This document shows positions 1 through 64,000 of a stretch of DNA of 64,000 nt, piece by piece. The stretch covers positions 118,235-182,234 of the forward strand of contig NZ_JBOHHW010000002.1 in assembly GCF_050725575.1 (NCBI RefSeq). Reading direction: 5' to 3'. Below the pieces are notes generated by a model. The model saw nothing but the letters and a program-made list of their open reading frames with translations, was not told the origin of the DNA and ran no database searches. How positions within the stretch are numbered: position 1 is the first letter of the stretch; every line of letters starts with the position of its first letter. This DNA comes from Sphingomonas sp. GTDB lineage: Bacteria > Pseudomonadota > Alphaproteobacteria > Sphingomonadales > Sphingomonadaceae. Position numbers and translations under genes: made by a program.

Positions 1-62
1 TGTCAATGATATAACGTTACAGCGCAACAATGGCACGCCCCATCGCATGACAGAACTCTGTC

Positions 63-464
63 TCAGCATTTGGACCAGGTAAGAGGCCGGTCATTCTGCA
101 CGACAGTCGATGGGAGAGCGGGTGATCGCGGCGTGGGCCAGTCAAACCTTTTTGTCCGTGCCCGCCCGGATTTATGCGCCACGCCCGATCGGGTGATGCC
201 GACCGACGACCGCGAGCGTATCCCGGTCCCTGCAAACGTGGCCCCGGTCTTCGGTCCAACCGCCTTGCACAACGGCACTGCCGGCACATACGCGACGAGT
301 GGGATATTCCGCGTCTGCAATATCGTTGCCGACTCAGCCCACTCAAAGGCGAACACGCCGGGTATCGAGGAGATCAGAGCGGCCACGATCATGCCATAGG
401 AGCTGATGGCCAGCCCAAGCGAGCCAAGCCTGATTCCGGACCCGCCGTTGCGATTCATGTACAT
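63..464 (-). CDS. hypothetical small membrane protein (weak call)
   Basis: ATG at 464 lies 6 nt downstream of a GGAGG (revcomp of 471-475). The N-terminal half has a hydrophobic helix (LGSLGLAISSYGMIVAALISSIPGVFAF). The C-terminal half is R/S-rich and may be non-coding read-through. The region is less GC-rich than its neighbours. Confidence 0.3.
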   Translation of the reverse strand: MYMNRNGGSGIRLGSLGLAISSYGMIVAALISSIPGVFAFEWAESATILQTRNIPLVAYVPAVPLCKAVGPKTGATFAGTGIRSRSSVGITRSGVAHKSGRARTKRFDWPTPRSPALPSTVVQNDRPLTWSKC

Positions 465-570
465 TGATAGCCTCCCCAAGCTCGCTCGCCGTGACGAAGT
501 AGAGTTAGGATATACCATTACATGATAAGCATCAAGAAAATCGCTCCGCCGGGGCGACACGCCATGCTGC

Positions 571-1896
571 CTATGCCGTCAGCCGTTCCACCGCACGCTG
601 GCGTCCGATCAATGGCAGCAACGCAGCCATATCGGGACCGTGATCGCGCCCGGTCAGCGCGCGGCGCAGCGGCAGGAACAGCGCCTTGCCGCCCCGGCCG
701 CTCGATGCCTTGAGCGCAGCGGTCAACGCGTGCCAGGGGTCGGCGCTCCAGTCGAGATCTTCCGCAACTCGGGCCGCCTCGGCCAGGAACTCTTGATCGG
801 CATCATCGACCACCGACTCGACCGGCCCCTCGATCACGCCCCACCAATCCGCCGCCTCGGCGATGACCGTCAGGTTGGGCCGCACCGCTTCCCATTCCGC
901 ACGGCCCATGCCGCCCGGCAGCCGGCCGGCGACCTGGTCGAAATCCAGACCATGGATGATGCGGGTGTTGACCGCCGCCAGTTCGGCGTCATCGAAGCGC
1001 GCCGGCGCGCGGCCGAAACGGGCGAAGTCGAAACTGGCGACCAGCGGCTCGGCCTCGGCGATCGGCTCGACCGGGTCGCTGGTGCCGAGCCGCGCGAGCA
1101 GCGCGCGGATCGCCTGCGGCTCGATGCCCTGGTCGCGAAACGCCGCAACGCCGAGCGAGCCGAGCCGCTTCGACAATTTGCCCTCGCTGCCAACCAGCAA
1201 GGCCTCATGCGCGAAGGACGGCGCCGTCGCACCCATCGCTGTGAACATCTGCAACTGCAATGCGGTGTTCGACACATGATCCTCACCGCGTACGACATGA
1301 GTGACGCTCATATCGACATCGTCGATCGCGGACGGAAGCATATAGAGCCAGGATCCGTCGGCGCGGCGGATCACCGGATCGCTCATTGTCGCCGGGTCGA
1401 AACGCTGATGGCCGCGGATCAGGTCATCCCATTCAATCGCCGCCGAATGATCGAGCTTGAAGCGCCAGTGCGGGCGCACCCCGTCCGCCTCCAGCGCAGC
1501 ACGATCGTCGTCGCTCAGCGCCAGCGCGGCGCGGTCGTAGATCGGCGGCAGGCCACGACCGGCGGCGATCTTGCGCTTCAGGTCGAGTTCCTGCGCGGTT
1601 TCATAGGCGGGATAGATATGCCCGGCGGCGCGCAATGTCTCGAAACGCGCCTCGTACAGGGCAAAGCGCGCCGACTGCCGCTCCTCGCCATTGCGCGCCA
1701 GTCCGAGCCAGTCGAGATCGGCGCGGATCGCCGTGACGAACGCCTCCTCGCTGCGCTCGGCATCGGTATCGTCGATACGCAGCCAGAATTGCCCGCCGGT
1801 CTTCTTCGCCCATAGCCAGTTATGCAGCGCGGTGCGGATATTGCCGACGTGCAGAATGCCGGTCGGGCTGGGCGCGAAACGGGTGATGACGGTCAT
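571..1896 (-). CDS. gltX: glutamyl-tRNA synthetase
   Basis: 441 aa. N-terminus RFAPSPTGILHVGNIRTAL (HIGH motif) and KLSKR (KMSKS motif). Confidence 0.93.
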   Translation of the reverse strand: MTVITRFAPSPTGILHVGNIRTALHNWLWAKKTGGQFWLRIDDTDAERSEEAFVTAIRADLDWLGLARNGEERQSARFALYEARFETLRAAGHIYPAYETAQELDLKRKIAAGRGLPPIYDRAALALSDDDRAALEADGVRPHWRFKLDHSAAIEWDDLIRGHQRFDPATMSDPVIRRADGSWLYMLPSAIDDVDMSVTHVVRGEDHVSNTALQLQMFTAMGATAPSFAHEALLVGSEGKLSKRLGSLGVAAFRDQGIEPQAIRALLARLGTSDPVEPIAEAEPLVASFDFARFGRAPARFDDAELAAVNTRIIHGLDFDQVAGRLPGGMGRAEWEAVRPNLTVIAEAADWWGVIEGPVESVVDDADQEFLAEAARVAEDLDWSADPWHALTAALKASSGRGGKALFLPLRRALTGRDHGPDMAALLPLIGRQRAVERLTA

Positions 1897-1948
1897 ATGC
1901 GTCGCTTAAGGTCGATAGTCATGAGCCGCAACCGGCGATCGGTCCTGC

Positions 1949-2473
1949 TTACCGGCCCGCCCGCGCCGCCTGTATCGAGGACCGAAGGTCGATCAACTGT
2001 TCGGGGGAGAGCACCCGTTTCGGAATGAAATGATAAAGCTGGTCATTGAGAAAGAGGATGAAGGCCGCCGGCCCCTCGGCCCAGGCGTGATAATCGACCC
2101 AGGCAATCTTGCTTGTCCCAACATCGGACCTGGTATCGGTGCCAGTGCCATCCCAGCGGACGGTAAAGTCGTTCTCCAGCGTGCGCTGCTGGCGAAACAG
2201 CCGCGTCGCGCGGCGTGGCAGCAGCGCATAGCTTATCAGCATGAGCACCGTCATGAGGGCGAGGAAACCGGCCATCATGCCCAGGACGAACAGCAGCCGG
2301 TAACCGAGATCCGGTTCATCCCAGGTGATCAGCACGCCGCCGAACGCCACCAGCGCGGTGATGATCGACAGGCGGACGGAGAAACGGCGCTTGCGCAAGG
2401 CATGCATGTACCAGACGCGCGCCGCCCCGATATAATCGTCGACATCGGGCCGAAAGCTGGTCTCACCGGGCAT
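1949..2473 (-). CDS. YcxB-like membrane protein
   Basis: 174 aa with two central TM helices followed by a soluble C-terminal domain, the typical YcxB-family layout. Confidence 0.55.
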   Translation of the reverse strand: MPGETSFRPDVDDYIGAARVWYMHALRKRRFSVRLSIITALVAFGGVLITWDEPDLGYRLLFVLGMMAGFLALMTVLMLISYALLPRRATRLFRQQRTLENDFTVRWDGTGTDTRSDVGTSKIAWVDYHAWAEGPAAFILFLNDQLYHFIPKRVLSPEQLIDLRSSIQAARAGR

Positions 2474-2551
2474 CGTCGCACTCCTGCCTTTCGATTTCTC
2501 TAGCCCGCCTCTAAGAGACGCTCAATCGGCGAGCAAAAAGGGCGGCCCAAA

Positions 2552-3487
2552 ATGAAGTTACTGACCGGCAATTCCAACCTGCCGCTGGCGCGCGATGTCG
2601 CAGCCTATCTCGAGATCGCACTGACCCAGGCGAGCGTGCGACGCTTTGCCGATGAGGAAGTGTTCGTCGAAATCCATGAAAATGTCCGCGGCGAGGACGT
2701 GTTCGTGCTGCAATCGACCGGCTATCCGGCGAACGACAATCTGATGGAGCTGCTGATCTGCATCGACGCGCTGAAACGCGCCTCGGCCAAGCGCATCACG
2801 GCCGTCGTGCCCTATTTCGGCTATGCCCGGCAGGACCGCAAACCCGGCCCGCGCACCCCGATCTCGGCCAAGCTGGTCGCTAATCTGATCACCGTGGCGG
2901 GCGCCGACCGCGTGCTCTCGGTCGATCTCCATGCCGGGCAGATCCAGGGCTTCTTCGATATCCCAACCGACAATCTCTATGGCGCGCCAGTCATGTCGGC
3001 CGATATCCTGACTCGCTTCGGCGACCGCAACCTGATGGTCGTCTCGCCCGACGTTGGCGGCGTGGTGCGCGCCCGCGCGCTGGCCAAGCGACTCAACAAC
3101 GCACCGCTGGCGATCGTCGACAAGCGCCGCGAACGCGCCGGTGAATCCGAAGTGATGAACATCATCGGTGATGTCGAAGGGCGTTTCTGCATCCTGATCG
3201 ACGATATCGTCGATTCGGCCGGCACCCTGTGCAACGCCGCCGCCGCGCTGAAGGAAGCCGGCGCCGAGGGTGTCGTCGCCTATGTCACGCACGGCGTGCT
3301 GTCGGGCGGCGCGGTGGCGCGAGTCGAGGGATCGGCGCTGGAGGAACTGGTGATCACCGATTCGATCGGCAGCCATGAGGTGATCAAGGACGCGAAGCGT
3401 ATCCGCCATCTGACCATCGCGCCGCTGCTCGGTGAAGCGATCAAGCGGATCGCGGATGAGAGCTCGGTGTCGTCGCTGTTCGATTGA
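2552..3487 (+). CDS. prs: ribose-phosphate pyrophosphokinase
   Basis: 311 aa. MKLLTGNSN...[10 protein letters not shown] and the [14 protein letters not shown]-binding loop. Confidence 0.95.
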
Positions 3488-3493
3488 GCGAAA

Positions 3494-4243
3494 TCAGGTC
3501 AGCGCATCCCAGATAAGCTTCACCCCGACCAGCATCATCAGCACGTAGATCGCGCTGTAGAAGCGGTCGGGCGCGACCCGGCGCACCAGCCACACGCCGG
3601 CCAGCGTCGAGGCGATCGCCATCGGCAGCAGCAACGCCGCCGCCACGAGATTGTCATGGCTGAACTGGCCAAGCGCCCAGTAAGCCGGCACTTTCGCCCA
3701 GTTGACCGCGGCGAAGAAGATCGCCGTCGTGCCGATCAGCACATCGCGGTCGAGCCGGCGCGGCAGCACCCAGACCTGGAATGGCGGCTGGCCGGCATGA
3801 GCGATCTGGCTGGTGAAGCCCGAGGCGACGCCGCACAGCGCCCCGATCCAGCCCGGCGAGCGCGACGAGGCGCGGAGCACGCCGCCGCGTTCGACCCACA
3901 GGCGATAGCCGCCGAACAGCAGCGAGATCGCACCGACCAGCCCGAGCACCGCATCGGCCGACACCTGCGCCGCGAACAGATAGCCAAGCCCGATGCCGAT
4001 CGCCGCGCCCGGCAGAGTCCAGGCCAGCACATAACCATCCCAGCTTTTGCGGAACGCCCACAGGCTCACCACATCCTGCACGATCAGGATCGGCAACAGG
4101 ATCGCCGCCGCGCGTACCGGCGAGATCGCCAGCGCCATGATCGGCAGCGACAGCGCGCCCATGCCGGCAAACCCGCCCTTGGACAGGCCAAGCAGGATCA
4201 CCGCCGGCACGGCGAGTGCGAAGAACAGCGCGCCTTCGGTCAA
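3494..4243 (-). CDS. TauE/SafE (TSUP) family membrane transporter
   Basis: 249 aa polytopic protein with Gly-rich helices typical of DUF81/TSUP. Its start overlaps the crtZ stop by 4 nt. Confidence 0.85.
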   Translation of the reverse strand: MTEGALFFALAVPAVILLGLSKGGFAGMGALSLPIMALAISPVRAAAILLPILIVQDVVSLWAFRKSWDGYVLAWTLPGAAIGIGLGYLFAAQVSADAVLGLVGAISLLFGGYRLWVERGGVLRASSRSPGWIGALCGVASGFTSQIAHAGQPPFQVWVLPRRLDRDVLIGTTAIFFAAVNWAKVPAYWALGQFSHDNLVAAALLLPMAIASTLAGVWLVRRVAPDRFYSAIYVLMMLVGVKLIWDALT

Positions 4244-4761
4244 TCGACGGGCAGGGCGTCCGGCCGCCCGACGGGCGCGCGGACCCCGGCATGCTGGCGG
4301 CGCTTGAGTTCAGCCTTCAACACCTCCGGCCGGGGCGCCCAGAGAAAGCCGAAGCTGACCGTACCTGCCTTGGTCTCGACGACGTGATGCAGCCGGTGCG
4401 CCTGGATGATGCGCTTCATATAGGATGATCTGGGCAGATAGCGGGTCGCGATGCGGCGATGGACGATCACATCGTGAAAGCCGAAATAGATTGCGCCGTA
4501 CCCGGCGATGCCCGCCCCGATCCAGGTGAAGCCGGGCCACCAGCCGAGCTGCACGCCGCCGAGCAGCAGCACGAATGACGGGATCGCGAAGATCACCGCG
4601 TAAAGATCGTTCAGTTCCCAATTGCCGGTACGCGGGCGGTGATGGCTTTCGTGCAGGAACCAGCCGAACCCGTGCATCACCCAGCGGTGCGCGACATAGG
4701 CGACCAGTTCCATCGCGAGAATCGTCGCGAAAAATAATGGCAGGCCGGTTGTCCAATGCAT
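4240..4761 (-). CDS. crtZ: beta-carotene hydroxylase
   Basis: 173 aa. Histidine boxes HRWVMH, HESHH, HDVIVH and HRLHH of the CrtZ/fatty-acid-hydroxylase family. Confidence 0.85.
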   Translation of the reverse strand: MHWTTGLPLFFATILAMELVAYVAHRWVMHGFGWFLHESHHRPRTGNWELNDLYAVIFAIPSFVLLLGGVQLGWWPGFTWIGAGIAGYGAIYFGFHDVIVHRRIATRYLPRSSYMKRIIQAHRLHHVVETKAGTVSFGFLWAPRPEVLKAELKRRQHAGVRAPVGRPDALPVD

Positions 4762-4806
4762 GGGGGGCGATATAGCGGCGGGGCTGAATGATTGCGAGGC
4801 CGCCGA

Positions 4807-5121
4807 ATGCGCCGTTTATTGCCGCTCTCCACGCTGGTGCTGCCAGCGTTGCTCCTTTCGGCCTGTTCGACGCCGGAAACGCTTACCCGCGACGGCCTGA
4901 TCAAAGCCGGGATTCCCAAGCCGATCGCCGGATGTATGGCGCGCCGGATGGTCGATCGCCTTTCGCTGCTGCAGCTGCGTCGCCTGTCGGCATTGGGCAA
5001 AGCGAAGCAATCGCGCGATATCGAGCAGTTCCTCCGCAGCATACGGTCGCTCAACGATCCGGAGATCGTCCGCGTGACCACCAGTTCGGCGGGGCTTTGT
5101 GCCGTCGGGCTGGCTGACTAG
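4807..5121 (+). CDS. hypothetical lipoprotein
   Basis: Signal peptide with lipobox LLLSAC. An alternative start lies at 4792. Confidence 0.55.
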   Translation: MRRLLPLSTLVLPALLLSACSTPETLTRDGLIKAGIPKPIAGCMARRMVDRLSLLQLRRLSALGKAKQSRDIEQFLRSIRSLNDPEIVRVTTSSAGLCAVGLAD

Positions 5122-5247
5122 CCGCGCCCCGGGGGATCAGATGGTCTGGCGCGGTGCGCAAGCAGCGAGCAAGCGAAGGGGTGGATTCGCCTGACGCGCT
5201 GTGCTTAAGGCCCTGCGACATCGATTTTCTGAAGAGGCGCCCGCCCC

Positions 5248-6447
<1,200 letters not shown>

Positions 6448-6492
6448 GCCGTTTCTCCCCAGGAACGCATTAGGTCACACGGAGAAGATGCA

Positions 6493-7239
6493 ATGAAGGT
6501 GCTGGTGCCGGTCAAGCGGGTGCTTGATTACAATGTGAAACCCCGCGTGAAAGCGGACGGGACGGGCGTCGATCTGGCGAACGTCAAGATGAGCATGAAC
6601 CCGTTCGACGAGATCGCGGTCGAAGAAGCCATCCGTCTGAAAGACAAGGGTGTCACCGAGATCGTCGTCGTCTCGATCGGCGAGCAAAAGGCGCAGGAAA
6701 CACTGCGCACCGCGCTCGCCATGGGAGCCGACCGTGCGATCCTGATCGTGTCGGACGAGAAGGTCGAGCCGCTGGGCGTCGCGAAGCTGCTCGCCAAGAT
6801 AGTGGAGGAGGAAAAGCCTGAGCTGGTGATCCTCGGCAAGCAAGCGATCGACGACGACAACAACCAGACCGGCCAGATGCTCGCCGGCCTGCTTGGCGTC
6901 GGCCAGGCGACTTTCGCATCGAAGGTCGAGCTGGCATCGGACAGCGTCACGGTGACGCGCGAAGTCGATGGCGGTTCGGAGACCGAGAAGCTCTCGCTCC
7001 CCGCGATCATCACCACCGACCTGCGCCTCAACGAGCCGCGTTATGCGTCGCTGCCCAACATCATGAAGGCCAAGTCCAAGCCGCTCGCGCAGAAGACCCC
7101 GGCCGATTACGGCGTCGACGTGTCCCCGCGCCTGACCACGCTGAAAGTGGTCGAGCCCGCCAAGCGCACCGCCGGCGTCAAGGTCGCCGATGTCGATGAA
7201 TTGGTCGCTAAACTCAAGGCGATGGGAGTCGCGAAATGA
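6493..7239 (+). CDS. etfB: electron transfer flavoprotein beta subunit
   Basis: 248 aa. [16 protein letters not shown]...[16 protein letters not shown]. Confidence 0.93.
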
Positions 7240-8165
7240 AGACGCTCGTCTGGGTCGAACATGACGGCAAGGTCGTCAAGGACGCCACGCTCGCCGTGGT
7301 CACCGCCGCATCCAAGCTTGGCGAAGTGCATCTGCTCGTCGCAGGGCAAGGCGTGGACGGCGTCGCCGCCGAAGCCGCCAAGATCGCCGGCGTGGGCAAG
7401 GTCCATGTCGCCGACGACGCGGCCTATGCGCATGCGCTGGCCGAGAATGTCGCGCCGCTCGTCGTGTCGCTGATGGCGGATCATGATGCGTTCCTCGTGC
7501 CCGCCACGTCGAACGGCAAGAATATCGCGCCGCGCGTCGCCGCGTTGCTCGACGTGATGCAGATCAGCGACATCCTGTCGGTCGAGAGCGAGGATACCTT
7601 CACCCGCCCGATCTATGCCGGCAACGCGATCGCCACCGTCCAGTCGAAGGACGCGAAGAAAGTCATTTCGGTGCGCGGTACCGCGTTCGAAAAGGCCGCC
7701 ACTTCGGGTGGATCAGGCACGATCGAGAAGGTCGCATCGACCGGTGAGAAGGGCCTGTCGACCTATGTCGGGTCGGAGATCGCCAAGTCGGAGCGTCCAG
7801 AGCTGACCAGCGCGAAGATCATCGTGTCGGGTGGCCGCGCGCTGCAGAACTCGGAGAATTTCCACTCGATCATCGAACCGCTTGCCGACAAGCTCGGCGC
7901 CGGCGTCGGCGCATCGCGCGCTGCGGTCGATGCGGGCTATGTCCCCAACGACTATCAGGTCGGCCAGACCGGCAAGATCGTCGCCCCCGAAGTCTATATC
8001 GCGATCGGCATTTCCGGCGCGATCCAGCATCTTGCGGGGATGAAGGATTCGAAGACGATCATCGCGATCAACAAGGACGAGGACGCACCGATCTTCCAGG
8101 TCGCGGACATCGGCCTGGTCGGCGATCTGTTCAAGATCGTGCCGGAGCTGACCGAAAAGCTCTGA
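7236..8165 (+). CDS. etfA: electron transfer flavoprotein alpha subunit
   Basis: 309 aa. 4-nt overlap with etfB. FAD-binding C-terminus [20 protein letters not shown]. Confidence 0.93.
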
Positions 8166-8168
8166 TCC

Positions 8169-8858
8169 GTGTCAGCAATGACGCTGGAACTTGATGGGGC
8201 GGTGCGATGTGATCGCGCCGCCCTTTCGATTCTGGGCGACCTCGATGCGCTGGCCGATCGCCAGCCGCGCGACCGTGCCGGAATCAGACTGCAGGGTGTC
8301 GATGCGCTTGTCCCCTTGCTGGCAGGCGATGGACCGCTCGGCGCGCTCGCGGCTCGAACGCTCGGCTCGGGATGCAGGCCGGTGCGTGCGATCCTGTTCG
8401 ACAAGACCGAAGCGACCAACTGGGCATTGGGCTGGCACCAGGACCGTACGATCGTGGTGCGCGAGCGTCACGAGACACCGGGGTTCGGACCATGGACGGT
8501 CAAGGCCGGTATGACCCATGTCGCGCCGCCGGCCGACCTGCTCGCTGGCATGGTGACGATGCGCGTGCACCTCGACGATGTGCCTGACACCAATGCGCCG
8601 TTACTGATCGCGCCGGGTTCGCATCGGCTTGGCCGGATCGCCGAGTCGGAGATCGATGCGATCGTCGAACGATGCGGCACGATCGCCTGTCTCGCCAAGC
8701 GCGGCGATGTGTGGCTGTAAGTGACGCTGATTCTGCATGCATCGAACCTGGCCACCAGACCGGCGCGGCGCCGAGTACTGCAGATCGACTTCGCGGTGAG
8801 CGACCTGCCGGGCGACCTCGAATGGCTCGGACTCCAGGCCGGCGATGCCGCGCTGTAG
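8169..8858 (+). pseudogene. phytanoyl-CoA dioxygenase (PhyH) family gene interrupted by an in-frame TAA at 8718-8720
   Basis: The 183-aa ORF ends ...GDVWL*. The same frame continues VTLILHASNLATRPARRRVLQIDF...AAL* to TAG 8856-8858. The second His of the 2-His-1-carboxylate facial triad (LHAS) lies after the stop. Confidence 0.7.
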
Positions 8859-8876
8859 CGCCAAATTCCGGTAAAC

Positions 8877-9401
8877 TCAGTTGCCGAGATCAAGCGTCTC
8901 GAAGATGAACTCGCCGGTCGAGCAGGACACGCGGGCGATCGGCGCTGTACCCAATACGACAATGGCCTTCTTCTCCACCCCGGCGAAGACGATCGTTGCC
9001 GAACCCGATGCATCGACGCTGATCGTGAAGGGCATTGGCTGCAGCAATGCGGATTTGCCGATCTCGACCTCTGTTTTCTCGCCGTCGATGGTGAAAATGA
9101 TCGATGCCGTCAGCGCCTGGGCATCGATACTGGGGAATCCAGCCAACTGCAGCTGGATCGAATTCTTACGATCGGCACTGCTCAATGCGACATTGCCTAC
9201 GGCGCCCCAACGGGGAATTTCGATCATATTACGCGCCGTCAGCACACCGCTGACCCTGTTCACGTTACCGGATTGCGTCGTTTTCAACTCGGAGAACCGA
9301 CCTCCTGTCGAGTCGCAGTCAAAGTGGAGCGTCGATGCCGCGACCGGTGCGACCGGCAATAAAAGCGCCAAGGAAAGACCCGTCGCAAGATATCGGTTCA
9401 T
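8877..9401 (-). CDS. hypothetical exported protein
   Basis: The internal start MNRYLATGLSLALLLPVAPVAAS gives a signal peptide. No recognisable domain. Lies downstream of the TonB-dependent receptor on the same strand. Confidence 0.55.
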   Translation of the reverse strand: MNRYLATGLSLALLLPVAPVAASTLHFDCDSTGGRFSELKTTQSGNVNRVSGVLTARNMIEIPRWGAVGNVALSSADRKNSIQLQLAGFPSIDAQALTASIIFTIDGEKTEVEIGKSALLQPMPFTISVDASGSATIVFAGVEKKAIVVLGTAPIARVSCSTGEFIFETLDLGN

Positions 9402-9547
9402 GACCACCCCCAATGTCTCGAATGATAGCCAATGCGAGCGGGCAGACAAGCTACGCCATGACACTCAATGAGCGAGACGGAGCGCGTTCGACCGCCGCTT
9501 TTTGGCCGTCCTTCGTGCTGCTGCGGAAGGACGGCCATGAGCACCAA

Positions 9548-11851
9548 TCAGAATTTTGCCGACAATTGCACGCCGTAGAGGCGTGGTTCGGCCGGGATGT
9601 AGGTAGGAATGCCGAACCCGCCGCCGGTATTGCCGGCATCAAGCAGATAATCCTTATTGAACAGGTTGCGGGCGAAGGCGGCGAGTTCGAACCGGTCGTC
9701 GCCTTCGCCGCCAAAACCCACGCCGGCCCGCACATTGACCAGAGTCACCGGCCCCTGAGCAATCAACGGATTGTTCGGAATCTCGAAGAAGATGCGGCTG
9801 CGATAGGTGATCGTCGGCGTGGCGAAGATGCGAAGGCCATGGCCGATCGGCGTGTCGATGGTGATGCCACCCGATGCCTGAACATCGGGCTGTAGCCGGA
9901 ATTTGGCGCCGCGGAAATTGGGTGCGATCGACAGCTTATCGTCAATGCCGCCATCGATATAGGCGATATTGGCGAAGGCGCTCAGCCATTTTGTCGGGCG
10001 AAGATTGATTTCTGCCTCGACGCCCTTGTTGCTCGCCGTGCCGGCGCTTTGTGTCTGGGTCCTGCCGTCGGGCAGGACCACGCTGACCTGGAAATTGTCA
10101 TAGGTCATGTAATAGGCGCCGATCGATCCCGACACGATGCCCGCCGATCCCTTCAGCCCGATCTCATAATTCCAGACATTCTCCGCCGCGACCGGCGTGA
10201 AGGCAGCGACCGGCCCGGTTGCCGTCGCTGCCGCCCCAAGCTGCACGGTCGCCGAGCGACGGCCCTTCGATACGGTGGCATAGGCATTCACCTTGTCCGA
10301 CAGGCGGTACAGCGCGTTGAACCGCGGCAGGACAGCGGCAAAACTGTCTTCGGTGCGGAATGTCTGGCCACCGGTATCGACCTGGCCCGGAATCAGCGAT
10401 GCGCCGCCGGTGATCACCGACCGCGGCACGCGGGCGAAGAAGCCCGACTGGCGCTTTTCGATCAACAGCCGCACGCCGGCGGTCAGCTCAAGCCGGGGTG
10501 TCGGGGTGAACGTGCCGTCGGCAAACACCGAATAGCTGTCGTTGATACCCGAATTCTGGAACACCGAACTGTACGGAATGACCGTCGCCGCGCCCTTGGT
10601 CAGGATCGCCGTCGCCGCCGAGGCAGCAACGGTGCCGTTCGGCGCAACACAGGCGAGGCCCGGGATCAGCCGCGCCGCACATTGCAGAAACGTCCCTTCC
10701 TCGGCCGAGAAGGGTATGTTCTGCAGGTTGTTTTCATGGAAGAAATTGAACCCGAACGACCCGTGAAACCGGTCGCTACTATAGGCAAAACGCGTTTCGT
10801 GGTTGAACTGGCTGCCCTTGGCGAGCTCGGCGAATTCGAGATACCAGGCGGCCGACCCGTCGGCATCGAAGATCTCGAGCGAATCGAACTTGCGATAGGC
10901 ATTGACCATGGTCACCGACCAGTCATCGGCAAAATCATAGCTGAGCGTCAGATTGGCATCATAGACGTCGCGCTTCAGTCCGAGCTTCGCTGCGCCGAGC
11001 GCCTGCCGCGACAATGGCGACCCGCCGAGATAGGCATCGCCGAACGGGTTGCCCGGCCCCGATGAGGTGGGCAGCGCGCGCGAGACAAAGGCGGTCCCCG
11101 GATTGCGTTGCCGGTCATAGGTCAGGATCAGGTCGGCGGTGAAATCCTCGGTCGGCGTGACGCGTAGCGATCCGCGCACGCCAAGCTGGTTCTGGCCGTT
11201 GAGATCGTCCTGGTTGGGGGCAAGATTGTTGACATAGCCGTCGCGCTTCTTGAACGCGAAGGCGAGGCGGCCGGCAATCTTGTCCGACCCGAGATTGATG
11301 TTGCCGGCGAGCAGGCGCTGGTCGAAATTGCCGACCCCGCCGGTCAGCTCGCCCGAAAAGCCTTCCTTCGGGCGCGCCGAGATGATGCTGATCGCGCCGA
11401 CCGCCGAGGCGGTACCGAACAGGGTCGCCTGCGGCCCCTTGATCACTTCAATCCGTTCGACATCGTAAATGTCCTGATACGACCCGCGCGAGCGCGAAAT
11501 GTCGACGCCGTTATAATAAAGCGTGACGCGTGCCGCCTGCTGCGCCGATCCCGAATCCGACGTGATGCCGCGAATGACGATGCCGGGATTATTGGCGCTC
11601 TGCTCCTGGATGTTGAGCCCCGGGACGAAGAAGGCGAGTTCGTCGAGATCGGAAACACCGAGCTGCTTCATCCGATCGCCGGTCACCGCGGTCAGCGTGA
11701 TCGGCACATCGATTTCCTTCTCGCTGCGCTTCTGCGCAGTCACGATGATGTCGTTCTCGTCGATCTCGGGAATTGTTTCCTGCACCTGCGCCATGGCGGG
11801 CAGCGCCGCCACCGAGGCAAGCAGAAAGATGAGTGTGGATGTGATGCGCAT
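9548..11851 (-). CDS. TonB-dependent receptor
   Basis: 767 aa. Signal peptide, plug domain (DIIVTAQKR...), beta-barrel, and a C-terminal ...LYGVQLSAKF ending in aromatic F. Confidence 0.9.
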   Translation of the reverse strand: MRITSTLIFLLASVAALPAMAQVQETIPEIDENDIIVTAQKRSEKEIDVPITLTAVTGDRMKQLGVSDLDELAFFVPGLNIQEQSANNPGIVIRGITSDSGSAQQAARVTLYYNGVDISRSRGSYQDIYDVERIEVIKGPQATLFGTASAVGAISIISARPKEGFSGELTGGVGNFDQRLLAGNINLGSDKIAGRLAFAFKKRDGYVNNLAPNQDDLNGQNQLGVRGSLRVTPTEDFTADLILTYDRQRNPGTAFVSRALPTSSGPGNPFGDAYLGGSPLSRQALGAAKLGLKRDVYDANLTLSYDFADDWSVTMVNAYRKFDSLEIFDADGSAAWYLEFAELAKGSQFNHETRFAYSSDRFHGSFGFNFFHENNLQNIPFSAEEGTFLQCAARLIPGLACVAPNGTVAASAATAILTKGAATVIPYSSVFQNSGINDSYSVFADGTFTPTPRLELTAGVRLLIEKRQSGFFARVPRSVITGGASLIPGQVDTGGQTFRTEDSFAAVLPRFNALYRLSDKVNAYATVSKGRRSATVQLGAAATATGPVAAFTPVAAENVWNYEIGLKGSAGIVSGSIGAYYMTYDNFQVSVVLPDGRTQTQSAGTASNKGVEAEINLRPTKWLSAFANIAYIDGGIDDKLSIAPNFRGAKFRLQPDVQASGGITIDTPIGHGLRIFATPTITYRSRIFFEIPNNPLIAQGPVTLVNVRAGVGFGGEGDDRFELAAFARNLFNKDYLLDAGNTGGGFGIPTYIPAEPRLYGVQLSAKF

Positions 11852-12013
11852 GAAAGGCCCCCGTTGACGTCCGAACGCCTTCGCGGGTGCAGCATTGTCG
11901 TGACGCGACCATTACCGTTCGGCGTCGGTTTGGATATTCATCCCCCGCCGGGTACGACGATCACACCGCCGTTCGGCGCGGATCACTCTCCCGGTCTGGG
12001 CAGGACGATAGCG

Positions 12014-13180
12014 ATGCATTTCGAACTCGATGACGAACACCGGATGCTCAAGGATCTGGTGCGGCGTTTCGTCGATACCGAATTGCTGCCACACGAGGCG
12101 GGCGTGCTGGAGCGCGAGGCCGCCGGCCAGCCCAAGGACCTCGCGGCCGACGATCGCGCGCGCATCGACACAGTGTCGCGCGACATGGGATTATGGGGCC
12201 TGGATGCGCCGGCCGATATCGGCGGAATGGATTTGCCGCAGGTGGCGATGGTCGGGGTCAATGAGGAACTGGGCCGCACGATCGTCCCCTATATCCTGCC
12301 GCCGGATTCGCCCAATCTGCGCATGCTGCTGGCGACCGTCACCGAGCAGCAGCGCGACGTCTATCTCATGCCCTATGTGCGCGGCGAGACGATCTCGGCG
12401 ATCGGCATTTCAGAACCCGGCGCCGGTTCCGATCCCTCGGGCATGACCACCCGCGCGGTGCGCGACGGCGATGACTGGGTGCTGAGCGGCCGCAAGATCT
12501 GGATCACGCGCGCCGATGAGGCCGATTTCACCATCGTCATGGCGGTGACCGAGAAGCGGGAGGGCGCACGCAACGGCATCTCCGCCTTTCTGGTCGATCG
12601 CGCTACGCCCGGTTTCAACGTGCTGCGCCGCATCGCCATGCTCGGCGGCGAAGCGACCTTTGAACTGGCGCTGGAGGATTGCCGCGTGCCCGGCTGGAAA
12701 CTGCTCGGACAGGAAGGCGATGGGTTTGCGCCGATGCAGGTCCGGCTCGGTACGCGGCGGGTCGAAATGGCCGCTTGGTCGATCGGCATGGCACAGCGCG
12801 CGCTCGACATGCTGGTCGACTATGCCCCGCACCGCACCACCTTCGGCCAGCCGCTGTCGCAGCGCCAGGCGATCCAGTTCTGGGCGGCCGATGCCGCGAC
12901 CCGCATCCACGCCGCGCGGCTGATGACTTATGATTGCGCCTGGAAGCTCGATCAGGGCCGCGATGTCCGGCAGGAAATCTCGATGATCAAGGCCTATGCC
13001 ACCGAAATGGCCTATGAGGTGGTCGACCATGTCATGCAGGCGTTCGGGGCAATGGGCATGACGCGGGAATTGCCGCTGCACCTGATGGCGTCGAAGCTGC
13101 GCACGATGCGCATCTATGACGGACCAACCGAGGTCCACCAATGGGTCGTGGCCCGAAATTTGTTCGGAATGAAACGCTGA
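12014..13180 (+). CDS. acyl-CoA dehydrogenase
   Basis: Start chosen at MHFELDDEHRMLKDLVRRF. The ORF-track N-terminal extension looks non-coding. Typical ACAD N/M/C domains (ISEPGAGSD, IYDGPTEV). Confidence 0.9.
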   Translation: MHFELDDEHRMLKDLVRRFVDTELLPHEAGVLEREAAGQPKDLAADDRARIDTVSRDMGLWGLDAPADIGGMDLPQVAMVGVNEELGRTIVPYILPPDSPNLRMLLATVTEQQRDVYLMPYVRGETISAIGISEPGAGSDPSGMTTRAVRDGDDWVLSGRKIWITRADEADFTIVMAVTEKREGARNGISAFLVDRATPGFNVLRRIAMLGGEATFELALEDCRVPGWKLLGQEGDGFAPMQVRLGTRRVEMAAWSIGMAQRALDMLVDYAPHRTTFGQPLSQRQAIQFWAADAATRIHAARLMTYDCAWKLDQGRDVRQEISMIKAYATEMAYEVVDHVMQAFGAMGMTRELPLHLMASKLRTMRIYDGPTEVHQWVVARNLFGMKR

Positions 13181-13181
13181 A

Positions 13182-13988
13182 ATGACTGCAGAGAGAATGG
13201 GCACCCATGACGCCGTATCGGTTGACCGCGATGGCGACATCGCCATCGTCACCTTCCACCGGCCGCCGCACAATTTCGTCAGTATCGATCTGGTTCGCGC
13301 GCTGGCCGACGCGTTCGAGGCGATCGACGCCGATCCCGGCTGCCGTGCCAGCGTGCTGCGGTCCGAGGGCCGCGTGTTCTGCGCCGGCGCCGACCTGACG
13401 CCTGGCACGGGCAGCGTCGAGGGCGGGGTCGATGGCGTGCGCGAGGACTTCACCCACGCGCTCTACGCCCAGGCCGCGCGCCTGTTCGGCGTGCGCAAGC
13501 CGATCGTCGCGGCGGTACAGGGCGCGGCGGTCGGCGCAGGACTCGGCCTCGCCCTGGTCGCCGATTTCCGCGTTGCCGCACCGGAAGCGCGCTTTGTGGC
13601 CAATTTCGTCAAGCTCGGCTTTCATCCAGGCTTCGGTATCACGCATAGCCTCCCCCGGCTGATCGGCGATCAGCACGCGGCGCTGATGCTGTTGACCGGG
13701 CGGCGCATTGCGGGCGAAACCGCGCGCGATTGGGGCCTGGTCGACCAGCTGGTCGAGCTCGACGGCCTGGACGAGGCGGCCCGTGCCCTGGCGCACGAGA
13801 TCGCCGAAAACGCACCGCTCGCCGTGCAATCGGCGCGCACGACGCTGCGCGCCGGGCTGGTTGAAGCGATCCGCGCTGCGGCCGCGATCGAAGCGATGCG
13901 CCAGGCCGAACTGCGCGATACCGAGGATTTCGAGGAGGGCGTCCGCTCAGTCGCGGAACGGCGGCCGGGCCGCTTCACCGGGCGTTAG
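13182..13988 (+). CDS. enoyl-CoA hydratase/isomerase family protein
   Basis: 268 aa crotonase fold (FCAGADL, GAAVGAGLGLAL). Starts 1 nt after the ACAD stop. Confidence 0.88.
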   Translation: MTAERMGTHDAVSVDRDGDIAIVTFHRPPHNFVSIDLVRALADAFEAIDADPGCRASVLRSEGRVFCAGADLTPGTGSVEGGVDGVREDFTHALYAQAARLFGVRKPIVAAVQGAAVGAGLGLALVADFRVAAPEARFVANFVKLGFHPGFGITHSLPRLIGDQHAALMLLTGRRIAGETARDWGLVDQLVELDGLDEAARALAHEIAENAPLAVQSARTTLRAGLVEAIRAAAAIEAMRQAELRDTEDFEEGVRSVAERRPGRFTGR

Positions 13989-14061
13989 GGTCGGTCGGGG
14001 TATTTGATGGATCGAGAGAAGAATATCCTGCTTTTGATACCTGCCTGTTATCCTCACCTAG

Positions 14062-14634
14062 CTATCGATCATCGTGAGTAATCCGCGCCCGCATGCGTGA
14101 GGAAACACCATAGGTGGATAGCCACACCAGTGCCTCCGTAGCGGCCGCGACGATCGCGTCGAGCATCCGCAGGAAGATGCCGGACGCCACACGGCGGGCG
14201 GTGACGGCGCCATCCAGATGGGCGATCTCTTCATCGCGTATGGCCGCGATGGTTTGCGACAATATGGGATCGCGGGTCGCCAGCCAGGCAACCTGTTCGT
14301 CCATATGCCGGTGCACCGTGCGCTCCACCGCCTCGGTGCAGACAAGGATTGCGTCATGGCCGAAGAGCGACGTGATCGCCCCAAGGAACATGCCGCCGAT
14401 TCCCCATAAAGGCAGCATGTCGCACGGCTTGGCGCCGCGCTCGGCAAGATTGGCCGCGAATGTCGCACAATGCCGCCGCTCATCACCAAGCGCATGCTCG
14501 AGCAGCGACACGAGATCGGGCGCGACCCGGCGTGCGATGGCGATCTGCGCGCCATAGATGCGGATCGCCCCATATTCGCCGGCATGATCGACGCGCAGGA
14601 TGTCGATCAATGTCTGGTCGGGCGCGCCACGCAT
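14062..14634 (-). CDS. demethoxyubiquinone hydroxylase (Coq7) family di-iron protein
   Basis: 190 aa. LRVDHAGEYGAIRIY...DERRH...DEEIAH ferritin-like carboxylate-bridged di-iron motifs. Confidence 0.8.
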   Translation of the reverse strand: MRGAPDQTLIDILRVDHAGEYGAIRIYGAQIAIARRVAPDLVSLLEHALGDERRHCATFAANLAERGAKPCDMLPLWGIGGMFLGAITSLFGHDAILVCTEAVERTVHRHMDEQVAWLATRDPILSQTIAAIRDEEIAHLDGAVTARRVASGIFLRMLDAIVAAATEALVWLSTYGVSSRMRARITHDDR

Positions 14635-15641
14635 CAGAAGCCGGCGAGCAGGCTGGCCACATTCGCCCCAAGCGCGTCGACGGCATAGCCGCCTTCCATC
14701 GCGATCACCGTCGGCCAGCCGCGTGCGGCAATGTCGCGTGCAAGCGTCGCATAGTCGGCCGTGGCAAGCTTGAAGTCGGAAATCGGGTCGCCGTCCCAGG
14801 TATCGGCGCCGAAGCTCAGAATCAGCAGGTCCGGACCGAACCGGGCGATCGCGTCCAGCGCCGTCGCCTGGGCTGTGCGAAACGTAGCGAGTGTCGCACC
14901 CTGTGGCAGCGGCAGGTTGAGCGTGGCGCCCTGTCCGCCGCCCTCGCCGACCTCATCGGCATGGCCCCAGAAAAAGGGATAATCGGTCGCCGGATCGGCG
15001 TGAATCGAGGCATAGAAGACATCGCCGCGATCCCAGAAGATGTCCTGCGTGCCGTTGCCGTGGTGATAGTCGATGTCGAGGATCGCCACCCGCTTTGCCC
15101 CCGCATCGCGCGCCGCCTGGGCAGCGATCGCGGCGGTGTTGAGATAGCAATAGCCGCCGAGATAATCCCTTCCGGCATGATGGCCGGGCGGGCGGCACAA
15201 TGCGAACGCGACAACGTCGCCGCCCAGCACGGCATGCGTCGCCGAAAGGATGCTCTGCGTACTCCAATAGGCGGCATCCCAGGTGTCGGCAGTCAGCGGG
15301 GTGGAGGCGTCGAGGCTGTACTGCCCGGCCAGTGCGTCGATCCGATCGAGTTTCAGCGGCCGGCGGCCGACGATCGGCCAGATATAGCCCATCACGTCGC
15401 CTGGCCGTCCTGCGTCGGCCCAGCGCGCCGGCGCGGTCTTCAGGAAGTTCACATAGCCGGCATCATGGATGGCGAGGATCGGCGCCTCGCCATGATCGGC
15501 CGGCGTTTCGAGCCCGGGCAGCACCGTGCGGATCGCTTCGGCGCGGACTGGCGCCTCCGAATAGGCGATGAAGCCGCCATTATGCAGCTCCTGCAACGGT
15601 GCATGGGCCAGCTGCCGGGGATCGAAGAATGTCCGCATCAT
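14634..15641 (-). CDS. histone deacetylase-family amidohydrolase (acetylpolyamine/acetoin-utilisation type)
   Basis: 335 aa. RPPGHHA...DIDYHHGNGTQDIF zinc-deacetylase signature. Confidence 0.88.
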   Translation of the reverse strand: MMRTFFDPRQLAHAPLQELHNGGFIAYSEAPVRAEAIRTVLPGLETPADHGEAPILAIHDAGYVNFLKTAPARWADAGRPGDVMGYIWPIVGRRPLKLDRIDALAGQYSLDASTPLTADTWDAAYWSTQSILSATHAVLGGDVVAFALCRPPGHHAGRDYLGGYCYLNTAAIAAQAARDAGAKRVAILDIDYHHGNGTQDIFWDRGDVFYASIHADPATDYPFFWGHADEVGEGGGQGATLNLPLPQGATLATFRTAQATALDAIARFGPDLLILSFGADTWDGDPISDFKLATADYATLARDIAARGWPTVIAMEGGYAVDALGANVASLLAGF

Positions 15642-16846
15642 CCCTCCATTGCTGCTTTTGAGGGCATTGGCGCAAAGCGCAGCACGAGGAAACCGGCGAC
15701 CGCCGACAGGATCGATCCAGCGAGCACGCCAATCTTGACCTTGTCGATCAGCACCGCTTCACCCGGGAAGGCCAGGCCGCCGATGAACAGGCTCATGGTA
15801 AAGCCGATCCCGGCGAGCAAGGCCACGCCGTAGAGCTGCATCCAGCTTGTTCCCTTGGGGCGCTCCGCGATCTTCAGTTTCTCCGCCAGCGCGATGGCGC
15901 CGAGAATGCCGGCCTGCTTGCCGAGGAACAGCCCTGCCGTGATGCCGATGACCAGCGGCTCCACCAGCACGGAAAGCGACATGCCGCCCAGCGCGACACC
16001 GGCATTGGCGAAGCCGAACAGCGGCACGATGGCGAACGCGACCCAGGGGCTGAGCGCATGTTCGAGCCGGTGCAGCGGCGAATGCGCATCGTCGGGCGCG
16101 CCGGGGCTTGGTGTGATTGGGATGAAGACTGCGGCGAGCACGCCGGCAACGGTCGCATGCACGCCCGACAACAACACCAGCCACCAAAGCAAGACGGCGG
16201 CAAGGAGATAGGGCGCGAGCGACCGCACGCCGTGCCGGCTCATCGCCGCCATGATCGCGAGCACGCCGGCCGCCGCGGCGAGCGCACCGAGATCGAGGCC
16301 ATGGCTATAGGCGACCGCGATGATCGCCACCGCGCCCATATCGTCGACGATCGCCACGGTGGTCAGGAACAGCTTCAGCGCGGGCGGCACGCGCGAGCCG
16401 AGCAGCGCCATCACGCCGATCGCAAAGGCGATATCGGTCGCCGCCGGGATTGCCCAGCCGGGACGCAGCGCGGCATCGCCCATGGTGATGACGAGGTATA
16501 TCAGCGCCGGCACGATCATCCCGGCCGCCGCCGCGACGATCGGCAGACGTCGCCGCGCCGGGCTGGCGAGCTGTCCATCGATCAACTCGCGCTTGATCTC
16601 CAGCCCGACGAGCAGGAAGAACAGCGCCATCAGCGCGTCGTTGATCCACAGATGCACCGTCATCGGCCCCAGCGCAGGCGCAAGCGCAGGGCCGGTTTCG
16701 AGATGCAGGAAATGGAAATAGGCGGTAGCGAACGGCGAATTGGCCGCGATCATCGCCAGCAGCGCGGCGGCGATCAGCACGATGCCGCCCGCCGCCTCGT
16801 CCTTCAAAAAATCATGCAACGCCGAACGTCGCGCCTTGATCGCCAT
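15638..16846 (-). CDS. nhaA: Na+/H+ antiporter NhaA
   Basis: 402 aa polytopic protein. AIVDDMGAV (NhaA DD motif) and WINDALMALFF. Confidence 0.92.
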   Translation of the reverse strand: MAIKARRSALHDFLKDEAAGGIVLIAAALLAMIAANSPFATAYFHFLHLETGPALAPALGPMTVHLWINDALMALFFLLVGLEIKRELIDGQLASPARRRLPIVAAAAGMIVPALIYLVITMGDAALRPGWAIPAATDIAFAIGVMALLGSRVPPALKLFLTTVAIVDDMGAVAIIAVAYSHGLDLGALAAAAGVLAIMAAMSRHGVRSLAPYLLAAVLLWWLVLLSGVHATVAGVLAAVFIPITPSPGAPDDAHSPLHRLEHALSPWVAFAIVPLFGFANAGVALGGMSLSVLVEPLVIGITAGLFLGKQAGILGAIALAEKLKIAERPKGTSWMQLYGVALLAGIGFTMSLFIGGLAFPGEAVLIDKVKIGVLAGSILSAVAGFLVLRFAPMPSKAAMEG

Positions 16847-16880
16847 TGAGTCACCTTATCGGCTGGGACGGGCGAGGCAA

Positions 16881-17438
16881 TCAGAACAGCTCGAGCTGTC
16901 CCCGATGAACGCCGTCCAGCGGCCAGCGACCAAGCACTTCGTGCCGCGTATGGCCGATATGGCTGTGGATCAGGACGAATTCCCGGGCGATCCAGCCAAA
17001 TGGACCAGCGGGGCGACTGGCGGGCATGCCAGTATCATAAGCCAGTGTCATATGCGGCGAGAAGGTGCGGTCCATTGGCACAAGACCTGCCTGGGCGCGG
17101 CGTGAAGCGATGTCGCGGTACAAGGTTTCGAGCAGGGGGTTTTTGCGTCGCGGACGCAACGCAACGCTTTTCGCACCGCCCGACGCCTGATCCAGCACGA
17201 TCTCGAACGGAGCGGCGCTGATCGCCGCGCCGATCTCGAGCAGCCTGGTCACGACCGAGCCGGGCCATGTCGGAAAATCCCGCAAGATATCGAGCGTGAT
17301 GTGCAGGCGATCGGCCTGCATCATCGTGCCGTCCCTCGCGACGGGTATCATCGCTTGCACGATCTGCCGCGCCAAAATGATCGGCGGCAAGAGCGCAAAG
17401 AAGAAGCGATACTCGGCAGCAATCGGCCTGCGGGGCAT
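16881..17438 (-). CDS. 2H phosphoesterase / 2'-5' RNA ligase family protein
   Basis: 185 aa with two HxT motifs (HITL, HMTL). Confidence 0.75.
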   Translation of the reverse strand: MPRRPIAAEYRFFFALLPPIILARQIVQAMIPVARDGTMMQADRLHITLDILRDFPTWPGSVVTRLLEIGAAISAAPFEIVLDQASGGAKSVALRPRRKNPLLETLYRDIASRRAQAGLVPMDRTFSPHMTLAYDTGMPASRPAGPFGWIAREFVLIHSHIGHTRHEVLGRWPLDGVHRGQLELF

Positions 17439-17505
17439 TGGACATGTCCTGAATCGACTCAGGAGTGTTCTTTATATGTTCCGATACACCGAGTCGACTC
17501 CAAGA

Positions 17506-19044
17506 CTATTTCGCAAGTGCCTCAGCGATCAGCTTTCGCGTGTTGGGAATGCCGTAAAGCGCAATGAAGCTGCCCATGCGCGGGCCCTGTTCCGCACCGA
17601 GCAGGGTCTCGTATAGCGCCTTGAACCAGTCGCGCAGAGTATCGAACCCACCGGTCTTGCCGATCTCATAGACGATATTCTGGATTTCCTCGGCGCTTGC
17701 CCCCTCGGGCAGGGCGGCAAGGTCCGCATCCAGTCGTTCGAGCGCGGCCGTCTCGACCCCTTCAGGCTTGCGGCGCTTCAGGGTCGGCGTGACGAAATCG
17801 CGGCCATAAGCCAGCGCGCGGTCGATCAGCCGATCGAGCTCGGGATAACGCGCAGCGTCCGCATCCTTCACATAATTGCCGAGATAACCCCAGACCTGCT
17901 CCTTGGTCGCATCGCCCATCACGCTGACCAGGTTGAGCAACAGGCCGAAGGTCACCGGCAATTCGCCCGCCGGCAGCTTGCCGTCATGGATGTGATGCAC
18001 CGGATTGCCGAGCCGTTCCTTCAGTTCCTGACCGGCATAATTGCCGCGGAACTGCCAGTAATCATCGACCGCGCGCGGGATCACGCCCATGTGCAGCGTC
18101 TTGGCCTTTTTCGGCTCGCGATAGATGTAGAAGGCGAGGCTCTCCTCCGGGCCATAGGTCAGCCAGTCGTCGATGCTGAGCCCATTGCCCTTCGACTTGG
18201 AGATCTTCTCGCCCTTTTCGTCGAGGAACATCTCGTAATTGAAGCCCTCGGGCGGGCGACCGCCGAGCACGCGGGTGATCTTCGACGATTGCACCACTGA
18301 ATCGATCAGGTCCTTGCCCGCCATCTCGTAATCGACGCCGAGCGCGACCCAGCGCATCGCCCAGTCGACCTTCCATTGCAGCTTGGCCTTGCCGCCCAGG
18401 ATCGACTGCTCGATCCGTTCGCCTTCATCGATGAACGCGATGATGCCGGCATCGGCATCGATCACTTCGACCGGCACCTGCAGGACGATCCCGCTCTTCG
18501 GGCTGATCGGCAGCACTGGCGAATAGGTCGCCTGGCGGTCCGCACGCAAGGTCGGCAGCATCACATCGAGGATCGCCTGATACTGGCGTAGCACCGACTT
18601 CAGCGCCTCGTCGAAGCGGCCATTGGTATAATAATCGGTCGACGAGGCGAATTCATAGTCGAAGCCATAACGATCGAGGAAATCGCGCAGCATCGCATTG
18701 TTATGCGCGGCAAAACTGTCATGCGTGCCGAACGGGTCGGGGATGCGGGTCAGGGGCTTGCCGAGATATTCGGCCAGCATCTCCTTGTTCGGGACATTGT
18801 CCGGCACCTTGCGCAGCCCGTCCATGTCGTCGGAAAAGGCGATCAGCTTGGTCGGCGTGTCGGACAGCGCATGGAAGGCGTTGCGCACCATGGTGGTGCG
18901 CAGCACTTCGTTGAAGGTGCCGATATGCGGCAGGCCCGACGGGCCATAGCCGGTTTCGAACAGCACCGGGCCGTTCGCCTTGCCGTTAGGATAGCGTTTG
19001 AGCAGCTTGCGCGCCTCTTCATAAGGCCAGGCCTTGGATTCCAT
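17506..19044 (-). CDS. lysK: lysyl-tRNA synthetase, class I
   Basis: GLPHIGTFNEV (HIGH-like) and KISKSKGNG (KMSKS). Start set at MESKAWPYEE. A GTG at 19068 or the ATG at 19149 are alternatives. Confidence 0.9.
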   Translation of the reverse strand: MESKAWPYEEARKLLKRYPNGKANGPVLFETGYGPSGLPHIGTFNEVLRTTMVRNAFHALSDTPTKLIAFSDDMDGLRKVPDNVPNKEMLAEYLGKPLTRIPDPFGTHDSFAAHNNAMLRDFLDRYGFDYEFASSTDYYTNGRFDEALKSVLRQYQAILDVMLPTLRADRQATYSPVLPISPKSGIVLQVPVEVIDADAGIIAFIDEGERIEQSILGGKAKLQWKVDWAMRWVALGVDYEMAGKDLIDSVVQSSKITRVLGGRPPEGFNYEMFLDEKGEKISKSKGNGLSIDDWLTYGPEESLAFYIYREPKKAKTLHMGVIPRAVDDYWQFRGNYAGQELKERLGNPVHHIHDGKLPAGELPVTFGLLLNLVSVMGDATKEQVWGYLGNYVKDADAARYPELDRLIDRALAYGRDFVTPTLKRRKPEGVETAALERLDADLAALPEGASAEEIQNIVYEIGKTGGFDTLRDWFKALYETLLGAEQGPRMGSFIALYGIPNTRKLIAEALAK

Positions 19045-19112
19045 GGCGGCGGTGCGCAATTCACTCACTTGCTGTTGCCCTTTCGTTCCGGTCGCGCCAC
19101 TGTCCTGCGCGA

Positions 19113-21872
19113 ATGGTCGCGTCTTTGCCCTATCCCGCCCTCCACGCAAGCCATAGCGGCATCTGGGTCGCTACGGCGGATGGTACGCGTCAGGTCGGGC
19201 GGGGCGAAGCGATCCGCATTGCCGCCGATACGCCGGTCATCGTGCTCAACGCCGTGCTGGCCGGACAGCGGCTAGGCTATGCCGATCTGTCCGGGCTCGA
19301 TCTGCTCGAATTGTTCGCCTTTCTGTGCCCGGCACGCTTCATGGTGCCGACACCGCGCGGGCTCGCGCGAGTCACCGGACTAGAGGTACCGGCGCGCGAT
19401 GACGAGATCGCGGCGTTCCTGCTGCGCGCGACTGAAGCGATGCTGGCGATCCCGCAGGGCGACTGGCCCGAGCGGGAAGGGGCCTGGACCAGCGCACAGT
19501 CGCTCGCCCGGCTGCGCTGGCCCTGGGCGCCAGTGGTCGCCGAACATATCCGGATGCCGGAGCAGCATGAGCGCTGGCTGTTCTCGCGCCTGCCCGAATG
19601 GTCGGAAGGCGCGCCACGCCCGGCGCCGCGCACCATTTCGATCGATGCGGCGGAGACGCAGGAGCGGCTGACCCGGTTGACCGGCAGCGCCGCCGAACAA
19701 CGCCCGGGGCAGCGCGCCTATGCCGAGGCGGCGATCGAAGCGTTCGAACCGCGCATGGTGCGCGACGCGCCGAACATGGTGCTGGCCGAGGCGGGGACCG
19801 GGATCGGCAAGACGCTCGGCTATCTCGCTCCGGCCTCGCTCTGGGCGGAAAAGGCCGGCGGCGCGGTGTGGGTATCGACCTTCACCAAGGCACTGCAGCG
19901 GCAATTGGCGCATGAAACCGTGCGGCTCTACCCCAATGCCGAGATACGCAAGGCCAAGGTCGTGACGCGCAAGGGGCGGGAGAATTATGTCTGCCTGCTC
20001 AACCTGGAGGATGCGCTGCAGGGCGGGTTCGCGGGGCGAGCGGCGGTGCTGGCGCAGCTGGTCGCGCGCTGGGCGGGGTATAGCGCGGATGGCGACATGG
20101 TCGGCGGCGACTTGCCCGGCTGGCTGCCGACCCTGTTCCGGCGCAACGGGCCGACCGCGCTGACTGACCGGCGCGGCGAGTGCGTCTATGCCGGCTGCCC
20201 GCACTACCGGAAGTGCTTCATCGAACGCGCCGCGCGGAGCAGCGCGGAGGCGGATATCGTCATCGCCAACCATGCGCTGGTGATGGTCAATGCCGCACGC
20301 GGCCGCGAAACGGCGAGCCGGCCGACGCGCTATGTATTCGACGAGGGGCACCATATCTTCGATGCGGCCGACGCGATGTTCTCGACCGCACTGACCGGCC
20401 AGGAGACGATCGAGCTGCGCCGCTGGGTGCTCGGACCCGAATCGGGCAGTCGCGGCCGGCGGCGCGGGCTTGCCGCGCGGCTGTCGGATGTCGCCAGTTA
20501 TGACGAACAGGGCGCGCGGGCGATCAGCGATGCGGTGACCGCGGCGCAGGGGCTGGCCGGCGAAGGCTGGCTGCAGCGGCTGGGCGAGGGCGCGCCGTTC
20601 GGGCCGATCGAGGCGCTGCTCGCGGCAGTGCGCGGGCTGACCTATGCGCGTGCCGAGACCGAAGGCGATGCCGGATACGGCCTGGAGACCGAGCTTGCCG
20701 AACCCGATGCGGCGCTGATCGAAGCGGCCGGACCCGCTGCCCATGCGCTCGATGCACTGGTCAGGCCGCTGGTCGCGCTCGGGCGGCGGCTCGAAGCGGT
20801 GCTAGCCGAAGCGCCCGACTGGCTCGATGGCCAGGCGCGGGCAAGAGTCGAGGGGGCGGTCGCATCGCTTGGCTGGCGCGCGGAGACGGTCGCGGCCTGG
20901 CTCTCGCTGCTTGCGCGGATCGGCGGCCCCGCCAGCCCGGATTTCGTCGACTGGCTCGCGGTCGACCGGATCGAGGGGCGCGATTACGATATCGGGCTGC
21001 ACCGCCACTGGCTCGATCCAAGCAAGCCATTCGCCGAGACGGTGCTGAAACAGGCGCATGGTGCGCTGGTCACGTCCGCAACATTGCGCGGCGGCGGCGA
21101 CTGGGAGGTCGCCGAGGCGCGGACCGGCGCGCATCACCTGGTGAAGCCCGCCGCGCGGTTCGAGGCGGTCAGCCCGTTCGATTATGCGTTGCAGGCCGAA
21201 GTGCTGATCGTCACCGATGTGAAGCGCGGCGACACCGGCGCGCTGGCTAATGCCTATGCACGGCTGATGTCGGCGGCGGGTGGCGGCACGCTGGGCCTGT
21301 TCACCGCGATCCGGCGGCTGCGCGCGGTGCATGCGCGGATCGCCGACCGGCTGGCGCGCGACGGGCTGTCGCTGCTCGCGCAGCATGTCGACCCGATCGA
21401 TACCGGCACCCTGGTCGATATTTTCCGCGACGACGCCTCGGCTTCGCTGCTCGGCACCGATGCGCTGCGCGACGGGGTCGATGTGCCGGGCCGGTCGCTG
21501 CGGCTGGTGGTGATGGAGGGCGTGCCCTGGCCCAAGCCGACCGTGCTGCACGCCGCCCGCCGTCTGGCCGGCGGCGGCAGCGCCTATGATGACCGGATCG
21601 TGCGGGCGCGGCTGGCACAGGCATTCGGGCGGCTGATTCGGCGCGCCGACGATCACGGTGCATTCGTGCTGCTGTCCGCCGCGATGCCGTCGCGGCTGCT
21701 CGCCGCCTTTCCGCCGGGCGTGCCGATCGCCCGCGTGACCCTTGACGAAGCGGTGGCGCGCGTCTCGCGTCTTCCTTCCGTCATCGAAAATGGGCATGAG
21801 GCCCGCGACGCCACCGGTGAGCACATCAGCGGTGACGGGGATGAGGGTTTGGAGATGCGACCGGCGCCATGA
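19113..21872 (+). CDS. DinG/Rad3(XPD)-family ATP-dependent DNA helicase with ~200-aa N-terminal extension
   Basis: 919 aa. Walker A AEAGTGIGKT and DEGHH (DEAH-like box). Four Cys (CLLNLED...CVYAGCPHYRKC) are placed as in the Fe-S cluster of DinG/XPD. Confidence 0.85.
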   Translation: MVASLPYPALHASHSGIWVATADGTRQVGRGEAIRIAADTPVIVLNAVLAGQRLGYADLSGLDLLELFAFLCPARFMVPTPRGLARVTGLEVPARDDEIAAFLLRATEAMLAIPQGDWPEREGAWTSAQSLARLRWPWAPVVAEHIRMPEQHERWLFSRLPEWSEGAPRPAPRTISIDAAETQERLTRLTGSAAEQRPGQRAYAEAAIEAFEPRMVRDAPNMVLAEAGTGIGKTLGYLAPASLWAEKAGGAVWVSTFTKALQRQLAHETVRLYPNAEIRKAKVVTRKGRENYVCLLNLEDALQGGFAGRAAVLAQLVARWAGYSADGDMVGGDLPGWLPTLFRRNGPTALTDRRGECVYAGCPHYRKCFIERAARSSAEADIVIANHALVMVNAARGRETASRPTRYVFDEGHHIFDAADAMFSTALTGQETIELRRWVLGPESGSRGRRRGLAARLSDVASYDEQGARAISDAVTAAQGLAGEGWLQRLGEGAPFGPIEALLAAVRGLTYARAETEGDAGYGLETELAEPDAALIEAAGPAAHALDALVRPLVALGRRLEAVLAEAPDWLDGQARARVEGAVASLGWRAETVAAWLSLLARIGGPASPDFVDWLAVDRIEGRDYDIGLHRHWLDPSKPFAETVLKQAHGALVTSATLRGGGDWEVAEARTGAHHLVKPAARFEAVSPFDYALQAEVLIVTDVKRGDTGALANAYARLMSAAGGGTLGLFTAIRRLRAVHARIADRLARDGLSLLAQHVDPIDTGTLVDIFRDDASASLLGTDALRDGVDVPGRSLRLVVMEGVPWPKPTVLHAARRLAGGGSAYDDRIVRARLAQAFGRLIRRADDHGAFVLLSAAMPSRLLAAFPPGVPIARVTLDEAVARVSRLPSVIENGHEARDATGEHISGDGDEGLEMRPAP

Positions 21873-22408
21873 AGACACTGACGCTGCTCCGCCACGCCAA
21901 ATCCGGTTGGGACGACCCGGTCGCGCGCGATTTCGACCGCCCGCTGAACGGCAAGGGCAAACGCGCCGCCGTGATGGTCGGCCGGCACATGAAATCGCTT
22001 GGCCTGACCTTCGACCATGTCGTCGCATCGCCCGCGGTCCGCGTCGCCGAGACGCTCGACGAAGTGGTGGTCGGCTATGGCGAAGCGCTCGCCCCGCATT
22101 GGGACCGACGCATCTATCTCGCCTCGGCCGTGACCTTGCTCGACGTGATCCACGGCCTGCCCGACACGGCCGATCAGGTCCTGTTCGCCGGGCATAATCC
22201 CGGGCTCGAGGACCTGGTGCTGATGCTGGTCCCCGACACGCTGGCCGAGCCGCTGCGCGACGAGGTCGAGCAGAAATACCCGACCGCGACGATCGCCGAG
22301 CTGCGCTTCGAGTCCGGCACCTGGTCCGATGTCGCGGCGGGCACGGCGCGGCTTACCCGGTTCATCCGGCCGCGCGACCTGGATCCGGCACTGGGTCCCG
22401 ACGACTGA
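21869..22408 (+). CDS. histidine phosphatase family protein (SixA-like)
   Basis: 179 aa. LLRHAKSGW (RHG motif) and GHNPG. ATGA overlap with the helicase stop. Confidence 0.8.
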   Translation: MKTLTLLRHAKSGWDDPVARDFDRPLNGKGKRAAVMVGRHMKSLGLTFDHVVASPAVRVAETLDEVVVGYGEALAPHWDRRIYLASAVTLLDVIHGLPDTADQVLFAGHNPGLEDLVLMLVPDTLAEPLRDEVEQKYPTATIAELRFESGTWSDVAAGTARLTRFIRPRDLDPALGPDD

Positions 22409-22416
22409 GAATTTCC

Positions 22417-22675
22417 GAGTCGCAACCGACCGTGCTGGCTGTTCCTGGCTGTTATTTCGCAAAAACATTTTTTGCTGGCTGTTATGTTGGATTTTGGGAG
22501 TGAATTTATAGTTATTTCTCAAATGCTTAGGTAAGAGCTGGCTGTCATTGGGTAACAGCCAGCGAACAGCCAGTTATCAGCCAGCGAACAGCGAACGACG
22601 CTGGCTGTTCTGATCGAAAACAGCCAGCGCAGAATCGTTTAACATTTCCCAGTCATGTCAAAGAGCGCGGCAGCC
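22417..22675 (+). repeat. AT-rich structured non-coding element, copy 1 (candidate ncRNA)
   Basis: At least 9 GCTGGCTGTT/AACAGCCAGC decamers and three perfect 9-10 bp hairpins. Collinear sequence blocks are shared with 51695-51924 on the opposite strand. Confidence 0.6.
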
Positions 22676-22733
22676 CCTGCCGGGTCCGCCTTGCATGGTT
22701 CTTCCACGATCGCAGACCGGATTGAATCGGCGG

Positions 22734-23261
22734 TCAGTCCTTTTTTTCGAGCAAGCCCTTCAGCCCGGCCAGCGCGCCGAGCGGCTTGAGCTCATCCTCA
22801 CTGATCACGCCCGCCGCGCGCAGCGCCGCGGCGGCATTCGGTCCGCGCGGGAAGGGATCGAGCGCCAGCATCATGGTTTCCGCCGCCGCTTCGCCCAGGT
22901 CGATCGCCGATCCGGCATAGAATATCGTGTCGAGCACATCCTCGGACAGCTCGATTTCCTCCTCATCGACAGCCCCGTCGACGATGAAGCGCAGCGCAAC
23001 GTCCTCCTCGACCGTGGCGGGAATCGGATCATCGGTAACCGAACAGGCCTGCACCACCGCAGCCGAGACATGGCCGCGCGCGACAATGCCCGCCGGCTCG
23101 CTGCGCACTTTGAACTCGCCCTCAAGCCGTTCGATCGCAATCAAGCCGAAGCGCGCGGCGAGCGCAGCGCGTTCGGTGTCGTTCGCGGCGATGGAGATGC
23201 TGCGTTCGCCAGCGCCAAAGGTATCGATCCGTTCGAGGCGAGAAAATTCGGGCGCGCTCAT
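22734..23261 (-). CDS. yceD: YceD/DUF177 family protein
   Basis: 175 aa, acidic. C-terminal part DPFPRGP...LKGLL is typical of DUF177. Confidence 0.8.
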   Translation of the reverse strand: MSAPEFSRLERIDTFGAGERSISIAANDTERAALAARFGLIAIERLEGEFKVRSEPAGIVARGHVSAAVVQACSVTDDPIPATVEEDVALRFIVDGAVDEEEIELSEDVLDTIFYAGSAIDLGEAAAETMMLALDPFPRGPNAAAALRAAGVISEDELKPLGALAGLKGLLEKKD

Positions 23262-23785
23262 GGCAATTGCCCCGCGATCACCGACCCGAGCGGCAGCGCG
23301 GTGAGCGCCGTATCGAACCCGAGCAGCGCGTCGCGCACATGACCGACCGCCGGCGCGCCCGGATCCTCGCCGCGATACAGGTTGCGCAGCAGCGCCGGCG
23401 CCAGATCACCCGCAACGAGCCCGTCGCGATAGGCGCCGATTCGCCCGCCCAGCATGCTCATCATCTTGCCGATATGCTTGCCGACCACGACATCGCCAAT
23501 GCCCAGTTCGCGCAGCTGCCCGTCCATGTCGTCGACGAAACGCTCAGTGAGCAGCGCGCTGGTCGCGGCCCCGGCCGGATCCTTTTCGAGCCGCAGCACG
23601 ACGAACGACAGGATCGCCGCCACCATGTCGAAGCGGCCATCGACCGTGTCCGGCACCTGTCCGTCGAGGTACCAATGCGGTTCCCGCGCCCGCGTCACCA
23701 CCGCATTATAGAGCGACAGCGCGCCTTCGGTCCGGCCCCCGAACATTCTCGCCATCCACCCCATCTCGACTCCAAACTGCCCCAA
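23258..23785 (-). CDS. ubiquinol-cytochrome c chaperone (Cbp3-like) family protein
   Basis: LYNAVVTRAREPHWY...VPDTVDGRFDMVAAILSFVVLRL. The start may instead be the MARMFGG Met at 23755. Confidence 0.75.
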   Translation of the reverse strand: MGQFGVEMGWMARMFGGRTEGALSLYNAVVTRAREPHWYLDGQVPDTVDGRFDMVAAILSFVVLRLEKDPAGAATSALLTERFVDDMDGQLRELGIGDVVVGKHIGKMMSMLGGRIGAYRDGLVAGDLAPALLRNLYRGEDPGAPAVGHVRDALLGFDTALTALPLGSVIAGQLP

Positions 23786-23902
23786 ACGGCCCTGCGCCCT
23801 TGTTTGGCCACGAAGCTCGGCATATTGAGACGAACGCTCCGCGATGCAATGCGCATCTCGGCGCGTTTAGCTTTGTGTGCGTAGTGCCCCCTCTGGGAGA
23901 GT

Positions 23903-24406
23903 TTGATGAGCGTCGCCGCAGCCCGATTCACGAAGGGCCGATTGATGATGGGTGCCGCGCTTGGCCTCGCAACCCTGGCGTCCGGCGCCTGCACACCGCT
24001 GCGCGCGCATCAGGGCTATATCATCGATGCCGACCTGGTGAACTCGGTTCAGCCCGGCGTCGATAACCGCAATTCGGTGCTGCAGACGCTGGGCAAGCCC
24101 AGCTTCACCAGCCAGTTCAACCAGGGCGACTGGTATTATGTCGCCCGCGACACGCGTAATTTCGCCTATAACAATCCCAAGGTCACCTCGCAGATCACGC
24201 TCCGCGTGATGTTCGACCAGAACGGGACCGTGACCGGCGTGAGCCGTGGCGGAGTCGAGCAGATCGCCTCGATCAGCCCATCGGGCGAGAAGACGCCGAC
24301 GCTGGGCCGCAAGCGCGGCCTGTTCGACGAACTGTTCGGCAATATCGGCACCGTCGGCGCCATCGGTGGCCCGCCGGGCGGTGGCGGCGATCGCGACCAG
24401 CCGTAA
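23903..24406 (+). CDS. bamE: outer membrane protein assembly factor BamE (SmpA/OmlA)
   Basis: Lipobox LASGAC, then HQGYIIDADLVNSVQPGVDNRNSVLQTLGKPSF. Confidence 0.85.
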   Translation: MMSVAAARFTKGRLMMGAALGLATLASGACTPLRAHQGYIIDADLVNSVQPGVDNRNSVLQTLGKPSFTSQFNQGDWYYVARDTRNFAYNNPKVTSQITLRVMFDQNGTVTGVSRGGVEQIASISPSGEKTPTLGRKRGLFDELFGNIGTVGAIGGPPGGGGDRDQP

Positions 24407-24579
24407 GGGCTTTTTTTCCAGGACTTCGCGAAAGAGCGAAGTCCTGGACGGTACCGGCCCGCTCCCCAGCCTTACAATTTCCTGACTGACTCGTTCCCGC
24501 TCCATTCAGCGCGGCCCGGCAAAAAGGGCGCGTGGCGTCGCGTTGTCCATGCGTCGCCGACCAACAATGGAGCAAGACC

Positions 24580-25086
24580 ATGCGTAAACTGATCATCGCG
24601 GCGCTTATCGGGGCCACTGCCTTTCCCGTCGCCGCCAGCGCACAATCGCAAGGCGAAGTCCGCCGCGACCGGCAGGATCTCCGCCAGGAACAGCGCGAAC
24701 TGAATCGCGCCTATCGCCATGGGGACCGTCGCGACATTCGCGAGCAGCGCCGCGACGTGCGCGAGGCACGCCAGGAACTGCGCGAGGATGTTCGCGACCG
24801 CAATCGCGCCTGGGGCCGCAACGATTGGCGCGGCTATCGCGACCATAATCGCGCCATCTATGCCCGCGGCAACTGGAACGCGCCGTTCCGCTACACTGCG
24901 TTCCGCCCCGGCATCCGTATTGCGCCGAGCTATTTCGGGTCGCGCTATTACATCGCCGATCCGTGGCGCTATCGCCTGCCCAATGTTGGCCGCAACCAGC
25001 GCTGGGTACGTCATTATAACGACGTGATCCTGGTCGATACGCGGCGCGGCGTGGTGGTCGATGTGATCCGCAACTTCTACTGGTAA
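24580..25086 (+). CDS. RcnB-family periplasmic protein
   Basis: Signal peptide MRKLIIAALIGATAFPVAASA, an R/D/E-rich coil, and C-terminal YYIADPWRYRLP...RWVRHYNDVILVD. GGAG lies 9 nt upstream of the ATG. Confidence 0.7.
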   Translation: MRKLIIAALIGATAFPVAASAQSQGEVRRDRQDLRQEQRELNRAYRHGDRRDIREQRRDVREARQELREDVRDRNRAWGRNDWRGYRDHNRAIYARGNWNAPFRYTAFRPGIRIAPSYFGSRYYIADPWRYRLPNVGRNQRWVRHYNDVILVDTRRGVVVDVIRNFYW

Positions 25087-25095
25087 GCGACTGAT

Positions 25096-25124
25096 GGCGC
25101 CCGGCAGCTGACCTGCCGGGCGCC
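25096..25124. terminator. perfect 12-bp GC hairpin between convergent genes (possible bidirectional terminator)
   Basis: GGCGCCCGGCAG-ctgac-CTGCCGGGCGCC. No U-tract on either side. Confidence 0.4.
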
Positions 25125-25153
25125 CAATCATGCGCGATCCCGGTCCTGCACAT

Positions 25154-27397
25154 TCAGCGGATCGTGAAGACGATCTGATCGACCACCCGGCCACCGACAT
25201 CGACCAGGCTCAGCCGGTGCCGTCCGGGACCTGCCAGCACCAGCGGATGCGAATCCGCCGCGCCGAGATCGCGCTTGTCGAGCCGCAGGCGGTGCGCCGT
25301 GACCTCGCCAGACACGCCGATCGCCAGTCTTTGCCGGTCGGGCGGGATATCCGGGTCGATCGCATAGACGCTGCCCGACACCGGATTGATGATGCGCGGA
25401 CGGCGCGCCCCCTCCGGTGCGACCGCGATCTGCGTCTGGGCCGTGCCGGCAAGGAAATATTCCCGCCGCGGCTGCTCGATCGCATTGGCGAAGCGGATCG
25501 TGCGTTCTTCGATTCCGGCCGGACGCTTGGGCCGCGCGCCCGCGCGATCGGCATGGAGCGCAAGCATCAGGTCGCGCCACACCGGCGCCGCGCCGCTCGT
25601 ACCCGACACTGCGCGCATCGGATCGCCCTCCAGATTGCCGACCCACACCGCGACGGTGAAGCGATCGGAAAAGCCGATGCACCAATTGTCGCGCATCGCC
25701 TTCGACGTGCCGGTCTTGACCGCCGCCCAGAAGGGCAGGCGCAGCGCGCTGTCGAGCCCGAAAGTCCCGGCACGGGCATTGGCGTCGGCGATCATGTCCG
25801 ACACCAGCCAGGCCGCCTGCGGCGAGGTGACGGTGCGCGGCGCCGGGCGCGGATCATCGGCGGTAAGACGAAGCGGCGTCCAGCGGCCGCCATTGGCGAG
25901 CGCACGATAGGCATCGGCCTGTTCGAGCAGAGTCACTTCGGCCGACCCGAGCGCGAGGCTGAAGCCGTAATAATCGCCGTCCTCGGTCATGCCACGATAG
26001 CCGGTGTCCCATAGGCGATCGCGGAACGGCTCGACCCCGACCAGCAGCAACGTCCGCACCGCCGGCACATTGAGCGAGCCGGCGAGCGCGCTGCGCGCCG
26101 AGACCGGCCCCTTGAAGCCGCGGTCGTAATTCTGCGGCACGTAAAGACCCGAGGCGGTATCGAGCTGCACCGGTGAATCGTCGAGGATCGAGGCCGGGGT
26201 GAGATAGCCCTTTTCGATCGCCTGAGCGTAGAGGAACGGCTTGAGCGTCGATCCGGCCTGGCGATAGCTCGACGCGCCGTCGACCGCCGGTGCGGTCGAC
26301 GCGCCGCCGATTCCGCCGACATAAGCCAGCACATCGCCACTGGCATTATCGACCACCACCACCGCACCGTCGCGCGCGCGCGTGCCGCCCAGCCCCTGGA
26401 GCTGGCGGCGCAGCGCAATCGTCGCAATGCGTTGCAGCCGCGCCTCGAGCGTCGTCTTCACGCGCAGGCCGGCTTTGGTCAGCAGCCGCTGGCTGAGATG
26501 CGGCGCAAGGCCGGGATCGAGCGCGAGGCTGCGCGCCGGGCCGAGCATCGACGCCGCCTCACCGGGGAAACGTGAGCAATCCCGATCATGCGATAGAGCA
26601 CAGGCACGGCGCGCGACAAGGCGCGGATCGGCTTGCGGATTAGGCAATAGTGCCGCGAGCAGCAGCGCATCGTCGCGGGCGAGCGTTTCGGGCGTCTTGC
26701 CGAACAGGCCGAGCGCCGCCGCGCCGACCCCCTGCGCCTCGCCCCGGAAACCGGCCAGATTGAGATAGGCCTCAAGGATCTGGTCCTTGCTCCAGGCGCC
26801 GTCTATCGCCCAGCCGGCGCGCATCTGGCGCAATTTGTCCCAGATTCCGCGCGATCCCGGATCGGCGAGGCTGGGCGAGAGGAAGCCGGCGACCTGCATC
26901 GAGAGCGTGCTCGCACCGCGGTGCCGCGTGCCGCGGATGCGGTCGCGCAGCGCGCCGATCAGCGCAAGGCCATCAACCCCGCCATGGCTGTAGAAACGCC
27001 GGTCCTCGGCCGCGATCAGCGTGTCACGGGTGACCGGTGAGACCTTGTCCAGCGGCGTCCAGGCGAGGCGACGCGCCGCGAAATCGACCCGGGCGGAATC
27101 GATCAGCACACCGTTGCGGTCGTAAAGCCATGATTCGGACGGATGCCAGCCGGAGCGGACCTGCACATAGTCAGGCAAAGGCGGCGGCTGAGTGGCATAA
27201 TCGCCAGCGGCGACCAGGCCGATCGCTGCCGCCAGCCCGGTCAGGGTCAGCCCCTTCCGGCTGGTGAGCGCCGCCCACCAGCGTTTCGGCTGTACCTGGC
27301 GCAGCGCCGCCTCACCCCTGTCCCCCAGCCGAAGCAGGGCGGAACGGCCTTTCGACAGGCTCAGGGAGAGCGAGCGCCTTGGATCAGGGTCAGGCAC
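25154..27397 (-). CDS. pbpC: penicillin-binding protein 1C
   Basis: 747 aa. Glycosyltransferase motifs (EDRRFYSHGGVD, GASTLSMQV), a transpeptidase domain (SAGSTLKP, KTGTS) and the C-terminal PbpC domain. Lies 3 nt downstream of the A2M gene. Confidence 0.9.
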   Translation of the reverse strand: MPDPDPRRSLSLSLSKGRSALLRLGDRGEAALRQVQPKRWWAALTSRKGLTLTGLAAAIGLVAAGDYATQPPPLPDYVQVRSGWHPSESWLYDRNGVLIDSARVDFAARRLAWTPLDKVSPVTRDTLIAAEDRRFYSHGGVDGLALIGALRDRIRGTRHRGASTLSMQVAGFLSPSLADPGSRGIWDKLRQMRAGWAIDGAWSKDQILEAYLNLAGFRGEAQGVGAAALGLFGKTPETLARDDALLLAALLPNPQADPRLVARRACALSHDRDCSRFPGEAASMLGPARSLALDPGLAPHLSQRLLTKAGLRVKTTLEARLQRIATIALRRQLQGLGGTRARDGAVVVVDNASGDVLAYVGGIGGASTAPAVDGASSYRQAGSTLKPFLYAQAIEKGYLTPASILDDSPVQLDTASGLYVPQNYDRGFKGPVSARSALAGSLNVPAVRTLLLVGVEPFRDRLWDTGYRGMTEDGDYYGFSLALGSAEVTLLEQADAYRALANGGRWTPLRLTADDPRPAPRTVTSPQAAWLVSDMIADANARAGTFGLDSALRLPFWAAVKTGTSKAMRDNWCIGFSDRFTVAVWVGNLEGDPMRAVSGTSGAAPVWRDLMLALHADRAGARPKRPAGIEERTIRFANAIEQPRREYFLAGTAQTQIAVAPEGARRPRIINPVSGSVYAIDPDIPPDRQRLAIGVSGEVTAHRLRLDKRDLGAADSHPLVLAGPGRHRLSLVDVGGRVVDQIVFTIR

Positions 27398-27400
27398 ACC

Positions 27401-30400
27401 TCACCGTTGGGCCACCGTCACCGGCGCATTGGGCAGCTGCGCGCGGATCGCGGGCGAATACATCGCCTCGACCCGCGTCGGCGGCAGGCTGAACCGGCCG
27501 GCGCCGTTCATGCGCATCAGATAGACGATGGTGAAGCTGCCGCGCGGCACCCAGGCGAAATAGCCGCGCCAGGAATCGCGCCGCCGCTCGACATAAGAGG
27601 CCTGCACGCCGACCTGCACATCCCATAGCTTGCCGTCGCCATCAGCCGCCGTGAAGCTCTCGCCGTCACCGGCCTTGGCCTGACCGGCGAGAATCTGCGA
27701 CTGGCCGCCAAGATTGCCGACGATCGTCGCGCCCGCCGGGATCGGGTCATTGACCACAACCCAGTTGCGTTCGGCCGAGGCCTCGACCGTGATCGTCACC
27801 TTGACCACATCGCCGCGGGTCAGCGTGCCGGGCGTGCGCGCCTGCACGATCTCGGTCTTCTTGGCCATTTTATAGCCGGCGAAGAGCGGTTGTTTGAGCG
27901 GCACCGCCGCCGAGACCGAGACCATTGCCCAGGGGCCGGCGGAACCGGCCTGTGCCATTTTCAGCGGGGTGGTCACCGCCGGCAGCGGGAACGACGCCTT
28001 GCGCAAATCGACCGCGAGCGGCCAGGAACGGGTAACCGTGCCTGAGCCGAGCGACAGGGTGGTCGGGCCAGTGATCGCCGATGCCGGATAAAGCTCACCG
28101 AATTTGCGCGCGGCGATCGTGCCCCAGGCATTGGCGGTGGTCGTATCCCAATGGCCGCGCAGCTGACGCAGGCTGACCCCGACCATCATCTTCGGCGCAT
28201 CGTCCTGCCAGCCGGGCCGGCCGAGCGTCGCGATGACCGCCTTGATCGACGCCTCATCGCCCGAGGACATCAGCCACCAGGGCGCGTTGCTCTGATCCGA
28301 TAGGTCGAGCCTGGTGCCTTCATAGACCAGGCGCGTGCGCAGCACCGATTCGGCGTTCGATTTGAGCGCGGCGGCATTGGCGATACCGGGAATGCGATCA
28401 AGCGCCACGAGATAGTCGGCGAGCATGCTGGTCGGCATTTCATTCGGCGGGATGCCGAGCTGGCCGAGCATGCCCGGCGACGCCGCGCCCTGCCGCGCCA
28501 GGGCGGTCAGCGCGGCAACGCGCTGCAGCCGGACATCGCCATATTGTTCATGCCGCAAGCGTCCGTCGAGCACGGCCTTCATCGCCTCGATCATCCGCGT
28601 GCGCGGCGCTTCGGGGATCGGCAGGCCGGCCTCGGCGGTCATCGACAGGACATAGGCGGTCAGCGCCTCCGACCCGGTCAGGCTGTCCGACGGCCAGTAG
28701 CGCAACAGCCCGTCCGATGCCTGATAGGTCGGTATGCTCGCCGCGAGCCGCGTCCAGGCGCCGCCATCACCCAGCGCGACCGCGCGCGACAGCGTCTGTT
28801 CGAAGCATTCGTAGGGATAGGCGGTCATGAAGGCGCGAACGCCCTGCAGTGGCGGCTGGAGCGTATCGTCGAGCCGGATATCGACCACGCCGCGACCGGG
28901 CAGCGCGCCCGCCGGCGGTGCGATCGCGATCGACGTATCGGTGCCGACGCGTGCGAGCGTCGCCGCCCACACTTCGACCGGGACCGCCGGAATGACATCC
29001 TGGCTGACCGTGATCTGGTCGACCGCCTTTTTGCCGTCCGCGACCGCCTTCACCTGCCAGCGCAAGGTCGCGATATTTTCCGGCGCCGTCAGGTTCCACG
29101 CGACCGGCACCGCGCCGCCCGCCGGGATGGTCACGGTGAGCGGACGGCCTTCAGCCACGCGCGGCGACACATCGACCGTCGCGGTGACCTTCATCGGCTT
29201 GTCCGAACCGTTGCGCAGCGTGAACGCCGCGGCATAGAAATCGCCCGATCGGACCAGAGTCGGCATGCCGGCAAAGATCGACAGATCCTGTGCGGTGCGC
29301 ACCGCCGCCATGCCGGTGCCGAACAGATCGGCGCCGTCGGTTGCGATCGCAACCAGCTTGAACGAGCTCAGCGCGTCGGACAGCGGCACCGGAATCCGCG
29401 CCCTGCCCTTCGCATCGAGGGTGACGCGGCCCTTCCACAGCAGCACCGGCTGGAAATTCTCGCGATTGAGGCCCGACAGGTCGCCACCGCCGCCGCCGCC
29501 GGCCTCGACCGCCTTGCGGCCATAATGGCGCTTGCCGACGACCTGCATCTGCGCGGTCGAGGTCAGCACCGAGAGCGAGCGTTCGCCCATCATCGCGGTC
29601 AGCAGGTCCCAGCTGTCATTGGGGGCAAGCTGCAGCAGCGCTTCGTCCACCGCGACAAACGCGACATCGGCGGTGGCGGCCGGCTTGCCGTCAGGCGCGT
29701 TGACCTGGACATCGACCTGCGCTGTGTCGCGCGCGGCATAGCGTTCCTTGTCCGCCTTGACCGCAACCTGCAACTTGTGCGTGTCCCAGCCGACCTTCAC
29801 CTTGGCGATGCCGAGGCGATAAGCAGGCTTGGCGAGATCGACCAGAGCGGTCGGCTCCTGTCCTTCAGGCGGTCCGCTCGCCAGCCCGAGGCTTTGCGCA
29901 ATACCGTTGACCCAGCTCCAGAAGCCGCTTTGCACACGGCCGCGCACCGCCATGACCGAGACGAAGACGTCGGGCGCATAGCTGCCCGGCATCTTCACCT
30001 CGACCACCGGATCCTTGCCCGACAGCGTGGTGACGAAGCTGGACAGAACGCCTTCGCGCTCGACCGTGACCAGGGCGGTCGCTTCGCGGAACGGCATGCG
30101 CACCTGGAAGCGTGCGGTTTCGCCGGCTTTATAATCGGTGCGTTCGGGGACCACGTCCATGCGATCGCCATTGTCGCCGCCGAACCACCAATCGTCATCG
30201 CCGGCGAGCCAGACCGAGCGCGTCGCACGTGCGACATTGCCGTTCGCATCGCTGGTCGTCGCCACGGCATAGACTTCACCCGACACGCCCGGATCGGCCG
30301 AGCATTGCGCCAGGCCCTGTGCATCGGTCGTCGCGCTGCACGTCGCCGAGAGCTTTTCGGTGCGCATCTGATTGTCATAGGCGTAGAAGCCGCCGATCAG

Positions 30401-33196
30401 CCGGCGCCGCGCGGTCAGCACCTTGCGGCTGTACAGCGCGACCGAAATTTTCTGGTTGGCGATCGGCTTGTTCGAGGTGTCGAGCGCGACGAAGCGCAGG
30501 CGCAGATCGTCCTGCTTCATCAGCCAGCCATCGGTCTTCACGCCGAGCTGCACCGCCGAGGCATAGATCGGGATGCGCCGCGACGCGGTCAGCACTTCGC
30601 CATTGGCGTCCTGATAATCCATCTCGACCAGCATATCGGCGCCGTTTTCGAGCGCCGGCACGTCAATCGTGGTGCGCGAGGTGCCGTCGCCGCCAAGCGT
30701 CGCGGGGAGCGTCTGAGTCGGCGGCAGTGGCGTCGATTGCTCCTCGCCATCGCCATTGAGCGGCTTCACGCCTTCCTTGATGTCCTCGCCGCCGAAGCTG
30801 AACGCTTCATAGCCCTCGGGATTGGCGCTGCGCCCGAACCAGCCGACGCGCATATCGACCGCAAGGTTCGACGCACCGCCACCCGAGAGATAGCCGACGA
30901 ACAGGTCGAGCGGCATGGTCTTGGGGCGGATTGCGGCTTCCTTCGGACCGGTCACGGTCGCGCGCATCGTCGGCAGCTTGTATTCGTCGACCTTGAACGA
31001 CTGGCCGGTATAGATCGTGCGGTCCCCGGTGATCACCTGCAGGTCGTAATCGCCCATCGGCGCGCCCTGCGGCGCACTCCATTCGGTCTCGCCCACGCCG
31101 CTGTCGTCGATCGTCAGCGGCAGGTCGAACTGGGTGTCCGAACCGCGATGCGACAGGCGCAGCGTGCCGGTAAAGGCGGGCGTCTTTTCAAAGCCGTTAC
31201 CGATCGGCTTGCGCACGATATGCTTCATATGGACCGTCTCGCCCTGGCGGACGAGCGCGCGATCGAACACGGTGTGGAGGATTTCCGACTTGGCTTCGTA
31301 GCCATAGGGCAAGTCGAAATCATAGGGCCGGATGCCGTCGCCCCAGGCGGTCAGGGTGAAGCTGAAATCGTCGCCGGCGCGGGCCGAGATCATCAGCGGT
31401 CCGGTATTGCCATTGTCGCAGCTGCCATAGGTTTGCGGCTCGGGCAGGCCGGGCGGCACGAACAGCCCGCCGGCCTTATCGGTCACGCCGCGCGCGAGCA
31501 GCCGGCCGCTGCAGCTGTCGGTGATGCGCACCTCGGCATCGGCCATTGGCTTGCCGCTATCGAGCTGAGTCACCCAGGCAAGGCTGCGTTCGCGGCCCCA
31601 TTTGAAATGCACCGCCATGTTGGTGACCAGAGCGGCGCTGGCAACATAGCGCGGCGCCTTGCGCCCGAGCAGCGCCTGGCCAAGCACGGGACTGGCCAGC
31701 TCCACGACATAGAATCCGGGCTTGGCCAGGTTGATCCCGACGACCTCGAAATCCTTGCCCTTGCCGGGCAGCGGCACTTTCAGCGCCGTGGCCGACCCGC
31801 CGGCGAGGATTGGCGCCGCACCGGTATTGTTGATGCGGAGGTCTTCCCCGCCGCGCTTGATCGTCTCCGATTTTTCGTCATCGGCGTCGTCGACGATGCG
31901 CAGCCAGTTGGCGATCTGTCCGTCCGATGCCTCGACGCGCAGGCTTTGCCCGGCAACGGCAAGATTCGAACCCTGCAGGCTATCCTCGATATTGCGCACG
32001 GTGACCGGCAGGATGCCGCCCTCCTTCGCCTCGATGATGCCGAAGGGGGCGGCGAATTTCACCAGCGGCGGCGCTTCGTCGAACCGGACGTCGAGCGGGA
32101 AGCGCTCGGCATTGGCGAGCGGGCGGCCGCTTTCGTCCTTGAGACCCGCCGGCAGTGTCAGTTTCGCGGCGGTCGATGCCGGTAGCGGTGCGGCGAAGTC
32201 GATATCGCTGATCGTCGCCTTTTTCTTGTCGTCGTCATCGAACACCGGCGCGATCGTCTTGCCGTCGGCAGTGGTGATGCTGATCTGCTGCGCGTCGGTC
32301 ATCGCGATCGGCGCGGTGAAGCGGACATGCGCCTTTTCGACCGGCGAACAGCCCGCCTGGGCATTGACGCGGCTGCATTCGAAGCGCGCCGTGAACGGCT
32401 TGCGCACGGTATAGTCGAAGCGCTGATCGGCGCCCGCCAGCTTGCCGCCGGCGCCGGCAATGTTCGCGCCCCAGACCAGCGCGACATCGCGGCCGGGGGG
32501 CAGCGGACGGCGGCATTTGAGCGCGGTCACGCCTTCATAGGCCTTGGCGCGGTCCGCCGCCGAAGCGGGCACCGAGGCCGGCAGTCCAGCCGTTTCCAGG
32601 AAGCTGCGCACGTTCCAATTGTCGGTGCCCATCTTGCCGAGCAATTCGCCCGGCAGGCTGGCGGGCAGCACATCGACCGGAATCTTCTCACCGATGCCCT
32701 CGACCGAGCAATAGGCATTGGCGCCGACCGACGCGGCGGTCGCGGGCAGATTGGCGGCGACCAGGAAGGTCTGGTCCTCCTCGATCTCGCCGTCATAACG
32801 CTCCGGCAGGACAGCGCGGGCGACCGGCCCGCCGCTATCGACCTTGAAGCTTTGCTGGCCGGTAACGGCATAGCCCGACACGCTTTTCAGTCCGCCCTTG
32901 AGCTTGAACTCGCAGGTGGTACCGCCGGGCAGGCCGTTCTTGAATTCATGCACGAAGGTCTGCGGGTCGACCCAGCGGCCTTCGCCCGCGACCGGGCAGG
33001 TCACGTCGAACGGGCCGGTCGCGCGCGGATCGCCCAAAGCGACCATTGGCTGGCTGAAACGTGCGGTGAAGCGTTCGATCGCGCCGCCGCCAATGCCGGG
33101 TGTGGCAAGGATGACCTGGGGACTATTATCCCCAAAAGCCGCGACCGGTGCGAGCGCGAGGCCCAGCAGAGTGAGACGAATTGCCAGCTTCATCAA
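27401..33196 (-). CDS. bacterial alpha-2-macroglobulin family protein
   Basis: 1931 aa. Signal peptide, repeated MG domains, and a thioester-type motif YPYECFEQT (C-x-E-Q). Confidence 0.92.
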   Translation of the reverse strand: MMKLAIRLTLLGLALAPVAAFGDNSPQVILATPGIGGGAIERFTARFSQPMVALGDPRATGPFDVTCPVAGEGRWVDPQTFVHEFKNGLPGGTTCEFKLKGGLKSVSGYAVTGQQSFKVDSGGPVARAVLPERYDGEIEEDQTFLVAANLPATAASVGANAYCSVEGIGEKIPVDVLPASLPGELLGKMGTDNWNVRSFLETAGLPASVPASAADRAKAYEGVTALKCRRPLPPGRDVALVWGANIAGAGGKLAGADQRFDYTVRKPFTARFECSRVNAQAGCSPVEKAHVRFTAPIAMTDAQQISITTADGKTIAPVFDDDDKKKATISDIDFAAPLPASTAAKLTLPAGLKDESGRPLANAERFPLDVRFDEAPPLVKFAAPFGIIEAKEGGILPVTVRNIEDSLQGSNLAVAGQSLRVEASDGQIANWLRIVDDADDEKSETIKRGGEDLRINNTGAAPILAGGSATALKVPLPGKGKDFEVVGINLAKPGFYVVELASPVLGQALLGRKAPRYVASAALVTNMAVHFKWGRERSLAWVTQLDSGKPMADAEVRITDSCSGRLLARGVTDKAGGLFVPPGLPEPQTYGSCDNGNTGPLMISARAGDDFSFTLTAWGDGIRPYDFDLPYGYEAKSEILHTVFDRALVRQGETVHMKHIVRKPIGNGFEKTPAFTGTLRLSHRGSDTQFDLPLTIDDSGVGETEWSAPQGAPMGDYDLQVITGDRTIYTGQSFKVDEYKLPTMRATVTGPKEAAIRPKTMPLDLFVGYLSGGGASNLAVDMRVGWFGRSANPEGYEAFSFGGEDIKEGVKPLNGDGEEQSTPLPPTQTLPATLGGDGTSRTTIDVPALENGADMLVEMDYQDANGEVLTASRRIPIYASAVQLGVKTDGWLMKQDDLRLRFVALDTSNKPIANQKISVALYSRKVLTARRRLIGGFYAYDNQMRTEKLSATCSATTDAQGLAQCSADPGVSGEVYAVATTSDANGNVARATRSVWLAGDDDWWFGGDNGDRMDVVPERTDYKAGETARFQVRMPFREATALVTVEREGVLSSFVTTLSGKDPVVEVKMPGSYAPDVFVSVMAVRGRVQSGFWSWVNGIAQSLGLASGPPEGQEPTALVDLAKPAYRLGIAKVKVGWDTHKLQVAVKADKERYAARDTAQVDVQVNAPDGKPAATADVAFVAVDEALLQLAPNDSWDLLTAMMGERSLSVLTSTAQMQVVGKRHYGRKAVEAGGGGGGDLSGLNRENFQPVLLWKGRVTLDAKGRARIPVPLSDALSSFKLVAIATDGADLFGTGMAAVRTAQDLSIFAGMPTLVRSGDFYAAAFTLRNGSDKPMKVTATVDVSPRVAEGRPLTVTIPAGGAVPVAWNLTAPENIATLRWQVKAVADGKKAVDQITVSQDVIPAVPVEVWAATLARVGTDTSIAIAPPAGALPGRGVVDIRLDDTLQPPLQGVRAFMTAYPYECFEQTLSRAVALGDGGAWTRLAASIPTYQASDGLLRYWPSDSLTGSEALTAYVLSMTAEAGLPIPEAPRTRMIEAMKAVLDGRLRHEQYGDVRLQRVAALTALARQGAASPGMLGQLGIPPNEMPTSMLADYLVALDRIPGIANAAALKSNAESVLRTRLVYEGTRLDLSDQSNAPWWLMSSGDEASIKAVIATLGRPGWQDDAPKMMVGVSLRQLRGHWDTTTANAWGTIAARKFGELYPASAITGPTTLSLGSGTVTRSWPLAVDLRKASFPLPAVTTPLKMAQAGSAGPWAMVSVSAAVPLKQPLFAGYKMAKKTEIVQARTPGTLTRGDVVKVTITVEASAERNWVVVNDPIPAGATIVGNLGGQSQILAGQAKAGDGESFTAADGDGKLWDVQVGVQASYVERRRDSWRGYFAWVPRGSFTIVYLMRMNGAGRFSLPPTRVEAMYSPAIRAQLPNAPVTVAQR

Positions 33197-33323
33197 ACGC
33201 TCCCCTTAGGCAGCGGGACGCTAAAGCGTCGGGCGCAGTGAAGTCCAGTACCGATTTCTCAGGCCGATTTTCTGAATAGGGCCGCTTCCGCCTGTCGCGC
33301 GAACAGGATAGTCATCATCGGCA

Positions 33324-34238
33324 ATGGATCTTTACCTGCCCATCGCCAATTTGTCGGTCAATGCGCTCGTCATCATCCTGCTTGGCGGCGGGGTCGGCAT
33401 CCTGTCGGGCATGTTCGGGGTCGGCGGCGGATTCCTGACCACACCGCTGCTGATCGTCTATGGCATTCCGCCGACCGTCGCTGCCGCATCCGCCGCGAGC
33501 CAGGTGACCGGCGCGAGCGTATCAGGGGTGTTCGCGCATGTCCGGCGCAAGGGCGTCGATTTCAAGATGGGCGGGGTGCTGGTCGCGGGCGGCGTGGTCG
33601 GCTCCTTTGCCGGGGCGGGGATCTTCCGGCTGCTCCAGGCGAGCGGCCAGATCGATACGGTGATCGCGGTGGTCTATGTCCTGCTGCTCGGGTCGATCGG
33701 CGGGCTGATGGCACGTGAATCGCTCCAGGCGATCAGCGCGTCACGCGGTGGCACCGCGCCCCAGGCACGCAAGCGCCGGCACCATCCGCTGGTCGCCGCG
33801 CTGCCGCTCCGGACGCGTTTCTATGCCTCGGGCCTCTATATTTCGCCGCTCGCGCCGTTGCTGCTCGGCTTCTTCACCGGCATCCTGACCATATTGCTCG
33901 GGGTCGGTGGCGGCTTCATCCTGGTGCCGGCGATGCTCTATCTGCTTGGTATGGGGACTCAGGTGGTGGTCGGCACATCGCTGTTCCAGACGCTGTTCGT
34001 GACGGCTGCCGCGACCATGGTCCATGCGACGACGACCAAGGCGGTCGATATCGTGCTGGCGGTGCTGCTGCTGCTCGGCTCGGTGGTCGGCGCGCAGGTC
34101 GGCGCACGCTTTGCCAATCGGGTGAAGCCCGAATATCTCCGCTTCGCGCTTGCCATCATCGTGCTGCTGGTCGCGGTCCGGATCGCGATCGGGCTCGGCT
34201 GGCGGCCCGACGAAATTTATTCGGTCGAATTGTCATGA
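33324..34238 (+). CDS. TauE/SafE (TSUP) family membrane transporter
   Basis: 304 aa, polytopic, with GVGGGF repeated in both halves. Confidence 0.85.
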   Translation: MDLYLPIANLSVNALVIILLGGGVGILSGMFGVGGGFLTTPLLIVYGIPPTVAAASAASQVTGASVSGVFAHVRRKGVDFKMGGVLVAGGVVGSFAGAGIFRLLQASGQIDTVIAVVYVLLLGSIGGLMARESLQAISASRGGTAPQARKRRHHPLVAALPLRTRFYASGLYISPLAPLLLGFFTGILTILLGVGGGFILVPAMLYLLGMGTQVVVGTSLFQTLFVTAAATMVHATTTKAVDIVLAVLLLLGSVVGAQVGARFANRVKPEYLRFALAIIVLLVAVRIAIGLGWRPDEIYSVELS

Positions 34239-34993
34239 AGCGGCTGGCGCTGCTCTTGTTCGCGCCATTGCTGATGGGGCAGGCCAAGCCCGTGCTGGTA
34301 CCCGATGTTTCGCAGCGCAATATCGAGATCGCCTATTCCTTCACCGGCGCCGAACTGCTGCTGTTCGGTGCGGTTCTCTATCCCGGCGGCCGATTGCCAG
34401 GGGTCGAGAAACCGACCGATGTGGTGGTGGTGGTCAAGGGGCCGGTGCAATCGATCCTGGTGCGCGAGAAGGAAAAGGTCGCCGGTATCTGGGTCAATGC
34501 CGCGCGGCTGCGCTATCGGTCGGCGCCCAGTTTCTATGCGATCCTGTCGTCCCGGCCGATCGGCGACCTGGTCGATGACCGCACCCGCGCGATCTACGAA
34601 CTCGGCCTGGGCAGCCTGCAATTATCGCCCGCGAGTAGTGCGCCGCCCGAAGAACAGGATCGCTTCGCCAGCGGCCTGGTCGATCTCAAGCGCCGGTCCG
34701 GCCTCTATTACGAAGCGCCGCGCGCGGTCGAGATCACTGACGGCGTGCTGTACCGCGCCCGCGTCACCATCCCCGCGCGCGTGCCGGTCGGGCGCTTCAC
34801 CGCCGAAACCTTCCTGATTCGCGACGGCCGCGTGCTGGCCGCCGCGACGCGCGACATCGACATCCGCAAATCGGGTTTCGAACGCTATGTCGCGCGCGCC
34901 GCCGACAATCATTCGATCGCCTATGGCCTGGTCGCCGTCGCGCTTTCAGTGCTGTTCGGCTGGACCGCCGGCTATGTCGCGCGGCGTCTTTGA
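34235..34993 (+). CDS. TIGR02186 / Alph_Pro_TM family membrane protein
   Basis: 252 aa. Signal peptide plus a single C-terminal TM helix. ATGA overlap with the upstream TSUP gene. The sequence resembles the alphaproteobacteria-restricted family usually found next to DUF81 genes. Confidence 0.7.
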   Translation: MKRLALLLFAPLLMGQAKPVLVPDVSQRNIEIAYSFTGAELLLFGAVLYPGGRLPGVEKPTDVVVVVKGPVQSILVREKEKVAGIWVNAARLRYRSAPSFYAILSSRPIGDLVDDRTRAIYELGLGSLQLSPASSAPPEEQDRFASGLVDLKRRSGLYYEAPRAVEITDGVLYRARVTIPARVPVGRFTAETFLIRDGRVLAAATRDIDIRKSGFERYVARAADNHSIAYGLVAVALSVLFGWTAGYVARRL

Positions 34994-35092
34994 GAGAGTA
35001 CGGGCCCGTAACGACCCGCACAAATACAGTAGAACCTTATGTTTACGAGTTTGCACCATAACGCCGCGGGGTAAACCCGGGGGACCACCCAG

Positions 35093-36778
35093 ATGACGGA
35101 AATGTTGGGCAGCCAGGCTTTCGACAAGGCCGCGCCCGCAACGATGATGGCAAAGACGAAGGCCATATTGCCCGGCGCGCTGGGCGAAGCGATCGGCGTG
35201 GTGCTGGAGATCGCTGGATCGAGCAGCCAGGTGATGCTCGATCCCCGTGCGCTCGACACATTCGCGGACAGCCCCGACCCGGTCGTCGCCAGCGCCGGAT
35301 CGGTCGGCAGCCAGATCAAGATGCGCGTCGGCAGCAGCTGGCTGATCGCCAATATCCGCTCGTTGCGGCTGGTCGAAGGTGCCCAGAACCGCATCGCCGC
35401 ACAGGTCGATTTCCTCGGCGAAGGCGATGAGGAGAAGCTGACCGGCAAGCTGTACAAGTTCCGCCGCGGCGTCACGCGCTATCCTGTCCCCGGTACCCAG
35501 GTTTTCCCGGTATCGACCGCCGACCTGAAACAGGTCTACGCCGCCGACGATCGCGCTTTTATCGAGATCGGCACGGTCTACCCCACCCGCGATATCCGCG
35601 CGTCGCTCTATATCGACGCCATGCTCGGCAAGCATTTCGCGCTGCTGGGGTCGACCGGTACCGGCAAATCGACCAGTGCCGCGCTGATCCTGCACAAGAT
35701 CTGCGAACTCGCCCCGCAAGGGCATATTGTGATGGTCGATCCACACGGCGAATATGCCGCCGCGTTCAAGACCAATGGCGCGATCTTCGACGTGTCGAAC
35801 CTGCAGATGCCGTACTGGTTGATGAATTTCGAGGAACATTGCGAGGTTTTCCTGACCACGGCGGGTTCGGAGCGTCAGATCGACGCCGACATCCTCGCAA
35901 AATGCCTGTTGATGGCGCGCGCCAAGGGGCGGCTGGGGCAGGAAATCACCAAGCTCACCGTCGACGCGCCGGTCCCCTATCTGCTCAGTGACCTGACCAA
36001 TCTGATCGGCCTGGAAATGGGCAAGATGGACCGCGCCGGCGACACCGCGCCCTATCTGCGCCTGCGCACCAAGATCGAGGAGATCAAGGCCGATCCGCGC
36101 TACAGCTTCATGTTCTCCGGCATGCTGGTCGCGGACACGATGGCGAGCTTTATCGAGCGCATCTTCCGCTTGCCCGGCGACGGCAAGCCGATCTCGATCA
36201 TCGACGTATCGGGCGTACCGTCGGACATCACGTCCGTGGTGGTCGCCGTGCTGAGCCGCATGGTGTTCGACTTTGCGATCTGGTCGCGCAACGAGGCGCA
36301 GCGCCCGATCCTGCTCGTGTGCGAGGAAGCGCATCGCTACATTCCCAACGAACGCAATGCCGATACCTCGTCGGTCGGCCGTATCCTTAGCCGGATTGCC
36401 AAGGAGGGGCGCAAATATGGCGTCTCGCTCGGCCTGATCACACAGCGTCCGTCGGATCTGGCCGAAGGCGTGCTGTCGCAGTGCGGCACGATCATCTCGA
36501 TGCGGCTGAACAATGACCGCGACCAGGCGTTCGTGCGCGCCGCGATGCCCGAAGGCGCGCGCGGCTTTCTCGATTCGATCCCCGCACTGCGCAACCGCGA
36601 ATGCATCATCTGCGGCGAGGGTGTCGCCATTCCGATCCGCGTGTCGTTCGACGGGCTGGAAGAGAATAAGCGCCCGGCATCGGACGATCCGCTCTTCTCC
36701 GAATTGTGGCGCGAAGTCGGGTCGGAGGATCAGATCATCGGCCGCACGATCAAGCGCTGGCGCTCGCAGGGGCGGTAA
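35093..36778 (+). CDS. HerA/DUF87-type ATPase
   Basis: 561 aa. N-terminal HAS-barrel-like region, Walker A LLGSTGTGKST, Walker B ILLVCEEAHRY, and C-terminal ITQRPSDL. Confidence 0.85.
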   Translation: MTEMLGSQAFDKAAPATMMAKTKAILPGALGEAIGVVLEIAGSSSQVMLDPRALDTFADSPDPVVASAGSVGSQIKMRVGSSWLIANIRSLRLVEGAQNRIAAQVDFLGEGDEEKLTGKLYKFRRGVTRYPVPGTQVFPVSTADLKQVYAADDRAFIEIGTVYPTRDIRASLYIDAMLGKHFALLGSTGTGKSTSAALILHKICELAPQGHIVMVDPHGEYAAAFKTNGAIFDVSNLQMPYWLMNFEEHCEVFLTTAGSERQIDADILAKCLLMARAKGRLGQEITKLTVDAPVPYLLSDLTNLIGLEMGKMDRAGDTAPYLRLRTKIEEIKADPRYSFMFSGMLVADTMASFIERIFRLPGDGKPISIIDVSGVPSDITSVVVAVLSRMVFDFAIWSRNEAQRPILLVCEEAHRYIPNERNADTSSVGRILSRIAKEGRKYGVSLGLITQRPSDLAEGVLSQCGTIISMRLNNDRDQAFVRAAMPEGARGFLDSIPALRNRECIICGEGVAIPIRVSFDGLEENKRPASDDPLFSELWREVGSEDQIIGRTIKRWRSQGR

Positions 36779-36806
36779 TCGGGCGTTTCGATCACCCTCG
36801 ACCAGA

Positions 36807-36902
36807 CGAGATATGGGACACCGGTTGTTGCGTATCTTCGGGCGGGCTTTGGACGATCGAATCACGCGGTCGGATGGGCGGTCGAGTGAGATATGGGACA
36901 CC
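36807..36902 (+). repeat. two 15-bp direct repeats GAGATATGGGACACC
   Basis: Copies at 36808-36822 and 36888-36902, read in different frames by every ORF crossing them. A loosely related inverted ATGGGATAT lies at 36936-36948. Confidence 0.6.
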
Positions 36903-36963
36903 CCCAGTCGCACATCTCCGGCGTCCGCCATGGCGACATATCCCATGTGAATCAATGACTTAG

Positions 36964-37008
36964 AAGAATTTCAATAGTGCCGCCTCGTCACGGGACAAGA
37001 GGAGGCAC
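36964..37008 (-). terminator. probable intrinsic terminator of the M23 peptidase gene
   Basis: On the minus strand: GTGCCTCCTC-ttgtcccgtgac-GAGGCGGCAC (9/10 bp) followed by tattgaaattctt. Confidence 0.45.
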
Positions 37009-37032
37009 GGCCGGCTACGAACCAGCGAACCG

Positions 37033-38547
37033 TCAGCGGCCGCCGGGACGGACCGACATCAGCGACGCGACGCGCGCCTTGAAGGCCTTGAGCGTTGCGC
37101 CCGACAGCTGCGCCATGGTGGTGAACGAGACCGAACGCGGGTTGATCGCCACGCCGTTCTTCCACAATTCATAATGAAGATGCGGCCCGGTCGACATGCC
37201 GGTCGAGCCGACATAGCCGATCACCTGGCCGCGCGCGACGCGTGTGCCCGGGCGCACCGCAATGCGGCTCATATGGCCATAGCCAGTGGCCATGCCGCCG
37301 CCATGCATTAGCTTCACGAAATTGCCATAGCCGCCATTGCGCCCGGCCAGCGCCACCACGCCGTCCATCGCGGCATAGATTGGCGAGCCATAAGCGGCCG
37401 CGATATCGAGCCCCTTGTGCATCCGCGCGGTACGCAGAATCGGATGGATGCGAATGCCGAAGCCGGAGGTCAACCGACCGGCGACCGGCATGCCCATCGT
37501 GCCGCGACGCTCGCCCACGCCATTGGCCTCGAACCATTGTTCGCGGCCTTGGTCGCCCCATTTGACCAGCTGGATCTTCTTGCGGCCCTGATCGAGACCC
37601 GCATACATCAGCTCGCCGAGCTGGACTTCGCCGGTCGCGGCGCGCGCCTGTTTGAGCACGAAGTCGAAGGTATCGGCGGATCCCACATCGCGGCCGATCG
37701 AGATGCGCGACGCGATCGCCTTGATATAGGCTTCGACTGCCTTGGCCGGAGCGCCGGCGGCGCGCGCCGAGCGGTACAGGCTCGATCCCACCAGCCCCTG
37801 GATGCGCAGCGGCGTATGGTCGACGGCAATTGCCTGACGAGTCAAAGCGAGCGTGTCGCCATTGCGGTTAAGCAGAACCTTGAGATCGAACTTGGCGCGG
37901 AATGCCAGTTTTTCGAGCGGACGAGCGACGGTGCGGTCGGGGCGACGCCCGAGCGTCATGTCGATCCGTGTGCCCGGCCGGATGTCGCCGAGCGCGATCG
38001 CGCCCGAAACCAGCTGCGCCGCATCACCGGCATCCGCCCTGGAGACGCCGGCGCGCTCAAGCGCACGCGCGAAGCTGTCGCCCTGGCCAAAGGTCAGCAC
38101 GACATCCTGAATCGGGCGTTCCGGGCGTTCGGCAAGCGGTGCGACCATGTCATTCGCCGCCATGTGCCGGCCGGTCGCCGCCCCCCAGGCAAGCGGCGCG
38201 ATCGACTGAGCGCGCGCCTCGTCCCATTCGCTGCCCGACAGCGGCGGCGGAACATCGCCGAGGACCGGGCGATCGAAGCCGGGCGACAACAGGCAGGTCG
38301 TGGCGATCAGCGCGGTGCACGTCGCAGCGCCGCGCCACCAGTCGGCCGAGCCGATCTGCGATCCGAGATCGGGCGCCCAGTCGATCCGGGCAATGGCCGC
38401 GCGAAGCCGGTCAAGGGTCGAGGGCATCGCGGGAACGAACGCGGCGCGGCCGAACGACAGGGTAGCCGTGCCACCTGCCTGATCCAATCCATGATCGCTG
38501 CGTAAAAACAAGGCGATAGTTCCCCCACGCCACTCGTCGCCGCTCAC
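37033..38547 (-). CDS. M23 family (LytM-domain) metallopeptidase
   Basis: 504 aa. HKGLDIAA...GYGHMS...STGPHLHYE zinc-binding motifs, with an N-terminal TM segment. Confidence 0.88.
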   Translation of the reverse strand: MSGDEWRGGTIALFLRSDHGLDQAGGTATLSFGRAAFVPAMPSTLDRLRAAIARIDWAPDLGSQIGSADWWRGAATCTALIATTCLLSPGFDRPVLGDVPPPLSGSEWDEARAQSIAPLAWGAATGRHMAANDMVAPLAERPERPIQDVVLTFGQGDSFARALERAGVSRADAGDAAQLVSGAIALGDIRPGTRIDMTLGRRPDRTVARPLEKLAFRAKFDLKVLLNRNGDTLALTRQAIAVDHTPLRIQGLVGSSLYRSARAAGAPAKAVEAYIKAIASRISIGRDVGSADTFDFVLKQARAATGEVQLGELMYAGLDQGRKKIQLVKWGDQGREQWFEANGVGERRGTMGMPVAGRLTSGFGIRIHPILRTARMHKGLDIAAAYGSPIYAAMDGVVALAGRNGGYGNFVKLMHGGGMATGYGHMSRIAVRPGTRVARGQVIGYVGSTGMSTGPHLHYELWKNGVAINPRSVSFTTMAQLSGATLKAFKARVASLMSVRPGGR

Positions 38548-38756
38548 CCCCGGGCTCGCGTCGACTGACTGTGGCGCGGAAATACTAAAGTCAAATTAAG
38601 GAATGTTCCGTAGCCAAAGCCGTAAGGTCAACCGTTCAGACGCTGCGGCGAAGCGATTTTTTTACCGGAACTTTCAACCATCTTAATTGCTTGGCCGCGA
38701 TTTCCGCTTTGACCGGGTTGCGCCGGCGCGGCACTGCGACGATGTTCGTCATTGCC

Positions 38757-41267
38757 ATGAGCCGCGCCGACCACGCCCCGCCCATCACCGCCGTGCTGGG
38801 CCCGACCAATACCGGCAAGACGCACCTCGCGGTCGAGCGGATGTGCGGCCATTCGAGCGGCATGATCGGCTTCCCGCTGCGGCTGCTGGCGCGCGAAGTC
38901 TATGACCGGGTCGTCAAGCTGAAAGGCGCGTCGCGCGTCGCGCTGATCACCGGCGAAGAGAAGATCGTGCCGAAGGACGCGCGCTGGTTCCTGTGCACGG
39001 CGGAGAGCATGCCGCTTAACCGTGATCTCGCCTTTGTCGGGATCGACGAGGCACAGCTCGGAGCGGATTCGGAGCGCGGCCATGTCTTCACGGACCGGCT
39101 GCTGCGCGCTCGCGGCCGCGAGGAGACGATGATCCTCGGCTCCGAAGCCCTTCGTCCCATGCTGAAAGCATTGGTGCCGGAGGCGGATATCCAGAACCGT
39201 CCGCGTTTCTCGACCCTGAGCTATGCCGGGGCGAAGAAAATCTCGCGTTTGCCCAAGCGGTCGGCGATCGTCGCGTTCAGCGCCGAGGAAGTCTATGCCG
39301 TGGCCGAGATGCTGCGGCGGCTGCGCGGCGGCGCGGCGGTGGTGATGGGTGCCTTGTCGCCGCGCACGCGCAATGCGCAGGTCGCGATGTTCCAGGCGGG
39401 CGAGGTCGATTATCTCGTTGCGACCGATGCGATCGGCATGGGCCTGAACATGGACGTCGCGCATGTCGCCTTTGCCAGCCTCAACAAGTTCGACGGGCAT
39501 CGCCAGCGCCGCCTGACCGTCGCCGAGATGGCGCAGATCGCCGGGCGTGCCGGGCGGCACCAGCGCGACGGCACGTTCGGCGCACTGGTCGAGCAAGGCC
39601 CGGGCGCGTTCATGCCGGAGGAAGTGCTGGCGATCGAGGAGCATCGCTTCCCGCGGCTCGACTTCCTCTATTGGCGCGACGGCGAGCCCGATCTGTCGAG
39701 CATCGACGACCTGATCGCCGCGCTGGAGGCGCGGCCCGGCAACCGCGCGCTGCGCGCCGCGCCCGAGGCAGTCGACCTCGCGGTGCTCAAACGCCTGGCG
39801 GGCGAGGACTGGGTGCGCGACCGGGTGCGGTCGCCGGCGATGGTCGCGCGGCTCTGGGCGGCCTGTGGCCTGCCCGATTTCCGCAAGCTCGGCGTCGATC
39901 CGCATGCCCGCTTCGTCGGGCGGGTGTTCGGTCATCTGAGCGAAGGGTCCGGCCATATTCCGCATCAATGGTTCGCGGATGAGATCACCCGGCTCGATAC
40001 CGTCGCGGGCGATGTCGAAACGCTGGCCGGACGGATCGCGGCGGCGCGCAGCTGGGCCTATATCGCCAACCGCCCCGACTGGCTGGCCGACCCCGCGCAT
40101 TGGGCGGGACGGGCAGGGGAGGTCGAGGAACGGCTGTCGGATGCCCTGCATCTCGGCCTGACGCAGCGTTTCGTCGACAAGCGCACCACCATGTTGCTGC
40201 GGCAGATCGGCGCGGACACGCGCGCCTTGCCGGTGGTGATCGGCGAGCAGGGCGAAGTGATGGTCGAGGATCATCCGATCGGCCGGCTCGACGGGTTCCG
40301 CTTCATTGTCGCACCCGATGCGCGGCACGGCGACAAGCGCCTGTTGCTCGCCGCGGCCGAACGCCGGCTCGGCGACGAACGCGCCCGGCGCGGCGCGGCG
40401 CTGGCCGGCGCGGACGATGCGGCACTGTCGCTCGTCGCTGATATCCGCAGCAAGCCGCTGCTCACCTGGAACGGGCTGACGGTTGCGGCGCTGGTGGCGG
40501 GGCCGTCGCTCGTCCGGCCGCGCGTAAAGCTCGACCCCGCGCTCGACTGCCTCGATTCGGCGATGCGTACGAAGATCGCGACGCGGCTCGATCGCTGGAT
40601 CGCCGATCAGACCCGATCGCGATTGCCCGCGCTGGTTCAGCTGGACGCGGCCGCACGCGACGCGGCCGCCAGCCCGGCGCTGCGCGCCGTTTCCGCCGCC
40701 CTGGTCGATCGCGCCGGCCTTGCCGCGCGCATCGACCTGCAGGTGGCGGTCGATGGCCTCGACCCGGCGGCGCGCAAGCGATTGCGGGCGATCGGCATCA
40801 CGATCGGTGCGCTCGACCTGTTCGATCCGCGCCTGCTGAAGCCCGCCGCCGCGCTATGGCGGCGCGCATTGCTTGCCGCGCGCACCGGCACAGTGATTGC
40901 CGAGGGACCGCCCGACGCCGCGACGGTGCTGGCGCGCGGCACGCCCGGCGCGACGCTTGAGTCCGGGTATCGCCAGATTGCCACCCAGGCGGTGCGCATC
41001 GATCTGGTCGAGCGCATCGCCCGCGCGGCCCATGATGCGCGGGCAGGGCGCCGTCCCTTCACGCCCGATCCCGCCCTTGCCACCTCGATCGGCGTTGCGC
41101 CCGCGACACTCGAACGGCTGATGGCCGGGCTGGGCTTTCGCGCCGCACCGCCCGAAAACGACCGGCCGCGCTGGATCTGGCGCGGTCAGACTCGCGCCAA
41201 GGTCGTACCGCCACCGCGCGACAATGCCTTCTCGGCGCTCGCCGATCTCGCCCTGTTTCGTGGATAG
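38757..41267 (+). CDS. Suv3-like superfamily-2 helicase
   Basis: Start set at MSRADHAPPITAVLGPTNTGKTH (Walker A). IDEAQ box, ATDAIGMGLN, and a long C-terminal extension. Confidence 0.85.
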   Translation: MSRADHAPPITAVLGPTNTGKTHLAVERMCGHSSGMIGFPLRLLAREVYDRVVKLKGASRVALITGEEKIVPKDARWFLCTAESMPLNRDLAFVGIDEAQLGADSERGHVFTDRLLRARGREETMILGSEALRPMLKALVPEADIQNRPRFSTLSYAGAKKISRLPKRSAIVAFSAEEVYAVAEMLRRLRGGAAVVMGALSPRTRNAQVAMFQAGEVDYLVATDAIGMGLNMDVAHVAFASLNKFDGHRQRRLTVAEMAQIAGRAGRHQRDGTFGALVEQGPGAFMPEEVLAIEEHRFPRLDFLYWRDGEPDLSSIDDLIAALEARPGNRALRAAPEAVDLAVLKRLAGEDWVRDRVRSPAMVARLWAACGLPDFRKLGVDPHARFVGRVFGHLSEGSGHIPHQWFADEITRLDTVAGDVETLAGRIAAARSWAYIANRPDWLADPAHWAGRAGEVEERLSDALHLGLTQRFVDKRTTMLLRQIGADTRALPVVIGEQGEVMVEDHPIGRLDGFRFIVAPDARHGDKRLLLAAAERRLGDERARRGAALAGADDAALSLVADIRSKPLLTWNGLTVAALVAGPSLVRPRVKLDPALDCLDSAMRTKIATRLDRWIADQTRSRLPALVQLDAAARDAAASPALRAVSAALVDRAGLAARIDLQVAVDGLDPAARKRLRAIGITIGALDLFDPRLLKPAAALWRRALLAARTGTVIAEGPPDAATVLARGTPGATLESGYRQIATQAVRIDLVERIARAAHDARAGRRPFTPDPALATSIGVAPATLERLMAGLGFRAAPPENDRPRWIWRGQTRAKVVPPPRDNAFSALADLALFRG

Positions 41268-41289
41268 GTTTCGTGGATAGGTTTCGTGG
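41255..41289 (+). repeat. 13-bp tandem repeat GTTTCGTGGATAG x2.7 spanning the helicase stop codon
   Basis: Copies at 41255-41267 (contains TAG 41265-41267) and 41268-41280, plus a partial copy at 41281-41289. Confidence 0.85.
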
Positions 41290-41316
41290 CTGATTGTCAT
41301 GCCTGACGGCGCAGCG

Positions 41317-41589
41317 ATGCGTCTCGATCGCTTCTTGTGGTTCGCGCGGCTGGCCAAGACCCGCAGCGCCGCCCAGGCGATCGCTGCCAGCAGCCGGCTG
41401 CGTATCGATGGAAGGCCGATCGACCGGGCGCATGTCCCGGTCAGGATCGGCAATGTGCTGACCTTTCTCGGTCCTGGCGGCGTGCGGGTGATCCGGGTCG
41501 AAGCATTGCCACCCAGAAGAGGGCCAGCCCCTGAAGCCCGTTCCTGCTATACCGAGCTCACAGAGAGCTCCTTCGAAAATGCGCGATAG
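41317..41589 (+). CDS. S4-domain RNA-binding protein (Hsp15-like)
   Basis: MRLDRFLWFARLAKTRSAAQ...IDGRP S4 motif. An alternative start lies at 41299. Confidence 0.8.
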   Translation: MRLDRFLWFARLAKTRSAAQAIAASSRLRIDGRPIDRAHVPVRIGNVLTFLGPGGVRVIRVEALPPRRGPAPEARSCYTELTESSFENAR

Positions 41590-41608
41590 AGCGCATTTTA
41601 TCGGTGCC
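41576..41608 (+). terminator. conserved terminator-like hairpin, copy 1
   Basis: AAAATGCGC-gataga-GCGCATTTT then aTCGGTGCC. The S4 gene stop codon sits in the loop. It has the same architecture as 47108-47139. Confidence 0.55.
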
Positions 41609-41720
41609 AGCGGAATCTGAGAACGTCTCGCAGCAAGCCGCATCCGATTGACGGGGACGGAAGCGGCGCATAGCAGAAGCGGGTTATCTGCCCTTTTCGG
41701 GGCCTATTCGGGATACCGCC

Positions 41721-42062
41721 ATGACCTACGTCGTCACCGACGCCTGCATCAAGTGCAAGTATATGGACTGCGTCGAGGTCTGCCCCGTCGACTGTTTCTA
41801 CGAAGGCGAGAATATGCTCGTCATCAATCCAAGCGAATGCATCGATTGCGGCGTGTGCGAGCCCGAATGCCCGGCCGAGGCGATCCTGCCCGACACCGAA
41901 TCCGGTCTCGAGCAGTGGATGGAACTCAACAACACCTTCTCCGCGCAATGGCCCAATGTCACGCGCAAGTCGGATCAGACTCCGGCGGACGCCGATGAGC
42001 ACAAGGGCGAAGAGGGCAAGTTCGACAAATACTTCTCGGCCGAGCCCGGCACGGGGGACTGA
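41721..42062 (+). CDS. fdxA: 7Fe ferredoxin
   Basis: [26 protein letters not shown]...[12 protein letters not shown]. Confidence 0.93.
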
Positions 42063-42115
42063 TCGAGGTCCGATGCTGCCCGATCTGGGTCGGTTTCAGC
42101 GTTAATTGCCTGTGT

Positions 42116-42143
42116 CCAGCCATGTTTGGCTGGTAATTTTATT
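42116..42143 (+). terminator. intrinsic terminator after fdxA
   Basis: CCAGCCA-tgtt-TGGCTGG followed by taattttatt. Confidence 0.65.
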
Positions 42144-42294
42144 ACGACTGTGTTAAATAGCCGGAGACGGAAGGCACGGTTGCGCGTTCTTCCGATCTGG
42201 AGACGTACTGAAATCAACACTCCCCATCGCGCGACCCGGCACTGTTGCCGTCGCGCTTCTCCGGGGGCATCGGTCCACAGAAAGGCTCAACGGA

Positions 42295-42828
42295 ATGGCT
42301 GCCAAGGCGCTGTCCTTCGACGTCGGCGATTATGTCGTTTACCCCAAGCACGGCGTTGGCCGTGTCATCGAGCTGCAGCGGCAGGAAATCGCCGGCATGC
42401 AACTCGAACTCTATGTGCTGCGCTTCGAAAAAGAGCGCATGACGCTCCGCGTGCCCACCAACAAGGCCGAGTCGGTCGGGATGCGCAAGCTTTCCTCGGA
42501 TAAGACGCTGCGTGAGGCGCTCGATACGCTGACCGGCAAGCCGCGCGTCAAGCGCACCATGTGGTCGCGTCGCGCGCAGGAATATGAAGCGAAGATCAAT
42601 TCGGGCGACCTGGTGTCGATCGCCGAAGTGGTCCGCGACCTGTTCCGTGCCGACGATCAGCCCGAGCAGAGCTATTCGGAGCGTCAGATCTTCGAAGGCG
42701 CGACCAGCCGCCTCGCCCGCGAACTCGCGGCGATGGAGCAGGTCGATGAGCCGACCGCACAGGAAAAGATCCTGGAGATTCTGCGCAAGGCCGCAGCGAT
42801 CCACAACAAGGACAAGGTTCCCGCCTGA
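42295..42828 (+). CDS. carD: CarD family transcriptional regulator
   Basis: 177 aa. FDVGDYVVYPKHGVGRVIELQ (the RNAP-interacting Tudor-like domain). Confidence 0.92.
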   Translation: MAAKALSFDVGDYVVYPKHGVGRVIELQRQEIAGMQLELYVLRFEKERMTLRVPTNKAESVGMRKLSSDKTLREALDTLTGKPRVKRTMWSRRAQEYEAKINSGDLVSIAEVVRDLFRADDQPEQSYSERQIFEGATSRLARELAAMEQVDEPTAQEKILEILRKAAAIHNKDKVPA

Positions 42829-42854
42829 TCGGGGCCTGACCTGACGAACGAAGA

Positions 42855-42881
42855 GGGCGGCCAGCAATGGCCGCCCTTTTT
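42855..42881 (+). terminator. intrinsic terminator after carD
   Basis: GGGCGGCC-agcaat-GGCCGCCC followed by TTTTT. Confidence 0.8.
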
Positions 42882-42938
42882 GCTTGCACCTCCGCTATTA
42901 AGTGTGTTATCCAACCAATACACAGTGGAGAGAGTTTC

Positions 42939-43670
42939 ATGCGCCTGTTCGCCACCATCGCCGTCCTTCCGCTCGCCGCCTGCTCCTTCGGTTCGGATTC
43001 TGCCGATGCGAAACAGGGCCTTCCCGGGTCAGGCAGCGGCACGACGCGAAGCTTTGCCGCCACCGATTTCGACCAGGTCGACCTGCGCGGATCGGACGAT
43101 ATCGATGTCCGGGTCGGCACCGGCTTCTCGGTTCGCGCCGAAGGCCCGTCCAAGGAACTCGACAAGCTCAAGATCGAGAAGATCGGCAACACGCTTAAAG
43201 TCGGCCGGATCAACAATTCCGGCTTCAACTGGGACAGCGATCAGAAGGGCGTGAAGATCTTCGTGACCATGCCGCGCATCGCCGGGGCGGGAATTGCTGG
43301 ATCGGGCAATATGACGATCGATCGCATCGACGGGCAAAGCTTTGCCGGTGAAACCGCCGGATCGGGCAATCTGACGATCGCCGCACTGAATGTGCAGACC
43401 GGCAAATTCTCGATCGCGGGTTCGGGGGATATGAATGTCGCGGGCGCAGCGAAACAATTGTCGATGAAGATCGCCGGATCAGGCGATATCGATGCCGGCG
43501 GCGTCAAGGCGGAGGACGCGAGCGTCTCGATCGCCGGATCGGGCAGCGCCACCGCCGACGTGACCGGCCCGGCCGATGTCTCCGTCATCGGATCCGGCGA
43601 TGTCGATCTTGGCAAGGGCGCGAAATGCACGACGTCGAAGATAGGGTCGGGCGAAGTCCATTGCGGCTGA
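42939..43670 (+). CDS. DUF2807 (GIN-domain) lipoprotein
   Basis: Start at MRLFATIAVLPLAAC (lipobox). Seven (I/V)xGSG(D/N/S) beta-helix-type repeats. Confidence 0.75.
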   Translation: MRLFATIAVLPLAACSFGSDSADAKQGLPGSGSGTTRSFAATDFDQVDLRGSDDIDVRVGTGFSVRAEGPSKELDKLKIEKIGNTLKVGRINNSGFNWDSDQKGVKIFVTMPRIAGAGIAGSGNMTIDRIDGQSFAGETAGSGNLTIAALNVQTGKFSIAGSGDMNVAGAAKQLSMKIAGSGDIDAGGVKAEDASVSIAGSGSATADVTGPADVSVIGSGDVDLGKGAKCTTSKIGSGEVHCG

Positions 43671-43718
43671 TCGCCTGACAGGCTTGGCACTATGGCGGAT
43701 CAGTGCGATGCAGGTCGC

Positions 43719-44420
43719 ATGATCCGTCATCTGATCGCCGCCAGCCTGTTATTCCTTCCTGCCAGCGCGGACGCTGCCGACCGGACCTATGCCATCGGCA
43801 GTTTCGACCGTATCCGCATCGACGGCCCGTTCGATGTCCGGCTTGACACCGGCAAGGCACCCGGCGCGCGGGCCGATGCAGACCCCCGTACGCTCGATCG
43901 GCTCGCCATCCGCGTCGAAGGCGGCACCCTGATCATTCGCATGGGCAATGACGGCTGGGGCGAGACGCCGACCACCGCCGGCAAGGCGCCGGTTATCACC
44001 CTGTCCACGCCGACGCTGCGTTCGGTCAACGTCAATGCCGGCGCGCGGCTGACCGTCGGCGGGATGGCCGGGCAGCGGATCGATCTCGCCATCAATGGAT
44101 CGGGCGTGCTGACCGTCAACGGGATCGCCGCCGATCAGCTCAATGCCACGGTGATCGGCAGCGGGTCGGTCACGCTGAGCGGCCGTGCGGCGAAAACCAG
44201 GTTGATGACCAATGGCCCCGGCACGATCGATGCCGGCGCACTCGATGCCAGCGACCTGATCGTGCGGCTCGACGGCACCGGCGAAACACGCGCCGCGGCG
44301 CGTTATACCGCGGCGGTGACCACCACCGGCCTGGGTCGCGTCACTGTCAGCGGCGAACCGGCCTGTGTGGTCAAGGCGATGGCCGGCGGGCCAGTGACGT
44401 GCGGCAAACCAAAGCCTTAG
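43719..44420 (+). CDS. DUF2807 (GIN-domain) exported protein, tandem paralogue
   Basis: Signal peptide MIRHLIAASLLFLPASADA. The FDRIRIDGPFDV / INGSG / VIGSG repeats match the upstream gene. Confidence 0.75.
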   Translation: MIRHLIAASLLFLPASADAADRTYAIGSFDRIRIDGPFDVRLDTGKAPGARADADPRTLDRLAIRVEGGTLIIRMGNDGWGETPTTAGKAPVITLSTPTLRSVNVNAGARLTVGGMAGQRIDLAINGSGVLTVNGIAADQLNATVIGSGSVTLSGRAAKTRLMTNGPGTIDAGALDASDLIVRLDGTGETRAAARYTAAVTTTGLGRVTVSGEPACVVKAMAGGPVTCGKPKP

Positions 44421-44451
44421 CGTGCCTCGCCTCGGGCAGAACCACTTTCCC

Positions 44452-44540
44452 CCGTTCGTGCTGAGCTTGTCGAAGCACCGTCCTTCTTCTCTGGCGTTGG
44501 AAAGAGAAGAGCGGCCCTTCGACAAGCTCAGGGCGAACGG
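44452..44540. repeat. palindromic REP/MITE-like element
   Basis: Arms CCGTTCGTGCTGAGCTTGTCGAAG (44452-44475) and CTTCGACAAGCTCAGGGCGAACGG (44517-44540) match 22/24 as an inverted repeat. An inner stem TCTTCTCT/AGAGAAGA is present. A related arm occurs at about 27335-27365. Confidence 0.7.
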
Positions 44541-44587
44541 AAGAGAGTGAATCAACTCAGCCCGAAATCTCTTCGACGTCCCGCCGC

Positions 44588-44992
44588 TCAGATGAGCCCC
44601 AGGCCCGACAATTTGCCCATCAATGCAGCGGGCATGACGTCGCCGGCCACTTCATCCACACCGAGATCGACCGGCGCATCGGCATCCTCCAGATAGCGCC
44701 AGCCCTGATGCGCACGTTTGGGCCGCGCATGAGTGAGGATCAGGTGCGGATCGATATGGATGGCGATCCGGCCACCCTCCGCTTCGCCAAACTGCAGGAT
44801 CGGCGAGCGCGCGATGAGCTGATGCTTGATGATCCAGAACAGCGACCCCTGGCCGGCGATCTCCTCATGCCGTTTGGGCAAATAGCGCGTGGTGAGAAAG
44901 ACCGGCCCGGCCTCGGCGCGCACCAGTAGGCGCTCGGCAAGGTTTTCGATACCGGTGGCGCCAAACGCGACCTTGGTGAGATGAAGCGGCAT
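44588..44992 (-). CDS. DUF1489 family protein
   Basis: 134 aa. MPLHLTKVAFGATGIENL... is a typical DUF1489 N-terminus. Confidence 0.75.
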   Translation of the reverse strand: MPLHLTKVAFGATGIENLAERLLVRAEAGPVFLTTRYLPKRHEEIAGQGSLFWIIKHQLIARSPILQFGEAEGGRIAIHIDPHLILTHARPKRAHQGWRYLEDADAPVDLGVDEVAGDVMPAALMGKLSGLGLI

Positions 44993-45016
44993 GGTCTGGA
45001 AATGGGCGCGAAGCGG

Positions 45017-46423
45017 CTAGCCGCCAAGCCCCCAGAGCGAGGCGAGGCCGAGGAAACAGAAGAATCCCATCACATCGGTCATCATCGTCACGAACACCGC
45101 CGACGATACCGCGGGATCGACTCCGGCGCGTTCGAGGCTGACGGGAATCAGCACGCCGGACAGGCCGGCCACGAGATTGTTCATGACCATCGCCATGGCG
45201 ATGACGATTGCCAGGTCGGGATTGCCGAAGATCAGCCAGGTGCCCATGCCGATCAATATGCCGAGCATCGCGCCATTGGCGGCGGCGATGCGGAATTCGC
45301 GCAGGATCATCCGTGCGGTGTTCGAACTGGTCAGCTGATTGGTGGCCAGCGCGCGCACCACCACGGCCAGGGTCTGGGTGCCGGCATTGCCGCCCATGCC
45401 CGAGACGATCGGCATCAATACCGCGAGCAGCGCGAACTTGGCGATCTCGCCCTGGAACAGGCCAACCACGGATGCCGCGAGCATCGCCGTGCCGAGATTG
45501 ACCACCAGCCAGGTGATGCGGGTGCGCACGGTCAGCGCGATCGGCTCGTTGATGTCGCCTTCGCCCGCGCCGGACAGGCGGAGGATATCCTCGCCGGCTT
45601 CTTCGGAAATGATGTGGACGATATCGTCGACGGTGATCATGCCGACCAGCCGCCCGCCCGCATCGATCACGGCGGCCGAAATGAGCGCGTATTTCTGGAA
45701 GCGCAGCGCGACTTCTTCCTGGTCCATATCGACTGGCACCAGCGTTTGTTCGCGCTTCATCACATCGCCGATCGATACCGTGCGCGGCGTGCGCAATATC
45801 CATGACAGCTGACAGGTTCCGACCGGCTTGTGGCCCGGATCGACAACGAAGATTTCCCAGAAATCGGTGGTCAGTTCCTCATGACCGCGCAGATAATCGA
45901 TCGCGTCGCCGACCGTCCAATGTTCGGGCACCGCGATCAGCTCGCGCTGCATCAATCGGCCGGCCGATTCCTCCGGATAGGACAGCGCCTCCTCGATCGC
46001 GGCGCGATCGTCGGGATCAAGCGCGCGCAGCACGGCGCGCTGGTCGTCCTCCTCCATATCCTCGATGATCGCGACGGCGTCGTCGGTATCGAGTTCGGAG
46101 GCGATATCGGCGACCTGCGTCGCACTGAGCGAATCGATCAGATCCTCACGGACATAATCGTTCATCTCGGCGAACACATCGCCGTCGAGCAGGTCAGTGA
46201 TCGCCTTGGCCAGATCGCTGCGGCGTTCGTTCGGGGTCAGCTCGAACAGATCGGCGATGTCGGCTGGATGGAGCGGCTCGACCAGCGATCGTGCGGCTTC
46301 GTCATCGCCCGCTTCGACCGCGTCGAGCACCGCACGCACGAATTCGGGTTTGAGCCGGTCGTCCTCGTCGAGCTGGCCGGTTTCGACCTCGTCTGCGGCG
46401 GATGTCAGGTCGGTCTCGTTCAT
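45017..46423 (-). CDS. mgtE: magnesium transporter MgtE
   Basis: 468 aa. N domain, tandem CBS domains, and a C-terminal 5-TM domain (MPIVSGMGGNAGTQ). Confidence 0.93.
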   Translation of the reverse strand: MNETDLTSAADEVETGQLDEDDRLKPEFVRAVLDAVEAGDDEAARSLVEPLHPADIADLFELTPNERRSDLAKAITDLLDGDVFAEMNDYVREDLIDSLSATQVADIASELDTDDAVAIIEDMEEDDQRAVLRALDPDDRAAIEEALSYPEESAGRLMQRELIAVPEHWTVGDAIDYLRGHEELTTDFWEIFVVDPGHKPVGTCQLSWILRTPRTVSIGDVMKREQTLVPVDMDQEEVALRFQKYALISAAVIDAGGRLVGMITVDDIVHIISEEAGEDILRLSGAGEGDINEPIALTVRTRITWLVVNLGTAMLAASVVGLFQGEIAKFALLAVLMPIVSGMGGNAGTQTLAVVVRALATNQLTSSNTARMILREFRIAAANGAMLGILIGMGTWLIFGNPDLAIVIAMAMVMNNLVAGLSGVLIPVSLERAGVDPAVSSAVFVTMMTDVMGFFCFLGLASLWGLGG

Positions 46424-46620
46424 GCTGGACCTCCCCTTTCCAAAAAATGGCCTGGCGCAAACGGCGCACCCGGTATCATTGCCGTCTAACGCCGCCTTGC
46501 CCTAATGCCAATCCGGGCTGATCGCCCGCACCGGCCCGGATCGCGCCACCATAACAGCGCTTATTTGCCAGCCGTGCCCCAGATCGCTAGGGCGCGGCTT
46601 TCCCCTTTCAGGAGCCCCTC

Positions 46621-47076
46621 ATGGCCGATACCCCCGAAACCCTGACGCTGACGCTCGACAGCGGCACCGTGACGATCAAGCTTCGCCCCGACCTCGCACC
46701 GCAGCATGTGGCGCGTATCGTCGAACTCGCCAATGACGGCTTTTACGACGGCGTCGTGTTCCACCGCGTGATCCCCGGCTTCATGGCGCAGGGCGGCGAT
46801 CCCACCGGCACCGGCATGCACGGGTCGGACAAGCCGAACCTGCCGGCCGAATTCTCCAAGGAGCCGCATGTTCGCGGCACCTGCTCGATGGCGCGTGCGC
46901 AGAGCCCCAATTCGGCCAACAGCCAGTTCTTCATCTGCTTCGACGACGCTCGCTTCCTGGACGGCCAGTACACCGTATGGGGCGAAGTGACCCAGGGCAT
47001 GGAGCATGTCGACGCGCTGCCCAAGGGCGAGCCGCCGCGCGAGCCGGGCAAGATCGTGTCGATGCGCGCCGAATAA
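46621..47076 (+). CDS. cyclophilin-type peptidyl-prolyl cis-trans isomerase
   Basis: 151 aa. FHRVIPGFMAQGGDP...NSANSQFFI. Confidence 0.93.
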   Translation: MADTPETLTLTLDSGTVTIKLRPDLAPQHVARIVELANDGFYDGVVFHRVIPGFMAQGGDPTGTGMHGSDKPNLPAEFSKEPHVRGTCSMARAQSPNSANSQFFICFDDARFLDGQYTVWGEVTQGMEHVDALPKGEPPREPGKIVSMRAE

Positions 47077-47107
47077 TCACCCGACCTGTGAGCGGGCCGG
47101 CCGTTTG

Positions 47108-47139
47108 AAAATGCGCTGAGGGCGCATTTTGGCGGTGCC
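47108..47139. terminator. conserved terminator-like hairpin, copy 2 (bidirectional geometry)
   Basis: AAAATGCGC-tgagg-GCGCATTTT then ggCGGTGCC. An A-tract lies 5' and a T-tract 3', between the convergent PPIase and LysR genes. Confidence 0.6.
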
Positions 47140-47153
47140 GGTCCGTTCACGGC

Positions 47154-48038
47154 TCACTTCTCGGCGACGGCCTCGATCAGCCAGTCGTGGAACAGCTTGA
47201 CCGGACGCAGCGCGAGCGCGCGTGGACGGCACACGAACCAATAGCTGTATGGACTCTCGACCTCGATATCGAACAGCCTGACCAGCCGCTCGTCATGCGC
47301 GTCCTCGAAATGGCTTTCGTGCATGAAGGCGATGCCGAGCCCCTGCGCCGCCGCCTCGAGCATCAACGGCCCGGAATCGAAATGGTCGATCGCCAGCGGT
47401 TCGAGGTCGCCAAGCCCCGCCGCCTGCCGCCATGCGCTGAACGTATCGGGCATGTCGCGGTGGACCAGCGCGGTCAGCGATTTGAGCTGCGCCGGATCGG
47501 TCACCGGAGTGTCGCCCTCGATCAGGGCACGCGCGCCGATCACATAGACTGAATTGCGATCGAGCCGCTTGGCATAGAGGCCGGGGTCGATATCGCGGGC
47601 CAGCGCGATCACCGCATCGAGCCCGTCGCCCAGGCGCAGCACGCCGTGCCCGGCGGTGTCGATATCGAGATGCAGTTCGGGATGTTTCGCGCGCAAATCG
47701 CCAAGTTTCGGAAACAGCCGCTGCGAGGCGAACAAGGGCAGGATGCCGAGCCGCAACCGCAACACGTCGCTGCCGCTCATCATCGCCTCGACCGCGTCCG
47801 ACAGGCTGTCGATCGCCGGTGCGATCTGCGCCAGCAGTCTTTCGCCATCGGCATTGAGCACCACCGCCTGGTGGCGGCGGTCGAACAAGGGCTTGTCGAT
47901 GAACCGTTCGAGCGCCTGCACACGCCGGCTGAGCGCGGGTGGTGAGAGCGCCAGTTCGGCCGAAGCGGCCTTGATCGATCCCAGCCGCGCCACCTGAACA
48001 AAGGCCTCGATCGCGGTCAGGGGTGGCAATCTACGCAT
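47154..48038 (-). CDS. LysR family transcriptional regulator
   Basis: Start set at MRRLPPLTAIEAFVQVARLGSIKAASAELALSPPALSRRVQALE (wHTH). The ORF-track N-terminal extension is unlikely to be real. Confidence 0.88.
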   Translation of the reverse strand: MRRLPPLTAIEAFVQVARLGSIKAASAELALSPPALSRRVQALERFIDKPLFDRRHQAVVLNADGERLLAQIAPAIDSLSDAVEAMMSGSDVLRLRLGILPLFASQRLFPKLGDLRAKHPELHLDIDTAGHGVLRLGDGLDAVIALARDIDPGLYAKRLDRNSVYVIGARALIEGDTPVTDPAQLKSLTALVHRDMPDTFSAWRQAAGLGDLEPLAIDHFDSGPLMLEAAAQGLGIAFMHESHFEDAHDERLVRLFDIEVESPYSYWFVCRPRALALRPVKLFHDWLIEAVAEK

Positions 48039-48224
48039 GAAAATTCTGCTCGATTGTGCGTTGCACCATATACCCCATACTCGAAACCTAACATCCTCCC
48101 TCGTAGTTTGGCTAGCAGTAGTTGCATGAAACGCATCTATCACTGCTCTTTTCGCACTTGCACAATAAACTGTGCCCGTGCACAAAGACGGTGCCTTTCA
48201 GGCATCCTCTCCTAAAACTTTCAA

Positions 48225-48255
48225 GGCCGATCCTTCCGGGGTCGGCCCTTTTTTT
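48225..48255 (+). terminator. strong intrinsic terminator inside the lysR/cdc48 intergenic region
   Basis: GGCCGATCC-ttccg-GGGGTCGGCC (9 bp including one G-U pair) followed by C and T7. Confidence 0.8.
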
Positions 48256-48403
48256 GTCTTTTCAACAGCTTGGCGGATCACGCCGTGCGAAAAGCCATGC
48301 CGCGCCCCGGCGATCCGGCCTTAACACTCGCCCTTTAACTCTCGCATTGCCGGAACCCGTTCCCTATCTCACACGCTGAACAGCGCGTTTGCGAGGGAAT
48401 CTC

Positions 48404-50698
48404 ATGGCCGACAGCGAATCACCGGTCCACAAATTACAAGTCGCCAATGCCCGGCCCGAAGACAGCGGTCGTGGCCTTGCGCATATTCCCCGTGCCCTGA
48501 TGGCGGCCCTGGGCCTTGCCGAGGGCGATGTGATCGAGATCGTCGGAAAATCCACCACCCCGGCCCGCGCCGTCGCGCCCTATCAGGAAGATGAGGGGCT
48601 CGAAATCATCCGCATCGACGGGTTGCAGCGTGCCAATGCCGGCGCCGGCGCCGGCGATTTCGTCGAAGTGCGCAAGGTCGAATCCAAACCGGCGACCCGC
48701 GTCGTCTTCGCGCCCGCGCAGCAGAATCTTCGCCTCGAAGGGTCATCCAACGCGCTGAAGCGGACCTTTTTCGGCCGCCCGCTCTGCCAGGGCGATGTCG
48801 TGGCGACCGCCGGCCAGCAGCGCGTCGACAACATGCCGCCCGGCGTCCAGCAGTTCCTCCGCGCGCCGGCCTATGCGCTGCAGGAGATTCGCCTCTCGGT
48901 GATCGCGACCAGCCCCAAGGGCGTGGTCCATGTCGACGAGAATACCGAGATCGAACTGCGCCCCGAATATGAGGAGCCGAAGGAAGCGCGCCGCGCCGAC
49001 GTCACTTATGACGATATCGGCGGCATGGGCCCGACGATCGACCAGCTGCGCGAAATGGTCGAGCTGCCGCTGCGCTATCCCGAACTGTTTCAGCGCCTCG
49101 GCGTCGATCCGCCCAAGGGCGTGTTGCTGCACGGGCCGCCCGGCACCGGCAAGACCCGTCTCGCGCGCGCCGTCGCCAATGAAAGTGCGGCCGAATTCTT
49201 CCTGATCAACGGTCCCGAGATCATGGGATCGGCGTATGGCGAATCCGAAAGCAAGCTGCGCCAGGTGTTCGAGGAAGCGGCCAAGGCGTCGCCATCGATC
49301 GTATTCATCGACGAGATCGATTCGATCGCCCCGAAGCGCGGCCAGGTATCGGGCGAGGCGGAGAAGCGCCTTGTCGCACAGCTGCTGACGCTGATGGACG
49401 GGCTGGAGGCACGCGCCAATGTCGTGGTGATCGCCGCAACCAACCGGCCCGAGGCAATCGATGAGGCACTGCGCCGGCCCGGCCGGTTCGATCGTGAGAT
49501 CATTGTCGGCGTGCCGGATGAGCGTGGCCGCCGCGAGATTCTCGGCATCCACACGCGCGGCATGCCGCTCGGCGACAAGGTCGATCTCGGCGAGCTTGCC
49601 CGCACCACCTATGGCTTTGTCGGCGCGGATCTCGCCGCCCTGGCGCGTGAGGCGGCAATCGAGGCGGTGCGCAAGATCATGCCGCGGCTCAATCTCGCCG
49701 AGGGCACGATTCCGCCCGAAGTGCTCGATACGCTGGCGGTGACTCGCGAGGATTTCCTCGATGCGCTGAAGCGCGTCCAGCCAAGCGCGATGCGCGAGGT
49801 GATGGTCGAGGCGCCGCGCGTCCGCTGGGACGATGTCGGCGGGCTCGACAAGGCGCAGATGCGGCTGAAGGAAGGCGTCGAGCTGCCACTCAAGGACCCC
49901 GACGCGTTCCGCCGCCTCGGTATCCGGCCGGCCAAGGGCTTCCTGCTCTATGGCCCGCCCGGCACCGGCAAGACACTTCTCGCCAAGGCCGTCGCGCGCG
50001 AGGCGGAGGCGAATTTCATCGCCACCAAATCGTCCGACCTGCTGAGCAAATGGTATGGCGAGAGCGAGCAGCAGATCGCCAAATTGTTCAGCCGCGCGCG
50101 TCAGGTCGCGCCGTGCGTGATCTTCATCGACGAACTCGATTCGCTGGTCCCCGCACGCGGCGGCGGCCTGGGCGAGCCGCAGGTCACCGAACGGGTGGTC
50201 AACACCATCCTCGCCGAGATGGACGGCCTTGAGGAATTGCAGTCGGTGGTGGTGATCGGGGCGACCAACCGCCCCAATCTGATCGATCCGGCGCTGCTTC
50301 GTCCCGGCCGCTTCGACGAGCTGGTCTATGTCGGCGTGCCCGACAAGGATGGACGCCGCCGTATCCTGGCGATCCAGACCGGCAAGATGCCGCTGGCCGA
50401 CGATGTCGATCTCGATTCGCTCGCCGCGCGGACCGATCGCTTCACCGGCGCCGACCTCGAGGATCTGGTGCGCCGGGCCGGCATGGTCGCGCTGCGCCAG
50501 TCGCTCAGCGTCGCCCAGGTATCGATGGCGCATTTCGAGGAGGCGCTGGAGGATTCGCGCGCTTCGGTCACGCCGGAGATGGAACGCGATTATGAGCAGA
50601 TGGCGTCGCGCCTCAAGCAGGATGCCGCGTCGTTGCAGCCGATCGGCTTCATCTCGCCCGGCCAGTTGCATCCACGCGGGCCGAAGGGAGCGGATTGA
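48404..50698 (+). CDS. Cdc48/p97/VAT-type AAA+ ATPase (N-D1-D2)
   Basis: N-domain [38 protein letters not shown]...[21 protein letters not shown]. Two AAA modules carry GPPGTGKT plus FIDEIDS/FIDELDS. GAGGGA lies 7 nt upstream of the ATG. Confidence 0.9.
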
Positions 50699-50730
50699 CC
50701 GATCATCCGCTCTCCCCCCGCGCGGGATCG

Positions 50731-51621
50731 ATGGCAGGCAGCAGGAAGATCAACCCCGGAATCGCATTCGGCATTGCCGCCTATGTGATCTGGGGCCTGT
50801 TGCCGAGCTTCATCAAGCTGCTCCATCCGCTGCCCGCGCCGGACATATTGGCGCATCGCATCCTGTGGTCGCTGCTGCTGCTGACGATTCTGGCAGTGGC
50901 CTTGCGCCATGGGCCGGTCCTGATCAGAATCATGCGGACGCCCCGCTTGCTGCTTGCGCTGACGGCATCGGCATCGCTGATCGGCATCAACTGGCTGGTC
51001 TACATCATCGCGGTCAATGGCGGCCATGTCGCCCAGGCCAGCCTGGGCTATTTCATCAACCCGCTGGTCAATGTCGTGCTCGGCGTGGTGATCCTGCGCG
51101 AGCGGCTCGGCCGGATCGAGGCGGTAGCGGTATTGCTTGCCACGGCCGCGGTGACCTTTCTGGCGATCTGGCAGGGCAGCATCCCCTATATCCCGCTGAT
51201 CCTGGCCTTCTCGTTCGCCTTTTACGGCCTGATCCGCAAAATGACGCCGGTCGATGCGCTTGACGGGCTGCTGGTCGAGACATCGATTCTGGCGCCGGCC
51301 GCCTTCGCCTGGCTGATGCTGGCGGGGACCACGCTGGGAGCGGCGGGGCCGGGCTGGCCGTTACTCGCCGCGAGCGGTGTCGTGACCGCGCTCCCCCTGC
51401 TGCTCTTCGCCGCAGCGGCAAAGCGCGTTCGATATTCCGATCTGGGGCTGCTCCAATATCTCGCACCGACGCTGCAGCTGGTGCTCGCGGTGTTCGTCTA
51501 TGGAGAAAAGCTGCATCCCGCCCAGATTGGCGCGTTCGCCCTGATCTGGGTCGCGCTGGCCATCTATGCTGTCGGTGCCTCGATCAGCGCGCGGCGGGCG
51601 GCGATGGTCGTGCCCGATTAG
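50731..51621 (+). CDS. rarD: RarD / EamA-family transporter
   Basis: About 10 TM helices. GIAFGIAAYVIWGLLP...LGYFINPLVNVVLG. A TTG at 50695 that overlaps the cdc48 stop is an alternative start. Confidence 0.85.
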   Translation: MAGSRKINPGIAFGIAAYVIWGLLPSFIKLLHPLPAPDILAHRILWSLLLLTILAVALRHGPVLIRIMRTPRLLLALTASASLIGINWLVYIIAVNGGHVAQASLGYFINPLVNVVLGVVILRERLGRIEAVAVLLATAAVTFLAIWQGSIPYIPLILAFSFAFYGLIRKMTPVDALDGLLVETSILAPAAFAWLMLAGTTLGAAGPGWPLLAASGVVTALPLLLFAAAAKRVRYSDLGLLQYLAPTLQLVLAVFVYGEKLHPAQIGAFALIWVALAIYAVGASISARRAAMVVPD

Positions 51622-51694
51622 GGCGATGGTCCGCATCGATTCAACCGTGCCGATGGCCAGGGCAGGGTGGCAGCGGACGGGGCGCCAGCCGGCA

Positions 51695-51924
51695 TTCTGT
51701 CCCGCTCTTTGACATGACCGGAAAATATCGCGTTCCCGCGCCCGCTGTTTCGACGGGAACAGGGGTCGCTCACCCCTGTTCCAGCGCTGTTCCACCGCTG
51801 TTATCGAAAACCGCGGAAGATGGCTTAAACTCCTGAAAATAAGACATGAATCAGCGTTTTGATTCCAACATAACAGGGGTGGTTTTTTATTGTCGCAAGA
51901 ACAGCGGAAAAGATCGCGCGACTC
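51695..51924 (-). repeat. AT-rich structured non-coding element, copy 2 (candidate ncRNA)
   Basis: The minus strand is collinear with 22417-22675: GAGTCGC, CTGTTATGTTGGA, a GAACAG....CTGTTC hairpin, TCGAAACAGC..GCGC and GTCATGTCAAAGAGCG. A perfect 10-bp hairpin lies at 51757-51781. Confidence 0.6.
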
Positions 51925-51944
51925 GCATCGCAGCGGCCGGCGAA

Positions 51945-53279
51945 CTAAGCCGGATCGTCGTCGGATATCGCCGGGGTCTTGAGGCTGCGCCAGGCATAGA
52001 AGATCAGGATCAGCAGCGCGGCACTGGCCGTCAGATAAGGCAGCGAATGCTGCGCTTCGTAAAGGCCAACCCCGATCGACGGGCCAAGCACGAAAGACGC
52101 CCCGTTGATTGAGGTAACCTTGCCCGCGACCGACCCTTGCGCCTCCGGCCCAACGGCAAGCGATGATCCTGCGGTGAAGCCGGGCCGGATCAGGCCGAAC
52201 CCGGCCGACGCGATCGCATAAGCCAGCGCGATGCCATAGAGCGAGCTGGCAATGCCGGTCAGCGCCGTGCCGAGGGCGGCGACCATCAGCCCGGCGAGCA
52301 CCAGCCGGCGCGGCGTCAGGTTGAGCAAAGGGATCAGCCCCCATTGCACCAGCAGCGACGACCCGGCGCCCATCATCAGTACGATGCCGGTCGGCTGCAG
52401 GGCCTCGACCGGCGCGACCTTCAGCCGGTCGATCACCAGGAAGCCGATCGCCTGGCCAGTCATCGCCTGGGCATGCCCCATCACCAGCCCCGCGATCATC
52501 CAGGCGCGGACACGCGGATCATTATAGCCGACCTGTTCGCTATGGGTATGCGTCGCGGCGGTGACGCTGGCACCGCTCGCCTGTCCACCGATCGACGGAT
52601 AAGCATTTGCCGCACCATGGGTACCGGGCTCCGCAATCAGATCATTGGGCAGCATATGGCGCACGGCCAGGAAGATGCAGGCGCCGAACGCTGCGCCGAA
52701 ATACGCCGGACCGGCCAGCCCGATATCGAGCCCGCCGATATGGCCAAGCGTGAGATAGGGCGCGATCGCCGGCCCGAGGATCGTGCCGAGGCCGAACGCC
52801 GATCCGAGCAGCGTCAAAGCGCGCGTCCGCTCCTCGCGGGTCGTACGCCCCGCGACCAATGCCTGGACCGCGGGTGGGGCGGCCGATCCGAAGCTGCCAT
52901 AGATCAGCCGCCCGACGATGAAGCTGAGAAACGCCGCCGTTCCGCCAATCCAGCCATTGATGCCCGCCGTCAGCACGATCCCGCACAACAACAACGATAT
53001 GGTGAACCCGCCGACACCAAGCAGGATCATGGCACGTCGCCCGTGCCGGTCGGAGCGATTTGCCCAGAACGGCGCGGAAATCACCCAGAGCAGCGCTGAG
53101 ACCGAAAAGGCGGCGGCAACCGCGCTGTCGGGCACCTTCAACGATCGGCCAAGTGCCGGCAGCACCGATTGCAGCGCGGTATTGCCGGCTGCGATGGTCA
53201 GCATGACGAGGAAGAGAAGGATGAAGTCGCGATTGACCGGCGCTGAAGGTTTCGGGGCCGCCTTCACGGTCGCGCCCAC
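51945..53279 (-). CDS. MFS transporter
   Basis: 444 aa with 12 predicted helices and the WANRSDRHGRR loop motif. Confidence 0.88.
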   Translation of the reverse strand: MGATVKAAPKPSAPVNRDFILLFLVMLTIAAGNTALQSVLPALGRSLKVPDSAVAAAFSVSALLWVISAPFWANRSDRHGRRAMILLGVGGFTISLLLCGIVLTAGINGWIGGTAAFLSFIVGRLIYGSFGSAAPPAVQALVAGRTTREERTRALTLLGSAFGLGTILGPAIAPYLTLGHIGGLDIGLAGPAYFGAAFGACIFLAVRHMLPNDLIAEPGTHGAANAYPSIGGQASGASVTAATHTHSEQVGYNDPRVRAWMIAGLVMGHAQAMTGQAIGFLVIDRLKVAPVEALQPTGIVLMMGAGSSLLVQWGLIPLLNLTPRRLVLAGLMVAALGTALTGIASSLYGIALAYAIASAGFGLIRPGFTAGSSLAVGPEAQGSVAGKVTSINGASFVLGPSIGVGLYEAQHSLPYLTASAALLILIFYAWRSLKTPAISDDDPA

Positions 53280-53587
53280 GCATAATTGCGCGCGATACGG
53301 GCGACGATCACTTCATAATTTTCGTACCAGATTTCGCGCCCGGTATTGCGGATCGCACTGTGTTCCGGGTTGGCGCGCCATGCCAGCGCGCTGTCCTCAT
53401 CCACCCAATAGCTGATTGTGATGCCCAGTCCTTCCGGGCCGCGCGTGCTGTCGATGCCACGATAGCCCGGCTGGCGCGACGCCAGCTTTTCCATTGCTTC
53501 CGCCGCTTCGCCATATCCCGCATCGTCCGCATCGGTGCGGTGCGACAGGAAGATGACCGCGATCTGCCCGGTCCGGTCGTCGTGCAT
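53264..53587 (-). CDS. antibiotic biosynthesis monooxygenase (ABM) domain protein
   Basis: 107 aa ferredoxin-like ABM pattern (IAVIF...GYRGIDSTR...ISYWVDEDSALAW). Overlaps the MFS start by 16 nt. Confidence 0.75.
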   Translation of the reverse strand: MHDDRTGQIAVIFLSHRTDADDAGYGEAAEAMEKLASRQPGYRGIDSTRGPEGLGITISYWVDEDSALAWRANPEHSAIRNTGREIWYENYEVIVARIARNYAWARP

Positions 53588-53719
53588 GTGCCTCGCTTAA
53601 GCGAATCGGAGGGTCGTGCAACCCTGGTTGGGCACGACACGCAACCCGATCGCTTGAATGTTCGTTACAAGTTTGCGACGGGTGATCTCAACACGCCGTT
53701 TTTCCTTTACGACAGGACT

Positions 53720-54337
53720 ATGATGCCAGCATCCACCGCCGCCCAACGCCGCCGGCGCCTTCGCGCCGCAGGCGTCCCCTCGCCCATGGGGATGTTCCTG
53801 AAAGGCTTTCTGAAACACCCCGTGATGGTGGGCGCTATCTTCCCGTCCTCGGGCAAGCTGGTGCGCAAGGTCTTGTCCAAGGTCGATTGGCAGAACACGA
53901 AATTATTCGTCGAATATGGCCCGGGCGTCGGCACTTTCTGTCCGTCGGTGCTCGAAAAGCTCGGCCCGGATGCAAAATATATCGCGATCGACACCAATCC
54001 CGATTTCGTCCGCTATCTGCGCCATGAGATCGTCGATCCGCGTTTCTCCGTCGTGAACGGATCGGCCGCCGATGTGCGGCAGATCATCACCGATCATGGT
54101 TTCGACCAGGCCGATTACGTCCTGTCGGGCCTGCCCTTCTCGACCCTGCCGGCCGGTGTCGGCGACGCGATCGGCGCCGCGACTGCCGATGTGCTGCGCC
54201 CCGGCGGCGCCTTCCTGGTCTATCAATATTCGCCCAAATGCTATGATTTCATCGTGCCCTATATCCCGCGGGTCGAACATACGATGGAATGGTGGAACCT
54301 GCCGCCGGCCCAGCTCTATTGGGCGTGGAAAGACTAG
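53720..54337 (+). CDS. class I SAM-dependent methyltransferase (phospholipid N-methyltransferase-like)
   Basis: Start set at MMPASTAAQ. FLKHPVMVGAIFPSSGKL...VEYGPGVGTF (SAM motif I). Confidence 0.7.
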   Translation: MMPASTAAQRRRRLRAAGVPSPMGMFLKGFLKHPVMVGAIFPSSGKLVRKVLSKVDWQNTKLFVEYGPGVGTFCPSVLEKLGPDAKYIAIDTNPDFVRYLRHEIVDPRFSVVNGSAADVRQIITDHGFDQADYVLSGLPFSTLPAGVGDAIGAATADVLRPGGAFLVYQYSPKCYDFIVPYIPRVEHTMEWWNLPPAQLYWAWKD

Positions 54338-54405
54338 CCTGACGCACCCTGCAGCCTGTGGCGGCTTGTGAGCTGCATGATTAACGCGTAATCTCGGGCA
54401 GCTTC

Positions 54406-56550
54406 ATGGCCACCAGATCCAAGTCCAAATTGTCCTCGCCCTGGCGTCGTCGGTCCATCCGTACGCTGCAGGTGTTGGGCGTGCTTGGCTTTCTCGCGCT
54501 GATCGCCCTGGTCATCGCGGTCTATGTCGCACGCTCCCAGCTGCCCAGTTACGAGGAGCTGAAATCGTCACCCAATGGGCAGATGATCCGCGTCCATGCC
54601 GCGGACGGTACGGTCATCGTCTCGCTCGGGCCAAGCTATGGCGAATGGCTGCCCTACGACAAGATTCCGGCGGTGATGCGCGACGCGATGGTCTCGGTCG
54701 AAGATCGCCGGTTCCGGTCGCACCCCGGCGTCGACCCGATCGGCGTGCTGCGTGCGGTCAAGCTCGCCTTCAACAATCGCGGTACCGACAAGAGGCTGCA
54801 GGGCGCATCGACCATCACCCAGCAGGTCGCCCGCACCATCTTCCTGTCGAACAAATATGATTTCGGTCGCAAGGTCCGCGAAGCGATCCTCGCGCTGGCG
54901 ATCGAGCGCAAGTTCAGCAAGGATCAGATCCTCGAGCTCTATCTCAACAAAGTCTATTTCGGCGGCGGCGCTTACGGCATCGATGCCGCGTCGCGTCGAT
55001 TTTTCGGGCATGGCGCCGATACGCTGAACCTCAACGAAGCGGCAGTCATCGCCGGTTTGGTCAAGGCGCCGTCGCGCTATTCCCCGACCGCGGATGCTGA
55101 AGCCGCGATCGGCCGCGCCGGCGTGGTGATCAAGCTGATGCAGGAAACCGGCAAGATCAGTGCCGCCCAGGCGGCCAGTGCCAATCCGTCATCGGTCTCG
55201 CTCGCGCCCGAGCCGAAGCAGAACAGCGTGCGCTATTTCACCGACTGGGCATTGCCGCAGCTCGAAGTGCTGATCGACGAGACGCAGCGCCCGCTTGAGG
55301 TGTGGACGACGCTCGACCTGAACATGCAGCGCGCCGCCGATGCCGCCATCCGCGCCAATGCGCCAAAAAATGCGCAAGGCGCGCTGGTCACGATCGACCG
55401 TGACGGCGCGGTGCGGTCGATGGTCGGCGGCACTGATTATGTCACGTCCAACTATAATCGCGCGACTCAGGCGGTGCGGCAGCCTGGATCGGCGTTCAAG
55501 CTGTTCGTCTATCTCGCCGCGCTCGAAGCGGGTCATAAACCCGAAGATACGCTGGTCGACGAGCCCGTCTCGATCAAGGGCTGGAGCCCGCGCAATTCAT
55601 CCGGCGCCAATCGCGGCGAAATGACGCTGCGCACCGCCTTTGCCTATTCGGTCAACACCATCGCGGCCAAGCTTGGCCTTGAGGTCGGCTTCGGCACGGT
55701 CGCCGATATGGCGCGGCGCTTCGGCATCACGACGCCGGTCGATACCCATCCCGCCATGGTGCTGGGCACGTCCGACGTTCGCCTGATCGACATGACCCGC
55801 GCCTTTGCCAGCGTCGCGAACAAGGGCGTCGCGGTCACTCCGTACGGCATTACCAAGGTGACCGCGCAAGGCGTGACGATCTACGCGCAGGAAGTCGATC
55901 GCAGCCAGGTGCTGGTCGCACCCTATGTCGCGGCGCAGATGACTGACCTGCTGCAGACCGCAGTCAATACCGGTACCGGCAAGGCCGCCCAGATCGGCCG
56001 TCCCGTCGCCGGCAAGACCGGCACGACAACGTCGAACAAGGATGGCTGGTTTGTCGGCTTCTCCAGCGGACTGACCACCGGTGTGTGGATGGGCCGCGAC
56101 GACGCCAAGGTCGTGCCCGGCCTGCAGGGGGGGACGGCGCCGGCGCGCGCCTTTTCCGCCTTCATGAAGGTTGCCGTCGCAAATCGGCCGGTCGAGCAAT
56201 TCGAGACCCAGGTCACGCTACCCGAATGGCAGCTCGAACCCGATGAGGAATCCTATTTCGGCGAAGCTGACAACAGCCTGTTCGTCGATGCGGACGGCAA
56301 TCCGATCGAGCCGGGCGCCACGCCGAATCCGGGCAGTGACTCGCAAGTCGATGCTGATGGCCAGGCTTTACCCCCGGCCCAGGGCTCCGAGGCGAAGCCC
56401 GAACGGCTCGATCAGGACTGGATCGACCGCGTGCTCGACCGCAACCAGCCGCCGCCACGGCCGAACGCCGCTCCGAACCGGGCGCCTTCAGCAGCGCCCC
56501 CGCCGGAGGCGCCGCGCACGCGACCTCAGGAAACCCGCCCGAACCAGTGA
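54406..56550 (+). CDS. class A penicillin-binding protein (PBP1A type)
   Basis: 714 aa. EDRRFRSHPGVD, GASTITQQ, SAFK, SVN and KTGTT motifs, with a Pro-rich C-terminal tail. Confidence 0.92.
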   Translation: MATRSKSKLSSPWRRRSIRTLQVLGVLGFLALIALVIAVYVARSQLPSYEELKSSPNGQMIRVHAADGTVIVSLGPSYGEWLPYDKIPAVMRDAMVSVEDRRFRSHPGVDPIGVLRAVKLAFNNRGTDKRLQGASTITQQVARTIFLSNKYDFGRKVREAILALAIERKFSKDQILELYLNKVYFGGGAYGIDAASRRFFGHGADTLNLNEAAVIAGLVKAPSRYSPTADAEAAIGRAGVVIKLMQETGKISAAQAASANPSSVSLAPEPKQNSVRYFTDWALPQLEVLIDETQRPLEVWTTLDLNMQRAADAAIRANAPKNAQGALVTIDRDGAVRSMVGGTDYVTSNYNRATQAVRQPGSAFKLFVYLAALEAGHKPEDTLVDEPVSIKGWSPRNSSGANRGEMTLRTAFAYSVNTIAAKLGLEVGFGTVADMARRFGITTPVDTHPAMVLGTSDVRLIDMTRAFASVANKGVAVTPYGITKVTAQGVTIYAQEVDRSQVLVAPYVAAQMTDLLQTAVNTGTGKAAQIGRPVAGKTGTTTSNKDGWFVGFSSGLTTGVWMGRDDAKVVPGLQGGTAPARAFSAFMKVAVANRPVEQFETQVTLPEWQLEPDEESYFGEADNSLFVDADGNPIEPGATPNPGSDSQVDADGQALPPAQGSEAKPERLDQDWIDRVLDRNQPPPRPNAAPNRAPSAAPPPEAPRTRPQETRPNQ

Positions 56551-57200
56551 AGCGCGGCGCCGTTGGCGCGGAGCCAGGCGCGCGATGCTGCCGGATCGCC
56601 TTCGGTCAGGGCATCGGCCAACGCATGGAATTCCGGGCCATGGTGCATATGCACCCGGTGCGCAACTTCATGTGCGACGGTCGATCGGCGCACGAACGCA
56701 GGCGCGAGGATCAACCGCCAGCTGTAGCGGATGACCCCGGTCGAAGCGCAACTGCCCCAGCGCGCTCGCGGATCACCGATCGCCACCTTCGTCACCCCGA
56801 CTCCGGCTTGCGCGGCAAATTCGGCGGTTTCGGCACTTAGAATGCGCAGCGCCTCGCGTTTCAGCCAGAGTTCGATCCGCCGCGACAACCCATCGAGCGT
56901 ACCACCGCACCGTAACAGCGGCCCCTCGCGCACCACCCGGCGGGGCGCATCGGCATGCCAGTCGATGATCAGCAGCGTATCGTCGACCGGAATCTCGACA
57001 CCGGGCGCGAAAGGGCGCGCTTGTGGCAGTTTCGCGCGCTGCGCCTCGACCCATCCGCGCTGTTCCTCGGCCCAGCGCAACGCCTCCTTCAGGGGCGCGC
57101 GCGGCGGCAATGTCAGGCGGACGCGCCCGCTTGCCGGATCGACCGACAGCTTGGCGCGGCGCGCGCGGGCGTTGCGGACGACTTCGACCGGGGTCGTCAC
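56526..57200 (-). CDS. YgjP-like (DUF45/M48-related) metallopeptidase
   Basis: HEVAHRVHMHHGPEF zinc motif. Start set at the GTG preceded by GGAGGG. The longer ORF-track start would overlap ycgN. Confidence 0.72.
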   Translation of the reverse strand: MTTPVEVVRNARARRAKLSVDPASGRVRLTLPPRAPLKEALRWAEEQRGWVEAQRAKLPQARPFAPGVEIPVDDTLLIIDWHADAPRRVVREGPLLRCGGTLDGLSRRIELWLKREALRILSAETAEFAAQAGVGVTKVAIGDPRARWGSCASTGVIRYSWRLILAPAFVRRSTVAHEVAHRVHMHHGPEFHALADALTEGDPAASRAWLRANGAALHWFGRVS

Positions 57201-57210
57201 AATCCCTCCA

Positions 57211-57645
57211 TCACAGACGCCGGTCGACGATATGATGTTCCAGTTCGCCGGCATCGACCTCCGAAATGGTCCAGCCGCGGACCGATTCACCTGCGCGGTG
57301 CACGGCATCACGATCGCCGCAGACCAGATAATGCCAGCGTGGCAACGGCTCGCCCGCAGCGCGCAATCGATAGGCGCAGGTTTCCGGCAGCCAGTCGATG
57401 TCATGGACATTATCGCGCGTCAGCCGCACGCATTCGCTGACAAAGGCGTGGCGATGGCGATAGTTGGAGCATTGCCCGCTCGATCGATCGAGCAACCGGC
57501 AAGCGACATTGGTCGGGATCAGTTCGCCGGTTTCCTCATCCTCGAGCTTGTGGATACAGCATTTGCCGCATCCGTCGCACAGCGCTTCCCATTGACCCCG
57601 GTCAAGCTGCTCAAGCGGCCTGTCTTCCCAGAACGCCTCGGTCAT
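57211..57645 (-). CDS. ycgN: YcgN-family cysteine-cluster protein (UPF0260)
   Basis: 144 aa. CDGCGKCCIHKLEDEETGE...VACRLLD...CSNY. Confidence 0.85.
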   Translation of the reverse strand: MTEAFWEDRPLEQLDRGQWEALCDGCGKCCIHKLEDEETGELIPTNVACRLLDRSSGQCSNYRHRHAFVSECVRLTRDNVHDIDWLPETCAYRLRAAGEPLPRWHYLVCGDRDAVHRAGESVRGWTISEVDAGELEHHIVDRRL

Positions 57646-57655
57646 AAGGCCAAGC

Positions 57656-58264
57656 TCATCGCACCCAGCGCTTGAGTTCGGCGGCGATCGCGTCGGGCTT
57701 GCCGTCCTGGGGCAGCAGGGCCAGGGGTTTGCCTTCCGGATCCATCAGATAGGCGACCCGCGCGTGATCCATCAGATAGCCGCCGCCCGGCGCCGGATCG
57801 CCCTTCTTGTAATAGATCGCGAATGCCTTCGCGACCTTGGCGATCGCGTCGGGAGTTCCGGTCAGCCCGACCATGCGCGGATGAAAGGCGCTGACGAACT
57901 GCTTGAGGACTGGCGGCGTATCGCGTTCGGGGTCGACCGAAATGAAGATCGGTACCACCTTGGCGCCCAATGCCGGGTCGCTCTTTTCCAGCGCGCGCAG
58001 GCCGGCGCCGAGGTTCTGCACATCGACCGGGCACACATCGGGACAGTAGGTATAGCCGAAATAGACGATGCGATATTTGCCTTTGAACGCGGTATCGCTG
58101 ACCTCATGCCCATCCTGATCGGTCAGCGTGAAAGGCCCGCCGATCGTCGCTCCTTCGAGCGGCGGCCGCGCCGGCGCGGAAGGTGCGGAGCAGGCGACAG
58201 GCATGGCCGCGATCAGGAGCGCGGCGGTAGCGCGGGCGATCAGTTTCATAGCGTGGCCAGCCAT
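57656..58264 (-). CDS. SCO1/SenC family copper chaperone
   Basis: YFGYTYCPDVCP thioredoxin-like CxxxC motif. Signal/anchor sequence at the N-terminus. An alternative start lies at 58249. Confidence 0.88.
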   Translation of the reverse strand: MAGHAMKLIARATAALLIAAMPVACSAPSAPARPPLEGATIGGPFTLTDQDGHEVSDTAFKGKYRIVYFGYTYCPDVCPVDVQNLGAGLRALEKSDPALGAKVVPIFISVDPERDTPPVLKQFVSAFHPRMVGLTGTPDAIAKVAKAFAIYYKKGDPAPGGGYLMDHARVAYLMDPEGKPLALLPQDGKPDAIAAELKRWVR

Positions 58265-58335
58265 GATCTGTTAAGGCGGGGCGCGCAAGTTGCGTTGATA
58301 CGTCACCACAGCATAACAAGGGTCGGCACGACACG

Positions 58336-58941
58336 ATGACCGTTCGTTTGAAGCAGATCGCGGTGGCTGCTGCCGCGCTCATGATGTCCACAGGCGTCGC
58401 GCACGCGCAGCAGCAATCCGAAAGCTACAAGTTCCTGCAGGCGGTACGCGACAGCAAGGGCGATGACGTGCTGAAGATGCTGAACCAGCCCGGCAGCCGC
58501 ATCATCAACACGCGGGATATCGGCACCCGGGAAGGCGCGCTGCATATCGTCGTCAAGCGCGGCGATGCGACCTATCTGCGCTTCCTGCTGCAGCAACAAG
58601 CCGACCCGAATTTGCGCGATGGGGATGGAAATACGCCATTGGCGCTTGCCGTGAATGGCGGCCAGTCCGCATTGGTCGATATCCTGATCACGGCCAAGGC
58701 CAATGTGAATCTCGCCAACTCACGCGGCGAAACACCGTTGATCCTGGCGGTTCAGCGCCGCGATGTGGGCCTCGCCCGTACATTGCTCACCGCAGGGGCC
58801 GACCCCGATCAGCCTGATCTGCTCGCCGGCATGTCGGCGCGTGACTATGCGCATGACGACAAACGATCATCGATCATGGCCAAGCTGATTGACGAGACAC
58901 CGAAAAAGGCACGTCGGGCGGTTTCCGGCCCGAAGCTCTGA
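58336..58941 (+). CDS. secreted ankyrin-repeat protein
   Basis: Signal peptide ...STGVAHAQQ and about four ANK repeats (GALHIVVKRGD, GNTPLALAVNGG, GETPLILAVQRRD). Confidence 0.85.
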   Translation: MTVRLKQIAVAAAALMMSTGVAHAQQQSESYKFLQAVRDSKGDDVLKMLNQPGSRIINTRDIGTREGALHIVVKRGDATYLRFLLQQQADPNLRDGDGNTPLALAVNGGQSALVDILITAKANVNLANSRGETPLILAVQRRDVGLARTLLTAGADPDQPDLLAGMSARDYAHDDKRSSIMAKLIDETPKKARRAVSGPKL

Positions 58942-58962
58942 GTCCATAGGGTTTCGCAGCGC

Positions 58963-59463
58963 TCAGAATGCGGCGCCAGCCTCGGCTTCGGGGTCGAGCA
59001 CGCCGATCAGGCGTCGGCCCGCGCGACGCGCAAACGCCAGCGTGCAGCGCTTGCGTGTCGCGGCGGAAAGCGGATCGGTATGGGCTTCGCGGATAATCGC
59101 CGCGTCATAACGGTCAGCGATGATGATGCCGGTGCGCTCGGGCAGGAACGCGGCTCCATCGAGCGGTGCTGCATCAAAGCCGGCTGGCAGCGCCCAATAG
59201 AATCGGTCGCAACAGCCGAGATAATCGGTCCATTTGCCATCGCCGAGAAGGTCGGCGCGCGACACCTTGATCTCGACGATGATAATCTGGCCGCGCGAAT
59301 CGATCGCCATCAGATCCGCGCGCCGGCCGCCATCGAGCGACACCTCGGTCATCGCGACGAGATCGTGTCGCAACAGCATCCGGGTCGTGCCGCGCGCGAC
59401 ATCAGCGGCACACAGCGCAGATCCGGGGTCGTCGATACAGGAAACGGGAGGACGCTCAAGCAT
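58963..59463 (-). CDS. MmcB-family (PD-(D/E)XK-like) DNA repair protein
   Basis: 166 aa. RADLMAID...IIIVEIKVSRADL nuclease-fold core. Confidence 0.65.
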   Translation of the reverse strand: MLERPPVSCIDDPGSALCAADVARGTTRMLLRHDLVAMTEVSLDGGRRADLMAIDSRGQIIIVEIKVSRADLLGDGKWTDYLGCCDRFYWALPAGFDAAPLDGAAFLPERTGIIIADRYDAAIIREAHTDPLSAATRKRCTLAFARRAGRRLIGVLDPEAEAGAAF

Positions 59464-59523
59464 CCTCCCGTCTTAGAACATTAAGCGAACGAAATAAAGC
59501 CTGACAGGCCTGGCCGGCCTAAC

Positions 59524-60177
59524 TCAACGATAGAAAACATGGTTTCCGATCGAGGCGACCTTGCTCATCCGCCAGCCCGGCGCGACGCGACGCGCATGGA
59601 AATACAGCGCGTTGGCGGCAGGGCTGTCCCAATGATCGGCCATTGCGACCTGCGCGACAGCGACCGCGGTGCGGAACTGCTTGTTGTTGGCGATCGCCGG
59701 AATATGACCGCCGCGCACGAACGAGAACTGGCCGCGCTGAGTTACGACCGAGCAGACCGACTTCGGAAAGCGGCCCGATTTGGTCCGGTTGAGAATAACC
59801 TCGGCAACCGCAAGCTGGCCGGCAAGCGGCTCGCTCTTGGATTCGAAATAGATTGCGCTGGCCATGCAGCGCAGGTCGCCATCAACCGTCGTGGGTGCGT
59901 CCTGGTCGGCGACGGCGGCATCGAGGCTCGCATATTCCACATCGTCAGTGGTGACGACCGGCGCGGGCGCTTCGCTATTGATGGCAGGCGTGGAAGGCTC
60001 AGGTGCAGATTGGGGCGCAATGGCCGGAATCTGCGCCGGCAGTGGAACCGGAACCAGCGGCGATGCGTTAATCGCGCGGTCCAGTTCGAAGGCGAAGCCC
60101 GGTGTGCTGACGCCGATGAGTCCGGCGATTCCGAGCGACATCGCCGCGAGTGTTGCGGCGCGTTGAAAAAACGACAT
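59524..60177 (-). CDS. SleB-type cell wall hydrolase
   Basis: C-terminal LRCMASAIYFESKSEPLAGQLAVAEVILNR...VCSVVTQ, a Pro/Ala-rich linker, and a signal peptide. Confidence 0.85.
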   Translation of the reverse strand: MSFFQRAATLAAMSLGIAGLIGVSTPGFAFELDRAINASPLVPVPLPAQIPAIAPQSAPEPSTPAINSEAPAPVVTTDDVEYASLDAAVADQDAPTTVDGDLRCMASAIYFESKSEPLAGQLAVAEVILNRTKSGRFPKSVCSVVTQRGQFSFVRGGHIPAIANNKQFRTAVAVAQVAMADHWDSPAANALYFHARRVAPGWRMSKVASIGNHVFYR

Positions 60178-60332
60178 TCAATCTTCGAACTATGCGGTTG
60201 GTGCGCGGAACGACCGGCTCAAACGGAGCTATCGCCCGGGCTGCCCCCCGACTGCGTAATCGAACGGATCGCACCCGCATCGACACAACGCATTTGACAG
60301 TGAGGACGCTATCTTTGTGCAGCGCAACAATG

Positions 60333-60674
60333 TCAATCGTCGAGGATCGTTTCAGCGGCGAACCGTTCCGCGAACGGGCTGTCCAGTTCAATGACCCATA
60401 AATCCGGATCACGCGACCGCCGACGCTGCCAATAGGCGGTAATTTCCGAAGGATTATCAACAGCTTGGTGGGTAGACTCGATCAACGAGACAGCGCCATC
60501 CGGCCCGATCCCGCGCTCCAGCGCTCGCGGATTCTGCCCGTTTTCCAACGCTATGATCAGTATTGCGCCAGCCTGATCATCCCCCCGGGCGAGCATCATG
60601 CCCATTCCGCCGGCATCATTCACCCGCCGCAGCAATGCGCTGACCAGAACCCCGCTGGGCAGTCGCCCGCTCAT
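60333..60674 (-). CDS. DUF1491 family protein
   Basis: 113 aa. LPSGVLVSALLRRVNDAGGMGMMLARGDDQAGAILI. Confidence 0.7.
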   Translation of the reverse strand: MSGRLPSGVLVSALLRRVNDAGGMGMMLARGDDQAGAILIIALENGQNPRALERGIGPDGAVSLIESTHQAVDNPSEITAYWQRRRSRDPDLWVIELDSPFAERFAAETILDD

Positions 60675-61135
60675 GGAGCGGAGCGATATCCGGGCAGGCT
60701 CGCAAGTGCGACGCGGGAGCGCATGAAGGTGCCGGTTCCCCGCGCCGCTTCCTCGCCATCGGCATCGATCAGCCGCGCTTCGGCAACGAAGACGCGCCGT
60801 TGACCACTGACCCAGCGCCCTTCCGCGGTCACCGGCCCGGCCTTGAGCGGACGGGTGAACAACAGGTTGAACGCGGTGGTGAGCAGGAAACGGTCAGTGA
60901 CCAGGCTGTTCACGGCGTAGAAGGCCGCATCGTCCAGCATCTTGAAATAGCTCGTACCATGGGCGGCGCCCGCGGCATGATAATAGCGCTCGTCGATCAG
61001 GAAATGGATTCGCGCAAAACCGCTTTCGGGAATCTCCAGCGTCGAGTCGAACAGCTGGTTGATCGGGGCCGCGGCATAAAGCGCTTCGAGCGCGCGGAAA
61101 TGCGCTTCGGCCCCGCTCGCAGGCTCAGGCGGCAT
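60671..61135 (-). CDS. PaaI-family hotdog thioesterase
   Basis: Start set at MPPEPASGAE. Hotdog core ...AAHGTSYFKMLDDAA...AEARLIDADGEEAARGTGTF. Confidence 0.7.
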   Translation of the reverse strand: MPPEPASGAEAHFRALEALYAAAPINQLFDSTLEIPESGFARIHFLIDERYYHAAGAAHGTSYFKMLDDAAFYAVNSLVTDRFLLTTAFNLLFTRPLKAGPVTAEGRWVSGQRRVFVAEARLIDADGEEAARGTGTFMRSRVALASLPGYRSAP

Positions 61136-61595
61136 CGCGCGCTTCGTCTTGAGTGAAGAGGGCGTAAAGCGCGTCGGGAGACCCCGCACCGCGCAACTTG
61201 GCGAGAAAGCCGCGATCGCGCAGCCGCCGCGACACACGTGCCAGCGCCTTCAGATGCGCTGCACCCGCATCGGGTGGCGAGAGCAGCACGAAGACCAGAT
61301 CGACCGGCAAATCGTCAATCGCCTGGAATTCGACCGGCTGCGCCATCCGGGCGAACAGGCCGATCACCTGCGGCAGGCCTGCAAGCTTGCCGTGCGGAAT
61401 CGCGACGCCGCCGCCAAAGCCGGTCGATCCCAGCTTCTCGCGCGCGGTCAACGCATCGGCGACGATCTTGGCATCAAGCCCGTGGATATCGGCCAGCATC
61501 GCCGCAACATGTTGCAGCAATGCCTTTTTGGTCCCCGCGGCCAACCCCTGGACCACGGCCTCGGGCAGCAGCAGATCGCTGAAATCGGTCATCAT
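61125..61595 (-). CDS. ptsN: PTS IIA-Ntr nitrogen regulatory protein
   Basis: 156 aa. REKLGSTGFGGGVAIPHGKL (phospho-His loop). Confidence 0.88.
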   Translation of the reverse strand: MMTDFSDLLLPEAVVQGLAAGTKKALLQHVAAMLADIHGLDAKIVADALTAREKLGSTGFGGGVAIPHGKLAGLPQVIGLFARMAQPVEFQAIDDLPVDLVFVLLSPPDAGAAHLKALARVSRRLRDRGFLAKLRGAGSPDALYALFTQDEARDAA

Positions 61596-61672
61596 CGTCC
61601 CTGAAACGCTCTAGCGTAATCGCCCCCGCGTTCGGGCGCCCATAGCGCCGAACGCGGGTTGGTGAAAGCCGC

Positions 61673-62263
61673 TCAGGCCGAGCGGTGCGGCTCGACCCAT
61701 CCAATCGTCCCGTCGCCGCGGCGATAGACCATATTATAGGCACCCGAGCCGCTGTTCTTGAACAGCAGCGCCGTGGTGTTGCGCAGGTCGAGCATCATCA
61801 CCGCGTCGGACACGCTTGCATCGGGCACGTCGACGCGCGTCTCCGCGACGATCAGCGGGAAATCCGCCGCTTCTTCATCCTCGGTTTCACGGAACACGGT
61901 ATAGCCGGCATTGTCATAGGCGCCATTTTCCGCCGCGCCATTGGTCGCGCCGGCGGAATGGCGATCCTTCAGGCGGCGCATGTAGCGGCGCAGCTGTTTC
62001 TCGATCTTGTCGGCCGCACCGTCGAACGAGACATGGGCGTCCTTGCCGTTGTTCGTTCCCTTGAGCACCAGGCCATGCATCACATGCGCGACGATGTCGC
62101 AGGTGAAGCCATTATCGTGCGGACCCTTGCCGAAGGTGACCTGCGCCGAAATCGCGCGAGAGAAATACTTCGTGGCAATGCCCTGGAGTCGATCCTCGAC
62201 ATGGCTTTTCAGTGCCTTGCCGGTGTCGACCTGATGGCCCGATACCCGGATTTCCATGAGCAT
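61673..62263 (-). CDS. hpf: ribosome hibernation promoting factor (long form)
   Basis: 196 aa. N-terminal S30AE domain (IRVSGHQVDTGKALKSHVEDRL) plus a C-terminal dimerisation domain. Confidence 0.9.
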   Translation of the reverse strand: MLMEIRVSGHQVDTGKALKSHVEDRLQGIATKYFSRAISAQVTFGKGPHDNGFTCDIVAHVMHGLVLKGTNNGKDAHVSFDGAADKIEKQLRRYMRRLKDRHSAGATNGAAENGAYDNAGYTVFRETEDEEAADFPLIVAETRVDVPDASVSDAVMMLDLRNTTALLFKNSGSGAYNMVYRRGDGTIGWVEPHRSA

Positions 62264-62308
62264 TCTCCTTATTGGGGACCACCGATCTGGGTAGGCCCCG
62301 TCATCGCG

Positions 62309-63001
62309 TCAACCTGACGCCTCAAGCCGCCAAAGGGGATTGGCGATCTTTTCAATAAACGCCGCATGCCGTGCAAGTTCCGCTTCGCTCGGTTCGAACA
62401 GGCGCGGCGGGCGCACCACAGCCGGCGCCGCGACCGGCGCGAAGCTGGTCTGTATCTCGACCGTCTCGGACACCAGGGTCAGCCCGATCTGACGACCGCC
62501 GGTCAGTTCGACATAGACCTGCGACAGCAATTGCGCGTCGAGCAACGCGCCGTGCAGCACACGGTGGCTGCGATCGATGCCATAGCGGCTGCACAGCGCA
62601 TCGAGGCTGTGCTTGGCGCCGGGATGCCGCGTACGCGCCATCGCAACGGTGTCGATCATCCGGCCCATATCGATCGGCGCCCGTCCAGCCCGCGCCAGCT
62701 CGCCGTTGAGGAAGCCGAAATCGAACCCGGCATTGTGCGCAATCAGCGGACAGTCGCCGAGAAACTCGATCAGCGCCTCGGCCTGGTGCGAGAAGAGCGG
62801 TTTGTCAGCAAGAAAAGCGTCGCCCAGCCCGTGAATCCGCTGTGCCTCGGGCGGCATCGCGCGTTCGGGGTTGAAATAGGCGTGGAAGGTGCGCCCAGTC
62901 TCGACTCGGTTGACGATCTCGACACAGCCGATCTCGACCATCCGGTCGCCATTGTCGAAGCTGAAGCCGGTGGTTTCGGTGTCGAAGACGATTTCGCGCA
63001 T
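62309..63001 (-). CDS. dnaQ: DNA polymerase III epsilon subunit
   Basis: Start set at MREIVFDTETTG (Exo I). HNAGFDFGFL (Exo II) and HGALLDAQLL (Exo III). Confidence 0.9.
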   Translation of the reverse strand: MREIVFDTETTGFSFDNGDRMVEIGCVEIVNRVETGRTFHAYFNPERAMPPEAQRIHGLGDAFLADKPLFSHQAEALIEFLGDCPLIAHNAGFDFGFLNGELARAGRAPIDMGRMIDTVAMARTRHPGAKHSLDALCSRYGIDRSHRVLHGALLDAQLLSQVYVELTGGRQIGLTLVSETVEIQTSFAPVAAPAVVRPPRLFEPSEAELARHAAFIEKIANPLWRLEASG

Positions 63002-63009
63002 GCGGGTGA

Positions 63010-63603
63010 TTATCTGCCTTCGGAGCCGATCAGGCAAGCGATCACCGCATCGACCGCAGCACGCGTCTCGCCGAGAGAATTACCTGTCGGAATGACAAAA
63101 TCGGCGCGCGCCCGCTTTTCGGCATCCGGCAATTGGCGCGCGAGAATCGCATCGAGTCGGGCGGCGTGCATGCCCGGCCGGGCAAGCACGCGCTGACGCT
63201 GCACATCGGCCGGTGCACTGACCACCACCACCTTGTCGACTTTGGTCTCGCCGCCGGTCTCGAACAGCAACGGGATGTCGAACACGATCAGCGGCGCGGC
63301 CTTGTTGTTGGCCAAAAAAGCGGCGCGATCTTCCCCAACCGCGGGATGGACCAGTGCTTCGAGTCGCTTGAGCGCCGCCGGGTCGCCGAGCACGGCCTCG
63401 CCGAGCCGCGCGCGATCGACGCCCTCCGCGCCGGTGGTGCCAGGAAACATCGCTTCGATCGCCGCGACCAGCCGCCCATTCTTGCCCTGCAACTGATGGA
63501 CCGCCGCATCGGCATCAAACACCGGCACGCCGCGATCCGCGAACATCGCCGCAACGGTCGATTTGCCCATGCCAATTGATCCGGTCAGCCCGATGACGAT
63601 CAT
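63010..63603 (-). CDS. coaE: dephospho-CoA kinase
   Basis: 197 aa. MIVIGLTGSIGMGKST P-loop. Confidence 0.9.
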   Translation of the reverse strand: MIVIGLTGSIGMGKSTVAAMFADRGVPVFDADAAVHQLQGKNGRLVAAIEAMFPGTTGAEGVDRARLGEAVLGDPAALKRLEALVHPAVGEDRAAFLANNKAAPLIVFDIPLLFETGGETKVDKVVVVSAPADVQRQRVLARPGMHAARLDAILARQLPDAEKRARADFVIPTGNSLGETRAAVDAVIACLIGSEGR

Positions 63604-64000
63604 GACGTCAGCAGATCTCGCAGCTCGTCATCGCGATCGCGCGGTGGCTCGGCACCGAACAGCAACTCGAATGCAAGCGCAGCCTGGCCGATCAGCATGT
63701 CGAGTCCATCGACCGTATCGAGATCGCGATCGCGCGCCGCGGCGAGCAAAGGCGTTTCGAGCGGCGCATAGACAATATCATAAACCAGCGCGTCGTCGGG
63801 TAGCGGCGCCAGGTCAATCTCGAGCGGCGGCTGCCCGACCATGCCCAGCGCGCTGGTGTTGACCAGCAACGCTGCGGGCGGCAGCGCGGTACTCAGCGGC
63901 AGTGCCTGGCCCTTCAATCCGAAGGAAGATAGCAGGGCCGCGGCCTTCAGCACATTGCGGTTGAGAATCGTCACCGGCCCGACCCCGACTCGCGACAGGG
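63600..64000 (-). CDS. aroE: shikimate dehydrogenase, C-terminal part (runs off the window edge)
   Basis: ...ILNRNVLKAAAL...LLVNTSALGM...YDIVYAPLETPLL. The frame stays open upstream of the GTG listed at 63974 all the way to position 64000. Confidence 0.8.
   Translation of the reverse strand, partial: LSRVGVGPVTILNRNVLKAAALLSSFGLKGQALPLSTALPPAALLVNTSALGMVGQPPLEIDLAPLPDDALVYDIVYAPLETPLLAAARDRDLDTVDGLDMLIGQAALAFELLFGAEPPRDRDDELRDLLTS

What the first reader, a model, noticed from the sequence alone, without database searches (positions are those of the whole stretch)
51695..51924. Second, diverged, opposite-strand copy of the same element with compensatory stem changes
The minus strand of the rarD/MFS convergent gap is collinear with 22417-22675. 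Shared blocks, in the same order:
- GAGTCGC: 22417-22423 versus the reverse complement of 51918-51924.
- CTGTTATGTTGGA: 22479-22491 versus the reverse complement of 51864-51876 (13/13).
- TAACAGC..GAACAGC.
- A GAACAGnnnn...nnnnCTGTTC hairpin.
- TCGAA(A)ACAGCnnGCGC.
- GTCATGTCAAAGAGCG: 22652-22667 versus the reverse complement of 51703-51718 (16/16).

Spacing between the blocks is similar: 62 versus 48 nt, and 173 versus 158 nt.

The 10-bp stem is GAACAGCCAG/CTGGCTGTTC in copy 1 and GAACAGGGGT/ACCCCTGTTC in copy 2 (51757-51766 with 51772-51781). Four positions differ on both arms while pairing is preserved. Compensatory change of this kind argues for selection on base pairing (RNA or cruciform), not on a fixed protein-binding word.

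Both copies lie immediately 3' of a co-oriented gene (the sixA-like gene; the MFS transporter). Both have a TT(C)GCGA/TTCGCA -17/18 nt- TGTTAT promoter-like pair ahead of the hairpin module. I do not recognise the element as any known alphaproteobacterial sRNA, riboswitch or REP family.
Basis: seen in the sequence. Interest (0 to 1): 0.7.

Follow-up and report, generated by a model that had tools for sequence, protein, structure and literature searches.

The report
Dispersed composite intergenic repeat of Sphingomonas
The two look-alike stretches are copies of a previously undescribed ~320-bp non-coding element that has spread to many gene-end junctions in Sphingomonas genomes; it looks like a docking platform for DNA-binding proteins rather than a conventional small-RNA gene.

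Summary
Window 51622-51944 (- strand) and 22409-22733 (+ strand) are two diverged copies (about 48-67% identical) of one element.

It is a multi-copy family: at least 9 copies in S. oligophenolica, 4 in each of two other Sphingomonas genomes, and more than 120 soil-metagenome loci. There is no hit in Rfam, plasmids, phages or the literature.

Both window copies are lineage-specific insertions. Related genomes have the two convergent genes abutting, with overlapping stop codons.

The element has two modules:
- **L module, about 210 bp.** It carries 10-bp repeats (RKAACAGCGG) in two inverted clusters, spaced 11 bp apart, around an IHF-like site. It folds back as a long imperfect palindrome.
- **R module, about 105 bp.** It has an A/T tract, an invariant CRGTCATGTCAAAGAGC block, a variable GC hairpin, a TGCnACAAT linker and a terminal TTGAATC. 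The L repeats sit in fixed register with the R block, at -33 minus multiples of 11.

In orthologous copies from four species the motif columns stay 93-100% identical while the rest decays to 45-82%.

My best reading (confidence about 0.45) is a MITE-like, trans-mobilised element whose conserved parts are protein-binding sites, kept under constraint after insertion. No evidence singles out RNA.

The parts
51622..51944 (-). Copy 2, whole inserted segment between the EamA/RarD stop codon (51619-51621) and the MFS stop codon (51945-47)
   Evidence: The family HMM match is 51629-51936. The orthologous junctions in L169, L170, L171 and L173 lack it. The same-species strain L172 has it at 95% identity.
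51917..51932 (-).
   Evidence: The terminator scan found it. Subfamily B copies have a hairpin followed by TTTTTTC at the same place.
51864..51907 (-). Left repeat cluster: unit CCGCTGTTC (51907-51899), an A/T tract, and unit plus block ACCCCTGTTATGTTGGA (51880-51864)
   Evidence: Sequence read directly. Where the search did not force it, CTGTTATGTTGG was exact in about half of the copies and 1-3 mismatches away in most others.
51826..51839 (-). IHF-like site TTTTCAGGAGTTTA (family consensus WATCAR-N4-TTR) at a fixed offset from block 1
   Evidence: The strict motif is present in 22/73 copies at offset 23-25, against a 0.1% shuffled expectation. The core CA-N5-TT is 86-95% conserved.
51745..51816 (-). 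Central palindrome CCGCGGTTTTCGATAACAGCGG plus the right repeat cluster: TAACAG, GAACAG, the GAACAGGGGT/ACCCCTGTTC hairpin at 51781-51757, and the proximal AACAG at 51749
   Evidence: Unit consensus is RKAACAGCGG. Spacing is 11 bp. The proximal unit lies at -33 from the CATG of the R block, on the family lattice.
51704..51729 (-). A/T tract followed by the invariant block CGGTCATGTCAAAGAGC (start of the R module)
   Evidence: Positions -10 to -6 are 72-91% A/T, and C-4, G-2 and T-1 are 93-97% conserved. The block is exact in all copies found through the other block.
51672..51706 (-). Variable GC-rich hairpin H1 (AGCGGGAC ... GTCCGCT)
   Evidence: Same-copy arm complementarity gives z = -6.9 against permuted copies. 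The interval MFE gives z = -1.3, p = 5e-16. There is no strand asymmetry.
51638..51664 (-). Linker (family TGCnACAAT, here TGCCCTGGCC), a 10-nt spacer, and the terminal TTGAATC (51644-51638, which contains GANTC)
   Evidence: TTGAATC is present in 23/23 copies where the search did not force it. The linker lies at a fixed -20 from it. A hairpin around TTGAATC is not supported (z = -0.9).
22409..22733 (+). Copy 1, whole inserted segment between the SixA-like stop codon (22406-08) and the YceD stop codon (22734-36)
   Evidence: The HMM match is 22419-22734. The empty orthologous junction in L039 has overlapping stop codons.
22435..22491 (+). Copy 1 left cluster: CTGGCTGTTC, CTGGCTGTTAT, a T-run, and CTGGCTGTTATGTTGGA
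   Evidence: Sequence read directly. All units carry the CCAG/CTGG word.
22516..22529 (+). Copy 1 IHF-like site TTCTCAAATGCTTA
22537..22628 (+). Copy 1 palindrome GCTGGCTGTCATTGGGTAACAGCCAGC, the right units, and the hairpin CAGCCAGCG/CGCTGGCTG
   Evidence: MFE fold.
22641..22728 (+). Copy 1 R module: A/T tract, CAGTCATGTCAAAGAGC (22650-22666), hairpin GGCAG/CTGCC, TTCCACGATC (22702-22711), TTGAATC (22722-22728)

Best explanation
The two sites are members of a previously undescribed family of non-coding, non-autonomous mobile elements of about 285-345 bp. The family is confined, as far as sampled, to a clade of Sphingomonas.

**Shown.**
- The element inserts into gene-end junctions and exists in many diverged copies.
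- It consists of two modules. One is an IHF-site-centred foldback of helically phased 10-bp repeats (RKAACAGCGG), with about 3-4 units in one orientation and about 2-6 in the other. The other is a module with an invariant 17-mer, a variable GC hairpin, and the conserved linker and terminal TTGAATC. The repeats sit in fixed register with the invariant block.

**Inferred mechanism.**
- The repeats are binding sites for one sequence-specific DNA-binding protein acting in trans, such as a transposase or recombinase, or a winged-helix regulator of the PhoB/TorR type.
- IHF bends the 63-66 bp spacer, so the left sites stack onto the right array and form one nucleoprotein complex next to the invariant block.
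- That complex is what mobilised the element. The ends are GATTC ... GAATC, both CcrM GANTC sites, and one copy has a 9-bp target duplication.
- The same complex still forms at resident copies. This would explain why the motif columns remain under purifying selection long after insertion while everything between them drifts.
For: **Multi-copy and restricted.** 22 loci in 7 Sphingomonas genomes or MAGs, 9 of them in S. oligophenolica.

**Insertion polymorphism.**
- Copy 1 is absent from L039. Unrelated repeats occupy the same junction in L038 and L040.
- Copy 2 is absent from L169, L170, L171 and L173 but present in the same-species strain L172.

**Non-coding.**
- There is no conserved reading frame and no codon periodicity.
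- No protein family is enriched among 148 neighbouring proteins.

**DNA-level protein-binding architecture.**
- Unit spacing is 11 bp (87 times), 21-22 bp (57 times), 12 bp or 10 bp.
- Unit positions are quantised at -33, -44, -54, -65, -76, -87 and -98 from the R block.
- The IHF-like motif sits at a fixed offset, about 300 times more often than chance.
- The foldback gives z = -4.3 on both strands.

**Subfamily-specific repeat words.** CGG, CCAG and GGG types are each homogeneous across both arms of a copy, as expected if the sites co-evolve with a cognate protein.

**Landing sites.** Gene 3' ends abut 81% of R ends and 76% of L ends. Only one copy lies in a divergent gap, and there is no orientation bias in tandem gaps.

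**Target duplication.** A perfect 9-bp direct repeat abuts CGATTC ... TTGAATC in L003.

**Constraint after insertion.** In an orthologous quartet the motif columns are 0.93-1.0 identical, other element columns 0.45-0.82, and flanking CDS 0.80-0.94.
Against: - There is no family-wide terminal inverted repeat or target-site duplication.
- The L003 repeat is a single case.
- No autonomous partner or transposase was found next to any of about 145 loci, nor on plasmids, phages or viral contigs.
- The R module lies outside the repeat clusters. It also occurs behind a non-L upstream region in L077, and behind highly diverged L-like regions in L132, L141, L125 and L154. A simple two-transposon-ends model does not predict this.
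- Purifying selection on motifs in old orthologous copies is not expected for a purely selfish, inert MITE.
- The searches required exact blocks, so decayed copies are invisible.
Confidence: 0.45

Rival explanations
1. A mobile regulatory cassette. The R module is a small transcription unit, either an sRNA with a conserved 5' seed AUGUCAAAGAGC or an outward transcript that runs antisense into the neighbouring gene's 3' end. Its promoter uses the A/T tract as a -10 element and the proximal repeat (ATAACA) as a -35 element. The L module is its upstream control region: an array of response-regulator sites plus IHF, as at OmpR-, PhoB-, TorR- or GlrR-controlled promoters.
For: - The repeats are in strict register with the block, and the proximal unit at -33 lies where a -35 element would be.
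- An A/T tract at -10 to -6 is followed by an invariant sequence starting with a C|A pyrimidine-purine step.
- The R module occurs behind a non-L upstream region in L077, and behind highly diverged L-like regions in L132, L141, L125 and L154.
- A hairpin H1 with within-copy complementarity follows the block.
- The motifs are conserved in orthologous copies after insertion.
- From my own knowledge, the unit CTGTT(A/C)(T/C) resembles the PhoB box (CTGTCAT) and the TorR box (CTGTTCATAT).
Against: - The consensus scan finds no sigma-70 promoter.
- The A/T tract is not base-specific in the way a -10 element is.
- No intrinsic terminator or other conserved 3' end exists; the hairpin around TTGAATC is not supported.
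- There is no G-U strand asymmetry.
- There is no Rfam hit.
- In one subfamily (aggtttcgaccgtCATG) the -10-like tract is poor.
- No expression data are available.
Confidence: 0.25
2. A BIME/RIP- or ERIC-like structural element. It would be maintained between convergent genes because its palindromes and IHF site serve the host, by relieving supercoiling, acting as gyrase or IHF landing pads, or terminating and stabilising the two converging mRNAs. The left hairpin plus T-run would serve the upstream gene. H1 followed by TTTGAC on the other strand would serve the downstream gene.
For: - Convergent junctions are strongly preferred, and the element fills the whole gap from stop codon to stop codon.
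- An IHF-like site lies between inverted palindromic units, as in E. coli RIP/BIME-1.
- A terminator-like hairpin plus T-run sits at the left end.
- The hairpins are symmetric between strands.
- The motifs are conserved after insertion.
Against: - Relatives do without any spacer at both junctions, with overlapping stop codons, so the element is not needed there.
- The invariant 17-mer, the linker and TTGAATC have no role in such a model.
- H1 is followed by only three T residues on the reverse strand.
- There are only about 10-20 copies per genome, far fewer than REP/BIME.
Confidence: 0.15
3. One reading: a structured RNA (sRNA or cis-regulatory RNA) of about 150-200 nt, transcribed from the TTGCGA-17-TGTTAT pair, with its hairpins kept by compensatory substitution.
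For: - The L module folds far better than shuffles.
- The arm words covary within copies.
- A hairpin at the same relative position has different sequences in copy 1, copy 2 and subfamily B.
Against: - Folding z-scores are equal or better on the opposite strand.
- The 11-bp phasing and the IHF-type motif point to duplex DNA.
- The "compensatory" word is shared by all repeats of a subfamily.
- RNAalifold finds no consensus structure for the R module.
- The -35 half of the proposed promoter is not conserved, and there is no terminator.
Confidence: 0.08

Closest known systems
Correia elements (CREE/NEMIS) of Neisseria and similar MITEs with a central IHF site
   Same: - It is a short non-coding dispersed repeat with foldback structure and an IHF-type site in the middle.
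- Insertion is polymorphic between relatives.
- It sits next to genes, where it can supply hairpins or promoters.
   Different: - Correia elements have 26-bp terminal inverted repeats, a TA target duplication and hundreds of fairly similar copies.
- Here there is no consistent TIR or TSD, and only about 10-20 copies per genome at about 64% identity.
- Here there are many internal phased repeats and an asymmetric extra module (R).
E. coli BIME-1 / RIP (REP-IHF-REP) and ERIC elements
   Same: - It is a mosaic of inverted palindromic units around an IHF site.
- It is located at gene 3' ends and convergent junctions.
- Orthologous copies are conserved across species.
   Different: - REP units are 35-40-nt palindromes with a GTAG-type head, mobilised by RAYT transposases, and present in hundreds of copies.
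- The units here are 10-bp repeats on an 11-bp lattice.
- Copies occur in both orientations close together (window; L071).
- No RAYT-like neighbour was seen.
Ends of Tn7 / Mu / Tn552-type transposons, and the IS10 outside end (from my own knowledge)
   Same: - Several transposase-binding repeats are spread out in one end and tightly packed in the other.
- IHF or HU bending is needed to assemble the complex.
- IS10 combines an IHF site, a methylation site at the end and a 9-bp target duplication. Compare the GANTC ends here and the 9-bp repeat in L003.
   Different: - No transposase gene, no 5'-TG...CA-3' termini and no 18-23-bp TIR were found.
- The two repeat clusters abut each other, with only about 300 bp in all.
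- The R module lies outside the clusters.
Response-regulator plus IHF controlled sRNA promoters (GlmY/GlmZ, OmrA/B, Qrr), from my own knowledge
   Same: - An array of phased activator sites, an IHF site and a short conserved transcript start.
- Several paralogous copies per genome.
   Different: - No sigma-54 (GG-N10-GC) or sigma-70 consensus promoter was found, and no terminator.
- Transcription has not been shown.
- Known families are not mobile insertions between stop codons.

Membership tests
MITE (miniature inverted-repeat transposable element) | Short, non-coding, multi-copy and dispersed | tested here: met
   - About 285-345 bp.
- At least 9 copies in one genome and more than 120 metagenome loci.
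- No conserved ORF.
MITE (miniature inverted-repeat transposable element) | Presence/absence polymorphism at orthologous sites | tested here: met
   Empty junctions are found in L039 (for copy 1) and in L169, L170, L171 and L173 (for copy 2).
MITE (miniature inverted-repeat transposable element) | Terminal inverted repeats at the outer ends | tested here: not met
   - The longest inverted k-mer between the ends averages 7.18, against 6.99 +/- 0.13 in permuted pairs.
- Only a 5-bp GATTC/GAATC recurs.
- The inverted repeats that do exist are internal, within the L module.
MITE (miniature inverted-repeat transposable element) | Target-site duplication of fixed length | tested here: inconclusive
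   - There is no family-wide signal.
- One perfect 9-bp duplication occurs in L003.
- CGATGC(G) abuts both ends of window copy 2.
MITE (miniature inverted-repeat transposable element) | A related autonomous element encoding the transposase | tested here: not met
   - No family is enriched among 148 neighbouring proteins.
- There is no hit in plasmids, phages or viral contigs.
- Whole genomes could not be searched.
REP / BIME (RAYT-mobilised) | 35-40-nt imperfect palindromes with a conserved GT(A/G)G head, hundreds of copies, and an associated RAYT gene | tested here: not met
   - The units are 10-bp RKAACAGCGG.
- There are tens of copies, not hundreds.
- No RAYT or Y1-transposase neighbour was seen.
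Any Rfam RNA family (including alphaproteobacterial ar/Smr sRNAs) | A covariance-model score at or above the gathering threshold | tested here: not met
   - The only gathering-level hit in the window is mmgR at 48186-48262.
- Lenient scans of both copies and of 4 loci give only sub-threshold chance hits, for example ar7 at 14 bits against a threshold of 60.
Structured RNA in general | Covariation supporting a consensus structure on one strand | tested here: inconclusive
   - H1 shows within-copy complementarity (z = -6.9). Covariation on the MAFFT alignment exceeded all 500 shuffles, but only 61% of cells are paired.
- RNAalifold predicts no consensus structure.
- No strand bias was found.
Alphaproteobacterial LexA (SOS) operator cluster | GAAC-N7-GAAC direct repeat overlapping a promoter | tested here: not met
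   - An exact box is present in only 13/75 copies, and in none of subfamily B.
- The conserved core is AACAG, not GAAC.
- Genuine-looking boxes in the window lie elsewhere.
Type I toxin-antitoxin / small-protein repeat (QUAD, LDR type) | A conserved small ORF | tested here: not met
   - The MSKS... frame is broken by non-triplet indels and premature stop codons, and entropy is equal at the three codon positions.
- Conservation across the MLDF... ORF follows the IHF motif, not codons.
Integron attC site | R'' (RYYYAAC) and R' (GTTRRRY) bracketing a 57-141-bp imperfect hairpin with L''/L' boxes, arranged in cassette arrays | tested here: inconclusive
   - GTCCAAC ... GTTGGAT and GTCCAAC ... GTTGAAT fit the degenerate core consensus in subfamily B.
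- No L''/L' pairing was seen, copies are solitary between core genes, and no integrase is nearby.
- No attC model was available to run.
IS200/IS605-derived PATE (ssDNA, HUH transposase) | Subterminal hairpins on one strand, no TIR or TSD, and strong orientation bias relative to replication | tested here: not met
   - Copies in opposite orientation lie 29 kb apart in the window and 8.6 kb apart in L071.
- GC skew shows no replichore switch in the window.

The most novel reading that the evidence does not exclude
The element is a self-contained, mobile regulatory cassette. A response-regulator-type protein and IHF assemble on the phased repeats and switch on a promoter whose transcript begins at the invariant block. 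By transposing into gene-end junctions, the cassette has placed 10-20 small RNAs, or antisense transcripts into neighbouring genes, under one regulator. That would make it a regulon built by a mobile element. The CcrM (GANTC) sites at both tips would tie its activity to the cell cycle.
Probability: 0.2. Interest if true: 0.75.

Novelty: new variant of a known kind. Interest (0 to 1): 0.45.

Why it matters
Dispersed intergenic repeats are well known in enterobacteria, Neisseria and rhizobia. I found none described for sphingomonads in Rfam or in the searched literature.

This family has a very explicit architecture: an 11-bp lattice of repeats locked in register to an invariant block, an IHF-type site, and GANTC tips. 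It combines two properties that are rarely documented together:
- clear insertion polymorphism, landing exactly between overlapping convergent stop codons;
- strong purifying selection on its motif columns in old orthologous copies.

This makes it a tractable case for asking how a mobile repeat becomes a maintained protein-binding or regulatory site.

On the practical side, annotators of Sphingomonas genomes should mask or label these roughly 320-bp gaps.

Tried and rejected
- **Known RNA family.** Four Rfam scans, including lenient ones, gave nothing. ARAGORN found no tRNA-like gene.
- **Plasmid, phage or viral origin.** There is no blastn hit. The viral pattern hits are chance matches, one of them inside a helicase ORF.
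- **The 29.5 kb between the inverted copies as a composite mobile element.** The interval holds core genes (YceD, BamE, PBP, mmgR, Cdc48-like ATPase), and each copy has its own empty site.
- **LexA/SOS operator array.** Rejected.
- **Sigma-54 promoter.** The GG-N10-GC matches I saw by eye lie in the right arm of H1 and are not in register between copies. Judged by reading the sequences only.
- **Small ORFs.** Both MSKS... starting at the ATG of the block and MLDF... starting at the ATG of CTGTTATGTTGG are rejected.
- **Hairpin with TTGAATC in its loop.** It looked convincing by eye in many copies but is not better than permuted flanks (z = -0.9).
- **General TIR or TSD.** None was found.
- **Xer/dif-like core.** TTATGTTGGAT matches the XerD arm at 9/11, but there is no XerC arm. 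Judged by reading only.
- **CtrA box.** The T at the key position is present in only 2-5% of units.
- **Functional enrichment or transposase among neighbours.** None was found.
- **Third copy at window 46545.** It is a 2-mismatch chance hit in a promoter region.
Full report

Yes. Reading both regions confirms every exact block at the stated coordinates:
- GAGTCGC is at 22417-22423 and at the reverse complement of 51918-51924.
- CTGTTATGTTGGA is at 22479-22491 and 51864-51876(-).
- GTCATGTCAAAGAGCG is at 22652-22667 and 51703-51718(-).

The two long blocks occur nowhere else in the 64-kb window. The phased word AACAGC-N5-AACAG occurs only inside the two copies, where 0 are expected by chance. 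Pairwise blastn of the two gaps gives E = 2e-9. A profile built only from copies in other genomes recovers exactly these two sites, with E = 2.8e-44 and 2.3e-37.

The profile spans 22419-22734(+) and 51629-51936(-). Both copies fill convergent gene gaps: His_Phos_1 (SixA-like) / YceD, and MFS / EamA.

**2. It is a family.**

A scan of one genome per species for the two blocks at the right distance returned 22 loci, all Sphingomonas or unnamed MAGs:
- 9 in S. oligophenolica JCM 12082
- 4 in strain ZT3P38
- 4 in MAG SO_2017_GW1_210

Copies within one genome are only 57-86% identical, mean 64%. The best relatives of the window copies in the sample are about 76-79% identical over 110-160 nt.

There is no match in:
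- Rfam at gathering or lenient thresholds
- PLSDB plasmids or GenBank phages
- IMG/VR beyond chance hits
- the literature, searched by sequence strings or by topic

The window itself comes from a Sphingomonas-like MAG, GCA_975253555.1.

**3. Anatomy.**

Reading 5' to 3' on the element's strand, the left (L) module of about 210 bp contains:
- A tip that is often GATT(T)C.
- In one subfamily, TCCAACA followed by a small hairpin and TTTTTTC.
- Two adjacent repeat units (CCGCTGTTNN).
- An A/T tract.
- A third unit fused to a conserved block, CCGCTGTTATGTTGGATTT. Where the search did not force it, this block is exact in about half of the copies and 1-3 mismatches away in most others.
- A 63-66-bp spacer with an IHF-like motif at a fixed offset. 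The strict WATCAR-N4-TTR is present in 22/73 copies, against 0.1% in shuffles. The CA-N5-TT core is 86-95% conserved.
- A palindrome, CCGCTGTTAT-n-ATAACAGCGG.
- Two to six further units in the inverted orientation.

The unit consensus is RKAACAGCGG. Successive units are 11 bp apart (87 cases), or 21-22, 12 or 10 bp apart.

Relative to the C of CATG in the next block, the units sit on a lattice at -33, -44, -54, -65, -76, -87 and -98. Window copy 2 has its proximal unit exactly at -33. Copy 1 has it at -35.

The right (R) module of about 105 bp contains:
- A GC-rich stretch.
- A 5-nt A/T tract (72-91% A/T).
- The invariant CRGTCATGTCAAAGAGC block.
- A GC-rich hairpin (H1) of variable sequence.
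- A linker, TGCnACAAT, at a fixed -20 from the end.
- The terminal TTGAATC, which was present in 23/23 copies where the search did not force it.

The distance from AAAGAGC to TTGAATC is 46-59 nt with a hard upper edge.

One copy (L077) keeps the R module behind an upstream region with no L-type units. In L132, L141, L125 and L154 the upstream region is so diverged that the profile no longer matches it, although it still shows L-like features: TCCAACA/TGTTGGA and inverted short repeats, with GAGCAGG units in L132. In L123 an IS3-family element interrupts the L module, and L054 and L062 carry shortened L modules. No L module without R was seen in about 0.9 Mb of fetched DNA.

**4. Which structures are supported?**

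- *H1 is real.* Its arms are more complementary within a copy than between copies (z = -6.9). The interval folds better than dinucleotide shuffles (mean z = -1.3, p = 5e-16). A fixed-column count on a MAFFT alignment shows modest covariation: no shuffle out of 500 reached it, but only 61% of cells are paired.
- *The hairpin I thought I saw around TTGAATC is not supported* (z = -0.9).
- *RNAalifold gives no consensus structure* for R.
- *The L module is a long imperfect palindrome.* Mean z is -4.3, but it is -4.29 forward and -4.86 reverse once composition is controlled.

No test separates RNA from DNA or one strand from the other.

**5. The "compensatory" stem.**

- Copy 1 carries CCAG in all eight units on both arms, as do L080, L051, L088 and L137.
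- Most copies carry CGG.
- Some carry GGG(T), and copy 2 is mixed.

So the change is a subfamily signature, not an independent double substitution in one stem. The two stems are also not built alike, with loops of 27 and 5 nt.

Still, within-copy complementarity of the words on the two arms exceeds permutation: 44/65 against a mean of 29 and a maximum of 37. A hairpin at the same relative place also has three different sequences in copy 1, copy 2 and subfamily B.

Homogeneous, arm-symmetric words fit two explanations. Either the sites co-evolve with a cognate binding protein, or the palindrome arms homogenise each other. Neither requires an RNA.

**6. Mobility.**

Copy 1:
- The SixA-like/YceD junction in a relative with 82% protein identity (L039) has no spacer at all; the stop codons overlap (TTAA).
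- Two other relatives (L038, L040) carry unrelated palindromic repeats there.

Copy 2:
- The MFS/EamA junction is empty in four relatives, with overlapping CTAA or TTAG, a 38-nt overlap, or a 9-bp spacer.
- A same-species strain (99% MFS identity, L172) has the element at 95% identity. All differences fall in variable parts, and the flanks are identical.

Both window copies are therefore lineage-specific insertions exactly at convergent stop-codon junctions.

Across the family:
- Gene 3' ends abut 81% of R ends and 76% of L ends.
- Fully classified gaps are 27 convergent, 6 tandem co-oriented, 9 tandem anti-oriented and 1 divergent (using a crude GC3-based gene caller).
- There is no family-wide TIR or TSD.
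- L003 is flanked by a perfect 9-bp direct repeat (AGGCAGGCG) abutting CGATTC ... TTGAATC.
- Copy 2 has CGATGC(G) abutting GAGTCGC ... and ... TTGAAT.
- Both tips carry GANTC.
- No protein family, and no transposase, is enriched among 148 neighbouring proteins.

**7. Constraint after insertion.**

One locus is shared by four species (L008, L015, L019, L068), and there the element runs from stop codon to stop codon. Pairwise identity is as follows:

| Region | Pairwise identity |
|---|---|
| Flanking CDS | 0.80-0.94 |
| Family motif columns | 0.93-1.0 |
| Remaining element columns | 0.45-0.82 |

The searches required intact blocks, so there is ascertainment bias. Even so, keeping about 97 motif columns nearly invariant while neighbouring columns approach saturation is not neutral decay.

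**8. What was excluded.**

- Coding. The MSKS... frame from the ATG of the block is broken by non-triplet indels and premature stop codons, and shows no codon periodicity. The 23-codon MLDF... frame is a by-product of fixed spacing, because conservation follows the IHF motif rather than codons.
- A LexA operator array. An exact GAAC-N7-GAAC is present in only 13/75 copies. Good SOS-like boxes lie elsewhere in the window, upstream of an MmcB-like gene and a LigT-like gene.
- Sigma-70 consensus promoters. None was found in either copy.
- tRNA-like genes. None was found.
- An ssDNA/HUH-type element. Opposite orientations occur at short range.

**9. Most likely mechanism.**

*Shown:* this is a dispersed, insertion-polymorphic, non-coding composite element. 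Its conserved parts are short sequence blocks arranged with helical-repeat precision around an IHF-type site.

*Inferred:*
- One sequence-specific protein binds the repeats on one face of the helix.
- IHF bends the spacer so that the left sites fold onto the right array, forming a single complex next to the invariant block.
- This complex mobilised the element in trans. It resembles the multi-site ends of Tn7 or Mu, and the IS10 end with its IHF site, methylation site and 9-bp duplication.
- The complex continues to form at resident copies, which keeps the motifs under selection.

I give this reading a confidence of about 0.45.

The main rival, at about 0.25, is that the same architecture is a regulator-plus-IHF controlled promoter firing at the C|A of CATGTCAAAGAGC. 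The element would then be a mobile sRNA or antisense cassette. The lattice, the A/T tract and the modular upstream regions fit this. The lack of a base-specific -10 element, of a terminator, and of any expression data count against it.

A BIME/ERIC-like structural or terminator role gets about 0.15. These four do not sum to 1; the remainder is for explanations not considered here.

**10. Verdict.**

The finding is genuine and points to an undescribed Sphingomonas repeat family. By kind it belongs with MITE/BIME/Correia-type intergenic elements. Its build is unusual: there are no outer TIRs, the repeats sit on an 11-bp lattice in register with an invariant block, the tips carry GANTC, and it inserts between overlapping stop codons.

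Novelty: new variant of a known kind. Interest: 0.45.

Noticed in passing
window 48186-48262 (+): mmgR/suhB small RNA (Rfam RF00519, 58 bits, full length) lies just upstream of the Cdc48-like AAA ATPase gene. It is the only Rfam gathering-level hit in the window.
   Followed up: no
window 59476-59490 (+) and 17467-17481 (-): Two perfect alphaproteobacterial SOS-box-like direct repeats. GAACATTAAGCGAAC lies 13 bp upstream of an MmcB-like DNA-repair gene. GAACATATAAAGAAC lies about 30 bp upstream of a LigT-like 2'-5' RNA ligase gene. Both are probably LexA operators.
   Followed up: partly
L038:700-885 and L040:2041-2228 (orthologues of the window 22409-22733 junction): In two related genomes the same SixA-like/YceD convergent junction is occupied by other, unrelated long palindromic repeats (GGGAGGGG-type arms). 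This junction is a general landing pad for repeats.
   Followed up: no
L173:2030-2058 (empty MFS/EamA junction): A tandem duplication, CCTAATCGGGGAC / CCTAGTCGGGCAC, separates the two stop codons that overlap in other relatives. It looks like a footprint of a past insertion and excision, or an independent duplication.
   Followed up: no
L003:5770-6071 (-): One family member is flanked by a perfect 9-bp direct repeat, AGGCAGGCG, abutting CGATTC ... TTGAATC. It is the only clear target-site-duplication-like case among about 60 copies tested.
   Followed up: partly
L123:290-620 (-): An IS3-family element (rve transposase C-terminus and IS end) has inserted into the L module of one copy, leaving the R module intact.
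   Followed up: no
L172:2536-2560 versus window 51930-51944: Between two strains of the same species, the left junction of copy 2 differs by a 13-bp indel and a rearranged 13-nt stretch, while the flanking genes are identical. The element's edges are unstable.
   Followed up: no
window 27401-33196 (-): A very large ORF (1931 aa) lies between the two copies. It was not examined.
   Followed up: no
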